Of a stretch of DNA of 64,000 nt, positions 1 to 64,000 are shown one piece after another. The first letter of the stretch is position 1. The number at the start of each line of letters is the position of its first letter. This DNA is from Callorhinchus milii. Lineage: Eukaryota. The stretch is taken from contig NW_024704742.1 of NCBI RefSeq assembly GCF_018977255.1, positions 115,570,001 through 115,634,000 of the forward strand, read 5' to 3'. The translations under genes were made by a program, and so were the position numbers. The notes beneath the pieces were generated by a model. It was not told the DNA's origin. It saw only the letters and a program-made list of their open reading frames with translations, and did no database searches.

Positions 1-330
1 ACAGAATAAGTCAAATGGTCTCCCATTTGGAGGTCAGAGAGGTAGGGGGGGGCAGAGGAGTGCAGGGACTTGAATACGAGGGTGAGGATCTTGAAGTCGA
101 TCCTCTCTGGGATAGGCAGCCTATGCAGTCTGGCAAGGACTGGGGTGATCGGGGAGCGGAGTTTCGTGTGGGTGAGAATATGGGCGGCAGAGTTCTGAAT
201 GAGTTGGATTTTATGAATGGTAGTGGATGGGAGTCCGGCGAGGAGGGAGTTGGAGTAGTCCAGCCGAGAGGTGACAAAGGCATGAACCAGAGTTTCAGCG
301 GCTTTTCGGGAGAGATATTGACGGAATAGG
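1..330 (-). mobile_element. L2-clade LINE fragment (3' part of ORF2)
   Basis: The reverse complement resembles the L2 copies at 5600-5850 and 9900-10180 (SRLDYSNSLL / IQNSAAHIL / LHRLPIPERIDFKI-type sequence). Confidence 0.75.
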
Positions 331-3300
331 AGTAGCTCTCTGAGAGAGCAATCCATTTAATCCTGTTCTACTGCCTTTTCCCATAACCTCTTATAACATG
401 TTTTTTAACCTGATCAGGCAAACAGGATCTCTAACTTCTCATTCAAAGGACAGCACTTCCACCAATGCAGTGTTCCTGCAGCTCTGCATTGGAGTATCAG
501 CCCAGACTGTGTTCAACATCCCATTTATGATACTCTAACTGTTTCCCTTTTTCCTTTGGGACTAGGTTTGCCCAGACTCTGGAGCGGGTATGCGTGGACA
601 CTGTTTGAGAGTGGGGTCATGACAAAAGACTGGCTTTGTGTATCCATGGCATTCAGAAGTACGTAACTATTTAATGCAAAACAATGAAAAACACAACTGA
701 ATTGAAGCGGTTCTTAAAGATGGTTATGTATTGTGTGCAAGTCTGTGTCTTCACCTTCTATTTGTGGTGGTGATAGGGGAATATTTTTTGCATGTTGTGG
801 GCTGCTGTTTTGGGTCTGAACGCAAATTGTAGCCATATAGAATGAACACAGCAAGTTAGCTAAACACCTCTGTTGCTCTTCATGTTCCACACTTTTACGA
901 AGGTCTCTTTCCATTCTATTCTTGATAGCTGTATTCACAGACCTGAGTCAGATCTTTCCCTTATCCAAGCTACTCTTAATTTTGTAAAAAAATCTTTATT
1001 TGTTTTATGATTTTCCTCCATCTACACCACACAAGGGAAAATAGATCAAGGACCATTTTCTGGAATCCAGTTTATCTGTACCCCCTGATATACTGGAGCA
1101 TTGGAGAAACAAATGAGGGCTGGTTTACAAGAATTGATGTGAAGTCAGATTTGGGGCAGAGGAGATTCCAGGCACCCAGCAAGAGTTTAGGCCCAGTTTT
1201 CATTTTACCCTATCCCTGAGCTCGGGTATTCAGGTAGTGGAGAGGTTAGTTTTACAGAGAGTTATTTTATAGAGCTGTAAGCACCTGCTCAGACTGGGTG
1301 TACTGTTGAGCTGTGGTAAAATGGAAAACAACTGAGTGCTAGACATTGTTGTTGAAAGTCCCTGTTAACACATTGTAATATTTTCCTCTGTTAGTACAAA
1401 ACCAGGCCAACACTATGTGAACACTGAAGAATTTCTGAACGTTCTGAAGAAAAACTTGAACAAGAAGCTGAGTCTGTGATAATAACTGAGGAATGTGCCG
1501 CAGTTCATGCCATTCGAAGGCAATTGTTTCTACAGTGAAGACCTAGCTTGTAATATAGAATTAAGATGCCCACTACTGGGGAGGGTGTTTCTCTCAGGCA
1601 TTAATAAAAAGGGTATGAATTCGCCATCGCCTCTGACTCACTGGGGGTGTGAGATGAAATTGAGTTTATTATTGACGTTGGTTTCTCTGTTTGACCCGCG
1701 TAGTTTTGTTTAGTTTTTAATTTTATTAGCAGGTTAGCTTTCCAGCTTCTGTCCATCACAATAATTTCAGACACACTTATTTCTGCAGGACAAGAGGGCA
1801 CAGGTTCAGGGTTGTGATAGGCATGTTTAGGACAGTCACCAGGAAGTATTTCTTTACACAGCGATTGGAGTGGGTTACCCTAGGAAGTACGGTAGCAATC
1901 AGGCGAGCTGTAATTTGAAGCTATAATGGGTCAACACTAGGATGGGTAAATTCTGGAAGGTGATATCATCATCCTCATCTAAACTCTCACTAGGCACAAG
2001 GCTATTTCAACCTTCATTCATGATGTAAAACTGATCTATTTCCTATAGAGAGAATAGACTGGCTTCATATTCTGGGGGAAGCTAGGATAATCCTATCTCA
2101 CAATATTGTGCCCTAATTATCTAAAATGACAAGAACATGAGTTGCCAGATCTTTAGAGGCTGGAGGAAGGCAGATTGAGGGGTGAGGTAGACGGAGGAAG
2201 GGTGGGAGGAGACACCAGCATCAAGCAGATGATAGTAACAAAATAAAAAAGTGAGAGAGCGTAAAGGAACAAAATAAAGGCAAGAAGAAGGAAAATAGTA
2301 GAAAAGGGGGAAAAAGTGACAACAGCAGATATATTAAAATAAAAGCACAGCAGTGTACAACAACAATAAATTACACTTGTAACGCATCCTTCATGTTGGA
2401 AAGATATTCCAGAGCACTGGACAGTCAGGGATTTTGGACTCAAGCTGGAAGTTGGGGTCAGGAGGGATGGAGGGCAGGGGGTGGAGGAAGAAACAAAACA
2501 TAAATTGGAAACAGAAAAGAAAAAAAAAGCAAGATTGGGAGGAGACCGAAACCAAAGAGTAAACAGGAAGCTCTAAACTTTACGATATAATCTTTGATCA
2601 CAAAATTCCTGCTTTCTGCACAAGTGAATACACACAGAGTAAAACCTGGAAATAGTTCCAACATTTCTATAAACTTTTTTTTGAGTTTATTTATTTTTTT
2701 CTAGCTGTGTTTTGGGCTGATACATACAGGAAAAATGAACAGAAATACAGGAAGACGACAAGAATAAAGGGTGCGGCCTACAAGCAAAGTCTGATTTACG
2801 TTATAGCAGCAGTTTGAAGCCACTGTGAGCCTAGGAATCAAACATTCTCTGATCTGCTTCCTCCCTCCCACCTCCTCCACTTTCTACAATATTATTTATC
2901 ACTTGGCTAGCAATTGTATCACTACAGTAAGGAATAATGGGCCCTAGATTGTGGCAGTTTCTAAAACAAATCCTTAATAAGGAAACCCGAGGTACAGATA
3001 TCAGCTCTAATTGGAACTAGCCCATTGTGGATAAGGAAACAGTGTGGATGATTGGTAATTATCATCCACACTATGATTGATAATCTCTGATAAGACTAAG
3101 ATTATTGTCACAGTATACAATTTCGCAAATCTTACTATTGATCTATGTTACACTGTTTTAAGTATGTTAGAGGACTTCTGGGTGTTTTAAATCTGCCAAT
3201 TTTGCATTTTGCAATTCGCCCACAAATATACAGTCAATTCACTTTACAGTCTATTCTGTGAAGCACTTTGAGATGTCTAGAATATGTGAAGAGCGCTATA

Positions 3301-3532
3301 TCAAATGCAAGGATTATTATTATTAATGTACTTCCTTAATGCGATTGCTATTCACTGAGAATAAACAGAAACTATCATAAGAGAGTTGTCTTCTGATTTT
3401 CCCCACAAGATACTCAGTCATACCAGTTTACAGTATATCCTATGAAGCACGTAAAGACTTCTCAACAACCTGATAAGGTGCTATATCAAATGCAAGGATT
3501 ATTAATAGTAATAATTAATAATAATACATGAT

Positions 3533-3852
3533 AATAAATAATTCTTGCATCTGAGATAACGCTTTTCACTTCTTCTAGACGTCTCAAAGCGCTTCACAGA
3601 ATATACTGCAAAGTGAATTTTGACGGAATATTTTGTATATACAGGGCGAAACCCAGCAGCCAATTATGCACAGCAGTATCCCACAAACAGTCATGCATTG
3701 AGTGACCAATTTATTATTGTTTTTTTTTCTTGAGGGATTATTATTGGGTGTGTGGAGTAAGGAAACTTGCCCAAGGTTTCGCCCTGCCGGGAATCGAACC
3801 CAGGTCTCTCGCTTGTGAGGCAAGTGCTCTAACCACTGAGCTACAGGACTCC
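3533..3852 (-). mobile_element. tRNA-derived SINE, short subfamily
   Basis: The reverse complement begins GGAGTCCTGTAGCTCAGTGGTTAGAGCAC (A box), has the B box GGTTCGATTCC and ends in an AT-rich tail. Confidence 0.85.
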
Positions 3853-3861
3853 AGCAACATA

Positions 3862-4172
3862 GTAGCTCAGTGGTTAGAGCACTCGCTTTGCAAGCGAGAG
3901 ACCTGAGTTCAATTCCAGGCAGGGCGAAACCTTGGGCAAGTTTCCTTACTCCACACAGAGCCTAATAATAATCCCTCCAAAAAAACAAAACAATAATAAA
4001 TTGGTCATTTTCAATCTACGACTGTTTGTGGGACATTGCTGTGCGCAATTGGCTGCCGCGTTCGCCCACAAATATACAGTCAATTCACTTTACAGTGTGT
4101 TCTGTGAAGCGCTTTGGGACGTCCTCCCGACGTGAAAAGCGCTATATCAAATGCAAGGATTATTATTATTAT
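3862..4172 (+). mobile_element. tRNA(Ala-like)-derived SINE, young short subfamily
   Basis: GTAGCTCAGTGGTTAGAGCACTCGCTTTGCAAGCGAG...GAGTTCAATTCC, an L2-like 3' end and a (TAT)n tail. Nearly identical to the copies at 6572, 30810 and 36890. Confidence 0.9.
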
Positions 4173-4532
4173 TATAGTCCTGACATTTGATATAACTCCT
4201 TTCACGGCGGGAGGACGTGATTATTATATACATAGCCAGATCAATCTGAATGAATTTTAAAAATAACCCAAGGACTTGTAGAATATTTATCTATTCTCAG
4301 GTCATTTACCATGTACAGAGCTCTCCGGATAGTTACTAGGGCCATTGGACACTTGTGTCACATCACATAAAGGGTTATTGGGCACATTTCCACACACTGT
4401 CTCCCTTCACAGCCTCTTTGTTCCCTAACAATGGGACTTGCAGGAAGTTCAAATAGTGGTGCCATTTCCAAAATTATGTTGTGTTTAGCAAGAGCTGAAT
4501 CTTTTTAAAACATTTAATAATTTATTTTAATG

Positions 4533-4828
4533 TAGGGCAAATTTCTTTACTCCACACGGCTCTGTTTACCTAGTAGTAAGTAGGAAAACGGTTGTTTGTC
4601 TATTGGCGGATCGCTTTTCCGGGGGTAATAATTCATTAAATTCTTTTTAAATAAATTGGTCACTCAATCCACGACTGTTTGCAGGATACTGCTGTGCACA
4701 TTTGACTGCCGCATTTCACCCACAAAATATACAGTCAATTCACTTTACCGTATATTCTGTGAAACGCTTTGAGATGTCTCGAAGATGTAATAAGGCACAA
4801 TAGCAATTGCAAGGATTATTATTATTAC
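4533..4828 (+). mobile_element. SINE, long subfamily, 5'-truncated
   Basis: Carries the CTCTGTTTACCTAG...GGGGGTAATAAT insert and the family 3' end with (TAT)n. Confidence 0.8.
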
Positions 4829-4874
4829 TTATTTACCTGTAACTGACTAATTTATATCCTTTTCAATTTATTCC

Positions 4875-6194
4875 TACTTTTCGCTCACGGAAACCTGGAT
4901 CACCCCAGGTGACACCTTCCCCCTCACTGAGGCCACACCCACCAGGCTACACCTACCACCATGCCCCACGACCCAACCATCGTGGCGGTGGTGTGGCCCT
5001 CATATCCAGGGCATTACTTGCCCTATCCCCCTACTCCACCAGCTCGTTCCCCTCTTTTGAACACCTTACCCTCTGCCATCCCTCCCACCTCTCTATGAAA
5101 ATTCTCTTACTTGACATCTCCACCCTCTTTGCTTCCCTCTGCCTCTGCTCCGACCGTCTCATCATCCTATGACAATATGACAATATCCACAGACATTGGA
5201 TAAATTTCCACATGTATGCGGATGACACCCAACTCTACCTCTGTACCTCCACCCTCAACTCCAGGACCGATGGTGTCCTGACCGACTGCCTGTCCGACAT
5301 CAAGTCCTGGATGAGGGCCAACTTTCTCCAACTCAACGTCAGCAAGACCGAGGCCCTCCTGATTGGCTCGCACCATCGCCTCCGCACCTCAGGTGCTGGC
5401 AGCATCAGCCTCCACGCTGCACACTTAACCTCACTAAGCCAGTCAGGAACCTGGATATCTTGTTTGACCCTGAACTGTCCTTTCTCCCTCACATCCGCGC
5501 CATGACCGGCACTGCCTAGCACCACCTCCACAACATTGCCAGACTCCGCCGCTGCCTCACCCCTCAGGCTGCCGAAACCCTCACCCACGCATTCATCACA
5601 TCAAGGGTCGATTATGGGAACTCCCTCCTCATCGGCCTTCCCAACTCTTCTCTTCACAAGCTGCAGAACATCCAAAACTCTGCAGCTCGTGTACTCTCAC
5701 GCACCAGGCTCCATGACCCCATTACTCCCACCCTTGCCCGACCCCACTGGCTCCCCATCCCCCAGAGGATCGAGTTCAAGATCTTCATCCTCAACTTTAA
5801 GGCCATCCATGGCCTTGCCCCCTCCTACCTCTCTGACCTGCTGACTCCCTACCAACCTGCCCACTGCTTCCGTTCATCGGGCTCCGGCCTGCTCCATGTC
5901 TCCCGCCCGACCCACCCTACCATCGGTGGCCGAGCTTTCAGCCTCTCTGCCCCCACACTGTGGAACTCCATCCCACGGTCCCTTCGCTTCGCTTCCTCCC
6001 TTGCTTCCTTCAAGGCCAGTCTCAAGACCCTCTCTTCGACCGTGCCTTTGGTCTCCCTCCCACCTTTCTGCCTTCCCTCACCCCTATACCACCCCTCCCC
6101 CATGCTCGGGCCCTGACACCTGACTGTTCAGCGCTTTGGGACGTCCTCCTGACGTGAAAGGCGCTCTATAAATGTAATTTGGTTGTTGTTGTTG
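4875..6194 (+). mobile_element. L2-clade LINE, internally deleted (endonuclease piece, RT C-terminus and 3' tail)
   Basis: LTETW and PPGYTYHHAPRPNHRGGGVALI are APE-like. MYADDTQLY...LQLNVSKTEALLIG is the RT motif. The tail is GCGCTTTGGGACGTCCTCCTGACGTGAAAGGCGC plus (GTT)n. Confidence 0.9.
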
Positions 6195-6571
6195 TACTTT
6201 TGCCTCTGTTTAATGTATAATAAGAACATTTTTTAGAACAGAAAAAAGGCGATCAGCCTAAAGAGCTCAAATCTTTTTGACAATTCTCAACTCCCCTATC
6301 TGCCTTCTCACCATATACTTGAAACTCTTCTCTTTCTATCTAGTTGACTCATAATCCAAAGGCAACAATAGCTCACATGTGCAGGGTGGTAAGGACAATT
6401 TAAGACCTGCACTGGGTTGTTTTTGCATCGAGATTAATCAACAGCTGGAATGGATTGCTTGATAAAGACAAGGATGCCTATTTAAGAAACAACTGGATAC
6501 AATAATGGTAAAGCATGGGGTTTGGCATTTTGGAATATTGGTATTGAATGGGCCTTAGAGTCTCCTTCGGT

Positions 6572-6898
6572 GGAGTCCTGTGGCTCAGTGGTTAGAGCAC
6601 TCGCTTTGCAAGCAAGAGACCTGAGTTCAATTCCAGGCACAGGGCGAAACCTTGGGCAAGTTTCCTTACTCCACACGCCTAATAATAATCCCTCCAAAAC
6701 CAAAAACAATAATAAATTGGTCATTTTCAATCCATGACTGTTTGTGGGACATTGCTGTGCGCAATTGGCTGCCGCGTTCGCCCACAAATATGCAGTCAAT
6801 TGACTTTACAGTGTCTTCTGTGAAGCGCTTTGGGACGTCCTCCCGACGTGAAAAGCGCTATATCAAATGCAAGGATTATTATTATTATTATTATTATT
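6572..6898 (+). mobile_element. tRNA-derived SINE, young short subfamily, full length
   Basis: Runs from the GGAGTCCTG head to the (TAT)n tail. Confidence 0.9.
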
Positions 6899-9535
6899 CA
6901 TCCAAACCTTCCTGGTGATCTTGATCTGTTCCCACTGCCAGTGTCAATAGATGATCCTCAAGTCTGTTATCCTTTGCGTGTAAATAAAGCTTCTGTTTGA
7001 CTTCCCTACCAAGCCCATAACTTGTGATCCTTGATGTTTGAAACCTTTCTCCTATATTGAACAGTTTGCCCAGATGAAACTCATCCTTAACTTGGATTCT
7101 ATCACAATTTTGAACACTACTTATTCGCTCTGTCTTTTCCCAGGTGAACAAGCACAACTTTACGTCTTGATTGACATGGAGCCCAGGGTTCTGCCAATAC
7201 TGTTTTTATTGATTTGTTGAGAGTGTACAAAAGCAGACAAGATAACCCTTCCTCAAATGTTTCCTTTTCTCTTTCCTTGAGTCTTGTATTATTCAGGTAG
7301 ATTTTGGCATGTGACATATGTCCAGGTCATGCAATCACTTATCAATAATATGTAGGAGATTAATAGGGAAGTGTTGGGCTGACGCTGTGGGTTAGGAGGC
7401 TCTACTTTCACTTCTGAGTTCAAATCCATTAAATAGTGATATAACAAAAATCTCTCTCTGATGGCTATAAATTTCAACAACAGCTTGCATTTAAATATAG
7501 CAGCTCTCACATGGGGTAAAGTCTCAGAGTGCTTAGCAATGGCATAGATTGACTCTGAGCTGAGCCAGTGAGAAAGGGGAGGTGAACCCTTGAAGAGGAA
7601 AGTCTTCAGGTGGACTCCAAAGATGGAGCAAGGCAGAGGGATTGAGGCAGGGAGTTCCAGAGGTTTGGGGCGCAGTGGCTGTTTTACATTTGTATAAGTA
7701 ATTTGATTAGGAGAAATCCAACTCCAGAACACAGACAATGACTATGACTTGTGTACACTGTAATGTAAAATAATGGTTGCCGTTCCTACCGGAAGATGAC
7801 CGTTCAGACAATATAAACACCTGGGTATGTGAATTTGTTTTGAAATTGTTAAGTGTAGAAGCTGCTGCCCGCACAACAACCACACTCTTAGAAGAGGAGT
7901 AGAGGGCGTCGAAGGATGTGTAGAAGGCCTGAGCTGGCTGAGTGAAGGGAATATGTAGAGCAGTGGGGTGTGAGCAGGTTGGAGAGGGTGGTGCCAGGGC
8001 ATGAAGCAATTTGTAGGTGAGTATGAAATCAGGAGTTCTCAACCGAGTTTCAAGTGTCCAGAATCTACAACACAGAATACCCAATTTATACTTATTACAG
8101 ACCATCTCTCTCTGACGACAAGAAAAAATAGGGGCTTCCATTTAAAGACCATGGTCTAATTCTGAACTGGAAAGCTCAACAAGCTAAATACCTCCTTCTT
8201 AATCCTATGAAACTTTTATTTTCTGATAAGACTGAGTTATAAATCCCTGCTAAAATCTTTCCTCTTTAACTGTGCCCATGATCAGCTCCCACTGCCTCTC
8301 CTTCCTTGCTTGGTGTCCGACACCATCCCTGTGAAATGGTCTGAGACATTATCCTACATGAAGGGTGCTGTATAAATACAAATGCTTGTTTAGCCAAACA
8401 ATTAACGGACTATGCAGTGGTAATATTTCATCCCCACCCCCTCGGCTCCCACACCTACCTCGAGTGGAAATCCTGGACTGTCCAATGCCTTGTGATGTCA
8501 ACCCGATGTCAAAAGTGCTATATAAATGTAAATTTGTTGTTGTTGTAAATTCATTTAAAAAGTTCAGTTGTTATTGTTCCATGTTAATATCTCTTAGTTG
8601 AGATAAATAGTATTTGTTGAAAGCTGATCAAAGTGGGAAGGGGAGAAAATTAGGCAGAAAATCAAAATACACTTCAAAATGAATGAATCCTTTTCTGTCT
8701 TTTTAAAAATAAATGTATTTGTATTGTAGAACCCTTGTTGTTGCTGAATGCAGGACAGTGGTGTGTGCAAATTGGCTGTCACATATGTCCACAAAATACA
8801 GTGTCTTACCACTTTACAATATATCCTGTGAAGCACTTTGAGATATCTCAACCATGCGATAAGGCACTATATCAAATACAAGGAATGTTATTATATTATT
8901 ATTAAATATTTGTTTTCATTCTATCCTTGTCGATTATCTTGATTTATCATATTTCAAATTTTCACATTATAGCACGCGGACTATTATCCCTGTAAAAATA
9001 GATAGAAAAATAAATTAAAGTGGGATCTGTTCCAGTTCATTTTTCTGACCACACGAGAGTAAGTGAATGTGAAAGGGGATGTGCTCCTTGGAACTGTTGA
9101 GTAAGAGCAGACAAGAGCTTTGTCTTTAAAACGGAACTGTTCAGAATCCAAAAGGGTTGAGGTGAAACCATTTCAATTGTATTTATCGAAACAACGTAGT
9201 CCATGTTTCACCAAAGCTGGGTATTTACACAGAATCTCTATCAATGCCATTTACGTAGCTTGCATTCTGTTTCCAAGGAGAAGCATTCTATCATGTGCTT
9301 CAGTAATGACTCATAGATTTTAGCGTATTTTTCCAGCTCAGTAGCTGACGCGATGTAAATGTAGAAGAAAGACCAGCATGTCTAGTGTCATTCCTGCCAA
9401 CACAATTAATAGTGGCTCTGTGATGGTAAGGCTATGTAGATTTTATTTCTACATTTACCATTTATGTGATATGATACAGCATCAAGTACAACAAGGATAT
9501 CGGGGGTTCAATCTTTGTGGTTTATACAATATAAT

Positions 9536-10546
9536 ATCCCACCATTGGCGGGAGAGCCTTCAGCCACTCTGCCCCCAACCTCTGGAATTCTATCCCCCAG
9601 TCACTCCGCCTCGCCCCCTCCTTAGCCTCCTTTAAGTTCCGCCTCAAGACCCTCCTCTTCGACCATGCCATCGGCCACCCCCCTTCCCTTCCCCTCCCTT
9701 CTCCCCCCCTGACCCCAGCTCGGGTCTGAAATGCTGTACACTGTCCAGCGCTTTGGGACATCCTCCCGATGTGAAAGGGGCCATACAAATGTAATCTTCT
9801 GTTCGACCCCGAGCTGTCCTTTATCCCCCATATCCGTGCCACGACTGGAATCACCTCCGGAATGTCACCAGACTACGGCACTACCTCACCCCTCACGCTG
9901 CTGAAACTCTGGTCCACGCCTTTATCACCTCAAGGCTGGACTATAGGAACTCTCTCCTCGTCGGCCTTCCCGGCACCTCCCTCCACAAGCTGCAGGTCAT
10001 TCAGAACTCTGCAGCTCGTGTACTGTCCCGCACCAGGCTTCGGGACCACACCACTCCCACCCTCGCTCACCTCCACTGGCTCCCCATCCCCCAGAGGATC
10101 GAATTCAAAATCCTCACCCTCACCTACAAGGCCATTCACGGCCTCGCTCCCTCCTACCTCTCCGATCTACTATCCCCCTACCTACCCGCCCGTACCCTCC
10201 GTTCCTCTGGCTCCGGTCTGCTCCACATCCCCCGCCCCAACCGCCCTACCATCGGTGGCCGGGCCTTCAGCCTCTCAGCCCCTAGGCTCTGGAACTCTAT
10301 CCCCCAGTGCCTTCGCCGCCTCCTCCCTTTCCTCCTTCAAGGCCGGTCTCAAGACCTTTCTCTTTGACCGTGCCTTCAGCTCCCCTCTCGACTCTCTACC
10401 CCCTCCTCACTCCCTCCCTTCCCTCCCCTCACCCTGACCATTTCCCCCCTGCTCGGGTCCTGACCCAACTGAACAGCGCCTTGGGACGTCCTCCCGACGT
10501 GAAAGGCACTCAATAAATGGAATCTTGTTGTTGTTGTTGTTGTTGT
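9536..10546 (+). mobile_element. Two tandem 5'-truncated L2 LINE copies (about 9536-9797 and 9798-10546)
   Basis: Both end in the L2 tail. The second is nearly identical to 59796-60239 and ends in (GTT)n. Confidence 0.88.
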
Positions 10547-11117
10547 TATAATACAATTCATTTTACATTCATCTCGTGCCTTTCACGTTGGGAGATCATC
10601 TCTCTGTGCCTCACAGTGCTGGATTAGCACATGACAATCATGGTGTTCAGGGGTCCACTAGACCTGGGTACTTGAATAGGATTTCAACTCATATAATTAA
10701 AACATTAAAACAGCAGTTTAATAGATTGGTAAGGGAATCAAAAACAACATACATTGACTGCTGTTTAACCTGAGAGCTTCGTGTGGAGGCTGCAATAAAA
10801 TACGATCCACTTTGAGTGACAGTAATATTTATCCACCTTTTAACACGCAGCATGCGTAAGTGGTACCATGAAGAGGATGTGAGTACTTAAATACGTGTCT
10901 GTTTCAGTCTCGTGATCTCTATTCACGCACAAGTGGCAGAAACAGAAAGAAGTTGTGAGACTTTGGTGAAAAATTCTTCACAAAATTGACAGTAACTGAT
11001 CAGCTCTTTACATAGAGCCACTTGACAGCAGAACTGAAATGAATCATGTAGAAAACAATTCAGAGTGACATGCAATTTAACTCTTCGGACACTTGAAGTT
11101 TATTGGCTTCCCAATTA

Positions 11118-11557
11118 TTAATAATAATAATCATCATCATCATCCTTACATTTGATATAGCATCTTTCAAGTCAGAAGAATGTCTCAAAGCGTTCAGAGA
11201 CATACTACAAAGTGGAGTTACTGTATTTTGTGGCTAAACGCGACAGCCAATTTTCACACAGCAATATCCTACACAGAGTTGTGAAATGAATGAGCAATTT
11301 TAATTGGGAGATTGTTGGCCAGGCCACCAGGAGAAACTCCCTTCTCTTATCGAATAGTACCATGGGATCTTCAATATCCACCTGAACAGGCAGACTGAAT
11401 CTTGGTTTAACATTTCTTTCAGACAGCAACTCCAACAATGCAGCACAGACCAGCACTGCATTAGACTGTCAGCATAACTTGTGGGTTTGAATTCCTGACA
11501 TGGGACTTGATCTCATAACTTTCTGAGGCAGAATTAAGAATGCCACCAACTGAGCTA
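11118..11557 (-). mobile_element. Older DeuSINE (SacSINE1-like) copy
   Basis: GGAGAAACTCCCTTCTCTT...TACCATGGGATCTTCAATATCCACCTGAACAGGCAGAC...AACTGAGCTA resembles the Deu-domain SINE consensus as I recall it. Related pieces occur near 410-520, 14370-14612, 17400-17720, 35350-35580, 36680-37325 and 54690-55320. Confidence 0.65.
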
Positions 11558-14369
11558 GGTTAACACACAAATTAAGAATGTATTTACTCAAAATATCTGC
11601 ATGACAAACATCTGAAGGAGATATTCTTGAACTGCAATTGTTTAAAGTGAGGTTATTGAATACACTGCCATGCTGAGATTCCTCTGCGTGAGGAATATCA
11701 CCAATTTTGTGCCAGGCAATGCTGAGTTAAGGTCATTTTTGTGCTGTGAACCAAAGATACATGGCAAAAGGGTAAGAAATTCATGTGTTTGTAAGCAACC
11801 AACAGGAATTGAATTGTGACTGACTAAACCCATTTATCCTGCAGTGGAACATAAGATTCACATAGGACCCTTATTCCGATAAACAGATGAGATGGGCTAA
11901 TACCAAACCAATTCCAGGGTAAAATGCCACATTTAGAAGTTTGCGGAGGAACATGAACAAGAAGATATATGGCAAATGGTGAAATGTGGTAGGGATAAAT
12001 GCCACTTATTTGTAAGCAATGTTTGGCAGACGCTGTTCACAGAGGTGGTTTTCCTTTAAGCATTCCTCCAATTTTAATGTTCTGTATCAGCCTCCTGCAT
12101 AACATTCTGTTTATAGATGTTGTATCATTAGAAAATATGTATATTATAAACAATGCAGAGTACATTCCCAACTGATTGTCAACATTTCTCTATTTATAGT
12201 ATCTTTAAGCACAGTCTTTAAAGTCGCAGTTTCCCTTTTCCTCTGGCTTTTGTAGACTTGTATTGAAATCTCTTAACAAAAGCACAATATTGCCCTTGTT
12301 TGAATTTCTGAATAATTTCATTTCCTTTTACCCTGTTTACATTTGAGGATCCAAACTGGTCTTGCGCTCCCCAGTGTTTATGTTTGACTTCTGTCAGGAC
12401 ATGAGATAGACATTGGGTTTATAGCTGCTCCATCCACTGTCTGTGTATGGCGGCTACAGGAACACACTGATTCAAATCGCTTGACTTTGGCTTGGTTTAA
12501 ATCACATTTCTTTGAAGTTTCCCTCAAGCTGGTGGGATGGGAAAAAGGGAGAATAGTTTCTCTTAACTAATAATTTCATTTAAGTTTCCGTTTAGTCTAA
12601 ACAAAATTATTGTGCATAGTGTAAACTCTCAGCAAATAAAAGTAGGAACCTCAATGTTATTACACGTACTGCATGAAAGTAGACATTGGTTCAGACAATC
12701 TATTTGTTATCGGTGTGGGAAAATGCATCATTGACATTTGAGCAATTAAACTCAATGATCAAGGAGGAAGAAAGGAGTAAATGTGGGACAGCAGATAGGG
12801 TTCCAACTATTTGAGTGAAACAAACAAAGGATTTGTTTCCTCATGCTTTAGCTCCCCAGTGCTGCTGAGAAGTCGGGAGAGCTGAACCCTGCAAGACTAC
12901 ATCCTATGTGGGTGATCATTCCACCTCACGGAGCTGGTGAGGAATTTCGGTGTCTTGTCTGAGCCTCTACCAAACACCCTCTCTCTCTGTCTTAACCTAT
13001 TTGATTTCACTTTTGGCCATGTTCCCCTGCCATCCCCACCCCCCATCCCCCAGCTCCAACACCCCGATGGAGCATGGGCTCCCACGCAGTTGTGTGAAAC
13101 ACTTGAGTTGTTCTTTCAGTGTAAGAGGCACTGTATAAATGTATAATTGTAATCATAAACTGATCTATAATAATCAGTGGCTTGGGATGTCCTCCAGACG
13201 TGAAATACGCTACACAAATATAATTTTGTATTGCAACATGTCATTCAAAAGACCTAGTTGTTCTTTAACATGATTTACCACTAACATAACTAAAGATAAT
13301 TACTGCTAACATAGCTAAGAATGGCTAAAAACATTTTTTAGATCTTGCCACGATCACACTTTTACCCTCCTTTTAGTTAACCTCATCTTTTTGTATGACT
13401 CCTCATCCTCGGTATGCTTTGTTCCCAGCTATTTTCTGATGTATTTCTATCCATTAGTTTTAATAAACCTTGCATTTTGACCTCTTTAATCAACTATTGT
13501 GCATTCGGTCTTGCTGCACAGGTCTTTGGCGACAACAAATTAAATGAAAATCTATGTGCATTTCTCTTACAATGCTCTTCTGCTTCAGAATGCAAAACTA
13601 CTTTAACTTAGCTCATAATTTTTTTAGTGCATTTTCATTCGATTGGCTTCTTAGTTAGTCCTGAATCCTGGAAAAGAGCTGTTGATTAGGTAGTGAAGCC
13701 AGAGGGACTATAACAGTTACTTGCCAGAATATTAATATGGGGGAGAGGATTCTTCTGTCCGGATTTACTAAGAATAGCTAGTAAAGGTCCCAGAAAAAAA
13801 TCATCATTTCTCATCTTGCCAAATTTTTGACACAAAAAAGAACTGTCCCACTGACCACTTCAGTAAAAGGCTGTTTGATTGCTTCTGGCATTGACCCATT
13901 GATGTATTCATTGCCAGGACTGAGGATAGATAAAACATAGAGTGGACCAGAGGCTTCCTTTATCATGTTTCATTTTGGCTTCAGGTCACAAGGAGATTTG
14001 TAACATTTAGAACAATTTCTCACACATTTATTCTAAAGATATACTCGACCGGAGTCATAAGTAATGCAACTTTCTCATCTTTTTACATATTTCTTTGGAT
14101 ATAGTTTTTCTGAAGCCAAGCTCAAAATAGAATGCATTCTACTTGCATTCTTCCCAAACCTTGTTCTTGCCCTCTAGATGGAAGATTAAAAAGATGCCTC
14201 AACAGCTTATTTTAGGGTGAATTGAAGCTCCCAAAACACAACTCAATAACTGTGATTGGTCTTGCCTGCAAACGCAGCAGCCATAAGCACCGGCAAGATC
14301 CCATATACAGCCATGAGAGAAGGGAGTTTCCCTCAATATCCTGACCAACAGTGAGATTGATCATATTTG

Positions 14370-14612
14370 AATGACCTATTTATCTGGAGGACTTTTGGCC
14401 AGCACACCACGAGTTACCTCCTTATCCTTTTAAATAATGTGAAGGGATCGTTAATGGCCAGACAAGCAGGCTGTGAGTTTAATACCTCATCTGAAAGACA
14501 GCTCTTCCAGCAGTGCTGTCCAGCATTAAATGCAACCTTAGGTCCTGATGTGGAGCTTGATCCCAAATCTTCTGACTCAGAGGTAAGAATGCTATCAACT
14601 GAGCCAGACTGT
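14370..14612 (-). mobile_element. DeuSINE-like fragment
   Basis: Colinear with 11300-11557 (TCTGACTCAGAGG...TGCTATCAACTGAGCCA). Confidence 0.6.
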
Positions 14613-15267
14613 CATCCAATTGAACAAAAAGATCAAATTATAGCTTCATTGTTAAAGTGGAATTTTAAACTTTAAGGAGACAAATTTTAGTCAGCTGGGA
14701 AGAAATTGGCTATTGAGTTTTGTGAGTTTTTGTTTTTCAGCCACAAACGATTCTCCCATCTTTACGAATTTTACATTTTAATTTAGTGTTTGGACTCTTC
14801 AGTAATAATGTAATAATGTTTAACTCAGACTCTTAGTTTTACAGATATCTAGTATTTGTGCACATGTATTACTTCCGTATGTTGTTATTTCGTTGCTCTA
14901 TTCTGTAAATAAACTTATTTTGATTTAATTGAAAAATCCATGTCAGCTCACAATGCCTCCATCTTCCAAAAGAAAATGGTGTCACAGAAGAAGCAGTCGA
15001 TGCTAAGCATAGTTGGTAAATATTGCTTTATGCAAAATTGGTTCCATATCGCCTACAAATATAGTCACTCCCCTTCACAGTGTATTCCATGGAGTGCTTT
15101 GAGGCACCCTACAGATGTTAAAGGTGTTATATCAAATGTAACGATTAGTAATATTATTATCAGTTCTATAATTTTATTGGGGCATAGTATTTATGCTTCA
15201 ATGTCAGAATCAACAAAGTTAAGGTTCAATTGGGATTTAATTTTCGATATTATGGTAACAAAATTAT

Positions 15268-15592
15268 AATAAAATAATCATCCTTCACGTCTTCGAGACG
15301 TCTCAAAGTGCTTCACAGAATGTACTGTAAAGTGGATTGATTTGTGTTTTTTGTGGGTGAAATGCGCAGCCAATTGCGCACAAACAGTCGCAGTTTGAGT
15401 GACCAAATTATTATTATTATCTTTTTTTGAAGGGATTATTATACCCGGGAAAGCGATCCGTCAATCAATTAACAACCAGGTCCTTACTTACTGCTAGGTA
15501 AACAAGGCGTGTGGAATAAGGAAACATGCCTAACATTTCACCCTGCTCGGAAATCAAACCCAGGTCCTCTTGCTTGTGAGGCGAGTGCTCTA
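15268..15592 (-). mobile_element. SINE, long subfamily
   Basis: Reverse complement of the family body, including the long insert. Confidence 0.8.
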
Positions 15593-15802
15593 CCCATTGA
15601 ATTTCTTAATAAAGAATGAGTTTGGCAAATGGGGACTCCCTCTGGCAAGTAAAAGTATGCCATGCTGACCCATTGGATCACTGCTCCAATAAACTTTACT
15701 TCTGAAATAGAATTCCCGCAGGTTGAAACAATTGAGAAATAGCACAAGTTCTAGACTGAAGTGGAGCCACTGGGCTACCCAATTGTGAGGGATTTGTGAG
15801 AA

Positions 15803-16156
15803 CATACAACAAAAGCAACAAAATTACATGTATAGAGCGCCTTTCACGTCGGGAGGACGTCCCAAAGCGCTGGACAGTCAAGGGTCAGGACCTGAGCATG
15901 GGGGAGAGGTGGGGTAGGGGTGAGTGAAGGCAGAGAGGTGGGAGGGTGACTGAAGGCATGATAGAAGAGGAGGGTCTTGAGACCAGCCTTGAAGGAGGCA
16001 AGGGAGGAAGCGAGGTGAAGGGACTGTGGGATGGAGTTCCAGAGTGTGAGGGCAGAGAGGCTGAAAGCCCAGCCACCGATGGTAGGGCGGGTCGGGCCGG
16101 AGACATGGAGCGGGCTAGAGCCCGCTGAATAGAGGGAGCGGGCAGGTACTGGGGTT
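15803..16156 (-). mobile_element. L2 LINE 3' fragment
   Basis: The reverse complement matches 5850-6190. Confidence 0.85.
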
Positions 16157-18902
16157 GTAGTCAAGAAATGTACAATAATAATCCTCACATTTGATATAGT
16201 GCTTTGTCATGTTGTAGAAAAATCTCAAAGTGCTTCACAGGATTTTACTATAAAATGAATTGACTGTGTATTTTCATAGGCGAAGGTAGCAGCCAATTTG
16301 CAAGTAGCGGTGATCCACAATCAGCCATGAAGTCAGTATAATTCAAACAGCATTTCACATCCCCCAAAAAGTCAAGTGAAAAGTTGCTCAGAACGTGATG
16401 TGACAGTGTTTCCAGTCTATGCCTGTGATACCTTTGGAGCGATTGCTGTACAATGCCGCACTGTATCTCGGTAGTCCCACTTTTCCCATATCAGTGAATC
16501 CTGCGTGAACTCAGTCCCTGGGGAAACCAGGGTAGAGTTTTCACTTCCGCTTCCCTTCCTTTGTTTGAAGAAGTAAGGGAACTCAGCTGCAGTTATGCAA
16601 AAAAAAGGAATTAAAAAANTTGTCCAAAAAGTGGCCAATTGCCTTGTTTCACATTGTGCAGACAGCAAAGAGGAAACAATGAGGTTGGCTGATACAGGCC
16701 CTCAGGGGATTCAACACGGTCACTCCCAATGAACAGAGAGGTGTGCCTTCCTCCTCATGTCCTCCGATCTTTTCTGTGCATCATAAAACCCTGCTATGTC
16801 TATTCTTTGCCAGTGAAAGGAATAATTTTTTGTGCGTTTTTTTTTGCTGCAGCTTTGAAACCTTAACATGGTCAGTTTTGGGAGGTGTCAAACTTTTCTC
16901 AGAAAAGTCCTGATCTTGACGAGGAAAGTAATAGAAACATATCCTAAGATACAAAGTTTGAACTTTGTTCATCTCAATTGCTAGAAAGTTCAAAATGATG
17001 CATATCTGTCTAGTTCCGTCCCTTTTGTTTTACTATTGGGATTAAGATCTCAAATTTGCACCACAACGCCTATAGGACTGTCAGTGGCAGTAAAAGTTAC
17101 AACTCCCTTACAATTCCTTTGCCATTGGAACTTTTCACGCAAGAGATGAGTGGCATCAAGCCAGACAGACTTCATTTTCTGCTGCAGATAACTAGACCTT
17201 TCTGTAATAAATCCTCAACATGTATCCTCTACTCTCATAACATCTAAAAACAAAGGGAAGGATAAAAATGCTTTTATGAAATTGATTGGATTAATAACTG
17301 AGAATTATTATTGATTACTCACATAACCAAACCCAACTGTGCATTTAAATGATAAAGAATTATATGCCTTATCATTCAGCTAATAAAGAAATTATACATC
17401 ACATCAGAATGTGCTTCAGGAGTAATTACTATCAAGTGTAGTGACTATTTTTGCAGGCACCTGCAGCAGCCATTTGGACCAGCAAAGTCCCACAAACAGG
17501 CAAGAGCAGAATACGCAATTACTCAGAAATATCTTTACCAGTTCTCTCAGAAGCAACTCTCTTCTCTTTTCATATAGTGTCATTGGATATCCCTTGATAC
17601 CCTGACCTAACAAATATTTGTTGTCTCACCCAAAACAATTCAGCATTATTATTCAGCAATGTACCCTCAGCTTGGACTAAGATTTCAACCACCAGTTGAT
17701 AAAAATGCTACCATATGAGTGGCATTGAAACTTAAATATTACATTTCCTGGTGACATGCCTGCATTGTCCATACACGGACATGTAAGTAATAGGTAACCA
17801 GACATTTTCTGATTAGACTTTTGGACAGATCAGGGGGACACTGTAATACAACCCAACCAAAGTGAGAAAAAACACATCAGCTTTTGTAATTTTACCAGGT
17901 TCGCAAAAAAATGAGTCTTCACACATATGAGCCAAATGGTCTCCTTCGACACTGTAAATTTCTATGATTCTAGATTTGTGCTGCTGTTGTGAATTAAATA
18001 TTTGATATCTATAAATATGATGATTTTATATATAAATATAGATGAAATGGGGGGAGTGCCTGGCTTAAGTGACTTCCACTGTACTTTGAAAATGATGTAC
18101 AGTTGTTACAGTTCTCCTCTTTGCTAGACAGCAATTGAAGTATCACTGGGATCCATGTATACTACACTTGCTCATGAATAGGTCATTGGATTTGTGTTAA
18201 CTCTGTGTAAACACATGTAATATGTAATTAATAACCAATGAACACAATTTCAGAAGATTCTGCAATCCTTGCGTTTTCAATTTTCATTTTTAATATAGAA
18301 ACAGACGGCCCAAATCTGTTTTAACATATAAAATAGGAGGTAGGTGTATGCTTATGTTTCTGGGGCAATACAGTTCTGATGCTTTATGTGCAGCTCTGCT
18401 TTAATTTTAATATCCCAGAAACAAATTACTGCACAATAGCTTTGTTGCTTTGACATGCTCTTTCATATGATATGGGTAAAGGCAGGACATATTTAAAATG
18501 CAATTAACAATGGGTCTTATCAGAGCATACAATTTAAGATTGAGAAAGGGCTGTTAGCTAAGCAAGCTCGCCCTGCCACTTACATCCTTTCTCAACAGCC
18601 TGACTGACCGCTGTTTATCTCCTGTCTTCCCGAGCAGCAATATGGATGTGAGCAACCAGAAACAATGCAATGCTTTACGACTTTGTTTTGGAAAAAAACA
18701 AGATTCTTTTAACAAAGCAAATGATTATTTAACTATTCAGGGCTGAACTTGTAATGAATGGGCCAGCAGCATTTACAGTACTACAGTACAAAATAATCTG
18801 TGCTGCACACCGACTGAAGAATGGAAGGTAGCAGAGTAAAAATGGAACACATAAATCAGTTTTTTAAAAGATGAAATGGGACAATACAATAACAAGGCAT
18901 TT

Positions 18903-19036
18903 GGATACTGAGGAGGTGAATGGGGATGGCAACAGCGGAGGTGAATGGAGGTTACTGAGGTGAATGAAGGGTTACTGAGGTGAATGGGCATGGATATTGA
19001 AGAGGTGAATAGGGTTGTTACTGAAAGGTTAATGGG
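18903..19036. repeat. Degenerate minisatellite, units of about 20-25 nt (GGTTACTGAGGTGAATGG-like)
   Basis: About six imperfect copies sharing GAGGTGAATG. Confidence 0.7.
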
Positions 19037-19461
19037 GGATGGCTGCTTTCTTTTTCACTGGGAGTGTCAAGATCCGAAAAGGTTAAAAGAAACCAATTTA
19101 GTGTTTAAAAATCCAGCAAAGTCCTTTAGGACATGTTCTCTTTACACTCTCTCTTCTCACTCTGATCCAAGAGTTTTTCCGGATCTAGTAGAGATTGTGC
19201 AATTGCAATACTGCATCATTCAATCCACGCAGCTGTGTTTTTTATTAATAATGAATGAGGAACAGTGCACATTTATTACAGAACAGACTGCTGACTGTAC
19301 AACATTTTATTATACCTTCAAGCTTGGTAGTTTGCAGGTTGCTTTAAACCATTACAAATTGTTTTCTTCTCCTTGACCAGTCAATTAAACAATTGTAGAA
19401 AAACAGCCAGTGCTCTCCGCCTTCATAATATTCTGCATTATGATTTGAACACCATTCTTGT

Positions 19462-19855
19462 GGATTCCTGTAGCTTAGTGGTTAGAGCACTCGCCTCACA
19501 AGCGAGAGGACCTGGGTTTGATTCCCGGGCAGGGCAAAAAGGTGGGCAAGTTTCCTTACTCTACACGCCTCTGTTTACTTATCAGTAAATAGGAACCCAG
19601 TCGTTAGTCGATTGGCAATTGCTTTACCGGGGGTAATAATCCCTTCAAAAAAAAAAATCATTTGGTCACACAATCCACGACTGTTTGTGGACACTGCTGT
19701 GCGCATTGGCTGCCGCGTTTCGCCCACAAAATATACAATCAATTCACTTTACAGTATATTCTGTGAAGCACATTCAGACGTCAGAAAGACGTGATAAGGA
19801 GCTAATTTTAAAATAATTTTAAACTTTTTAAATGCAAGGATTATTATTATTATTG
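19462..19855 (+). mobile_element. tRNA-derived SINE, long subfamily, full length
   Basis: GGATTCCTGTAGCTTAGTGGTTAGAGCAC head, long insert and (TAT)n tail. Confidence 0.85.
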
Positions 19856-20959
19856 TGGTCATCATTTATTTAAAAAGTAGGTAATTGTCTTTAGCAGGAA
19901 TTAAGTGTTGAAAGGGTTAATCAATGTGTTCTGCTGTTAAACAACTCTCAGCCATAAGACTACTTCCAGGCTGCACACTCAGCTCTTGTATTTACAAGGC
20001 ATCAGATTGAAAAAAACATTTCTTTCTCAAGACTGTGCGGTTGCTGCTTTGAATCATGTTTGCTGAGTCGGCCGGTTGTAGACAGTGCATTGTTGTTATA
20101 AAGAAGATCTTCAATTAGAAACAGAAAGATGGAGGATCTTGTTGAGCTGACAGAAACAATGGCAAACAGGGAATTGTTGAAACTGAACCTTTGCTTTTGT
20201 CTCAACAATACAAAAGAAGAACAACTAACAATTCCAGTTTATGGCTCACTTGGAATACATAATATCATTCAGCTGCTCTGTACAATAAGGAGATGAGAAA
20301 GCATGGAATGGTGCAAGGCAACTTGCCTCCTCAAGATTTAGCATACAGACAGACTTATGCTAAATCTGCCCTTTTGGGACTTCAAACCATCCACTCTGTG
20401 TACAGAAGACTCTGTAACTTTAAAGACAATCATAAAAATCCTACAGAATGTTCTTTGATCCTTGCATTCCTTGGTGTTATATTATCAACTTGTTCTCATC
20501 TTATTTCAGAATGTTAGTTGTCAGTTTAACACTCAAGTACGCACAATGTCTTATAGAACACACATTCAGTATTCTCTTTGGGTAGAAAATCTGTTCAGTG
20601 TTACGCGTTTCTCATTAAAGGTCAACACTCCAAGGGCAATGTGCACAATACTGAATGGAACATTTATCACAAAGAAGTCGAAAAAGATCATGGTGTGAAA
20701 ACAGAGCAGTGTAAATGATTTCTTACACCAAAAAGATCTCATTCTCTTGGAAATTCTACATACATAACATCAACTCATGAAATCTTGGTTCCTGTACAAA
20801 TGTAAATTTAAAGAATCCTACATAGTAAATTATCGTGTGGAAATTTTCTGATAACTATAAGACCTCGTACAACAACTGTTTAGGTGTCATGCGATGATCG
20901 GATTCCAAAAGGTGCACATAATGTGAAGTAATTCACTGTGGCAGAAAAAATAAAGAAAC

Positions 20960-22370
20960 TGTCTATAGTCTAAATGGTAGGAACCTAAGAGGAGGAGCGA
21001 CGAGATCTCAGGATTTAGATTAGCAAATCTCTAACAGTAGCAACACAGGTAGATAAGGTCATAAAAAAAGACAACGAGTTCTTATAATAATATAATAATA
21101 ATAATCCTTGCATTTGATATAGCGCTCTTCACGTCTTCTCGACATCTCAAAGTGCTTCACAGAATAGACTGTAAAGTGAATTGACTGTATATTTGTGGGT
21201 GAGTCTTGGGCTTTATATTCAGAAGGATAAACATGAGGAGGTGATGTTGAATTTATGTAAAACTTTGTGAGACCACATTGGACCATAATTGTGTCCAATT
21301 CTGGTTTCTATACTATAGGAAAAATATAGTAACGATGGAAAGAGAACATAGGAACAGGAATAGGCCATTCAGCCCTTCGAGCCTGTTCCGCCATTTAATT
21401 AGATCATGGCTGATCTATATCTTTACTAGAATTTCGAATCTCAATTTTCCGCTTTCTCCTCGTATCCCTTAATACCCCGACCTACCAAAAATCTGTCAAT
21501 CTCTTTCTTGATGGATCCAGCATCCACGACTTTTGGGGGGAGAGAGTTCCAGATTTCTACCACCCTTTGAGTGAAAAATACTTCCTAATTTCAGTCTTAA
21601 ATGGTCTGGTTCTAATTTTAAGACTATGCCCCCTTGTTTTGCATTCCCCCAACATAGGAAATAGCTTTTCTGCATCTACCCCTTTATCAAATCCCTTTAT
21701 CATCCTAAAAACCTCTATCAAATCACCCCTCAACCTTGTAAACTCGAGGGAATAAAATCCAAGTTTACGCAGCCTTTCTTTGTAACTTAATCCTTTTAGG
21801 CCTGGTAACATTCTGGTGAACCTGCACTGCACCCCCTCCAAGGCCAATATATCTTTCCTGTGGTGTGGTGCCCAAAACTGAACACAGTACTCCAGGTGGG
21901 GTCTGACTACAGCATAAGTTAACTAGGTTAATCCCAGGTTACTGTTAGCAGGATAGGCTAGTTGGTTAGATCTATTTCCACTAGAGAAGAAACATTTGAG
22001 AGAGGACCTACTAGAAGTGTTCAAAATTATAAAAGGGTTTGATAAGGTTAGAATATCTAGGCTATTCTCATTAGTTGTGGAGTCTGTAAACAGGAGACAC
22101 AAATATAAGATAACAACTACGGGATCTAAAAAAGAAATTAGAAGGAACTATTTTATGCAGAGGGTGGTGAGAATGTGGAATGTGAAACGGTGGATGATTC
22201 AGATGATGTAGATGATTTAAGAGAAAACTAGATATACATGAGGGAGAAGGGGATAGAAGGGGAGGGAGTAAGGAGCGGGAGAAGACCCATGTGGAGTATA
22301 AAGCCTGGCATCGACTAGTTTGGTCGAATGGCCTGTTTCCTTGCAGTACAATTAATGTAATATTCTGTGT
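20960..22370 (+). mobile_element. Decayed CR1 LINE interrupted by a SINE tail (21085-21200) and an opposite-strand CR1 (21345-21910)
   Basis: Plus-strand CR1 ORF2 C-terminal motifs (...LREDLLEVFKIIKGFDKV...YFMQRVVRMWN) resume after each insert. Confidence 0.7.
21345..21910 (-). mobile_element. CR1 LINE 3' fragment
   Basis: ALEGVQCRFTRMLPGLKGLSYKERL...RLRGDLIEVF, plus a 3' tail of GAATGGCCTATTCCTGTTCCTATGTT. Confidence 0.85.
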
Positions 22371-22919
22371 AAATGAAAGAGAGAATTTATCAGATTGAAA
22401 CAAGCTTTACAAATAATTGCTGTAAATGTAGTGATTCTTCTCTGAAGGCAAGCAAGCTGGCCTTGAAGATGCTCTTCCACAGATACAGTTGCAGAGTCCT
22501 ATATCTGTGACTCTTAATCTCTCTTTCCTCCACAGATAATAAAACAGTCACTATTGCAACAAGTGCTGTAGCCCGATTAAAATTTCCTGCCCAATTTGCT
22601 AGAGCTGCAGCAATGTCAAACCACATCTAGATTTTACACCCTCCTAACCCTCAGTGAAACAATTTTGTGTTCATTGAATTTCAGAAGCAGTAGAATATTA
22701 TAGATTCCCCAGCTCAATTTCTTTCCAGCATCAATTAATCTCTTTATGTTATAGCCTCTATTGTCCAGTTATACCACAAGTCAAAACTTTTGTTGTAAAA
22801 GGATGAAATGTGTGTACCACCAAACTCATTATTATTGATATGTAAATTTTGCCAATAGAGGATTAGACCCTTACTTTTGCTTAAGACGATGTTCAGTGAC
22901 ACGCATAACATTTATATTT

Positions 22920-22925
22920 TTTATT
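22920..22925 (-). promoter_or_regulatory. Possible ZNF366 polyadenylation signal (an alternative AATAAA is at 23157-23162)
   Basis: AATAAA on the minus strand 1.7 kb past the stop codon, followed by the GT-rich TGTTATGCGTGTC. Confidence 0.25.
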
Positions 22926-24629
22926 GAGAAATTACAAATATTATGATATAGAATATATGCAACAATTAGGAATGCATATCATATTATTAATAATAATTAA
23001 TTATCTTGATAACACAGAGAAAATGCTAGCCAATACTGGAAAACAAGTGAAGAAAGTCGCCCAAGGAGGGAAAGTATAATGTTTTTGTTTCCTTCAGGTA
23101 CATTGATTGTTTGACTAATACAATAGAATGACATGTAAAGAGACAAGAGGTTCATTTTTATTGTTGATGATGAAGTATAAACACAACATTTGGTCAATAG
23201 TACTTTCATTTGCTACTTTAAACTTTAGAGTAATACTCTTTTACAAACTACCCAATAACAATGATTTCTAAGACATAAAGTATTTTGAGACATTCTTAAT
23301 ATTACAGGATCTAAATCAAATGCAAAGGATTATTTTTNATTTATAAAACCATCATCAATATTGTTGCATTCAACAGAAAACAGTGGTTACATTCTTGAAA
23401 GTATATTTTCTTTGTTATAATCACATCTAACCCAATTTCACACCTCTCCTTGATCTTTCCTTCTGTTCTTTCAAATCTCCTTGAAGACCTATCTCTTTGA
23501 ATGCGCTTTCAGTCATCTTCCTCTATCCCCCCGCTCCCTCCAATCTCGGGCGTCTGTTCAGTCTTTGTAAAGCACCGTGAGACCTTTTCCCAACCTGAAA
23601 GTTTATGTGCAATGTAAATTATTGTTGAACTGACTCATCCCTTCGTGTAGAACTGTGATTCATTAATGTACGAGTCAATGCTCACTCTGAAATGATTTGA
23701 ATCACAAAGAAGTTTAATCAAGTGGTTCTCAGGTTCTAACAAGGATCAAAACAAAAATGAGAGATGGAAATCACATGGCATTAGTGCACTCATACACAAT
23801 GTGCCTTTGTGATCTTATCTGTTCAGAGATCAGGCACTGATGACAAGCATATGAGCTTCTCAATTTCATTAAAGAAAGAGATTTATATTATTGTTACGTA
23901 TTTGTTCTATTTGTAGTTAGTTTGTTACCATTCTGGTACTTGTTGCCATATTCTTGTGCAGTTTACAGTTATCACAATTTTTTATATAAAAATGTGTATG
24001 CATTGGACAAAGACCAAACAATAAAGACAGGCTCTGATTGTAAAGTATACTTCAACACTTGCTTTTGAAATCTAGAAAACATATCAGAAAAGCCTGAATC
24101 AATAACTGTCTAATATCTGATTAGTAATTACAATAACATTATAATAAGCGTTTCGAATTATATCTGAAGAAATATCACAAAATGTAAATTAAATTGGTGT
24201 CAGACATGGTAAACAAAGTGGAAAAAGTGCCTATTTAATAGGTTAGACACAATCTGCTGGTGAATATGCTGGTGATAGATTCATGTCTCAGCCAGATGCA
24301 AGGTTTACATTGTCTGCCTGGTAAATAGACAACGCTGGTTTCATATCTCAAGCATTGGGGATAGCAGCCTCTACCTCAAGGCTGCCCAGCTTGCTATCAT
24401 GGCTTTGGCGCAGTTGCAAGATCTGTATTGTTAAAGTTCCTTGGTGCCACTGACTGTGATTTGATAGAAGTGCCAGGTTTTGGCCCCATTAACCGAGGGT
24501 GGCCAACTCAATGGGCGTGTAATCTAAATACAGGTTAACATGTTAAGGAAAAACTACTGTATGTCTCACATCTCTTATGTCTATTCAGTATTACACTCTG
24601 TCTATAACATTTCTATTTCATTCAGATGT

Positions 24630-25105
24630 TCAAGCAATATAATGGTTAAGCTTTGTTAAGACGTCCTTTAGGCTTTTGACATTATAGTTTTCATTGAGAT
24701 TATCAAATAAGTAGCAAACATTGTTATATTTGTCAGCTTCAATTCCATTCTGCAGAAATTCTTCATTGACCAGCAGGTCCTCCTCGTCTTCACTCATCAC
24801 TCTCTCTTTATCTTCGTTGGCCAAGTCTCTGAAATTATGAAGTGGTCTTGCTGCTTTCAGGGACAGATCTTCTGGTACATATAGCTTGTCATCTCTGCAA
24901 TACTCCTCAGGGCTATACTGTCCCATTGTATAGTAGTTGTCCTCATCTTCCTCATGACAGGAGCTTCCCTTGGCACTCTCTCCATCCGACTGAGAGAAGC
25001 TTGTTTTTACTCTGCTTTTTTGGGAAAGATCAAAGGGTTCTTCCTGCTCAAAGTTGCTCAGTAGATTGGCCTGGGAAAATACACTTAGTCCTCTCCTCCT
25101 GAAGC
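24630..25105 (-). CDS. ZNF366: ZNF366 last coding exon (PFDLS CtBP motif, acidic region, stop)
   Basis: Acceptor tctatttcattttag|GC completes the AGC codon. Encodes FRRRGL...EQEEPFDLSQK...QSDGESAKGSSCHEEDEDN...SLKDVLTKLNHYIA, then TGA at 24632-24630. The spliced total of 2136 nt is divisible by 3. Confidence 0.9.
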
Positions 25106-25309
25106 CTAAAATGAAATAGAACAATACATTCATCAGCTATCACGTCATTTAGTTTAACAATCTGGGTAGATAATCATTACAATATATTACCAATGAAAAT
25201 GCATATGTTTCTTAAATAAATACAATCGATTCAATTAAGTTACAGATATATCAACTCTACCGACTAACCATCCTCTAGATTAATTGGTCATTCACCTATT
25301 TGCCGTTTG

Positions 25310-25625
25310 TGGCAGCTTCAGAGCTTCAGACCCGAGCTGGGGATCGGGGAGGGTGGAGGGCAGGGGGGAAGGAGGGAGATCGAAAGCACGGTCAAAGAGG
25401 AGAGTCTTGAGATGGGTCTTGAAGGAGACAAGGGAGGGGTGAGGCGGAGGGACTGCAGGATGGAGTTCCAGGCAGAGTGGCAGAAGCGGCCAATAGTGGG
25501 GCGAGCGAGGCGGGGGGATGTGAAGCAGGCCGGAGCCTGCTGAGCGGAGGGAGCAAGCAGGATGGTAGGGGGTTAGGAGGTCGCAAAGGTAGCAGGGGGA
25601 GCAAAAGCTTTGAAGGTGAGAGCGT
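25310..25625 (-). mobile_element. L2 3' fragment in the last ZNF366 intron
   Basis: Similar to 15850-16150. Confidence 0.75.
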
Positions 25626-27989
25626 CTTTCACGTTCAATGCCACCACCTTTCCACCACCATCTTTGGAATTGCTGCCTGTGGAGACCTGGTATTGGAGTG
25701 TTGTTTCCTGGAATGTTGTCTTAACTCAACCAGCACTGTTTATCACATTGCAAGTCACATTTTTCACCTTCAAAAAAATCCTCACAATTTGAATTTCCAG
25801 GCCCTTGTGCGGTTGGCTCTTCATTGAAGAGTGAGGCAAAATAAGGTGCATTATGCATTATTACTAGAAATGCATTTAACAGCTATTGAGTGAATTTTAA
25901 AGGGATTTTATTTAAGGTTATTGTTTCAACAAGTTTCTGCCTTTTTGAACCGTTCTTTGAATACAGGATTTGATTGTTTTATTTGGCTTCCACTTGGTCA
26001 CGCTTAGTACAAGTGTATTCATTAACAACTAGAACAAAGGGGCATAACATGCTATAAATATTAGGGTGCATGAACTGAAGTGCTTGATATTAATCTCAAC
26101 CTCTCTTAAGACCCCAGGATTTCTGGATATCATTTAACTAGCTACACTATCTCTTATCATCTGGTGATTATTAACTTAAACAATTTTAATTTTCTTTTGG
26201 CTATATTTTAGTATTGAGTGAGCTCAGGAAAAATGTGTTTTTTGTATAGTTTTGTTACAGATGATAACAATAAAGGGAACAAAACCCTCTATTATTCAAA
26301 TGCAGTGCCATAAGAATATAAAAAATATTCAGCCCTTCAACCCTGCTCCACCACTTTACTAGATCATGGCTGATCTGCAACTTAATACAATTTCCCTGCC
26401 CTTTCACCATATCCCTTGATACACCGCCAGCCAAATATTCATCTAACTCTGTCTTAGAGATTTCAGTTGACTTGACATCTACCACCTTTGGAATAATAAT
26501 AATCCTTGCATTTGATATAGGCCATTATCATGTTATTGAGACGTCTCAAAGGACTTCACAGAATATATTGTAAAGTGAATTGACTCTATATTTTGTGGGC
26601 GAAATGCAGCAGCTAGTTGCAAGCAGTGGTGGATAGAATACATTGCCATAACCCTTTGTGTGAAAAAAATATTATTTCACTCTTAACTGGTTTAGATCTA
26701 ATGCCCATGGTCCAGAGTACAAATTATAGTTATCCTGACTCATTGCAAACACTGCTCATATGAAAAATAATCAGTATATAAGGATCAATATTCAGTATAT
26801 TTATACACAGATTAATTTTAACATCAATTAATCAAAACAATTAGAATTTCCCAATAGTTTTACAAAATTTTTCACACTCCACCATTCTGTGTTTCCCCCA
26901 GCTTGGTTTCTGCCTTCCTCTATGTCGTAACTCATTATGTTTCCTGTTTCTGACTTTCTATTTTGTTTAGTTTTTTTTAATATTCTTTGACACGTTAACA
27001 TAAAATATTCCTTTATGAAGCTTAAAGCTGTTTAGAGCATTTATATAACATATTTTTTGGAGAATGACAGTAGTCCTTATTCAACCTTACTGTCACATCC
27101 ACTCCTGTCTGTGCACTCTGGCCTATATGTTTTCCTGCCACAGAAGTCCTGGCCAATAAATCCCCCAGATAAAACTGGTCATTCACTTCACTGATGTTTG
27201 TGGGTCATTGTTGTGCACAAATTGGCTGCCATATATGACTTTACAGTTCAGTCAAAGCACTTTACAGTAAATCCTGTGAAGCGCTTTGAGCTGCCCAGCT
27301 GATATGAAAGGAGCTATATCAAATTCAAGGATTATTATTATTATTATTATCATTTTTATTATTAAGTGACTCCTGATGGAAAATGAACATGTGTGGAGAT
27401 AGAGTAAAGACTGCATGAGCCTCAACTGCGGTGTCCCCAGTTAGGTTCCCGGTGGAGGAACAAATCAGAATGATTCGTTATATACACTGCTCATAAGCAG
27501 CACCTTTAGGAATAGGAGGGGAAAAGAGATGAGAGAATTGGAGAGAAACAAAAATTAAACAGAACAACGTTCTGTTTAATTTTTGGCACCAGTAAGGAAT
27601 ATTAAAGGAAGTGTATGAAAATTTAAAGACAAAATACAGAAATGTTTCACATAAAAAGATAAACAAAGAAGGAAGGTAGGATTAAAAGATCTCTCCAGTG
27701 CTATTTCTGACACCTGTATACATGCATTGGCTATGCTATTCATCACAAGCAACAAAAGAAAGTTACCAAAAGAAATGATAATTGACTTAGTAGATGTGAG
27801 ATGTATCTGGTTAAATTGGGGGGACACCTGTTACTCCTTATGTGCAAACACCATTGTTTTTCCCTCATTAAAGTTTAGAATATAACATTGCAAAGTAGTA
27901 GAATAATACTATCAAACAACAGTAATAGCACTGACACAATGAATGGGACAACAAAACATCAGAAAGTACGTATTCCAATAACAACAACT

Positions 27990-28085
27990 AATATTTATAT
28001 TTATAATTATTTATATTTATTTATATTTATAATTATATTTATATTTATAATAACTGCAGATTTATATATATTTTCTTATTTATGT
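27990..28085. repeat. AT-rich low-complexity (TTTATA)n tract
   Basis: Directly visible, just inside the intron after the third coding exon. Confidence 0.8.
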
Positions 28086-28146
28086 ATCTATTTGGCTGTA
28101 TCTTTAAAGATACAGGTGTTTCAGGTTTCTAGAGCTAGTTTCTTAC

Positions 28147-28321
28147 TGTGTGAATTGGGGCCTCCATCCATGACTCCGTGCTTAATCTTCATATGCCGTG
28201 TAAGGTTTCCCTTCAGGGTGAATTTGCTGGGGCAGTAAATGCATTTGAATGGTTTGTTGTCAGAGTGCAGGTGCATGTGTCCCATCAAATTGTGCATTCG
28301 GTTAAACTCCTTTCCGCACAG
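28147..28321 (-). CDS. ZNF366: ZNF366 third coding exon (fingers 10-11); absent from the ORF track
   Basis: Acceptor cattaacag|CTG. Manual translation gives LCGKEFNRMHNLMGHMHLHSDNKPFKCIYCPSKFTLKGNLTRHMKIKHGVMDGGPNSH. Donor CACA|GTAAGA. Length 175 nt, ending in phase 1. Confidence 0.92.
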
Positions 28322-30809
28322 CTGTTAATGCAAACAAATAAACACTTTTAATTGCATTCATTCGTTGCCTTTTTTTCAAGAAAAGACCAACAATTTCTGG
28401 TAAACTTCCAATGTATACTAATCCCTCAGGAAAATCTCAGGGCCTTAACCAGTAGTTTGGGATGCTATACACCACAAGCTATCATTATGTTTGTGTCTAA
28501 AACATGAATCTGACATTATCTTAGTTTGGTTAAACTGCAGAGGTTTATAGGATATTGTACCCCATCCTCATTTACAAGTTGCTCTCTTATAACATAAAGT
28601 ACTTAACTAAATCATAGTTTTCCTCAGAGGATGTAATTGATAAATAGATTGTTCTCTTATCACACGACTCTTTCAAGAAAACATGCTTGGCTCTATTGGA
28701 AAAATTCTATTGAATTTCAACCAAAATGCTGTGTGCTTTACTCATGTTACATCCACAACAGGTTAGTAAAGGTAAGTGTTGACCAAATTGAACATGAGCA
28801 TATAAATAGTGTGTGATCTTCATCACTGAAATAATAGGTGAATACGTGAAGGAAGATTTTCACTTCCAAGCTTCAAATATATTGTCATGACTGCACTTTC
28901 CTCCTCCCTATCTACTTATTGTTTTGAAATAAAACACTCATCATTTTACCTGATCTTCCAGCTTATTCTTTCCCATATCTCAAGACTGTGGAATTCATCA
29001 TTTCCCTCAGGCTTCTCTTCAATCTGTGTGCACCTAAACTGCAAGTTAGCTTAACAATTTCTTCTTCACTAATCTGATCTTTCTCTGCTACTCAACCTTT
29101 GATGATGTACAATACTATAAGACTTATCCCTTCATGTAGGTTTCTGAATCCTAACACAAACTCCAGTCAGTTACAGACATTTAATACGCATATGATGTGC
29201 ATTAGGAAAATCAAGTGGCTACAAGAAGAATGAAAAACATCAATGGAGCTCAGCCTTAATTAGAACTTTTGACAATGTTAGTTTTGTGAAAAGCCAATGT
29301 CTTCCCAGTGATGGAATACCATGGCCTTGGTTAGAAAGAGACAACTCATGTTTTGCTCCTTGGTTTAGTCCAGTGTAAAAATCTGCATATTGTGAGCATG
29401 ATGTGGCTGTGACTATTATATGTTAAAGTTCACCTTCTACAATCATAGAAAGATGATTACTATCCTCCACAATATCATAACTGGGGAAACAGCACTGAGG
29501 AAACTGGTACTTAACTCAGATCTCTGGTTTATGCCAGAAACACAACAGCTATTGATCTACACATGAATACATACATAATGCCACCAGAAAAGCTTGGCAC
29601 ATCCCTCTTGTGTCTCTTCCAGACAATGAGACTGCCTGAGGTTTAAAAATAAAGTTAACCATCACTGCTCAAACCAAGGTTAGTGGTAAATACATTGGAT
29701 ACAATCTGTTGTCTGTTAGTATCCAACTTAATTTCATTTAATCTTTCTGTCCTTTCGAACAGTTACCATTTCATGAGACATTCACCCTTCTTTGTGTGTA
29801 TCATACACTGATCACTGGCAACAATCAATGTTTCATCTTATAATTATGAAGATTACCATTATGAAGATGTAATAAATTGTACGTTGATTCCTATTGTTAG
29901 GCACCAGAATATGATAGGCCACCCTAGGTTTTGGTTGCCCCTTGTTATTAGTCCTCCTTGTATAAAGGGATTTATTAAGGATAATAAAACATGAACCGGA
30001 TATTTGAAATGTACGAGGCACAATGTTTTGCATTACTCCACGTGTATTTCAGTTAAAGGCTAAGTTATGACGCTTCTCAAAAGTGCCATTTCGGTTGTGT
30101 TTAAAATTGCTGTAATGATTAAAATTACAAGTTGCCAATACCAAGAAAGTCTTTGAGGAGGTACTGAGAGGAAACAGGCACGTCCCTAAATGAGAGAGAT
30201 AACAGGGTGAGTCACCATTTGTTGCTCTTGAGCACCTCCTACTGGTGGGCTAAAGAGTTACCTCTACAGGGATCAAATAGATACAGTCGTCCAACCAGAA
30301 AATTATGTGACAAGCAATGAGAATAAACCGAAAGGGGGAAATTATTAGGGAGAAACTTTTTTTTAAGAGTATTATAATCTAAAACATTGATAAATCTTGC
30401 CTGCTGTTTTCCAAGTTTCCCATCGTAAACAATCTAACAACGTCAGTAAATAAAAGTATTAATAGTTAAGATATTATTTCAAACAGTCAGAAATCCTATT
30501 TGAATTGGTATGACTTTGTCAGCTACAAGCAACAGATTTTTTTTGTCATGAGGAAACCCATCACCATGCTTAAGAGTATCCAAACCAGATTGCTAGTTCC
30601 ATTCATGTGACTTACACTTGGAAATTCCTGTGTTTGGAATGGAATGTGCAATCTCTTCCTGGAGGGATGTATCTTGTTACCTAATTCCAGAGAATATTGG
30701 CAAGAGTTAAAGCTTGGGGATGCTAGAGTATTTATTGGGGTACTGCTGGAATTTAACCAGATAACACCACAGTGATTGCCATTGAAAGCAATTATTTGAC
30801 AAGCTTCCT

Positions 30810-31134
30810 GGAGGCCTGTAGCTCAGTGGTTAGAGCACTCGCCTTCTTGCAAGTGAGAGACCTGAGTTCAATTCCAGGCAGGGCGAAACCTTGGGCAAGT
30901 TTCCTTACTCCACATGCCTAATAATAATCCCTCCAAAAACCAAAAACAATAATAAATTGGTCATTTTCAATCTACGACTGTTTGTGGGACATTGCTGTGC
31001 GCAATTGGCTGCTGCGTTCGCCCACAAATATACAGTCAATTCACTTTACAGTGTGTTCTGTGAAGCGCTTTGGGACGTCCTCCCGACGTGAAAAGCGCTA
31101 TATCAAATGCAAGGATTATTATTATTATTACTAC
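30810..31134 (+). mobile_element. tRNA-derived SINE, young short subfamily
   Basis: Full head-to-tail copy. Confidence 0.9.
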
Positions 31135-34088
31135 TAATCCAACTGGGACTGCCCTATCCATGTAGGGTTAACAGGACCTGAGTGGGAAGAATCTCTGCCC
31201 CCAATGTCTGGTCTGGCATTCCAAGTCCTACTGATAAGAGGCTGCCTGGTCTGTCATCAGTAATACCCTGGAGTACTGCAGACCTGCCTGGCTCAGGAAC
31301 CAGATGACCAAGACCTCCATAGAGGATTGACTTGATTCTAACCCTAATCCCATCACTAAGCATGTCATCTTGGAGCCAGTTCAGCTCCCATCTATCTCCC
31401 TCAAGGAGAACACCTTCCCAGCAACCAGAACATTTGGCTGAATATAGTCTTAAATCCCCAAATTAAAGTCTCTGACACTGGGGAGTTATGAAACAATGTT
31501 GCTTTCCATACTATACATTCTTTTCACAAGATTTCCGAGTTCTCAAAGAGAGAGGGAGCAGGTCTGTAAACTTTCCAAAAGGACCGTGAGAAAACAGGAA
31601 GTTTTAGGAAGTACAAGAGAAAGCGAGATGAAATCTATTTGCAGAAAGTTCCCTGGAGACATGAAAACTATTGTTAAGCAAGCAGTCAGTGCAGCAATAT
31701 CCTTCCTTCTGCTGAAGAGGAGCTTCATGCCAAAATGCATCTATCTGGTCACTGCTTTAACCCTCTACCAGCCGAGGTCAGACACAAATTTTAGGTTCAA
31801 GTCTTTGGTTATTTAGTCAGCTGATCGCACTTCCTTTCTTGTCTTGATCATGAAATTATATTTTAGTTGCCAACATTGCATAGATATATATATTATGTAG
31901 ATATTATAAAACTAGCAAAGTCTGAGCAAGGATGTTATTAACCCTCTGAATTCTGGGCATCTTTCACATCTTATAAATTACATATTTTAAATTATGCACA
32001 TATTCAAAACTTATTTTACCACACAGCACTGTTGCTGAATAATACTCCAGAAGGCCAAATTGCAGAAATGCGAAGAATGTGAATTATTATTAGTATTGTC
32101 ATATTCAAAGATGCTGCATTCTTGTTAAATGAAATCTCAATCTGGTGCATTTTAAGGATTACAATGCTATGCTGTCACACGTAAAATATATTTTATAAAC
32201 AAGAAACAAAATAAAACTATAAATAGTCCACAACATGTTCCTCTTGATGTAATCATTTTAAAATTTCAAGGTCTTTTCCTGACTTGCCCTCCACTGCTCT
32301 ACTTGAGATTTCCCTTCTACTGATGAAGGTTATACATGAAATATTAATCTTTTTTTGATGAGTAGGTCTGACACTTCACCAAGTTTAAGAGTTTTGCATA
32401 TGTATGCCACCCCTATGCTTGAAAATGTCCCCGTTTCTAGAATGGAATTGGACCTTCTCTCCCTGTAGGGATGTACCCTTCATATCTAATTTCAGAGAAT
32501 ATTAGGTGCAAGTTGGCAAGAGCCTAGTATTAGGGACCCAGATGGTGCTTTGAGGTACTGCTAGATTTTAATCAACTAAAACTGCATAGCTTGCCATAGA
32601 GATCACTGTCTGGCAAGCTTCCCATTGTCCAGCTCTCAATCACTATGCAGAGATGACAGGAATTAGGAAGATGATAGGATCAGGCTTGAATTTGATGTGG
32701 GAGAGGGAGTTGAACAGCTTGCTGACAATCACTGTTCAAGGTTCACACTGGTCAATTGTGCAAAGAACAAGGAAGGTGGAAGAAAATCGGAGGAGAAACA
32801 AAATCCAGTTCTTGTGTTCTAGGTGGATCTCATTTGTCTACAATGTAGACTATAAGACCTACATAGTTGTGCTAGGTTTCTTGGGTGCTCATAGCTCATT
32901 CTATGCATGTGAAAGAGAATTGACTCATTTTCCTCATGGTTTCAAGATCTTTTGAGATCTTGGGATGATTTGAGAGCATACAAATTGTTCTTACCATTTA
33001 CATTTACAAATGTAATGCTAAGAGTTAAACATCTCAAGTGTATCTCTGCTTCATGATCAGTTCTAAGGCTTATATTCCCTGAAGGAATGTCCCTCTGGCT
33101 TTACATTGTTCCTTTCACTTATTTGATTCACCCCTAGGGTAGCTAGAAGATTGTAAATGAATGATACCACCCTTATTCTGGCTGTCCTTCTTCACTGAGT
33201 AGTCCAGGTTACCATCACAGTGACTTCCTTTTGCTACATTCAGTTGTAATTGTTTATTACTTAATGGAAATATATTCTGGGAAACAATCCTTCTTTGAAA
33301 ACAATGTTGATAGTTTGTTTTCAGCATCCACAAATGTTTGAAGGAATGCACTCCACAGCCTATCTGAGTGAGCGGGAACAAGATTTTGGAAACAAAAACT
33401 TATGTGGCTTAAGATTTTAAAGATTATGTGAAAAATGCTCTGATAAAAGATTTCAACACATAAAAGACAAGCTGCGGTATGGACAGCATGTCTTGCAATA
33501 TACTGAGTTTTGAGTGCCTCGCAATAAACAAGCTTTGCACATATGAGCAATAAGTCCACTAGACCTTTGATTTGTATCTGTATTTCATATGTTTATATCA
33601 TCAGCGCATCACAGACAACAGATACAACTCACAGAAACAAATTTACTTTGAGCAAATGTAACTAGAATCTATTATGCAACTTGTTTTATACATTGGCATT
33701 ACATATGTTCCTGTTAATATACCTCACACACTGGATTTCTCCAGTCAATTTTCTAAGTTTCAAAAGTGGTTGGAACAATTGCAAAGCTCCAAACTATAGC
33801 AAACTAGGGAGAGAACCGGAAGATCAAATTAGTTAGAATATTGCCAATAACCACCACCACAACAACAACAACTTGCACTTATATAGCGCCCTCCATGCAG
33901 GGTAGAGTCTCAGCAAAGCTATTGAATATTAAATACTATGAAATTGCTTTATTGTCATAGAATATTGCAATATTCATATCAAATCACTGCATATTTTCAT
34001 ATCAAATTACTGCAGCTTCACAAATGAAGGAAAGATTGTAGAAATGTCATGTTTATTAGCAAGATCCTGACAATCAGTAAGTACAAAC

Positions 34089-34280
34089 CTTGCATTTGAA
34101 AGGCTTGATGTCAGAGTGCACAATCATATGCGCTTTTAATGTTTGTTTCTGCACAAAGCTCTTGAAGCACAGGTGGCACTGGTAAGCTCGGATGTTGGTG
34201 TGGATGAGAACATGACGCTTCATGTTTGCCAGCAGCGTGAACTCACGCCCGCAGATTCCACACTTATGTTCCTTCACACC
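34089..34280 (-). CDS. ZNF366: ZNF366 second coding exon (fingers 8-9 and start of finger 10)
   Basis: Acceptor ttttgttttcctggtaccag|GGT. Encodes GVKEHKCGICGREFTLLANMKRHVLIH...HSDIKPFKCK. Donor AAG|GTTTGT. Length 192 nt, in frame with the previous exon. Confidence 0.93.
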
Positions 34281-36889
34281 CTGGTACCAGGAAAACAAAA
34301 GTGAACAATTAAAAACCACAAAGAATAGGAATTCTCCCTATATTCTCTCTCTCCAACATCACATTCAAGCCTGACCCTGGCATCTCCCTAATCCCTGTCA
34401 TCTTTGCGTTGTCTTTTATATGTGTTGAAATCTTCATCGGATCTTGCAGTCATTTTAGGTGCATGTTACAGTCATGGTACAGCATGGATTCCCCCCAACA
34501 TGGAGGGCGCTATATAAATGCAAGTTGTTGTTGCTGTTGTTGTTGGTTCATAAGATCAAATAGAAGAAATGGGTAAAGAAAGTTCTTTGTCCCATTTGAT
34601 CCCATTTTTCTATTATATCCACCTTATCAACTTACCATTAAAGCATCAAACTGTTTCTTAAATAAATCTAGTGTCCTGGCCTCTACCACGATTCCTGGTA
34701 ACCTGTCCCAGTAGTCACAAATAATATTAATAATAATCTTTACATTTGATGAACGCCTTTCACATTGGGAGGACGTTCCAAAGCGCTTCACAGGTTACAG
34801 TGACAGTTTGTTTCATGGCGTGTGTGAGCAAAATAAGGCATGAAACGCAGAGATAATTATTGTTTTTAAGGTGCATAAGAAATAATAGTCTTAGAAAAAG
34901 TCTAGAAACCAAAATCAATTAGGTAAAAATTGTGGGATTCCTAAAGATATTCTGGTTTTTTTAGGAAGATGTTGTGGAAAACCAGCAGGTGGCTCCCTCT
35001 GCAGGTGTATTTATCCTGAGGTAGACAATCTGATTTTGTCAATTTTAGAATTTATGGGTCTACATCAAACTATATGTGGTTGTTTTTGCTCATTATTACT
35101 TGTACTAAAACCCAGAAACAATCTGTAGAACTGATAACCACTCCAACACAGTACGACTTAATAATTCAGGTACCATGTACAATAAAGTTATTTAGTAGTT
35201 GATCATCAATTCCTTATACACTGATTTATGAAAGAAATTCTCCCCCGCCCCCACCACCACCCGCCCTTGCTTGGCGTCCAACTGTATCTGTAAAGTGCTC
35301 CGAGACGTGAAGGTCATTATATAAATTGACATCGTTGCTAAAAAAATCTTTGGATTTCATGCAATATCTGTAACGTTTAAACATCTCAAAGAGCTTCACA
35401 GGGAAGTCCTGTAAACTAAAGTGACTGTTTACATGTGAGAAAAGTGGAGTCAATTTGCTCAGAACAATGTCCCACAAACAGCAATGAAGTGAAGACACAT
35501 TTTATCTGGCCAGAACACTGGGAGAACACCCTTTTCACTTTGAATAGTATAACACTGTGAACTCAGGGGCCTGAACCCACAAAGCATATTAGCATTAAAC
35601 CAACAGCATTGAACTCTACAAAAGCATAAATCAGTATCTTATAAAACAAGTCTCAAATCAGTGCAGTAAATTCCAGTATCAATGTGTTAATATTTAAATT
35701 CAAAACACAGTATGAAATTTGGCAGAAGAATAAAGAGAAGGAATAAGAAAAGAACATTCTACCCTTACATATTCTGCCTTTTAAGACCATATTCAAGCTC
35801 TGCACAGATAATGAGACAGAGGAGTGCAATTTTGATGGATATTTCTACTGCTTCACTCTTCCATATATTCATAAGAATAATTATCGTGCAATGTTAATGC
35901 AGAACATGGAAGTTACAGTAAAAAGTAACACTGTTTTCAGACATCTCATTTACATTTGCTTTGTCTTCCTGCTATGTACCTACCAGGATGCAACATTCTT
36001 TCCATCTACCAAACATATAGGCACCCTTTATATCCTGTCCTTTCAGCTAACCTCCTCATCTGATTCTTTTGTCACTAGTAAAAGCCTTGGGCCTTTCCTC
36101 AGCCTTTTTACAGTATCTCCCAATCTGAAACGTGCTGTGTAATATTCGTAATAATCCTTGCATCTAGTATAGCACCTTTCACGTCAGGAGGACGACCCAA
36201 AGTTTTGCAGGATTTACTGTGAAGTAGAATGGCTGTGTGCTTGTAAATATGTGTAAATTGCTCTAGAGGCTGAACTGTGCTCACCTCAAGGAGATTATCT
36301 AAGTGAGAGAGTGGATCTCTTCCTGCTACCCAATGCTTGGACAAGAAACAATATCCAATGGAGATCCCTGTAAGTTGCGTCTTCTTGAATTGAATAATCT
36401 TGTGTTTTTGGAGACTTTCTCACGGAAGATGGAATGACTGGGGTAAAGGTGTACCAGGGAAGTTTTAATGTATTCTGGTGAACTCTCCTACACATTGTAA
36501 ATAATTTGAAAGTATCAGGAGACTCAAACTGCTCCGGTGAATGTCAATCCAACCCAGCTCACACCACATGGCTATAAACATATAAGCTTGTTCTTAGTTA
36601 CATGTATTAGTTGCAACAATTAGTTGGTCATTTTGAAGGAAATACACTTCGATAATAATAAGCCTTCCATTTGACTTGGTGTCTATCATGTTGAAATGTC
36701 TCAAAGCACTTCAGAGATGTAGAATGAAGTGGCTATATTTGTAGGAGAAGACAGCAGTCAATTTTTTCCACAGCAATGTCCTATAGACAAACAGCTGTGA
36801 AGTGTGAAGCTATATCAAATGCAAGGATTATAAGTGAATGACCAATTTATATGGGAGAATTGTTGTGTAGGATCCTGGGAGAAATATGT

Positions 36890-37206
36890 GGAGTCCTGTA
36901 GCTCAGTGGTTAGAGCATTCGCTTTGCAAGCGAGAGACCTGAGTTCAATTCCAGGCAGGGCGAAACCTTGGGCAAGTTTCCTTACTCCACACACCTAATA
37001 ATAATCCCTCCAAAACCAAAAACAATAATAAATTGGTCATTTTCAATCTACGACTGTTTGTGGGACATTGCTGTGCGCAATTGGCTGCTGCGTTCGCCCA
37101 CAAATATACGGCCAATTCACTTTACAGTGTGTTCTGTGAAGCGCTTTGGGACGTCCTCCCGACGTGAAAAGCGCTATATTAAATGCAAGGATTATTATTA
37201 TTATTA
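36890..37206 (+). mobile_element. tRNA-derived SINE, young short subfamily, inserted into an older DeuSINE-like copy
   Basis: Full copy. The flanks GGGAGAAA and CCTTCTGTTTTCAAATGATCTT continue the older element. Confidence 0.88.
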
Positions 37207-37481
37207 TCCTTCTGTTTTCAAATGATCTTCAACCTGAGTGTTAACTAAGCCTGTGAGCGTAAAGGCCCAACGTGGGGCTTGAACCCACACCAGGTGAGGG
37301 AATGCTACTAACTGAGCCAAGCTGTCACCTTAATGGATATGCACTAACATTGTTTCAATTTCTGCCACTAAATATGGGAAGAACTTTGAAATATGATCAC
37401 TTTTTAAAACATAAATGATCATGAAATAATGATAATTCTCTGTGTTTCCTGTACTTAGCTGGGTTCATAACTACAACTTGC

Positions 37482-37775
37482 ATTTAAATAAAGTCCTTCA
37501 CATAGGATATAGTCTCGGAGTGCTTTACAGAGCCGGTGTCAGATGTTGAGCAAGTTACAAGGGGAGGAAGAGTGACCATAGATGTGATTAAGGAGATAGA
37601 TTGCAGGTGGTATTTAAAGAAAGATAGAGAAGGAATGAAATACAGTGTAGAAGGGAGGGAGTTCCAGAGGGTGAGGGCATCATTGCTGAAGGTTCGGCCA
37701 TCGAATTGGCGGGAGGTGGGAGGTGGAGTGGGTTGTGCAGCAGAACCACATTTGCTGAGTGCAGGGAGCAAGTAC
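37482..37775 (-). mobile_element. Old L2 3' fragment
   Basis: GRTFSNDALTLWNSLP motif and an L2-like tail. Confidence 0.65.
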
Positions 37776-38024
37776 ACCAACCATAGTCTCTTAAATGAAT
37801 TATGTTACACAAATTAGGATCAGAAAGGAAATACAGTCATTGTGAGTTTGTATTAATGAGAACTGAAACTCTTCTATGTAAACACAGGGCCAATTTGGTG
37901 GATATCAAAATAACAATGAGAAATGAAGCCTGTCATATTTTCAATAGAACAATGTGAAATGCAGTCACTGATGATGTGAGATTTATTACCAGTGCAAATG
38001 ATCACATGAAAAACATTGCATGTT

Positions 38025-38397
38025 TAATAATAATAATCCTTGCATTTGATATAGCGCCTTATCATGTCATTGAAACTTCTGAAAGCGCTTCCTGGAATAT
38101 ACAGTAAAGTGAATTGACTGTATATTTTGTGAGTGAAACATGGCAGCCAATTGTGCACAGCAGTGTCCCACAAACAGTCGTGGATTGAGTTGATTACTAT
38201 TATTATTTTTTTGAAGGGATTATTATCCCCAGAAAGCAATCAACCAATTGACGAACAACCAGGTTCCTAATTACTGTTAGATAAACAGAGGTGTGTGGAC
38301 TAAAGAAACTAAACTAAGGTTTTGCCCTGCCCAAGAATTTAATCTGAGTCCTCTCATTCGCAAGGCAAGTGCTCTAACCAATGTGCTACAGGAGTCC
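38025..38397 (-). mobile_element. SINE, long subfamily, full length
   Basis: Reverse complement runs from the tRNA head to the (TAT)n tail. Confidence 0.85.
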
Positions 38398-38774
38398 ATC
38401 AATGTTTCACACCAATGTTTTAAACAGGCCAATTAAAATGTATTTTTTTTATAATTGTGAATATCACCAGATTGGCCCCCAGTTTACAGGATTAGTCTTC
38501 TCCCTCAAGAAAAGAAAAAAAAGAAGACTTGAGAACAGTCATGTGAAAACACATGATCAGATGAGATTCAGATGAAGAAGTTGGTTTGCTGATTTGATCT
38601 CATCTGTCCTTCCAACTGTCATCTCATTACAGCATCAAGTGATTTCTTAAAAGAATCCAGTGTCCTGGCCTCAAATCACTTTTCTTGATCGTCAGTTTGA
38701 ATCATTAATCACCCTCTGAGTAAAGAAATACTTTTTGATAAACAAAACGTAAAATACTGCAGATGCTGGAAATC

Positions 38775-38943
38775 TGAAACAAAAACAGAAGTCACTGGGA
38801 GCAGTCAGCAGGTCAGGCAGCATCTATGGAAAGTGAGTCAACATTTCAGGTTATGAACAAGCATGAACGTTGACTCACTTTCCTTTCTCCATAGATGCTG
38901 CCTGACCTGCTGAGTGTTCCCAGCGACTTCTGTTTTTGTTTCA
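38775..38943. repeat. Palindromic (foldback) element with arms of about 75 bp
   Basis: TGAAACAAAAACAGAAGTC...CAGCAGGTCAGGCAGCATCTATGGA...AAAGTGAGTCAAC is the reverse complement of GTTGACTCACTTT...TCCATAGATGCTGCCTGACCTGCTG...GACTTCTGTTTTTGTTTCA. Confidence 0.85.
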
Positions 38944-39981
38944 AATACCTTTCGATGTCTGTCTTGACATTACACTTTGCGGCCATGAACCTGTGCCCTC
39001 TTGTTCTGCTGTCTTTGTTATCTGCAAGTATGTGGTGGGTTTACTTTCTCAGTTTAAAATCCTAAATACTGTACAAGGTCCCCTCTGAGTTTCCAAGGCT
39101 GTTTCATTCTTGTAACATTAAGATCATTGATTACTCCCTTCTCATTACATCATAGCATCATCACCAGAGCACTTGGCCCCTCTTCTGAGATATCCAGTTT
39201 AGTTTTAAAACTGGCGGAGGGGAATTTCACATTGAAAAATAAACTTTTTGATAAATAATAATAATAATCCTTGCATTTGATATAGTACCTTATCACGTCG
39301 TTGAGACATCTCAAAGCGCTTCACAGGATATACTGTAAAGTGAATTGACTGCATATTTTCAATCAATAAAAAANTAGGATAAATCCGAACTTCCTCCTGT
39401 ATATTCTGCACATTTTCAGTTATGCTTCTAACACTCTTAACGTTAAATGTATGTTGTGAATATTAGAAATATCTTAATTTCTGTAATATTTCTACAGTTT
39501 TACTACAATTTATCAATCTACTGGGATGTACTGATATAACTCTCACTCATATAAATAAAATATAGAAAGGACATGTCACCAAGGATCAATGATCATGAAA
39601 GGGATCTAACCCTATCTTAGACCTAGAATGAATGACCTGGGCTGTGATGGTTGGGTCATGAATGCTAAAGTGTTGTTGTATGCTTCCAACAATTTCTTTA
39701 TATTTTGCTTTTATCATAAAAATTTTGTCAATTTCAGGTACTAAAATGTTCTAATAATTTATGTGGGCATTTATACTCAGTTTTATGAAAACAGAAATTG
39801 TGAAGTTTGGCCACGCATCAAGACACAGGGGACAATAATTCCCATTGTGACTAAGTGACTTTTTCTTGTTCCAATAAATGAACAAATAAATTCTGTACAG
39901 TTTTGCATATAGATAATCTACCAACCTCCTTGAGATGATCTGAATGAAAGGTCACTTTGTCTTTAGACACAAGATTCTTAC

Positions 39982-41274
39982 CTTGTGAGTTAAGGAGTGC
40001 TGCTTGAGATGGTGGGGTTGAATGAATTCCATCCCACATTCAGTGCAGATGTAGGGACGGATATCTTTGTGTTTCATCATGTGATTTTGAAGCTGACTTG
40101 GATACTGGAATGTTTTGTCACATTCATTACATTGATACAGAATGGGACCTCGGTGAGACGTCAGATGTCGCTTTAGCTGGGCTAGAGTGGGGAAGTCCAG
40201 TCCGCACTCCACACAGATGTTGTCTCGACCATTTTCATGCTTGGTTTCATGGGCTTTGAGCTCACTTGGATAGGCAAAGCCTCTTCCACAAATGCCACAA
40301 GTATATGGTTTCACATCACTGTGCTGCATCATGTGTCGTTTGAGATGACTAGTTTGTGTGAAGGCCTTGTTGCAAACAAGGCATTTGTGAGGTCTGGTAC
40401 CCTGATGTGTCAGCATGTGAGTGTGCAGGTGGCTCAGTTGTTTGAAGAGCTTCCCACACTGAGAGCAAGCATGAGGCTTAATACCACTGTGCCCCAAGAT
40501 ATGTGTCACGAGGTTATATTTGGATGTGTACGACTTTTCACACATTCGACATTGCCAGCGTTTCTGATCGCCACCCACATCAACATAATAGGTATCATCA
40601 ATCTTAATGTTGACATCAACTCTTTCGACCCTGTTTTTCTGACCATTTTCTTCTGCAATATGGAAGCCTCCAATGGGATATCCAAGTAGATCATGATTAT
40701 AAAAGGGATGTCTAAAATGCAGACTTGGTGGTGCCATAACAAAAGGGAACATAAATTCAGGATGAATATTAGCAAAGTATGGCCGGGGAGAGTGCATCAT
40801 CAGAGGACTTGCTGGCCACATCACGTTATGCTTAATGGATTCAGGTTTCAATCCCATAGTACCAAGATGATCTAAAGTTCTGAAGAACTGAAATCCTCCG
40901 TTGCTCAAGTCTATCATCTGGGCACCGGCTGTGGGTTTTGGTGATGGTATGTCCATCTTGATGTCTTCAGGCTCTTCCATTTCTATTGAAAAGTCGTCTA
41001 ACCGGGAAGTGTGAATTACTTTTGTGGGAGTGCTTTTCCGCTTACGGGACCCTCCTTCAGAGTTTACAGGGAATCTTTCCAGAGTTGGGGTAGACACATC
41101 CTTCCCAGAATACATGATGCCCGATTCATAGTTGTCTCTAAAGATTGTATATTTGTTTGGTTTAGCAGTAAGTGAAAGAGGCTGCATCGAAAATTGTGGA
41201 GAAGTCTGTATTTCCTTAAAATCTCTGAAACTTGGAATATGTTCATCCATTTTGATGATGTACTTGCTCTCCAT
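39982..41274 (-). CDS. ZNF366: ZNF366/DC-SCRIPT first coding exon (N-terminal region and C2H2 fingers 1-7)
   Basis: The ORF from ATG 41274 contains RKRKSTPTK and IDDTYYVDVGGDQKRWQCRMCEKSYTSKYNLVTHILGHSGIKPHAC...HLKQHSLTHK, which matches ZNF366 as I recall it. It ends at the donor AAG|GTAAGA (intron starts 39981). Length 1293 nt, phase 0. Confidence 0.93.
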
Positions 41275-41819
41275 GGATGTTACCTCTGATTTTTTCCTTT
41301 AAAAAAAGAGTAAATAAAGTTATAAATAAATGTATTTATAAATTTGAGGATAATTAAACCAGTCCGTTTTAATTCAATATTAACTCTTAGCCACCTTAAA
41401 AAAACAGAAATTCAAAAAGCCAACAAAATAGATGCTGTAAATAGCTTTTTAAGAGTTAAAAACATGAAGAATTATCATTTGTACAAATTTCTCTCAATTT
41501 ACCGGATCAATATAACTAACAGATATAGATTACATCTCATTCAAATTTAAACTCCAATGAAGTTATAATTTAAATAATTCAGACAGCCTGGAATAAATAG
41601 AGTGCCATGTATTTTATTTCTGTCCGTCCTGCATTTGCTCACTATTTTATTAGTGCCTAACCAGTGAAAAGCATGTATCTCTGTAAGCTTTAGTGAGGTT
41701 CAAATTGGATATTCTAAACCTTTAGAGAGACACTGAACTATCATTCATAGACTCGTAGAAAATACGGCACAGAAGGAAGTCACTCAGGCTATTGCAGCAA
41801 AGGTGGGGATAGCTCCTTC

Positions 41820-42248
41820 ACCTATTATATTGATGTGAGTAGCGATCAGAAACAATGGCAATGTCAAATGTGTGAAAAGTCAAACACATCCAAATATAAC
41901 CTTGGGGCACAGTGGTATTAAGCCTCATGCTTGCTCTCAGTGTGGGAAGCTCTTCAAACAACTGAGCCACCTGCACACTCACATGCTGACACATCAGGGT
42001 ACAAGACCTCACAAATACCTTGTTTGCAACATGGCCTTCACACAAACTAGTCATCTCAAATAACGCATGATGCAGAACAGTGACGTGAAACCATATACTT
42101 GTGGCATTTGTGGAAGAAGCTTTGCCTGTCCAAGTGAACTCAAAGCCATTGAAACCAAGCATGAAAATGGTCGAGACAAGATCTGTGTGGAGCACGGACT
42201 GGACTTCCCCACTCTAGCCCAGCTAAAGTGACATCTGATGTCTCACCG
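41820..42248 (+). pseudogene. Inverted, disabled duplicate of ZNF366 coding sequence 40151-40593 (fingers 1-5)
   Basis: Aligns to the reverse complement of 40151-40593 with 26 substitutions and one 14-nt deletion (hand count). It has a frameshift near 41902, TAA at 42061 and TGA at 42229. Confidence 0.95.
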
Positions 42249-44395
42249 GTGATTTTAAATGAGCACTAAAACCGCAAGAGAATGTACTTTTGGTTTCTTT
42301 CTGATCATAGCCAGAAAGGCCATGTTTTCAGTTACTATGCCCCATAGTCTCTGGAACTCCCTTACTTTATCCCTCTGCCTTGTTCTTTCTCTATCTGCCT
42401 TTAAGTCCTGCCTTGAAACAAACCTCTTTGACCAAGCCTATGGCCAATTCCTCCTTCCCCCTCTCCCCTTTATCTTGCTCGGTGACTAATACTGCATCTG
42501 TAAAGCACTCCGATACATTATGCCATTGGGAGGGAGCTAAATAAATACAAATTGTGCTTGACCTACAAATAGATATGTTGCTGTTTCTGAGAAGAAAACG
42601 TGTTCAGATTATATCATTGCTATGGTGATGCGTTTCCGCATTTGTAAAACACCCAGTGGTCAAAGATAATTTACTCATGTTTTTATCAATGGGAAGATGT
42701 TATCAACAAAGTCGATACCAAGTTATAACTCAAAGGTGTTTGTCTCAGGCTGAAAGAAGGTATTCGAACACTATATGGATCACTGATGAGGCATTTGGAG
42801 TGTTACAATATCAGATATGTTAACTTCAAGAGAAATTTTACAGAATAGCATGAAGGACAGCACCATGATGATGCAGCTCCCCATTGAATAATACTATCCA
42901 ATGTTACTTTTATATAGCTCCTTTCACTTTGAGGTGATGTCCTAAAATGTTTAACAGCACTGGCTAGGCACCCAAACTGTGGGTGGGAGCCAAGAGTGCT
43001 GGGAAGAGGAAAGATGACCAAAAGTGCAAAAAAGTAGGCCTTGAGACAGACTTGAATGAAGTGGAGTTCCAGAGAGTGAGGGTAGAAAGGCTGAAAGCGC
43101 ACCTGCTGATGGTGGGGCGGGAAGGGGGGGTATATTGAAGCAGGCCAGCGCTTGCCGTGTGAAGGGAGTGGCTGGTTGGTAGGAGTTAAAGAGTTCACAG
43201 AGATAGGATGGAGCGAGACTATGGATGAATTTAAAAGTAGGAACTCACAATTTACTGATACAGAGTTCTATCAAATGGACCAAATCAACAATATTAAATA
43301 ATGGCTTGATAGGTCTTTGGCTAATGTAAGCAGTGGAATCTTAACTGTGGAAAATAGAAACATAGGAACATATTCTGTTCTTTTAGACTGTTCTGTCATT
43401 TTATTTGAATATGGCAGATCTTCTAATTCCATTTCCCCACCTTTCTCAACATCCCTTTTGTAGCCCTTATTTCCCAAGTAAAAGATACCAAATCTGCTGC
43501 ACATTACTGCCAATTATTCTGACTGTTCAAATATTATTGATGCGCAAACGAGATGGAACAATTTTTTGAGAAGGCCTTGTCTGCACACATGGCAAACTTT
43601 GTTTGTTACTTAGAAGCCTATGTGAATTTCCAAGATCCATAGTGAGGGCAGAACCATAATAATAAATAATAATCCTTGTATTTGATATAGCACTTTATCA
43701 CATTATTAAGATGTCTCAAAGCACTTCATAAGATATACTATAAAGTGAATATTACTGTAAAGTGTATTTTGTGCATGAAATGCGGCATCCAGTTGCGCAC
43801 AGCAATGTTCCACAAACAGTCATGGAATGAGTGACCAACCTGGTGATCCTAAGAGGAAGGCAATACTGAGGGAATAGAGAGTTTCACAATCTTGACAGTC
43901 ATTCCACATCAACCTGTGAAAACATTCTCCCGATGTAAAAGACCCTATGCCAAATGTAAAGATTATTATTATAAGCTCAGGGTTCTTGAAAATGCATTAA
44001 ACTTTAAATAGGACTATTGCAGATCGAAGAGGGGAACCGACATTGAGTGGGAAATGACACATATTTGCTGATCCATCTAATCCTGCTCTCTACCCTGGTT
44101 CTTGGAATGTATTCCTCTGCTTAGTGCCAGAAAAAATCACATCCTTTTTGTAAGACACGCCTATGCTTTCTCAAGGGAGAAATGTTTGTCTGAAAGAGAA
44201 TAATAACTAGATAAACACAGCTGTCGATGTCATCAAACTGAGCATTGGCTTGAGAGAGTTTCAGCAATGAAACAAAGCAGCAGCTGATATGTGGTTGGCC
44301 TATCTGCCTTAGCAACTACAAAACCCAGGCAATTATTTTTGGTGAGCCGAGTGTCTGACACATGTGGAAATCGATCACCATGGTAAGAGTGTCCA

Positions 44396-45895
44396 AATCA
44401 TAGATTTAGATAGATTGTACAGCAAAGAAACAAGCCATTTGGCCTAACAAGCTTGTGCCTGGGTTTATACACCACATGAGTCTTCACCCACCTCTTACTC
44501 CCTCCCTTGTGGAATCCTGTAGCTCAGCGGATCTAAAGGTTAGAGGAATTTTCTAAAGGATAGAGGGATTAAGGGATATGGGGATAGGGTGGGTAAATGG
44601 AATTAGGTTAGAAGATCAGCCATGATCTTATTAAATGGCGGGGCAGGCTCGAGGGGACGAATGGCCTACTCCTGCTTCTACATCTTATGATCTTATGATC
44701 TTATGGTTAGAGCACTCGCTTCGCAAGCGAGAGACCTGGGTTCGACTCCTGGGCAGGGCGAAACATTGAGCAAGTTTCCTTGCTCCACACACCTCTGTTT
44801 ACCTACTGGTAAGTAGGAACCCGGTTTTTAGTCAATTGGCGGATTGCTTTTATGTGGGTAATAATTCCTTCAAAAAAATAAATAATAAAAATTGGTGACT
44901 TAATCCATGACTGTTTGTGGGACACTGTTTTATGCAATTGGCTGCTGTGTTTCGCCCACAAAATATACAGTCAATTCACTTTACAGTATTTTCTTGAAGT
45001 GCTTTGAGATGTCTCGAAGATGTGATAAGGCGCTGTATCAAATGCAAGGATTATTATTATTTATTATTAAATCCTTCTCCCTCATGTGTCTATCTAATTT
45101 CCTCTTTAATGCATCTATGCTAATTGTTTCAACCACCGCTTCGGACAGTGAATTCCACTTTCTCACGATCTTCTCGTGAAGAAGTTCCTCTTAAATTCTC
45201 TTTAAATTCTTTTGTAACTATCTTATACTTTTGTTCATTGGTTACAGACCCCAACAATTCGAACCGATTATTTACACTGTATACTAATCTAATCAAACCG
45301 TTTTATGATTTTAAATGTTTCTATTAGGTCCTCTCTTAAACATCTCCTCTCTAGAGGAAAAAAGACCTAACTTATGTATTCTGTCCTGATAGAAGTAACC
45401 TGTTATCTACATCAACAACAACTTGTTCAACAACTTGCATTTATATAGTGTCGCACATGTTCTACACTGTATAAATGAGATGCTCTGAGATGCTAGCAGT
45501 GTTCACATAAGTAGCATCTCAGAGTGCCTGAACATTTATTCCAGCAAACCTATACTGTACTCTTTTCTTCAGTGTGGTGACCAGAACTGAACTCCATACT
45601 CCAAGTGTTGTCTAACCAAGGTTTTATATAAATTCAACATTCTCTTCTCACTTTTACACTGTATCCCTCCGGAAATAAAATCAGGACCCCACTGGTACTT
45701 TTATATGGCCATATCTACCCATGTTACTACCTTTAGAGATTTGTGGATCTGAATTCCCAGATCTTTATGCTCCTCTCTACTTGTCTTATAACTATATAGG
45801 CTATATACAGCTTCTTTATTTTTTTCTACTAAAGTGAATTACTTTGCATTTTCCGATGTTAAACTTCATTTGCCATCTATTTGCCCATTCTGCCT
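44396..45895 (-). mobile_element. Old CR1 LINE hosting nested insertions
   Basis: CR1-type 3' end at about 44396-44508. The body resumes at about 45068 and contains GTGGTGACCAGAACTGAACT and CCAAGGTTTTATA (FWSP and LYKTLVR motifs on the minus strand). Confidence 0.7.
44510..45067 (+). mobile_element. SINE, long subfamily, split in its A box by a CR1 3'-end insert (about 44531-44704)
   Basis: GGAATCCTGTAGCTCAGCGG, then an insert ending GAATGGCCTACTCCTGCTTCTAC(ATCTTATG)n, then GGTTAGAGCACTCGC. Confidence 0.85.
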
Positions 45896-48800
45896 TACAA
45901 AATCCTGGAGTTTGGCAAGAGCCAAATATTGGAGACCTCACTGGTTGTGCTGAAGTTTAACCAGCGTAAACCACCTAAATTACTATTGATATCACAGTCT
46001 GATAAGCCTCCTACTGTTTATCTAGCTTGGACCACTCTACCTCTTAGGGCTTTGGCTTGCAGTGTTTACTGAAGCTGAGTAGTAAGAATCTCCTTCCCTC
46101 CAACATCTGCTGATGAGTCAGGCTGGCAGGGTTGTCATCAGCAGTGCCCCGGAGTACTACGGACCCACCGAGATTGCCACAGAGAGTTGGCTCGATTCTG
46201 ACATTCTTTGCCAGCTTGACTCCAAGGAGACCCCACGTAAATGCAATAAACCTAATGGAAATGTATTGGCTCAAAAATTACCACAACCAAAAACCTCTCC
46301 TATTTCAGGCAAAGATCGACCTGCTGTGCATCTTCAGAATTTTCTACCTATATTCCAAACTTATAACCTTTTTGTACTACTGAGCTCTATAATAACTTTG
46401 AGGCTGTTGGAACAAATTAATTCATGAATTTGACCTGGGGATTATATTGGAGCCATTTTAAAACCTCAGTATAAGCTTGTCCATATCAAAGCCTTTCAAC
46501 ATCTAACTGTTTTCCAGTGGTAAGGTATTCCTGTGATTTACAGAGGTAGTTTCCCTGGCAACATGTATTGACTTCATGTAAAACCTTCAGACATAGATAT
46601 TACTCTGCTGGCGTCTGTGAGTAGAATGCCTGGTTTTATTTGTGAATATTAGTCACGACTAAATCAATAGTAATTATGCTTTAATTGACTAATTGACCTG
46701 TTCATTTCCATAAACTTTGCTGGATCTTAGAAATGGTATGATCTATACACTTTTTAATTGACAAATATTAACAGAATTTCTTCAAAAAGACATGAATGAA
46801 GAGCTTGACATGTCAATTGATGAATTAAAACTAGATTGAGAATAAAGGCATCATAATATTTGAAGATTAACAAATACAATAAAAGAAGGACCAAAGACAA
46901 AAATGTACCCATAAATAGCAATGTTCCACATCATTCTCAGCAAATCTCTATACAGTAGGAGAATTTACAAACAATAACAACTTGCACCTTTCACATGGGG
47001 TAGCATCTCAGAGCGTTTACAAAAGTTTTTCTGAAAACATTATCGTATCCACCAGCAATTGGAAGTCTGTGTGTGTCGTACATTAAAGGAAGGTTGCAGC
47101 TCTGATTACAAGAGATTCAGATAAAAAAGGCCCTTCAGCCTATTTAATTGCAGAGTATCCATACAACAGTTCACCCATTGCATCATCCAGCTGTTTAACA
47201 GATGGGAAAATAGGATAAAAAGTATAAATAGGTGCTAATACACCAAGGCACACTGAGTATGTTGCCAATGCAGGAGCTACATCTGGTCTAAGTACTGTAC
47301 TGTATTGTAATACATCTCTTATCTAATTTTCTTATTTAGAGAATTAAGTTTGTGGTCCTCATTAAACAAAGTCATGATAAACCAATATATGTTCCAGAAT
47401 GGAGTGTATAGACTGTAAGGAGAATTGGAATCATCATTGTCACTTCTCTGGACAAGGAAAAGGTATGGAAATATTCTCAGCATCATAACCCTTAAGACAA
47501 CTAGGAAGATGTACATCTTTAGCAACTAACTTGATTGGGAAAAAGCAAACCCAAACACAACTATCTGCAAATAACCTCTCCTTGGAGGAAGAATACTGCT
47601 GACAACTCTATTGACAAGTCTGCCTGAACTGAAATACCAAACAACAACAACAAATTACACTTGTATAGTGCCATTCACATTGGAAAGACGTCCCAGGATG
47701 TTGGACAATCAAGGGTTTTGGACAGCACTTGTATACTAGGGACTTATTATACAATACAATTTACATTTATACAATGCCTTTCATGTCGGGAGGATGTCTC
47801 AAAGCACTTCATAGGGCACCCAAGTTGGGCACTGACTCCTGCATTAGCACAAAAGATAAAGCGTGCACACACATACATGCACACACAAATAATCCTTGCA
47901 TTTGATATAGCGCTTTTCATGTCGGGAGGACATACCAAAGAGCTTAAAGACCCTACTCAGTCTAGACTTGCGGATGGTTGACTTTGTCAAGTGAACAGGG
48001 AAATTCAAGGCTTGCTTCTGTTCACATACACGGTATTCTGCTATTTAATTCAGAAAATATATTCAGACCAAAGAGTGTTTCAAAAAATATTTCTCATTGC
48101 AGAGGATTGTGAGAATGTGGAGTGATCTTCCCTTGGATGTAGAATTGATTGGGATATTTAAAAGGAAGATGTTTCTATGTCCATAACTGTGTTGCAAGCA
48201 GTTTATAACATCAATTCAGAGCAGTCCTTACTTATTGAAATAGTCACTGCCCCTTTACTTCTCTATGCTGCTGGGTGGGACATGGAGAATTTTTTAGTGC
48301 CCTGCGACTGTATAATATTTTCATGAGTATTTGCAAGTGAATCCATTAAATATAACTTTAAACAAAGACCTAGGCATCTCTGCTTGTCCTTCAGAATTAT
48401 TTTAGAAATTGTGTGTAGAAAGTGTTTGATGAATTTTCCTACCTTTTGCAGTAAAGCGCTCTGAGACGCCATCCAGCGTGGAGAACGCTATATCAATCCA
48501 AGTTGTTGTTGTTAAATAATGAATAGGACGTCCAGCACCTTGGACCATCCTCCCAATGTGAAAGGTGCTACACAAATGTCATTTGTTGTTGTTGAATACT
48601 TGCATAATACGATCTCTAGATGGTTAGGAGTACTTTGACAATTTATAAAATATTACCAATAATGGTCAATTTAAGGACATCTGTTAGATAATAAATAGTT
48701 GAAGGATATGAAATATGACAAAGCACACTGTGTTCTTACAGAGCTCATTACAGAATAAGACTGCCCAGTGGGGGAGACACTATCTAAGCCATAAAGAAAC

Positions 48801-51800
48801 CAAAGAATTCCAGGTAGTTTGGGGATTCTGACCAGCTGCCTTGTGAAGCAAGCTTATGATATTTAGCTGATCTCAGCCAGGATAGCAGTTGAGATACTAA
48901 CAATTGATCTTAGTTCAGTACTAGCGTGCTAGAGAGGTGAAAAAAAAATAGATAAGATTTCTGCTGAATAACTGATGCTGTAAAGTGTGTGCTATGTGAA
49001 CCCACATAATATGTGAGGATTAAGCTAAGCTGTGATACACCCCCCCCCCCCCCCCCCCCTCCCCACAGTTTGAGTAATGTAAGGGTGCTGGAATGTTACC
49101 AGTACCCATTAGACTGTAGGCCAGCAAATGCACCTTTGAAAGGAGAAGAGAACATTGGCAGCAAAAAAGCAATATGATAATAATACTGCAGTTTATTGTT
49201 CTTCTCTGACACAACTACCACAAGAATTTAGTTTGACACTGGCTCCACTATAACAGCTGGAGCTTACACAATGTGTGGAAAAGCATGCACATCATAATGT
49301 CACAGTGTCACTACAATGCATTATAAAACAAGTCTATCTGCTTATCAGTGTAAATTTGATACATTTGCCCCTTACTTCTCTTAAAGATCTAACAACAACA
49401 GTACCCTTCATATGGGGAGTGTCTTGGTGCATTTATCTAAGGATGGATGACAAGGTGAAAAGCAACACTGCTGTAAGGCTCCTATTTGGAAGAAACCAGA
49501 TCAGTGCCAAGTGCTGGTTAGTATAATCCGTTGGTGTGAGGGAGGAGGCAATATATAAGTGCCTTACTCCTAACAGCAGAGTTAATACAGCCAGGACATT
49601 CCCCCACGCAACTGAGTCCAGCCACATCCTTCAAGGGAGGCACTGAGCGGAGGTAACACACTTCCACACAGGAAAAGGGGGCATTGATGGAGACCTACCA
49701 CCCATTGGCTACAATTGGCACATAGCCTAGGGATATAGAGAGCGGAGAGAAAGGGATGAGAAATCATAGAATTATAAAATTTTGAATATTTATAGCATAG
49801 AAAGAGATCATTTCGGTCCAGAGTTTAGGTTTCAATTTTTTTAAAAAAACTGCGAAAATCTGTAGAAGGAATTTCAAGCTTAAAATGCTAATGGCAGTGA
49901 GGAGTATGAACATTGATCCTCTCCTAACAGCTCAGTGAAGTTCATCAGTTTGTGCACTGATGTTAGCATCAAACACTCCCTGCTCGGGTGTAGCAATGGG
50001 CAACAGTAGGCTTTAAACTCAACCTCACAAAGAGCATCCCCTTTCCACTTCTCACACCACCCATCTTTATACTGTATTCAAATGATCTGAAGCTTGTCAA
50101 TTCAGTGCCTACGTTTGCCTGGTTTGTAATGCAGTCAGTGCCCATCCACAGTAAACTAATTTACAACTGCAGCATTTTACAGTGGGATCTTTACTCCAGA
50201 AATGGGAGAAGACTTCATCCCTTCAGTCTGAGATGTTAGAATCCACAGGTGAAAGCACAATGTGCAAATCTACCATAGCATCCAATTGCTCCACAGAGTA
50301 GATTTCACTTTTGTTTTGTTCCATATGTCACTCAGTGAGAGCATATTTAGAACATACACAAACTCCTCATACTCTGTCTGAAGATATAGCTTCATTACTG
50401 TCACACACAAGTTCCCACAAGAGAATTCAAATGATCATACCCTAAATGTTCTCACCACTTTCAAAGCATTAAAGTCTCCAGGAAACATTGGGCTCTACAG
50501 AGGCTTTACTGATTTCAGATCTTTTGTTAAACCTGGATAATCATCTGTTGTCTGATTAAGATTCTGATGCAAAATGTATCTCAAGATTTTATCTTAGTGC
50601 AATTCTTGTGGAAATTCATGGACTAACAATCGAAAAGAATGTGATTGTTGAGCGGGGCATTTCAGTGGAAATCTGTGGATGTTTTGAGTTGAGTTGCTGA
50701 ATTAGGGAAGTGAAAACTTGCAGGCTTCTCTCCAGTGGTGTGAACATTATCCACTTACTGAAAACTGGGACCGGCTGTCTTTTATTGTTTTTTTCATTTC
50801 TCCCTGGGAATTTACCTTTGGGTGCTAGTGAGAACAGAGGGATTAACACTTCTCATTTTGATCATTTTTAGTTTCACTTCATTCTTCTGCTTTAAAGCAG
50901 GAATGACTGACTCACAGAACAAATAATCAGTGCAGCAATGCAGAAGGAAATTCCTTTTCCTTCAATGTATTTTGATTTGGGAAGAGTTCTCTTTATAACA
51001 TTCCAGTGCCTTGGGACATCCTCCTGACATGAAAGTTGCTATACAAATTTAATTTTGTATTGTATAAAAATATTTGTTTGTGTTTAGTGCCTAAACAGTC
51101 CTCTGAACCTTTCTGTTTCTCTTGTAGTCAATCAATAGTTTGAATCATGAAAGAAATAATAAATAATCCTTGCATTTGATATATCGCCTTATCATGCATT
51201 CAGATGTCTCAAGGCGCTTCATAGGATATAGTGTAAAATAGATTGACTGGTATTTTGTAGGCAAAAGAAACACGGCAGCCAGTTGTGCACAGCAATGTAG
51301 CATTGTTTTAGTCCTCGCAATGTCACAAATTCAACTCTTCTTTCATTGTCCTTTACCCGACAGAAGCTGATCAAAGGTTTATTCTCAGAGACTTTTTGAC
51401 TCTTGATTAAAATTTGTTTCTAAAAAGGATTCAACTTTTTTTTGTGAAGTAAACAGTGTCCAGTGGAGGTCAAGAGTTATTCAAAAAATTCACTCCCACA
51501 CCCAGCTATGGTGCCCGTCCAACAATGTCAAGCGCTTTGAGATGCCCTCCCAATATGAAAGGCTCTGTGTAAATGTAAATTGTATTGCACATTATCTTGT
51601 ATTCTTTCACTCATCTGTTTCCTTTTTGATATTACTATATATAATTTTGTTGGCTCTGATATATTAGTGTTGTACAATATGCACATTTTAGTCTGAATGC
51701 CAGAGACTATGGATTGTGTATTAAAAATGCCAGTTCTTCCTTTTTTCTTTCTAAGAATAACACTTGCTCAGTGTTGAATTCTACAGCCTGAAGTGTTGCA

Positions 51801-52450
51801 TCAAAGCAAGGACATGCTGATAATCCTAAATCTTTTAACAATACTTATCAAGATTAATATTAGTCTGTTGTATGTTTAATGGAACAAATGCTCTGGAGTA
51901 AATGTTAATAAATAATAGTCTATTGATTTATCGACTTTCAAAATTAATAACTCACTGAAAGCTGAATCTACCTTCATCTCCTGGGCTCTCGTTCTTCTGC
52001 TACTTATTGCAGTTGTAAACAAATATCTGTTAGCCCCGCAAAGACATCAACAAAGCCATTATTGCTAGCAGTGTGTGAAGAGTAGTTCTGAAGACTTCCA
52101 CAAACTGAAAGCTCTGAGACAGAACGAGAAGGGACACTTTTGCTTGAGAATCATGCGTATGGAAAACAACTTTCTTCAAAGGAATGCTAACTGTGCATAT
52201 TTGATAAAAGGGTCACAATATGTATTACTGGTCTCACACTTTTTGCTTTTTAACTTCCTTTTTACACCACTAAATATATACAAATCATGCAAACTACTGG
52301 ATTGTAGCCAGATGCTATTTTTTTACCATTGAATTAAGGAAGAGTTTAAGCACTGAGGATAAACCGTGCCTGTTTTAAGAGCAAAAATCACAAGTATATT
52401 CATACTTTACATATCAACATTTAAACCCATGTTCTAACAGTGAAACTTAC

Positions 52451-52600
52451 CAGTGTCCTCCCTTAATGTCTACAGAGAGCTCTCTCCTCTGTACCTGCTC
52501 CTTGCAGCCTCTACCCAGATTTGATTAAAAAAGGAACTAACTGTGACAGAGTTTGAAGCTACAGAAGAAGGAACAGGAACAAAATCACTTCGTTCTCTTT
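52451..52600 (-). other. ZNF366: Candidate non-coding first exon of ZNF366 (5' end approximate)
   Basis: Perfect donor CTG|GTAAGT (intron starts 52450) in repeat-free sequence, next to an ETS-motif cluster. The first coding exon has a pyrimidine tract and AG just upstream of its ATG (about 41297), which implies an upstream exon. Confidence 0.5.
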
Positions 52601-52760
52601 TTTTTCAGATGAGTACCTTCGGAAAAAAAGGAAGGAAGGGAGGGGAGAGGAAGCCAACAGCCCTTTGACTTCCTGCAAAAAAATAAGGAAACTCCAGATA
52701 ATCATCTTTCTCTGAGAAAAAAAGAGATTCATATGGAAACAACAAAAAAGGAAATTAGAT
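52520..52760. promoter_or_regulatory. Candidate ZNF366 promoter with ETS/PU.1-type motifs
   Basis: AAAAAGGAACT (about 52527), CACTTCGTTCTCTTT (52586), AAGGAAGGAAG (about 52628), GACTTCCTGC (52668), AATAAGGAAAC (about 52682) and AAAAGGAAAT (about 52747) all fall within about 230 bp. Confidence 0.4.
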
Positions 52761-53516
52761 AGAGGTTTGTGCCTTCATTCCCAGCCTGGACTGGGGCACT
52801 GGTTACATACAGGAATGCAGTACTTATGGAGAAGATAAGCCTTTTTTAAGCACAATCCATCAATTGTCTGTGGGCAATAAAAGCTTTTCATTGCTTATCG
52901 TAATCAAATTATTATTAGAATGCATTCCTTGTAAGTTTTGTTTCATATCTGTAACTGAAGTCCTTTACCAATATAATCTAAATTAATTTTATTTATTGCT
53001 AAACCCTTCTAGCAGTACCTCATGAATAGAATTTTATGAAAATAAAATGACTAATGTTTAACTTTTGCACACATTTAAACTGATGGATTCTGATCAATTT
53101 TTATGCTTACAATAAACTGCTCTTGTAGCTGCAAAAGTTTACAACAGAGAGAAGTGATCAACGGCGAGTATTTCTACAATAACTAGCTGGAAACTAATGA
53201 AAGACATTTTATTACCTACAGCTCAATCTTAGAAAGAATGTGCATTTGAGAGGAGATAAACAGATTACCGAAAAATAGACCACTAGTGATGCGGATACTG
53301 TGACTGTGGAATAGCCATGGCTCATGCGAGTTATGTTGCTCAAATTTATTCCACGATTTATTTTCCAAAATCTTCTTCTTTCATTATTTATCCCAGTCCT
53401 CGCTAACTCCATTGGCTCCCTATTTCCCAGTGAATTGTTTTCAAGGTCCTCACCCTCACCTATAAATCCCCTCTCGGCCTAGTACCTCCTTATCTTTTTG
53501 CATTTATATATATCTA

Positions 53517-53765
53517 ATAATAATCCTTGCATTTGATATAGCAGCTTATCATGTCTTCAAGACATCTCAAAATCCTTCACAGAATATACTGTAAAGTGAA
53601 TTGACTGTTTTTTTGTGGGTGAAACGCGGCAGCCAATTGCGCACAGCAGTATCCCACACACAGTCGTGGATTGAAGGGACCAATTTTTTTTTTGAAGGAA
53701 TTATTACCTCCGGAAAAATGATCTGCCAATTGACTAACAACCGGGTTCCTAATTACTGCTAGTAA
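53517..53765 (-). mobile_element. SINE, long subfamily, 5'-truncated
   Basis: Family 3' body and tail. Confidence 0.8.
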
Positions 53766-55369
53766 TAAATGTCTTTGTTGTACACTCTGAAACCTAATGT
53801 TATTTCTCAGCTGCATTAAAGCTGTTTTATCTGTCTTTAGCTTTTGATCTCTTTGTTCACTGTTGATATCAATCTGTGTTGAAGTATTTTATATTTTTTC
53901 ACATTTCTCTGCTTGGGTCTTGGTGCATCACATACCATACCTTGGCAGGAAAGGTGGGCTGGTGGCCCTCTTTTCAAAAATGGCTGACCTTTGCTGGTAA
54001 CAACTTCAGTGCTATTATATCCCAGGGCAAAGCATGTTGCAGCACTAATGCCCTGCTTTACGGCGCTTACTCACTCTCGGCATCCAAACTATTGCCTTCA
54101 GCACCTTTACCACACCTACAGCATTTTCCTCTTTCCAGCATCATTGTTCTTACTGCATTGTTCAGATTCATTTGTCTCATGGAATAGAGTTGGGACCCCT
54201 GATTCATAATGGGGAAGAATATAAACTTTAAAAACATTTTAAAAAATCCCATCACTCTATTAAGGATTCCCTACTATCTCCTGAAGAAAATTCTGAAGTC
54301 CTTATTCTCCTTTTCTCCATAGATATCACATAAAATTCCAGAAATTTTTCCAACTTTACATCTTGACCTGTTGCCTTGACCTCAGAAACCATTGTGTTCC
54401 ACAACAGCATTCCAGCATCTTTATGTTCGCTTTGTGCACTTATCCCTCCAATCCTCAATCTCATTCCAACCATTTGTGTTTGTGGGTCATTGCTGTGTGC
54501 AAATTCGCTGTTGTGTTTGCCACAAAATAGTTTACAGCATATCCTGTAAAGCACTTTGAGATATCCTCCCAAAGTGAAATGCGCCCTATTAAAGGCAAGG
54601 ATTATTATTATTATCTTTCATACAACTTCTTTTAAAAATTCTTAAATAGCAAAACATTAGCTGCTTCATCTGATACCAAGATGATCCTTACATTTGATAA
54701 TATACCTCATCAGCTCAAAATGTCTGAAAGCACTTCTCAGAGTTTTCTGTAAAATGTAGTGGCTGTGTGTTTGTTGGCAAATGCAGTAACCATACAGCTG
54801 TGAAGTGAACGATCAATTCTATAATCTGGGGGAATTGTTGGCTGGGAGATCAAAAGAAACTTCTTTACCAAATAATGCCATAGGATCTTTAATGCCAATT
54901 GGGACAGGCAAACGGGACACCAAAGAATAAAAAATCTCCAACAATACAGCACTGACATTGGAGTGCCAACCCAGAACCAGGGTCTCCAGCCAGTTGAATG
55001 TCGCTAAGTAGCACTCTTGAGCATGTTCAAAAAGACAAGAGAAAGGAGTGGTAGAATTGCGTAAATATTCAGTCCAGTTGAAAACGAAGCCAGATGCACA
55101 AAGTATTTCATGAATCTGGAAATAAAAATAAAAACGTTTTTGTTTAAACTGTGGTAAATATTGTTTCTTCTTCTTGATTTTTGTTGAGCATGCACAAGAT
55201 GCCACCTAGTAGCAATCGACCTCAGGCCTAGACTACGAGCTCAAAGTCCTGATGCGGAGTTTCCTAACCTACAACTTTCTGATTCAGAGACAAGAATGCT
55301 ACCACTGAGGCAAGCTGACACTGATTACCTATTTCACACATTAATGACTCTGTGTGTGTGAGAAAAGGA

Positions 55370-55630
55370 ATAAATACAATACAAAATTACATTTGTAAAG
55401 CGCCTTTCACATTTGGAGGACATCACAAGGTGCTGAACAGTCAGGGATTAGTACCCGGTGGTGGGGGTGGGGGGTGGGGGGTTGGGATCAGGGAGGGTGG
55501 AGCGCGGGGAGGGTGGGCGTAGGAGAGTGGCCGAAGGCACAGTCGAAGAGGAGGGTCTTGAAGCGTGCCTTGAAGGAGCCAATGGAAGGAGCAAGGCGAA
55601 GGGAACATGGGATGGAGTTCCAGAGGGTGG
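55370..55630 (-). mobile_element. L2 3' fragment
   Basis: Matches the 3' UTR and tail of the other L2 copies. Confidence 0.75.
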
Positions 55631-58517
55631 AATAATTCCAAATACATAAGAACAAGACAGTAAAATTCTCCAGATTATCTTCGGCATTTTTTCAATAAAT
55701 AGTCTCCTACTCACTGATTTTGCTTAATGCTGAATTTGTGGTGGGATTTGCTGAGTGCAGCTAATCTTTCAACATGTATTTTTAATGGGGAATCTGATTA
55801 TTAGAATACAATACTTCACAAAAGAGGCAGAATAAATCCTGTAATCTTCAAGATCAGACAGTTTATAGTCGTATAATAAAGAATAATTTGCCATCCACTG
55901 GAGTTAATAGGATAAATTTTGCATTTATTTGCTTGTGATTCTTAAAAAGGTACTGTCTAACCTCCTAGAATGGGGCAGTGAGGGGTGGGGGGGAGGGGGG
56001 AGGCGAGTGTGAGGAGCGGACAAGCCAAAGCCCTAATGGATAGGATAGTCCTAGCTGGACTATCCTCGTTTGGGAAGTTTGCCAGACACTACTTTCAATG
56101 GCAAGCTATGTCGGGTTTACAATAACAATATCAACAAATTACATTTGAATGGCCTTTCATATCGGAAGGATGCCCCTAAGGCACTGGACAGTCAAGAGTT
56201 TGCACCTGAGCTGGGTGTGGGTTTGGGGGGCAAGATGACCGAATGTGCTCTCAAAGAAGAGGTCCATTTTGAGATGGACCTTAAAGGAGGCAAGGAAAGG
56301 GACTCCGGGTTGAAGTTATAATAAATAATAATAATCCTTACATTTGATGTAGCGCCTTATCACATTTTCGAGACGTCTCAAAGCGCTTCACAGAATATAC
56401 TGTAAAGTGAATTGACTTTATATTTTGTGGGTGAAAATGGAGTTCCAGAGAATGGAGGCAGAGCAGTGATCCTGGAATCAAGGGTGGGGACAAGACATAG
56501 AATTGAGTTTCGCTGATTAACCTTCAGCAGTACCCAACCCTGGGGTCTTACTGTGTCTAATATTCTCTGGGATTAGGTAAACAGTGTGTGCCTTTCCAGG
56601 GAGAGAGTGAACATTAATTCTATTCAGTGTGCGGAACTCTGAATCTAGTTTCCATATGTTAGGCATAGTTTCAGACAAAAAATAAAAACTTCTATTTAAA
56701 ATTAATTTCCCTTCATATTCAGCACTATTATCCATTGGAGAATACGGACAGGAAGTCTGATTGCAGGACCTCGCTTCTTTGAGAGTGACTGCTAGGAAGT
56801 GTGTGAGACTGGCCTGTGATGATTCACCTGTTCACCTTCCCTCCCTCTTAGTGGGAAATGCTTAATCTCAGTTTGGCAGCACCAATAATGTCGCAGCCAA
56901 AATCCAGAACTTGGGCTTGGAATTGTGCCTGACAACTGTACATTGGCACAATGACCATCTGTGCCAAGTATTTAGTAATTTATCTTTTTTACTATTTCCC
57001 CCATTGGAAAGTTGTTTTCTCTTTGAGTTTAGGTCACCCAAATAATGCACCGTTCCCTATCCAAGTTGGCAAGTTGATCTTCCCCCACTTCCTTTTTTTA
57101 GTGGTGCAAAATCACCAGGGTCCATCTGCCAACACATAATTTAATAGATACATAGAGTGATTCAACACAGAAATAGGCCATTTGGCCCAACTATACTGGC
57201 TCCCACCCTCTCTTACACCTCTCTATTCTCTATTGAAGTACAAGACAGCATCAACAAGATCGGTCAGGTCACATTACCGAAGCGGAGTGGAAAACCTGAA
57301 TTTTACTTACTCCTCCTCCTTATTGTTCATCTTTGAGCTGAGTAAAGCTCTGTACCCAGAGGTCCCCAATCCGGTGTTGTATTTTCAACATAAAGAGTCT
57401 GCTATGCGCAAGAACATTTGAAGGACCACTTAGGAGTGGAGGTGAAATCAATTTGAATTTGCTGCATTTATTCTGAAATCGATGTGTTGACAAACACATT
57501 ACAACAAGGTAATGATTGCACCCAGGCTCCAAGACAATTTATTTTTGAGGTGTTTTGCTTAACTGAGATTCATACTGCGTTTCTTCACAACATGAAAAGT
57601 GGATCGTAAACATAGTACAAAAAGTGGAATCTAAACATATGTTAAATGTTTAGAAGGAGGTGGCAGGGAACTGTTCTTACATGGTGCCGGAGAAACCTAT
57701 ATCATCAAAAATTCCTCAGCATTACAAGCTCCACTCATTGCGATGCTACTACTTAGCATCACCACATTATGAATACGCACACAAATATTTACAGACATGG
57801 TTCTCTGAAGCGACTCATGAGGATTCTTTTCATCGCTAAGCCAGGTCAATTCATCCATTTAAATCATTCAGTTATTGTGCTGAACCGAATCTATATGCAA
57901 CAAACATATGATGAAAGGTTCCAATTACTTATGCTTTGCTTGGAGCACATCCTAGTCTCTCGCTGTCTGGAGCTGTTTTTATGGAGGCGTCTCAGCATTT
58001 TTCTGCTTCGTGCATTTGTTTCAAGCAAGTTGTCTTCAAGGCTGTTCTTTTTGATTTGTTTGAGCAAACCCTGCATGCAATCCACTTTCCTGCTATTGTT
58101 GGCAGCAGAGACACTTCATTGTCGGGTTGTCTGACAATGCTTCTTGCCAATACATAGAGTAACAGTTACAATGAAACAGTCAAGGTGAATTTATAATAAG
58201 GGAGCAAGTATTCCAGGTATTTGCTCTATCAGGCTCTGCTATTTGAGACCTTGGGTTTATGAATATTGAAAGTTTGAAAGTGATATCTTTCTCGATGGTC
58301 CTTTTTTTCCAGATTTATCATTTTGGAGGATTAACAATTTCACGCAGTTTGAACCTTGCAAATGAAACAGGTTTTGTTATTGGCAAACCAAATTCACAAT
58401 CAGTGCAATGAAGCCATTCTGGGAATATCGCAAAGTAGACCCCAAATATACCACTACCATGTTTGGTACACTACAATGCAAAGATCAGATATGCTCTATA
58501 TCTAATATTGTGATTGA

Positions 58518-58820
58518 TTCACGGCAGTGCAAAACGTTAGGCAGGTTTCCTTAATCTACACCTAGCAATAAGTAGGAACCAGTTGTTAGTTGATTGGCAG
58601 ATTGCTTTGCTGGGGGTAATAATCGCTTCGAGAAAAAAACAAGAATAATTTTGTCACTCAATCCACGACTGTTTGTGAGACACTGCTGTGCGCAATTGAC
58701 TGCCGCGTTTTGCCCACAAAATATACAGTCAATTCACTTTACAGCATATTCTGTGAAGTGCTTTGAGACTTCTCGAAGATGTGATAAGGCGCTATATCAA
58801 ATGCAAGGATTATTATTATT
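58518..58820 (+). mobile_element. SINE, long subfamily, 5'-truncated
   Basis: Family body and (TAT)n tail. Confidence 0.8.
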
Positions 58821-58840
58821 ACAGTAATGTCCCTAGCTCA

Positions 58841-60497
58841 ACATAGAATCACAGAATCATAGAATTGTACAGCACAAAAAGAGGCTATTCGGCCTATCGA
58901 GTCTGTGCCGGCTCTTTGAAAAGAGCAATGTAATGTCAGTTCCACTTCCCAGCCCTTTCCCCATAAACCCTGTAAACCCGACCTCCTCAAATACCTGTCC
59001 ACCGCGTTTTTAAAAGTAGTTATCAAATCGGCCTCGACCACCCTTTCAGGTAATGCGTTCCAGATTCGAACAACTCGCTGCGTGAAAAAAAAAATTCTCA
59101 CCTCCCCTCTGCTTCTTTTAGAGACTATTTTGATTCTGTGACCTCGAGTCACCGACACACCCACCAGTGGAAACAGTTTTTCCCTTTCTAACCTATCAAA
59201 TCCCCTCATGATTTTGAAGACCTCTATTAGGTCTCCTCGTAACCTTCTCTGCTCCAATGAGAATAATCCCAGCCTCTCTAGCCTTTCCTCATAATCAAGG
59301 TCCCTCATTCCTGGTACCATCCTCGTAAATCTCCTCTGCACCCTTTCCAATGCCTTAACATCCTTCCTATAGTGTGGTGCCCAGAAATGGGCGCAATATT
59401 CTAACTGAGGCCTAACCAGTGTTTTATATAGGTTAATCATAACCTCCTGACTCTTGTACTCTATGCCCCTATTTATAAAGCCTAGAATCCTATATGCCCC
59501 TTTTACAGCTTTATCTACCTGTTCTGCCACCTTCAAGGATTAATTTACCTGAACCCCCAGGTCACTCTGTTCTTTCACCCCCCTTAAGATTGTATTACCT
59601 ATCCTATATTGCCTCCCCTCATTCTTTCTACCAAAATGCATTACCTCGCATTTCTCTACATTGAAATTCATCTGCCATGTGTCTGCCCATTTTACCATTC
59701 TGTCTATGTCTTCCTACAGTTGGCTACTATCCTTCTCACTGTTTACCACCCTACCTAACTTTGTGTCGTCCACAAACTTGGAAATGGTACTTGCTACAAC
59801 AACACAACAACAAGATTCCATTTATAGAGCGCCTTTCACGTCGGGAGGACGTCCCAAGGCGCTGTACAGTTGGGTTAGGACCCGAGCAGGGGGGAAATGG
59901 TCAGGATGAGGGGAGGGAAGGGAGGGAGCGAGGAGGGGGTAGAGAGTCGAGAGGGGAGCTGAAGGCATGGTCAAAGAGAAAGGTCTTGAGACTGGCCTTG
60001 AAGGAGGAAAGGGAGGTGGAAAGGCGAAGGCACTGGGGGATAGAGTTCCAGAGCCTAGGGGCTGAGAGGCTGAAGGCCCAGCCACCGACGGTAGGGCGGT
60101 TGGGGCGAAGGATGTGGAGCAGACCGGAGCCAGAGGAACGGAGGGTACGGGCAGGTAGGTTGGGGGATAGTAGGTCAGAGAGATAGGAGGGAGCAAGGCC
60201 GTGAATGGCCTTGTAGGTGAGCATGAGGATCTTGAATTCTTGGGTATTGCTATACCCAAGTCCAGATCATTTATGTATATTAAGAAGAGCAGTGGTCCTA
60301 AACCCGATCCTTGGGGTCGCCACTGTACACTTCCCTCCAGTCAGAAAAGCAGCTGTTCACCACAACTCTCTACTTTCTGTCTCCCAGCCAGTTCTGGATC
60401 CATGCTTTTATACCATGGGCTTCTATCTTTCTTACAAGTCTTTCATGTGGCACTTTGTCAAATGCCTTTTGAAAGTCCATATAAACGACATCAATTG
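58841..60497 (-). mobile_element. CR1 LINE 3' portion, interrupted by an L2 copy
   Basis: The 232-aa ORF contains LYKTLVRPQLEYCAHFWAPHYRKDVKALERVQRRFTRMVPGM...RLRGDLIEVFKIM. The tail is (TTCTATGA)n-like. RT sequence resumes at about 60240. Confidence 0.9.
59796..60239 (-). mobile_element. Young L2 3' fragment nested in the CR1
   Basis: Nearly identical to the reverse complement of 10100-10546. Confidence 0.9.
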
Positions 60498-62552
60498 CAA
60501 TGTAGGGAAGCAAGCACAATGTTCCCAAATCATCTCTTTTTGTACACTTCTTCTTTTGGGTGAATATTTATAATAATAATCCTTCCATTTGATATTTTCA
60601 TGTTAGGAGGAGTGCTTTACAGCACTGACTGTAGGTGACTGTGCATTTTTGTAGGTGAATATCTGTGCTCATCAATGCCAGGATGAGAAAACTGAGAAGT
60701 GAAACACTTTTCCATTTCATCTATTCAAAAGTTAACGTTAAGCACTCCCAGGTACCAATAGGTTAGCTGCAGAGTAAAGCCCCTCCACTCTGCTCCTATA
60801 ATGTGTACTAGCCAGTATCTCTTAAAGCATCCATAAGAATGTAAGGAAGCAACAGTGAATTAATCCATCAAGCCCAGTCCACTCACAGCCATATAAAACC
60901 TACTTTAATCATGGACTTAATCTATCTCCACATCTATTCAATCCAAATATAGACTCCTTCCTGTCACAGACAGGCAACGTTTTACCCCTTCCTCTCTCCA
61001 CTCACTCCAAGGCCGTTGCAGCAGAGAAATCATTGAGTCCCAAAGAGCATTTATAATTTCAGTCTGCACCTAATCCTATATGCACCAATATTTGTTCTCA
61101 AACAGATACCTATCTAATTATTTTATGAAGAAGCTAATCAACCAGCATCAGCTGCTTTCGTTGAGAGTTTGTTCCAAATATCCAAGGGGAACAATCTTCT
61201 AATCTCTAATCATGCTTAAAGATTTTAATTTTAAACCTATGCTGTCTTGATTTATTCTCTCATTCTATGTCAAATAGTCCTCTTAGGTTAACCTCATTAT
61301 TCCTCTCAGCATTTTAAAGCATTGAATCATCTCCCCTCAATCTTATTATTCCTAATACGAGTAAATTCAGCTCTGTGATCATCTCCTTACAGCCTAGAGC
61401 TCTAAGCTCTCAGAATCATCCTTGCTGCTCTTCTCTGAAACATCTACAATTGATTCAATGTCCTTTTCAAGCCAGGGAACTCAAAACAGCCTAAAAATGG
61501 CTCTTAGGTAAATCTCCGCAAGATTGAGATACGTTACACTGACTATTTCTTGCTGCTCTCAGACACACTGATCAGTTGTATGTGAATTTGCCTGAATAAA
61601 TGTACAATATGGGTTATCCAATTCTTAACATGTTGCAGAAGCATCAGCAACTTATCTTTCTGATTGCATTATTGCTAAAGAATAATGATTACCCAACTAA
61701 TTTTGCAATCGCAAAAGAATGAACAATTTTCATATTTACTGATACTATGGAAACCATAAGTGACAATAAATTAATTCAAGGTAACGTGGGGACCTCTAGT
61801 GTTTGCTGTGCTACACAGTGTTGCAACAATGCTACCCCTGTCTGTGACCATAATAATTACAGGGCCTATAAATACAGTAGGAAAGCAAATGCTGAAAAAA
61901 TGCAATATGCAGTATGAACCAGGCTATTTTCTTAGCATTTGAGTGAATAGAATGGATGAATTCTTAAACACTGAATTAATTTTCTTTTAAGAAAATAGAA
62001 TAAATCTGGACCCAGGTGGAATTTCTCTCCCATTGTGCTTTGACTCTATATAAGAATTGCAGTTCAGCTTCGAGATCTTATACAGAAACTGGTGATGTGG
62101 GGACAGGGTCTGGGGTGAATAAAGAGAGTCTACACTCACTGCTCAGATATGAATTCAAATTCTGTCTAGACACGTGAACCGGGATAGTCTTTTCTCTATA
62201 CCCTTTCAGTAGAGGGGGGAGAGTTTCATACCAATGACTATAAGACAGATTGACCATAAATCCCCGATTTTCAGGGCTAGTCCTGGGATGACTTGTTGTG
62301 TCCCTGACCAAATTTGCCCCGTCTTGAGTTCAGCAATAAACTGAGTAAGAATAATAAATCCTAAAACAGATACACTCATCAGAGAATTAAGTCATTAATC
62401 CAACAAGCTTCTCCAGTATTGCCAGCATCAGGAATTGTGGTGAGTTCAATTTATTTTATGTGTGTTTCCGGATTTGGTTTACAAAATATGGTCACCCTTC
62501 CTACCTAATGGTCTGTTTCTGTGCAGTATCACTATATCTAACTACCGTATAT

Positions 62553-62875
62553 GTAATAATAATAATAATTCTGGCATTTGATATAGCACCTTATTACGTC
62601 TGCGAGAGGTCTCAAAGCGCTTCCTACAATATAATGTAAAGTGAATTGGCTGCATATTATCTGGGCGCACACGGCAGCCAATTGTGCACTGCAGTGTCCC
62701 TTAAACAGTCATAGATTGAGTGATCAATTTTTTTTTGAAGGGATTATTACCCATGGAAAAGCAATCCGCCAATCGACTATCAACAAGGTTTCTACTTACT
62801 ACTAGGTAAACAGAGGTGTTGGAGTAAGGAAGCTTGCCCAACGCTTTGCCCTGCCCTGAATTCAAACCCAGGTCC
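62553..62875 (-). mobile_element. SINE, long subfamily, head truncated
   Basis: Family body on the minus strand, breaking off just beyond the B box. Confidence 0.8.
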
Positions 62876-62906
62876 TCTGCCATGTGTCTGCCCATTTTAC
62901 CATTCT

Positions 62907-63221
62907 ATAATAATAATAATAATCCTTGCATTTGTTATAGCGCTTTTCAATCTTCTAGATGTCCCAAAGCGCTTCACAGAATATACTGTAAAGTGAATTG
63001 ACTGTATATTTGTGGGCAAACGTGGCAGCCAATTGCACACAGTAATGTTCCACAAATAGTCGTAGATTGAAAATGACCAATTTATTATTGTTTTGTTTTG
63101 GAGGGATTATTATTAGGCGTGTGGAGTAAGGAAACTTGCCCAAGGTTTCGCCCTGCCTGGAATTGAACTCAGGTCTCTCACTTGCAAAGCGAGTGCTCTA
63201 ACCACTGAGCTACAGGACTCC
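62907..63221 (-). mobile_element. tRNA-derived SINE, short subfamily, full length
   Basis: The reverse complement begins GGAGTCCTGTAGCTCAGTGGTTAGAGCACTCGCTTTGCAAG. Confidence 0.88.
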
Positions 63222-64000
63222 AGATAGCAGCTTTCGTCTAAGTATATTAAAACCCTGTTATGTGGCAATAAGTGGGTCCATAAAATTCTAGCCAACCTTA
63301 AAATGGGATGCAATCAAGAACAGCCACCACAGCAACAGCATTGTACACACAAGCAGAAAGTCCACCAGCTTCCCACACTAACCAATGGCTGGCTTCCAGG
63401 TTATCAGGTCACAACCAACATCACTTCTCGTGTGCATGCTGTGCGCAAGAAGCTTCCTGCATGTGGATGACATACATGGGAAGTGATGTTAGCAGTGACG
63501 CAACAACCTAGAAATTGGACCTTTCTTAGCACATGGGTAGTCTGACAAAACCAATGGCAGATCTATAGGTCACCCACCTTATAAGAGAACTATTGTTATG
63601 ATGGGGTATCTTACAATGGGATTCTACTGTATTTTGTTTAGAAAAAAGTTGCAAACTTGTGAACTATAAATTGAATTACTCATCCAATACAGGTGATCGC
63701 ATGGAGAGCCATATCAGAAGGTACATTCAGGTACATTTCTAATCTAATACATTAGGAATTGCTAAGATTACACCCCAATATTGCGCAGTTATGCTGTTTG
63801 CAGTGAAAGCTAGAAGAAGAATGCATTGGAGGACAATGCTGACAAGGTCACTGTGCCTGCCACGCCCCATGTTAACAGCTTTTCTTTGCAGTTTGTTCCT
63901 ATAATGAAGAGTTAATCTGTGGCTCCTTTTGCTGTGTTGCCTTTGGGTTGCATAATAGCAGAGATGCAGAAGGGATTGTACTGGCTGTATTGGGAAATCA

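Follow-up and report, generated by a model that had tools for sequence, protein, structure and literature searches.

Hairpin and pseudogene-derived endo-siRNA loci are long inverted repeats that originate from protein-coding genes. Inverted exon copies within a single gene are described in the human genes CHM (exon 12, PMC8756506) and MANBA (exons 8-11, PMC6549551), and the available parts of both reports attribute these intragenic inverted duplications to FoSTeS/MMBIR. As presented there, the copies are recent, perfect and pathogenic, include splice sites and cause exon skipping. The MANBA case is also described as having lost 67 nt at the insertion point (PMC6549551). Short-range template switching is portrayed as widespread in ape genomes in the accessible text of Walker et al. 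(2021, PMC7954356), where it appears as small mutation clusters. An imperfect exon-intron inverted repeat able to form a pre-mRNA duplex is the editing-complementary sequence of the GluA2 Q/R site, whose helices, in the account consulted, are short, conserved across vertebrates and needed for the demonstrated edit (PMC3553965).

The window analysed here was the whole stretch of 64,000 nt of the Callorhinchus milii genome. On its minus strand it carried an exon of ZNF366, and a reverse-complement partial copy of that exon was located nearby. The following features were delimited.

39982 to 41297, minus strand: ZNF366 exon 2 with the ATG at 41274 and fingers 1-7; boundaries placed from the sequence and the continuation of protein P0002
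41299 to 41298 (acceptor AG) and 39981 to 39980 (donor GT), minus strand: splice sites of exon 2, read from the sequence
40151 to 40593, minus strand: source arm within the coding exon, fingers 1-5 of 7, from the alignment
41820 to 42248, plus strand: inverted partial copy of exon 2, fingers 1-5, from the alignment, the genome search and junction-spanning contigs
41901 to 42002, plus strand: perfect run of 102 nt after the deletion in the copy, from the alignment
52451 to 52700, minus strand: candidate non-coding exon 1 together with its candidate promoter, bounded by a CTG/GTAAGT donor, with no ATG and with ETS-like motifs nearby

The gene at the locus was identified as ZNF366 of Callorhinchus milii. 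The frame starting at the ATG at 41274 was 100% identical over 430 residues to P0002, the annotated 711-aa zinc finger protein 366 of this species, which begins at the same ATG. The next protein matches were shark ZNF366 with 78-79% identity. The last exon was near 24.6-25.1 kb. It contained a PFDLS motif (24630-25136, minus strand), which we take to be of the CtBP-binding type. Exon 2 encoded seven C2H2 fingers behind an acceptor AAG/G at 41298/41297 that was preceded by a pyrimidine tract, and further finger exons were found near 34.2 kb and 28.2 kb; the consulted part of PMC4501824 gives a total of 11 fingers for ZNF366. Between 41298 and 56000, minus-strand donors of the form GT(A/G)AG(T/G) were limited to 52451, 53454 and 53460; the interval from the acceptor to the copy had none. 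On this sequence pattern, a transcription start near 52.5 kb is plausible. Because the donor candidates are confined to these three positions, the copy probably sits in intron 1 and is co-transcribed with exon 2. The ETS-like motifs near candidate exon 1 were purine-rich.

In the local alignment, the copy was the reverse complement of the exon 2 segment in two ungapped blocks, one of 81 nt (exon 40593-40513 with copy 41820-41900) and one of 348 nt (exon 40498-40151 with copy 41901-42248). They held 26 substitutions in 429 columns (93.9% identity) and were separated by a 14-nt deletion in the copy after 41900. Between the exon arm and the copy lay a spacer of 1226 nt, and no other inverted repeat that the repeat finder listed in the window was longer. 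When the 991.5-Mb genome was searched at DNA level, only two places matched, the copy and the exon (E 7.6e-178), so that the element is a reverse-complement copy of nearby unique sequence, as expected of a local inverted duplication. The copy reads as sense on the plus strand and would therefore be antisense in the minus-strand pre-mRNA. Distances from the source arm were 704 nt to the acceptor and about 170 nt to the donor. A stretch of 119 substitution-free columns (41884-42002) spanned finger 2 plus its flanks, and the perfect run within it is possibly a gene-conversion tract or a CpG-poor stretch. A coding function of the copy was ruled out by its frameshift and stop codons and by a dN/dS of about 1.1. 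The copy arm alone showed no independent structure (z -1.15). No inverted repeat was present in the 4.1 kb inspected at the closest paralog locus (56% identity). An initial annotation of the locus had named the gene ZNF366 and had given the coordinates, the 26 substitutions, the 14-nt deletion, the perfect run, the spacer, the acceptor and the ATG. The match to P0002 bears out the gene name, and all counts were correct in the alignment.

The same annotation regarded the copy as no artefact of assembly, and short reads agreed. Run X1 provided one 1462-nt contig over 40469-41930 that spans the left junction and the deletion, and one 897-nt contig over 42199-43050 that spans the right junction; this run may come from the assembly's own sample. 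Since these short-read contigs cross both junctions, an assembly error is excluded. Runs X1-X3, three samples of one study, held 0.90-0.93 of the words, against a ceiling of 0.83 without the copy. The fourth sample of that study, X4, held 0.84, which is near the ceiling and decides neither way.

Sequence from two relatives was available, organism B (run X14) and organism C (run X19); Callorhinchus milii is lineage A in the comparison with B. A 3161-nt contig of organism B aligned to 39410-41308 and 41465-41816 and continued with 689 letters that did not align at 80% likeness. A second contig aligned from 42250 onwards and was preceded by 598 unaligned letters. Both alignment ends lay within 4 nt of the ends of the copy. 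Given that the flanks differed at just 43 of 352 letters on one side and 39 of 286 on the other, an orthologous copy in B should have aligned. Because the contigs of B track both flanks to the edges of the copy and then carry other sequence, the copy looks lineage-specific and appears to have arisen after the A-B split, with orthologous flanks on two contigs and no single contig bridging the site. Related species had been proposed earlier as a check on the copy; organism B has other sequence at the site. Most simply, at least about 690 nt of different sequence gave way to the copy, or B gained an insertion at this position; the copy may also have been lost in B. Zero depth over 41840-42205 in X14 and X19 reflects lack of cover and was not counted as absence. 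The contig of organism C ended at 41571, short of the copy, and is uninformative on it. If organism B is a chimaera of another family, the A-B split would date to the early Mesozoic according to the consulted section of PMC11521621.

Two further observations were made in the relatives. In X19, one contig (depth 25) joined 40693 to about 41073-41093 and omitted about 380-400 nt of exon 2, and depth reached 122 at 40540-40693 as compared with 15-60 in the surroundings. Either a deletion allele or additional partial copies of exon 2 in another species could account for this; the short side of the contig has 30 letters. The 156 nt at 41309-41464, just upstream of the acceptor, corresponded to 153 unaligned letters in B with both sides aligning, and are either a fast-changing A/T-rich stretch or a small inversion.

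The edges of the copy had the following features.

41800 to 41823, no strand: left junction with the inverted microhomology AGGTG...CACCT, which overlaps the first bases of the copy; the flank alignment of organism B ends at 41816
42243 to 42252, no strand: right junction with the palindrome TCACCGGTGA; CGGTGA also occurs at 40151-40156 on the plus strand; the flank alignment of organism B starts at 42250
42317 to 42560, plus strand: fragment of an old dispersed repeat, beyond the right end of the copy, that matches other members of the repeat in the genome at 68-81% identity and aligns in organism B too

Inverted matches of 4-6 nt were thus present at both junctions; matches this short can be chance, and the ancestral junction letters are not visible. 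From these letters, the microhomology at the left junction is a possible trace of snap-back priming. Neither a poly(A) nor a target-site duplication was visible at the junctions. The left flank had no second genomic match that would mark it as a truncated repeat, with one weak hit in a 200-kb sample. The copy might instead be a fragment of reverse-transcribed ZNF366 RNA that LINE machinery inserted as a chimera with the neighbouring repeat fragment. The copy has the same orientation as that fragment, which begins 70 nt to its right. Deamination of cDNA leaves an excess of G>A on the sense strand, as is found in the copy (see below). This origin is very improbable, given that the copy lies 1.2 kb from its source, comprises an internal exon fragment only and lacks the two hallmarks looked for at its junctions, and that the repeat fragment predates the copy because it has an aligned counterpart in organism B.

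The copy is instead likely to be a neutral, one-off scar of template switching or templated break repair in the Callorhinchus germ line, as far as we infer its mechanism, intronic position and lack of function. Synthesis would have stalled or broken in intron 1 at about 41819 and resumed on the opposite strand at 40593, a jump of 1.2 kb. From there, 443 nt of exon 2 would have been copied backwards before a return at about 42249, with several hundred bases of older intron probably replaced by the copy. The copy would since have decayed at a roughly neutral rate. If the pre-mRNA runs through it, a brief exon-intron duplex would form, perhaps with incidental editing. ZNF366 would tolerate this because both splice sites fall outside the stem.

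The copy-exon distance was 6.3% (26/429; raw 95% confidence interval 4.0-8.8%). Non-CpG positions had changed in 19 of 409 cases (4.6%), as compared with 7 of 20 CpG positions (P 6e-5). The dN/dS of about 1.1 came from 21 nonsynonymous changes on 346 sites and 5 synonymous ones on 92. If the exon is constrained, nearly all of this distance would fall on the branch of the copy. The flanks of A and B differed at 82 of 638 positions (JC 14.1%), half of which is 7.0%. Purifying selection has little room because 6.3% is close to this value, and the sequences suggest decay of the copy at a roughly neutral rate. A copy that postdates the A-B split would have accumulated change at the greater part of the neutral rate, and by non-CpG sites its age would be about two thirds of that of the split. 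This reasoning presupposes that A and B evolved at equal rates and that B never had the copy rather than lost it. The initial annotation had interpreted the copy as a built-in antisense element against the DNA-binding domain, had taken neutral-rate decay as a sign to the contrary, and had offered a neutral local inverted duplication as its own alternative. Decay at roughly such a rate was found, and the antisense element is unsupported: B has other sequence, divergence is about neutral, CpG sites have decayed and similar duplications recur. The site in B, the near-neutral divergence, the CpG decay and the recurrence fit the neutral alternative better.

The copy may nevertheless act as an incidental pre-mRNA duplex, as predicted by folding. 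The long duplex expected earlier for minus-strand 42300-40100 was obtained in silico, with 416 copy-exon pairs in the minimum-energy fold and a predicted copy-exon duplex of about -798 kcal/mol. Acceptor and ATG were placed in short local helices of the predicted loop. Masking of splice sites of the CHM/MANBA type does not apply, as the stem stops 704 nt short of the acceptor and about 170 nt short of the donor. Strong skipping of exon 2 would presumably be selected against, because it would remove the ATG and 7 of the 11 fingers. A stable exon-intron duplex, as in an ADAR editing-complementary sequence, was present in silico only. The helix did not have the conservation of such a sequence, with other sequence in B, about neutral divergence and a weak, post hoc wobble bias. 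Four runs that are RNA by guess, X5-X8, held 0.51-0.54 of the words, as compared with 0.549 expected for an unaltered spliced exon and 0.306 for a fully altered arm, and were not counted as evidence. One of them, X5, gave an exact contig of 151 nt at 42382-42532 with a depth of 2.6, which could derive from pre-mRNA or DNA. None of its contigs aligned to exon 2, probably because contigs resembling human sequence are filtered out, and contigs also lose rare variants; no join between candidate exon 1 and exon 2 appeared.

The substitution spectrum contained weak hints of kept pairing. All tests of wobble, energy, clean run and skew were post hoc and chosen after the data had been seen. Among non-CpG changes in the copy, seven were G>A and none C>T (P 0.005, uncorrected). 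A G>A change in the copy turns a G-C pair of the pre-mRNA duplex into G·U. Changes that leave G·U numbered 13 of 26, as compared with 8.2 expected (P 0.029; overall 0.03-0.05 for the pairing hints). The duplex was more stable than simulated decay with P 0.047 under the empirical spectrum and 2 of 150 under a simpler null. The 119-column clean run had P 0.004-0.046 depending on the model, and 0.096 when the deletion was counted as an event. Repeats were symmetric in G>A and C>T both in the ZNF366 gene body (28/470 versus 23/363) and in intron 1 (11/146 versus 8/102), which leaves unsupported the idea that the skew stems from a transcription-linked strand bias of the region.

These hints could mean that selection has retained an accidental copy because it pairs with the DNA-binding exon in the pre-mRNA, either as an ADAR editing-complementary sequence or by slowing splicing or export, which would damp the dose of ZNF366 in dendritic cells. 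The predicted duplex of 416 bp, the excess of G·U-keeping changes and the duplex energy point this way. So do the absence of the skew from neighbouring repeats, the position of the clean run over finger 2 with its flanks and the persistence of the copy for long enough to lose 6%. The overall divergence is near-neutral, however, and organism B carries other sequence at the site, whereas the GluA2 helices are conserved across vertebrates as far as the cited text goes (PMC3553965). Pair-breaking transversions were not depleted (8/19 as compared with 7.5 expected). C>A changes were skewed in the same direction without saving pairs (4 versus 0, P 0.13). Four other local inverted repeats gave 8 of 16 wobble-keeping transitions; gene strands in that count were derived from reading frames, and three of the four loci were not blindly chosen. 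A general wobble bias in local inverted repeats was rejected (21/34 including the ZNF366 copy, P 0.23). ADAR edits long near-perfect duplexes promiscuously, and with a near-perfect 430-bp duplex, fingers 1-5 would be edited indiscriminately instead of being selectively recoded. Retention by selection is for these reasons considered unlikely. A slightly less likely version is a copy domesticated in the elephant-shark lineage, in which the 430-bp partner of the exon would be kept by G·U-tolerant pairing selection, perhaps with gene conversion, and would recruit ADAR or delay splicing; its effect would be the recoding of fingers 1-5 or the tuning of the dose of a dendritic-cell regulator.

Other aspects of the spectrum relate to DNA. 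Five adjacent doublets occurred among the 26 changes (P 0.012-0.042). As read on the minus strand, 15 of the 26 changes were C>T or G>T, as cytosine deamination and guanine oxidation usually produce, and clustered mutation in single-stranded DNA at breaks is a known topic. Together with a clean run in excess of random expectation, this would agree with a neutral copy that is active as DNA. Its arms would occasionally recombine or pair in single-stranded DNA, exon-to-copy conversion would refresh tracts like 41901-42002 and part of the skewed spectrum would have been laid down at birth or during repair in single-stranded DNA, so that the copy could be older or younger than 6% suggests. Such activity appears rather improbable, as the signals weaken to P 0.05-0.10 once CpG content and doublets are modelled. 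It is also compatible with the scar and would refine rather than replace it. An AID signature was rejected because only two of the seven non-CpG sites lay in a WRC context, the motif of AID. Altogether, chance, gene conversion or single-strand damage explain the skew and the clean run at least as well as selection.

Local inverted duplication is a recurrent event in the Callorhinchus milii genome. Blind samples (20 x 10 kb, 200 kb from one chromosome) and the window were searched for inverted pairs of 80 nt or more with a gap below 5 kb. Of 89 such pairs, 87 were in dispersed repeats and two were unique, namely the ZNF366 copy and a pair at locus L020. The latter had a length of 108 nt, 93.5% identity and a gap of 763, and was unique genome-wide (L020:111-218 and 982-1088; G000:C1:75000111-75001088). 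The rate of unique local inverted pairs was about 5 per Mb with a 95% interval of 0.13-28, which is very loose because the blind sample covers 200 kb on one chromosome. Outside the blind sample, at picked loci, inverted repeats were present at CLNK (102 nt, 96%), SEL1L3 (about 80 unique nt) and TBC1D9 (100 nt, 90%). The ZNF366 copy was the longest of the five local inverted repeats compared and overlaps a coding exon.

The L020 pair was located 3.4-4.3 kb downstream of a minus-strand frame of 414 aa (L020:4446-5690), presumably the last exon of a TET gene, and one of its arms retained three CpGs lost by the other. At the CLNK locus, a 19-bp perfect hairpin (L030:770-811) marked the end of an inverted exon copy, a clearer snap-back junction than that of ZNF366. 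Dispersed repeats covered about 25% of the window. Repeat-derived inverted pairs of about 78% identity were found in ZNF366 introns at 36998-37203/38025-38226 and 43656-43838/44892-45067. Because the introns hold several such pairs, the potential for intronic duplexes is not rare in ZNF366 pre-mRNA.

As a neutral scar, the ZNF366 copy is ordinary. It offers a clean natural test, as editing in the 443 nt of exon 2 that pair could be compared internally with the 870 nt that do not. Were editing or constraint to prove true, an exon would have been caught in the act of giving rise to its own regulatory editing-complementary sequence. No earlier report of an inverted exon copy in ZNF366 was found in the open-access literature searched. 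The likeness to endo-siRNA loci lies in the long inverted repeat from a protein-coding gene, but one arm of the ZNF366 pair is intronic and would be parted from the other by splicing. With the GluA2 editing-complementary sequence, as presented in the consulted part of PMC3553965, it has in common an imperfect inverted repeat between exon and intron that could pair in the pre-mRNA; it differs in being long, lineage-restricted and subject to about neutral decay, and its editing role is only putative. A local switch to a nearby template would be common to ZNF366 and the events in the accessible text of Walker et al. (2021, PMC7954356), whereas the ZNF366 event comprises 443 nt and a 1.2-kb jump. 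The closest counterparts, as far as the available descriptions go, are CHM exon 12 and MANBA exons 8-11, with which it shares an inverted exon copy that probably likewise sits in an intron close to its source exon, short matches at the junctions that may be microhomologies, and a predicted pre-mRNA hairpin. Unlike these, the ZNF366 copy is old (94% identity), is present in several sequenced samples and holds only the exon interior, with the splice sites outside the stem. The ZNF366 copy is therefore most likely a further case of a known class, local inverted duplication by template switching or templated repair, in which a long, near-perfect antisense copy of an exon interior has long been tolerated with the splice sites outside the stem, as opposed to the pathogenic copies in CHM and MANBA.
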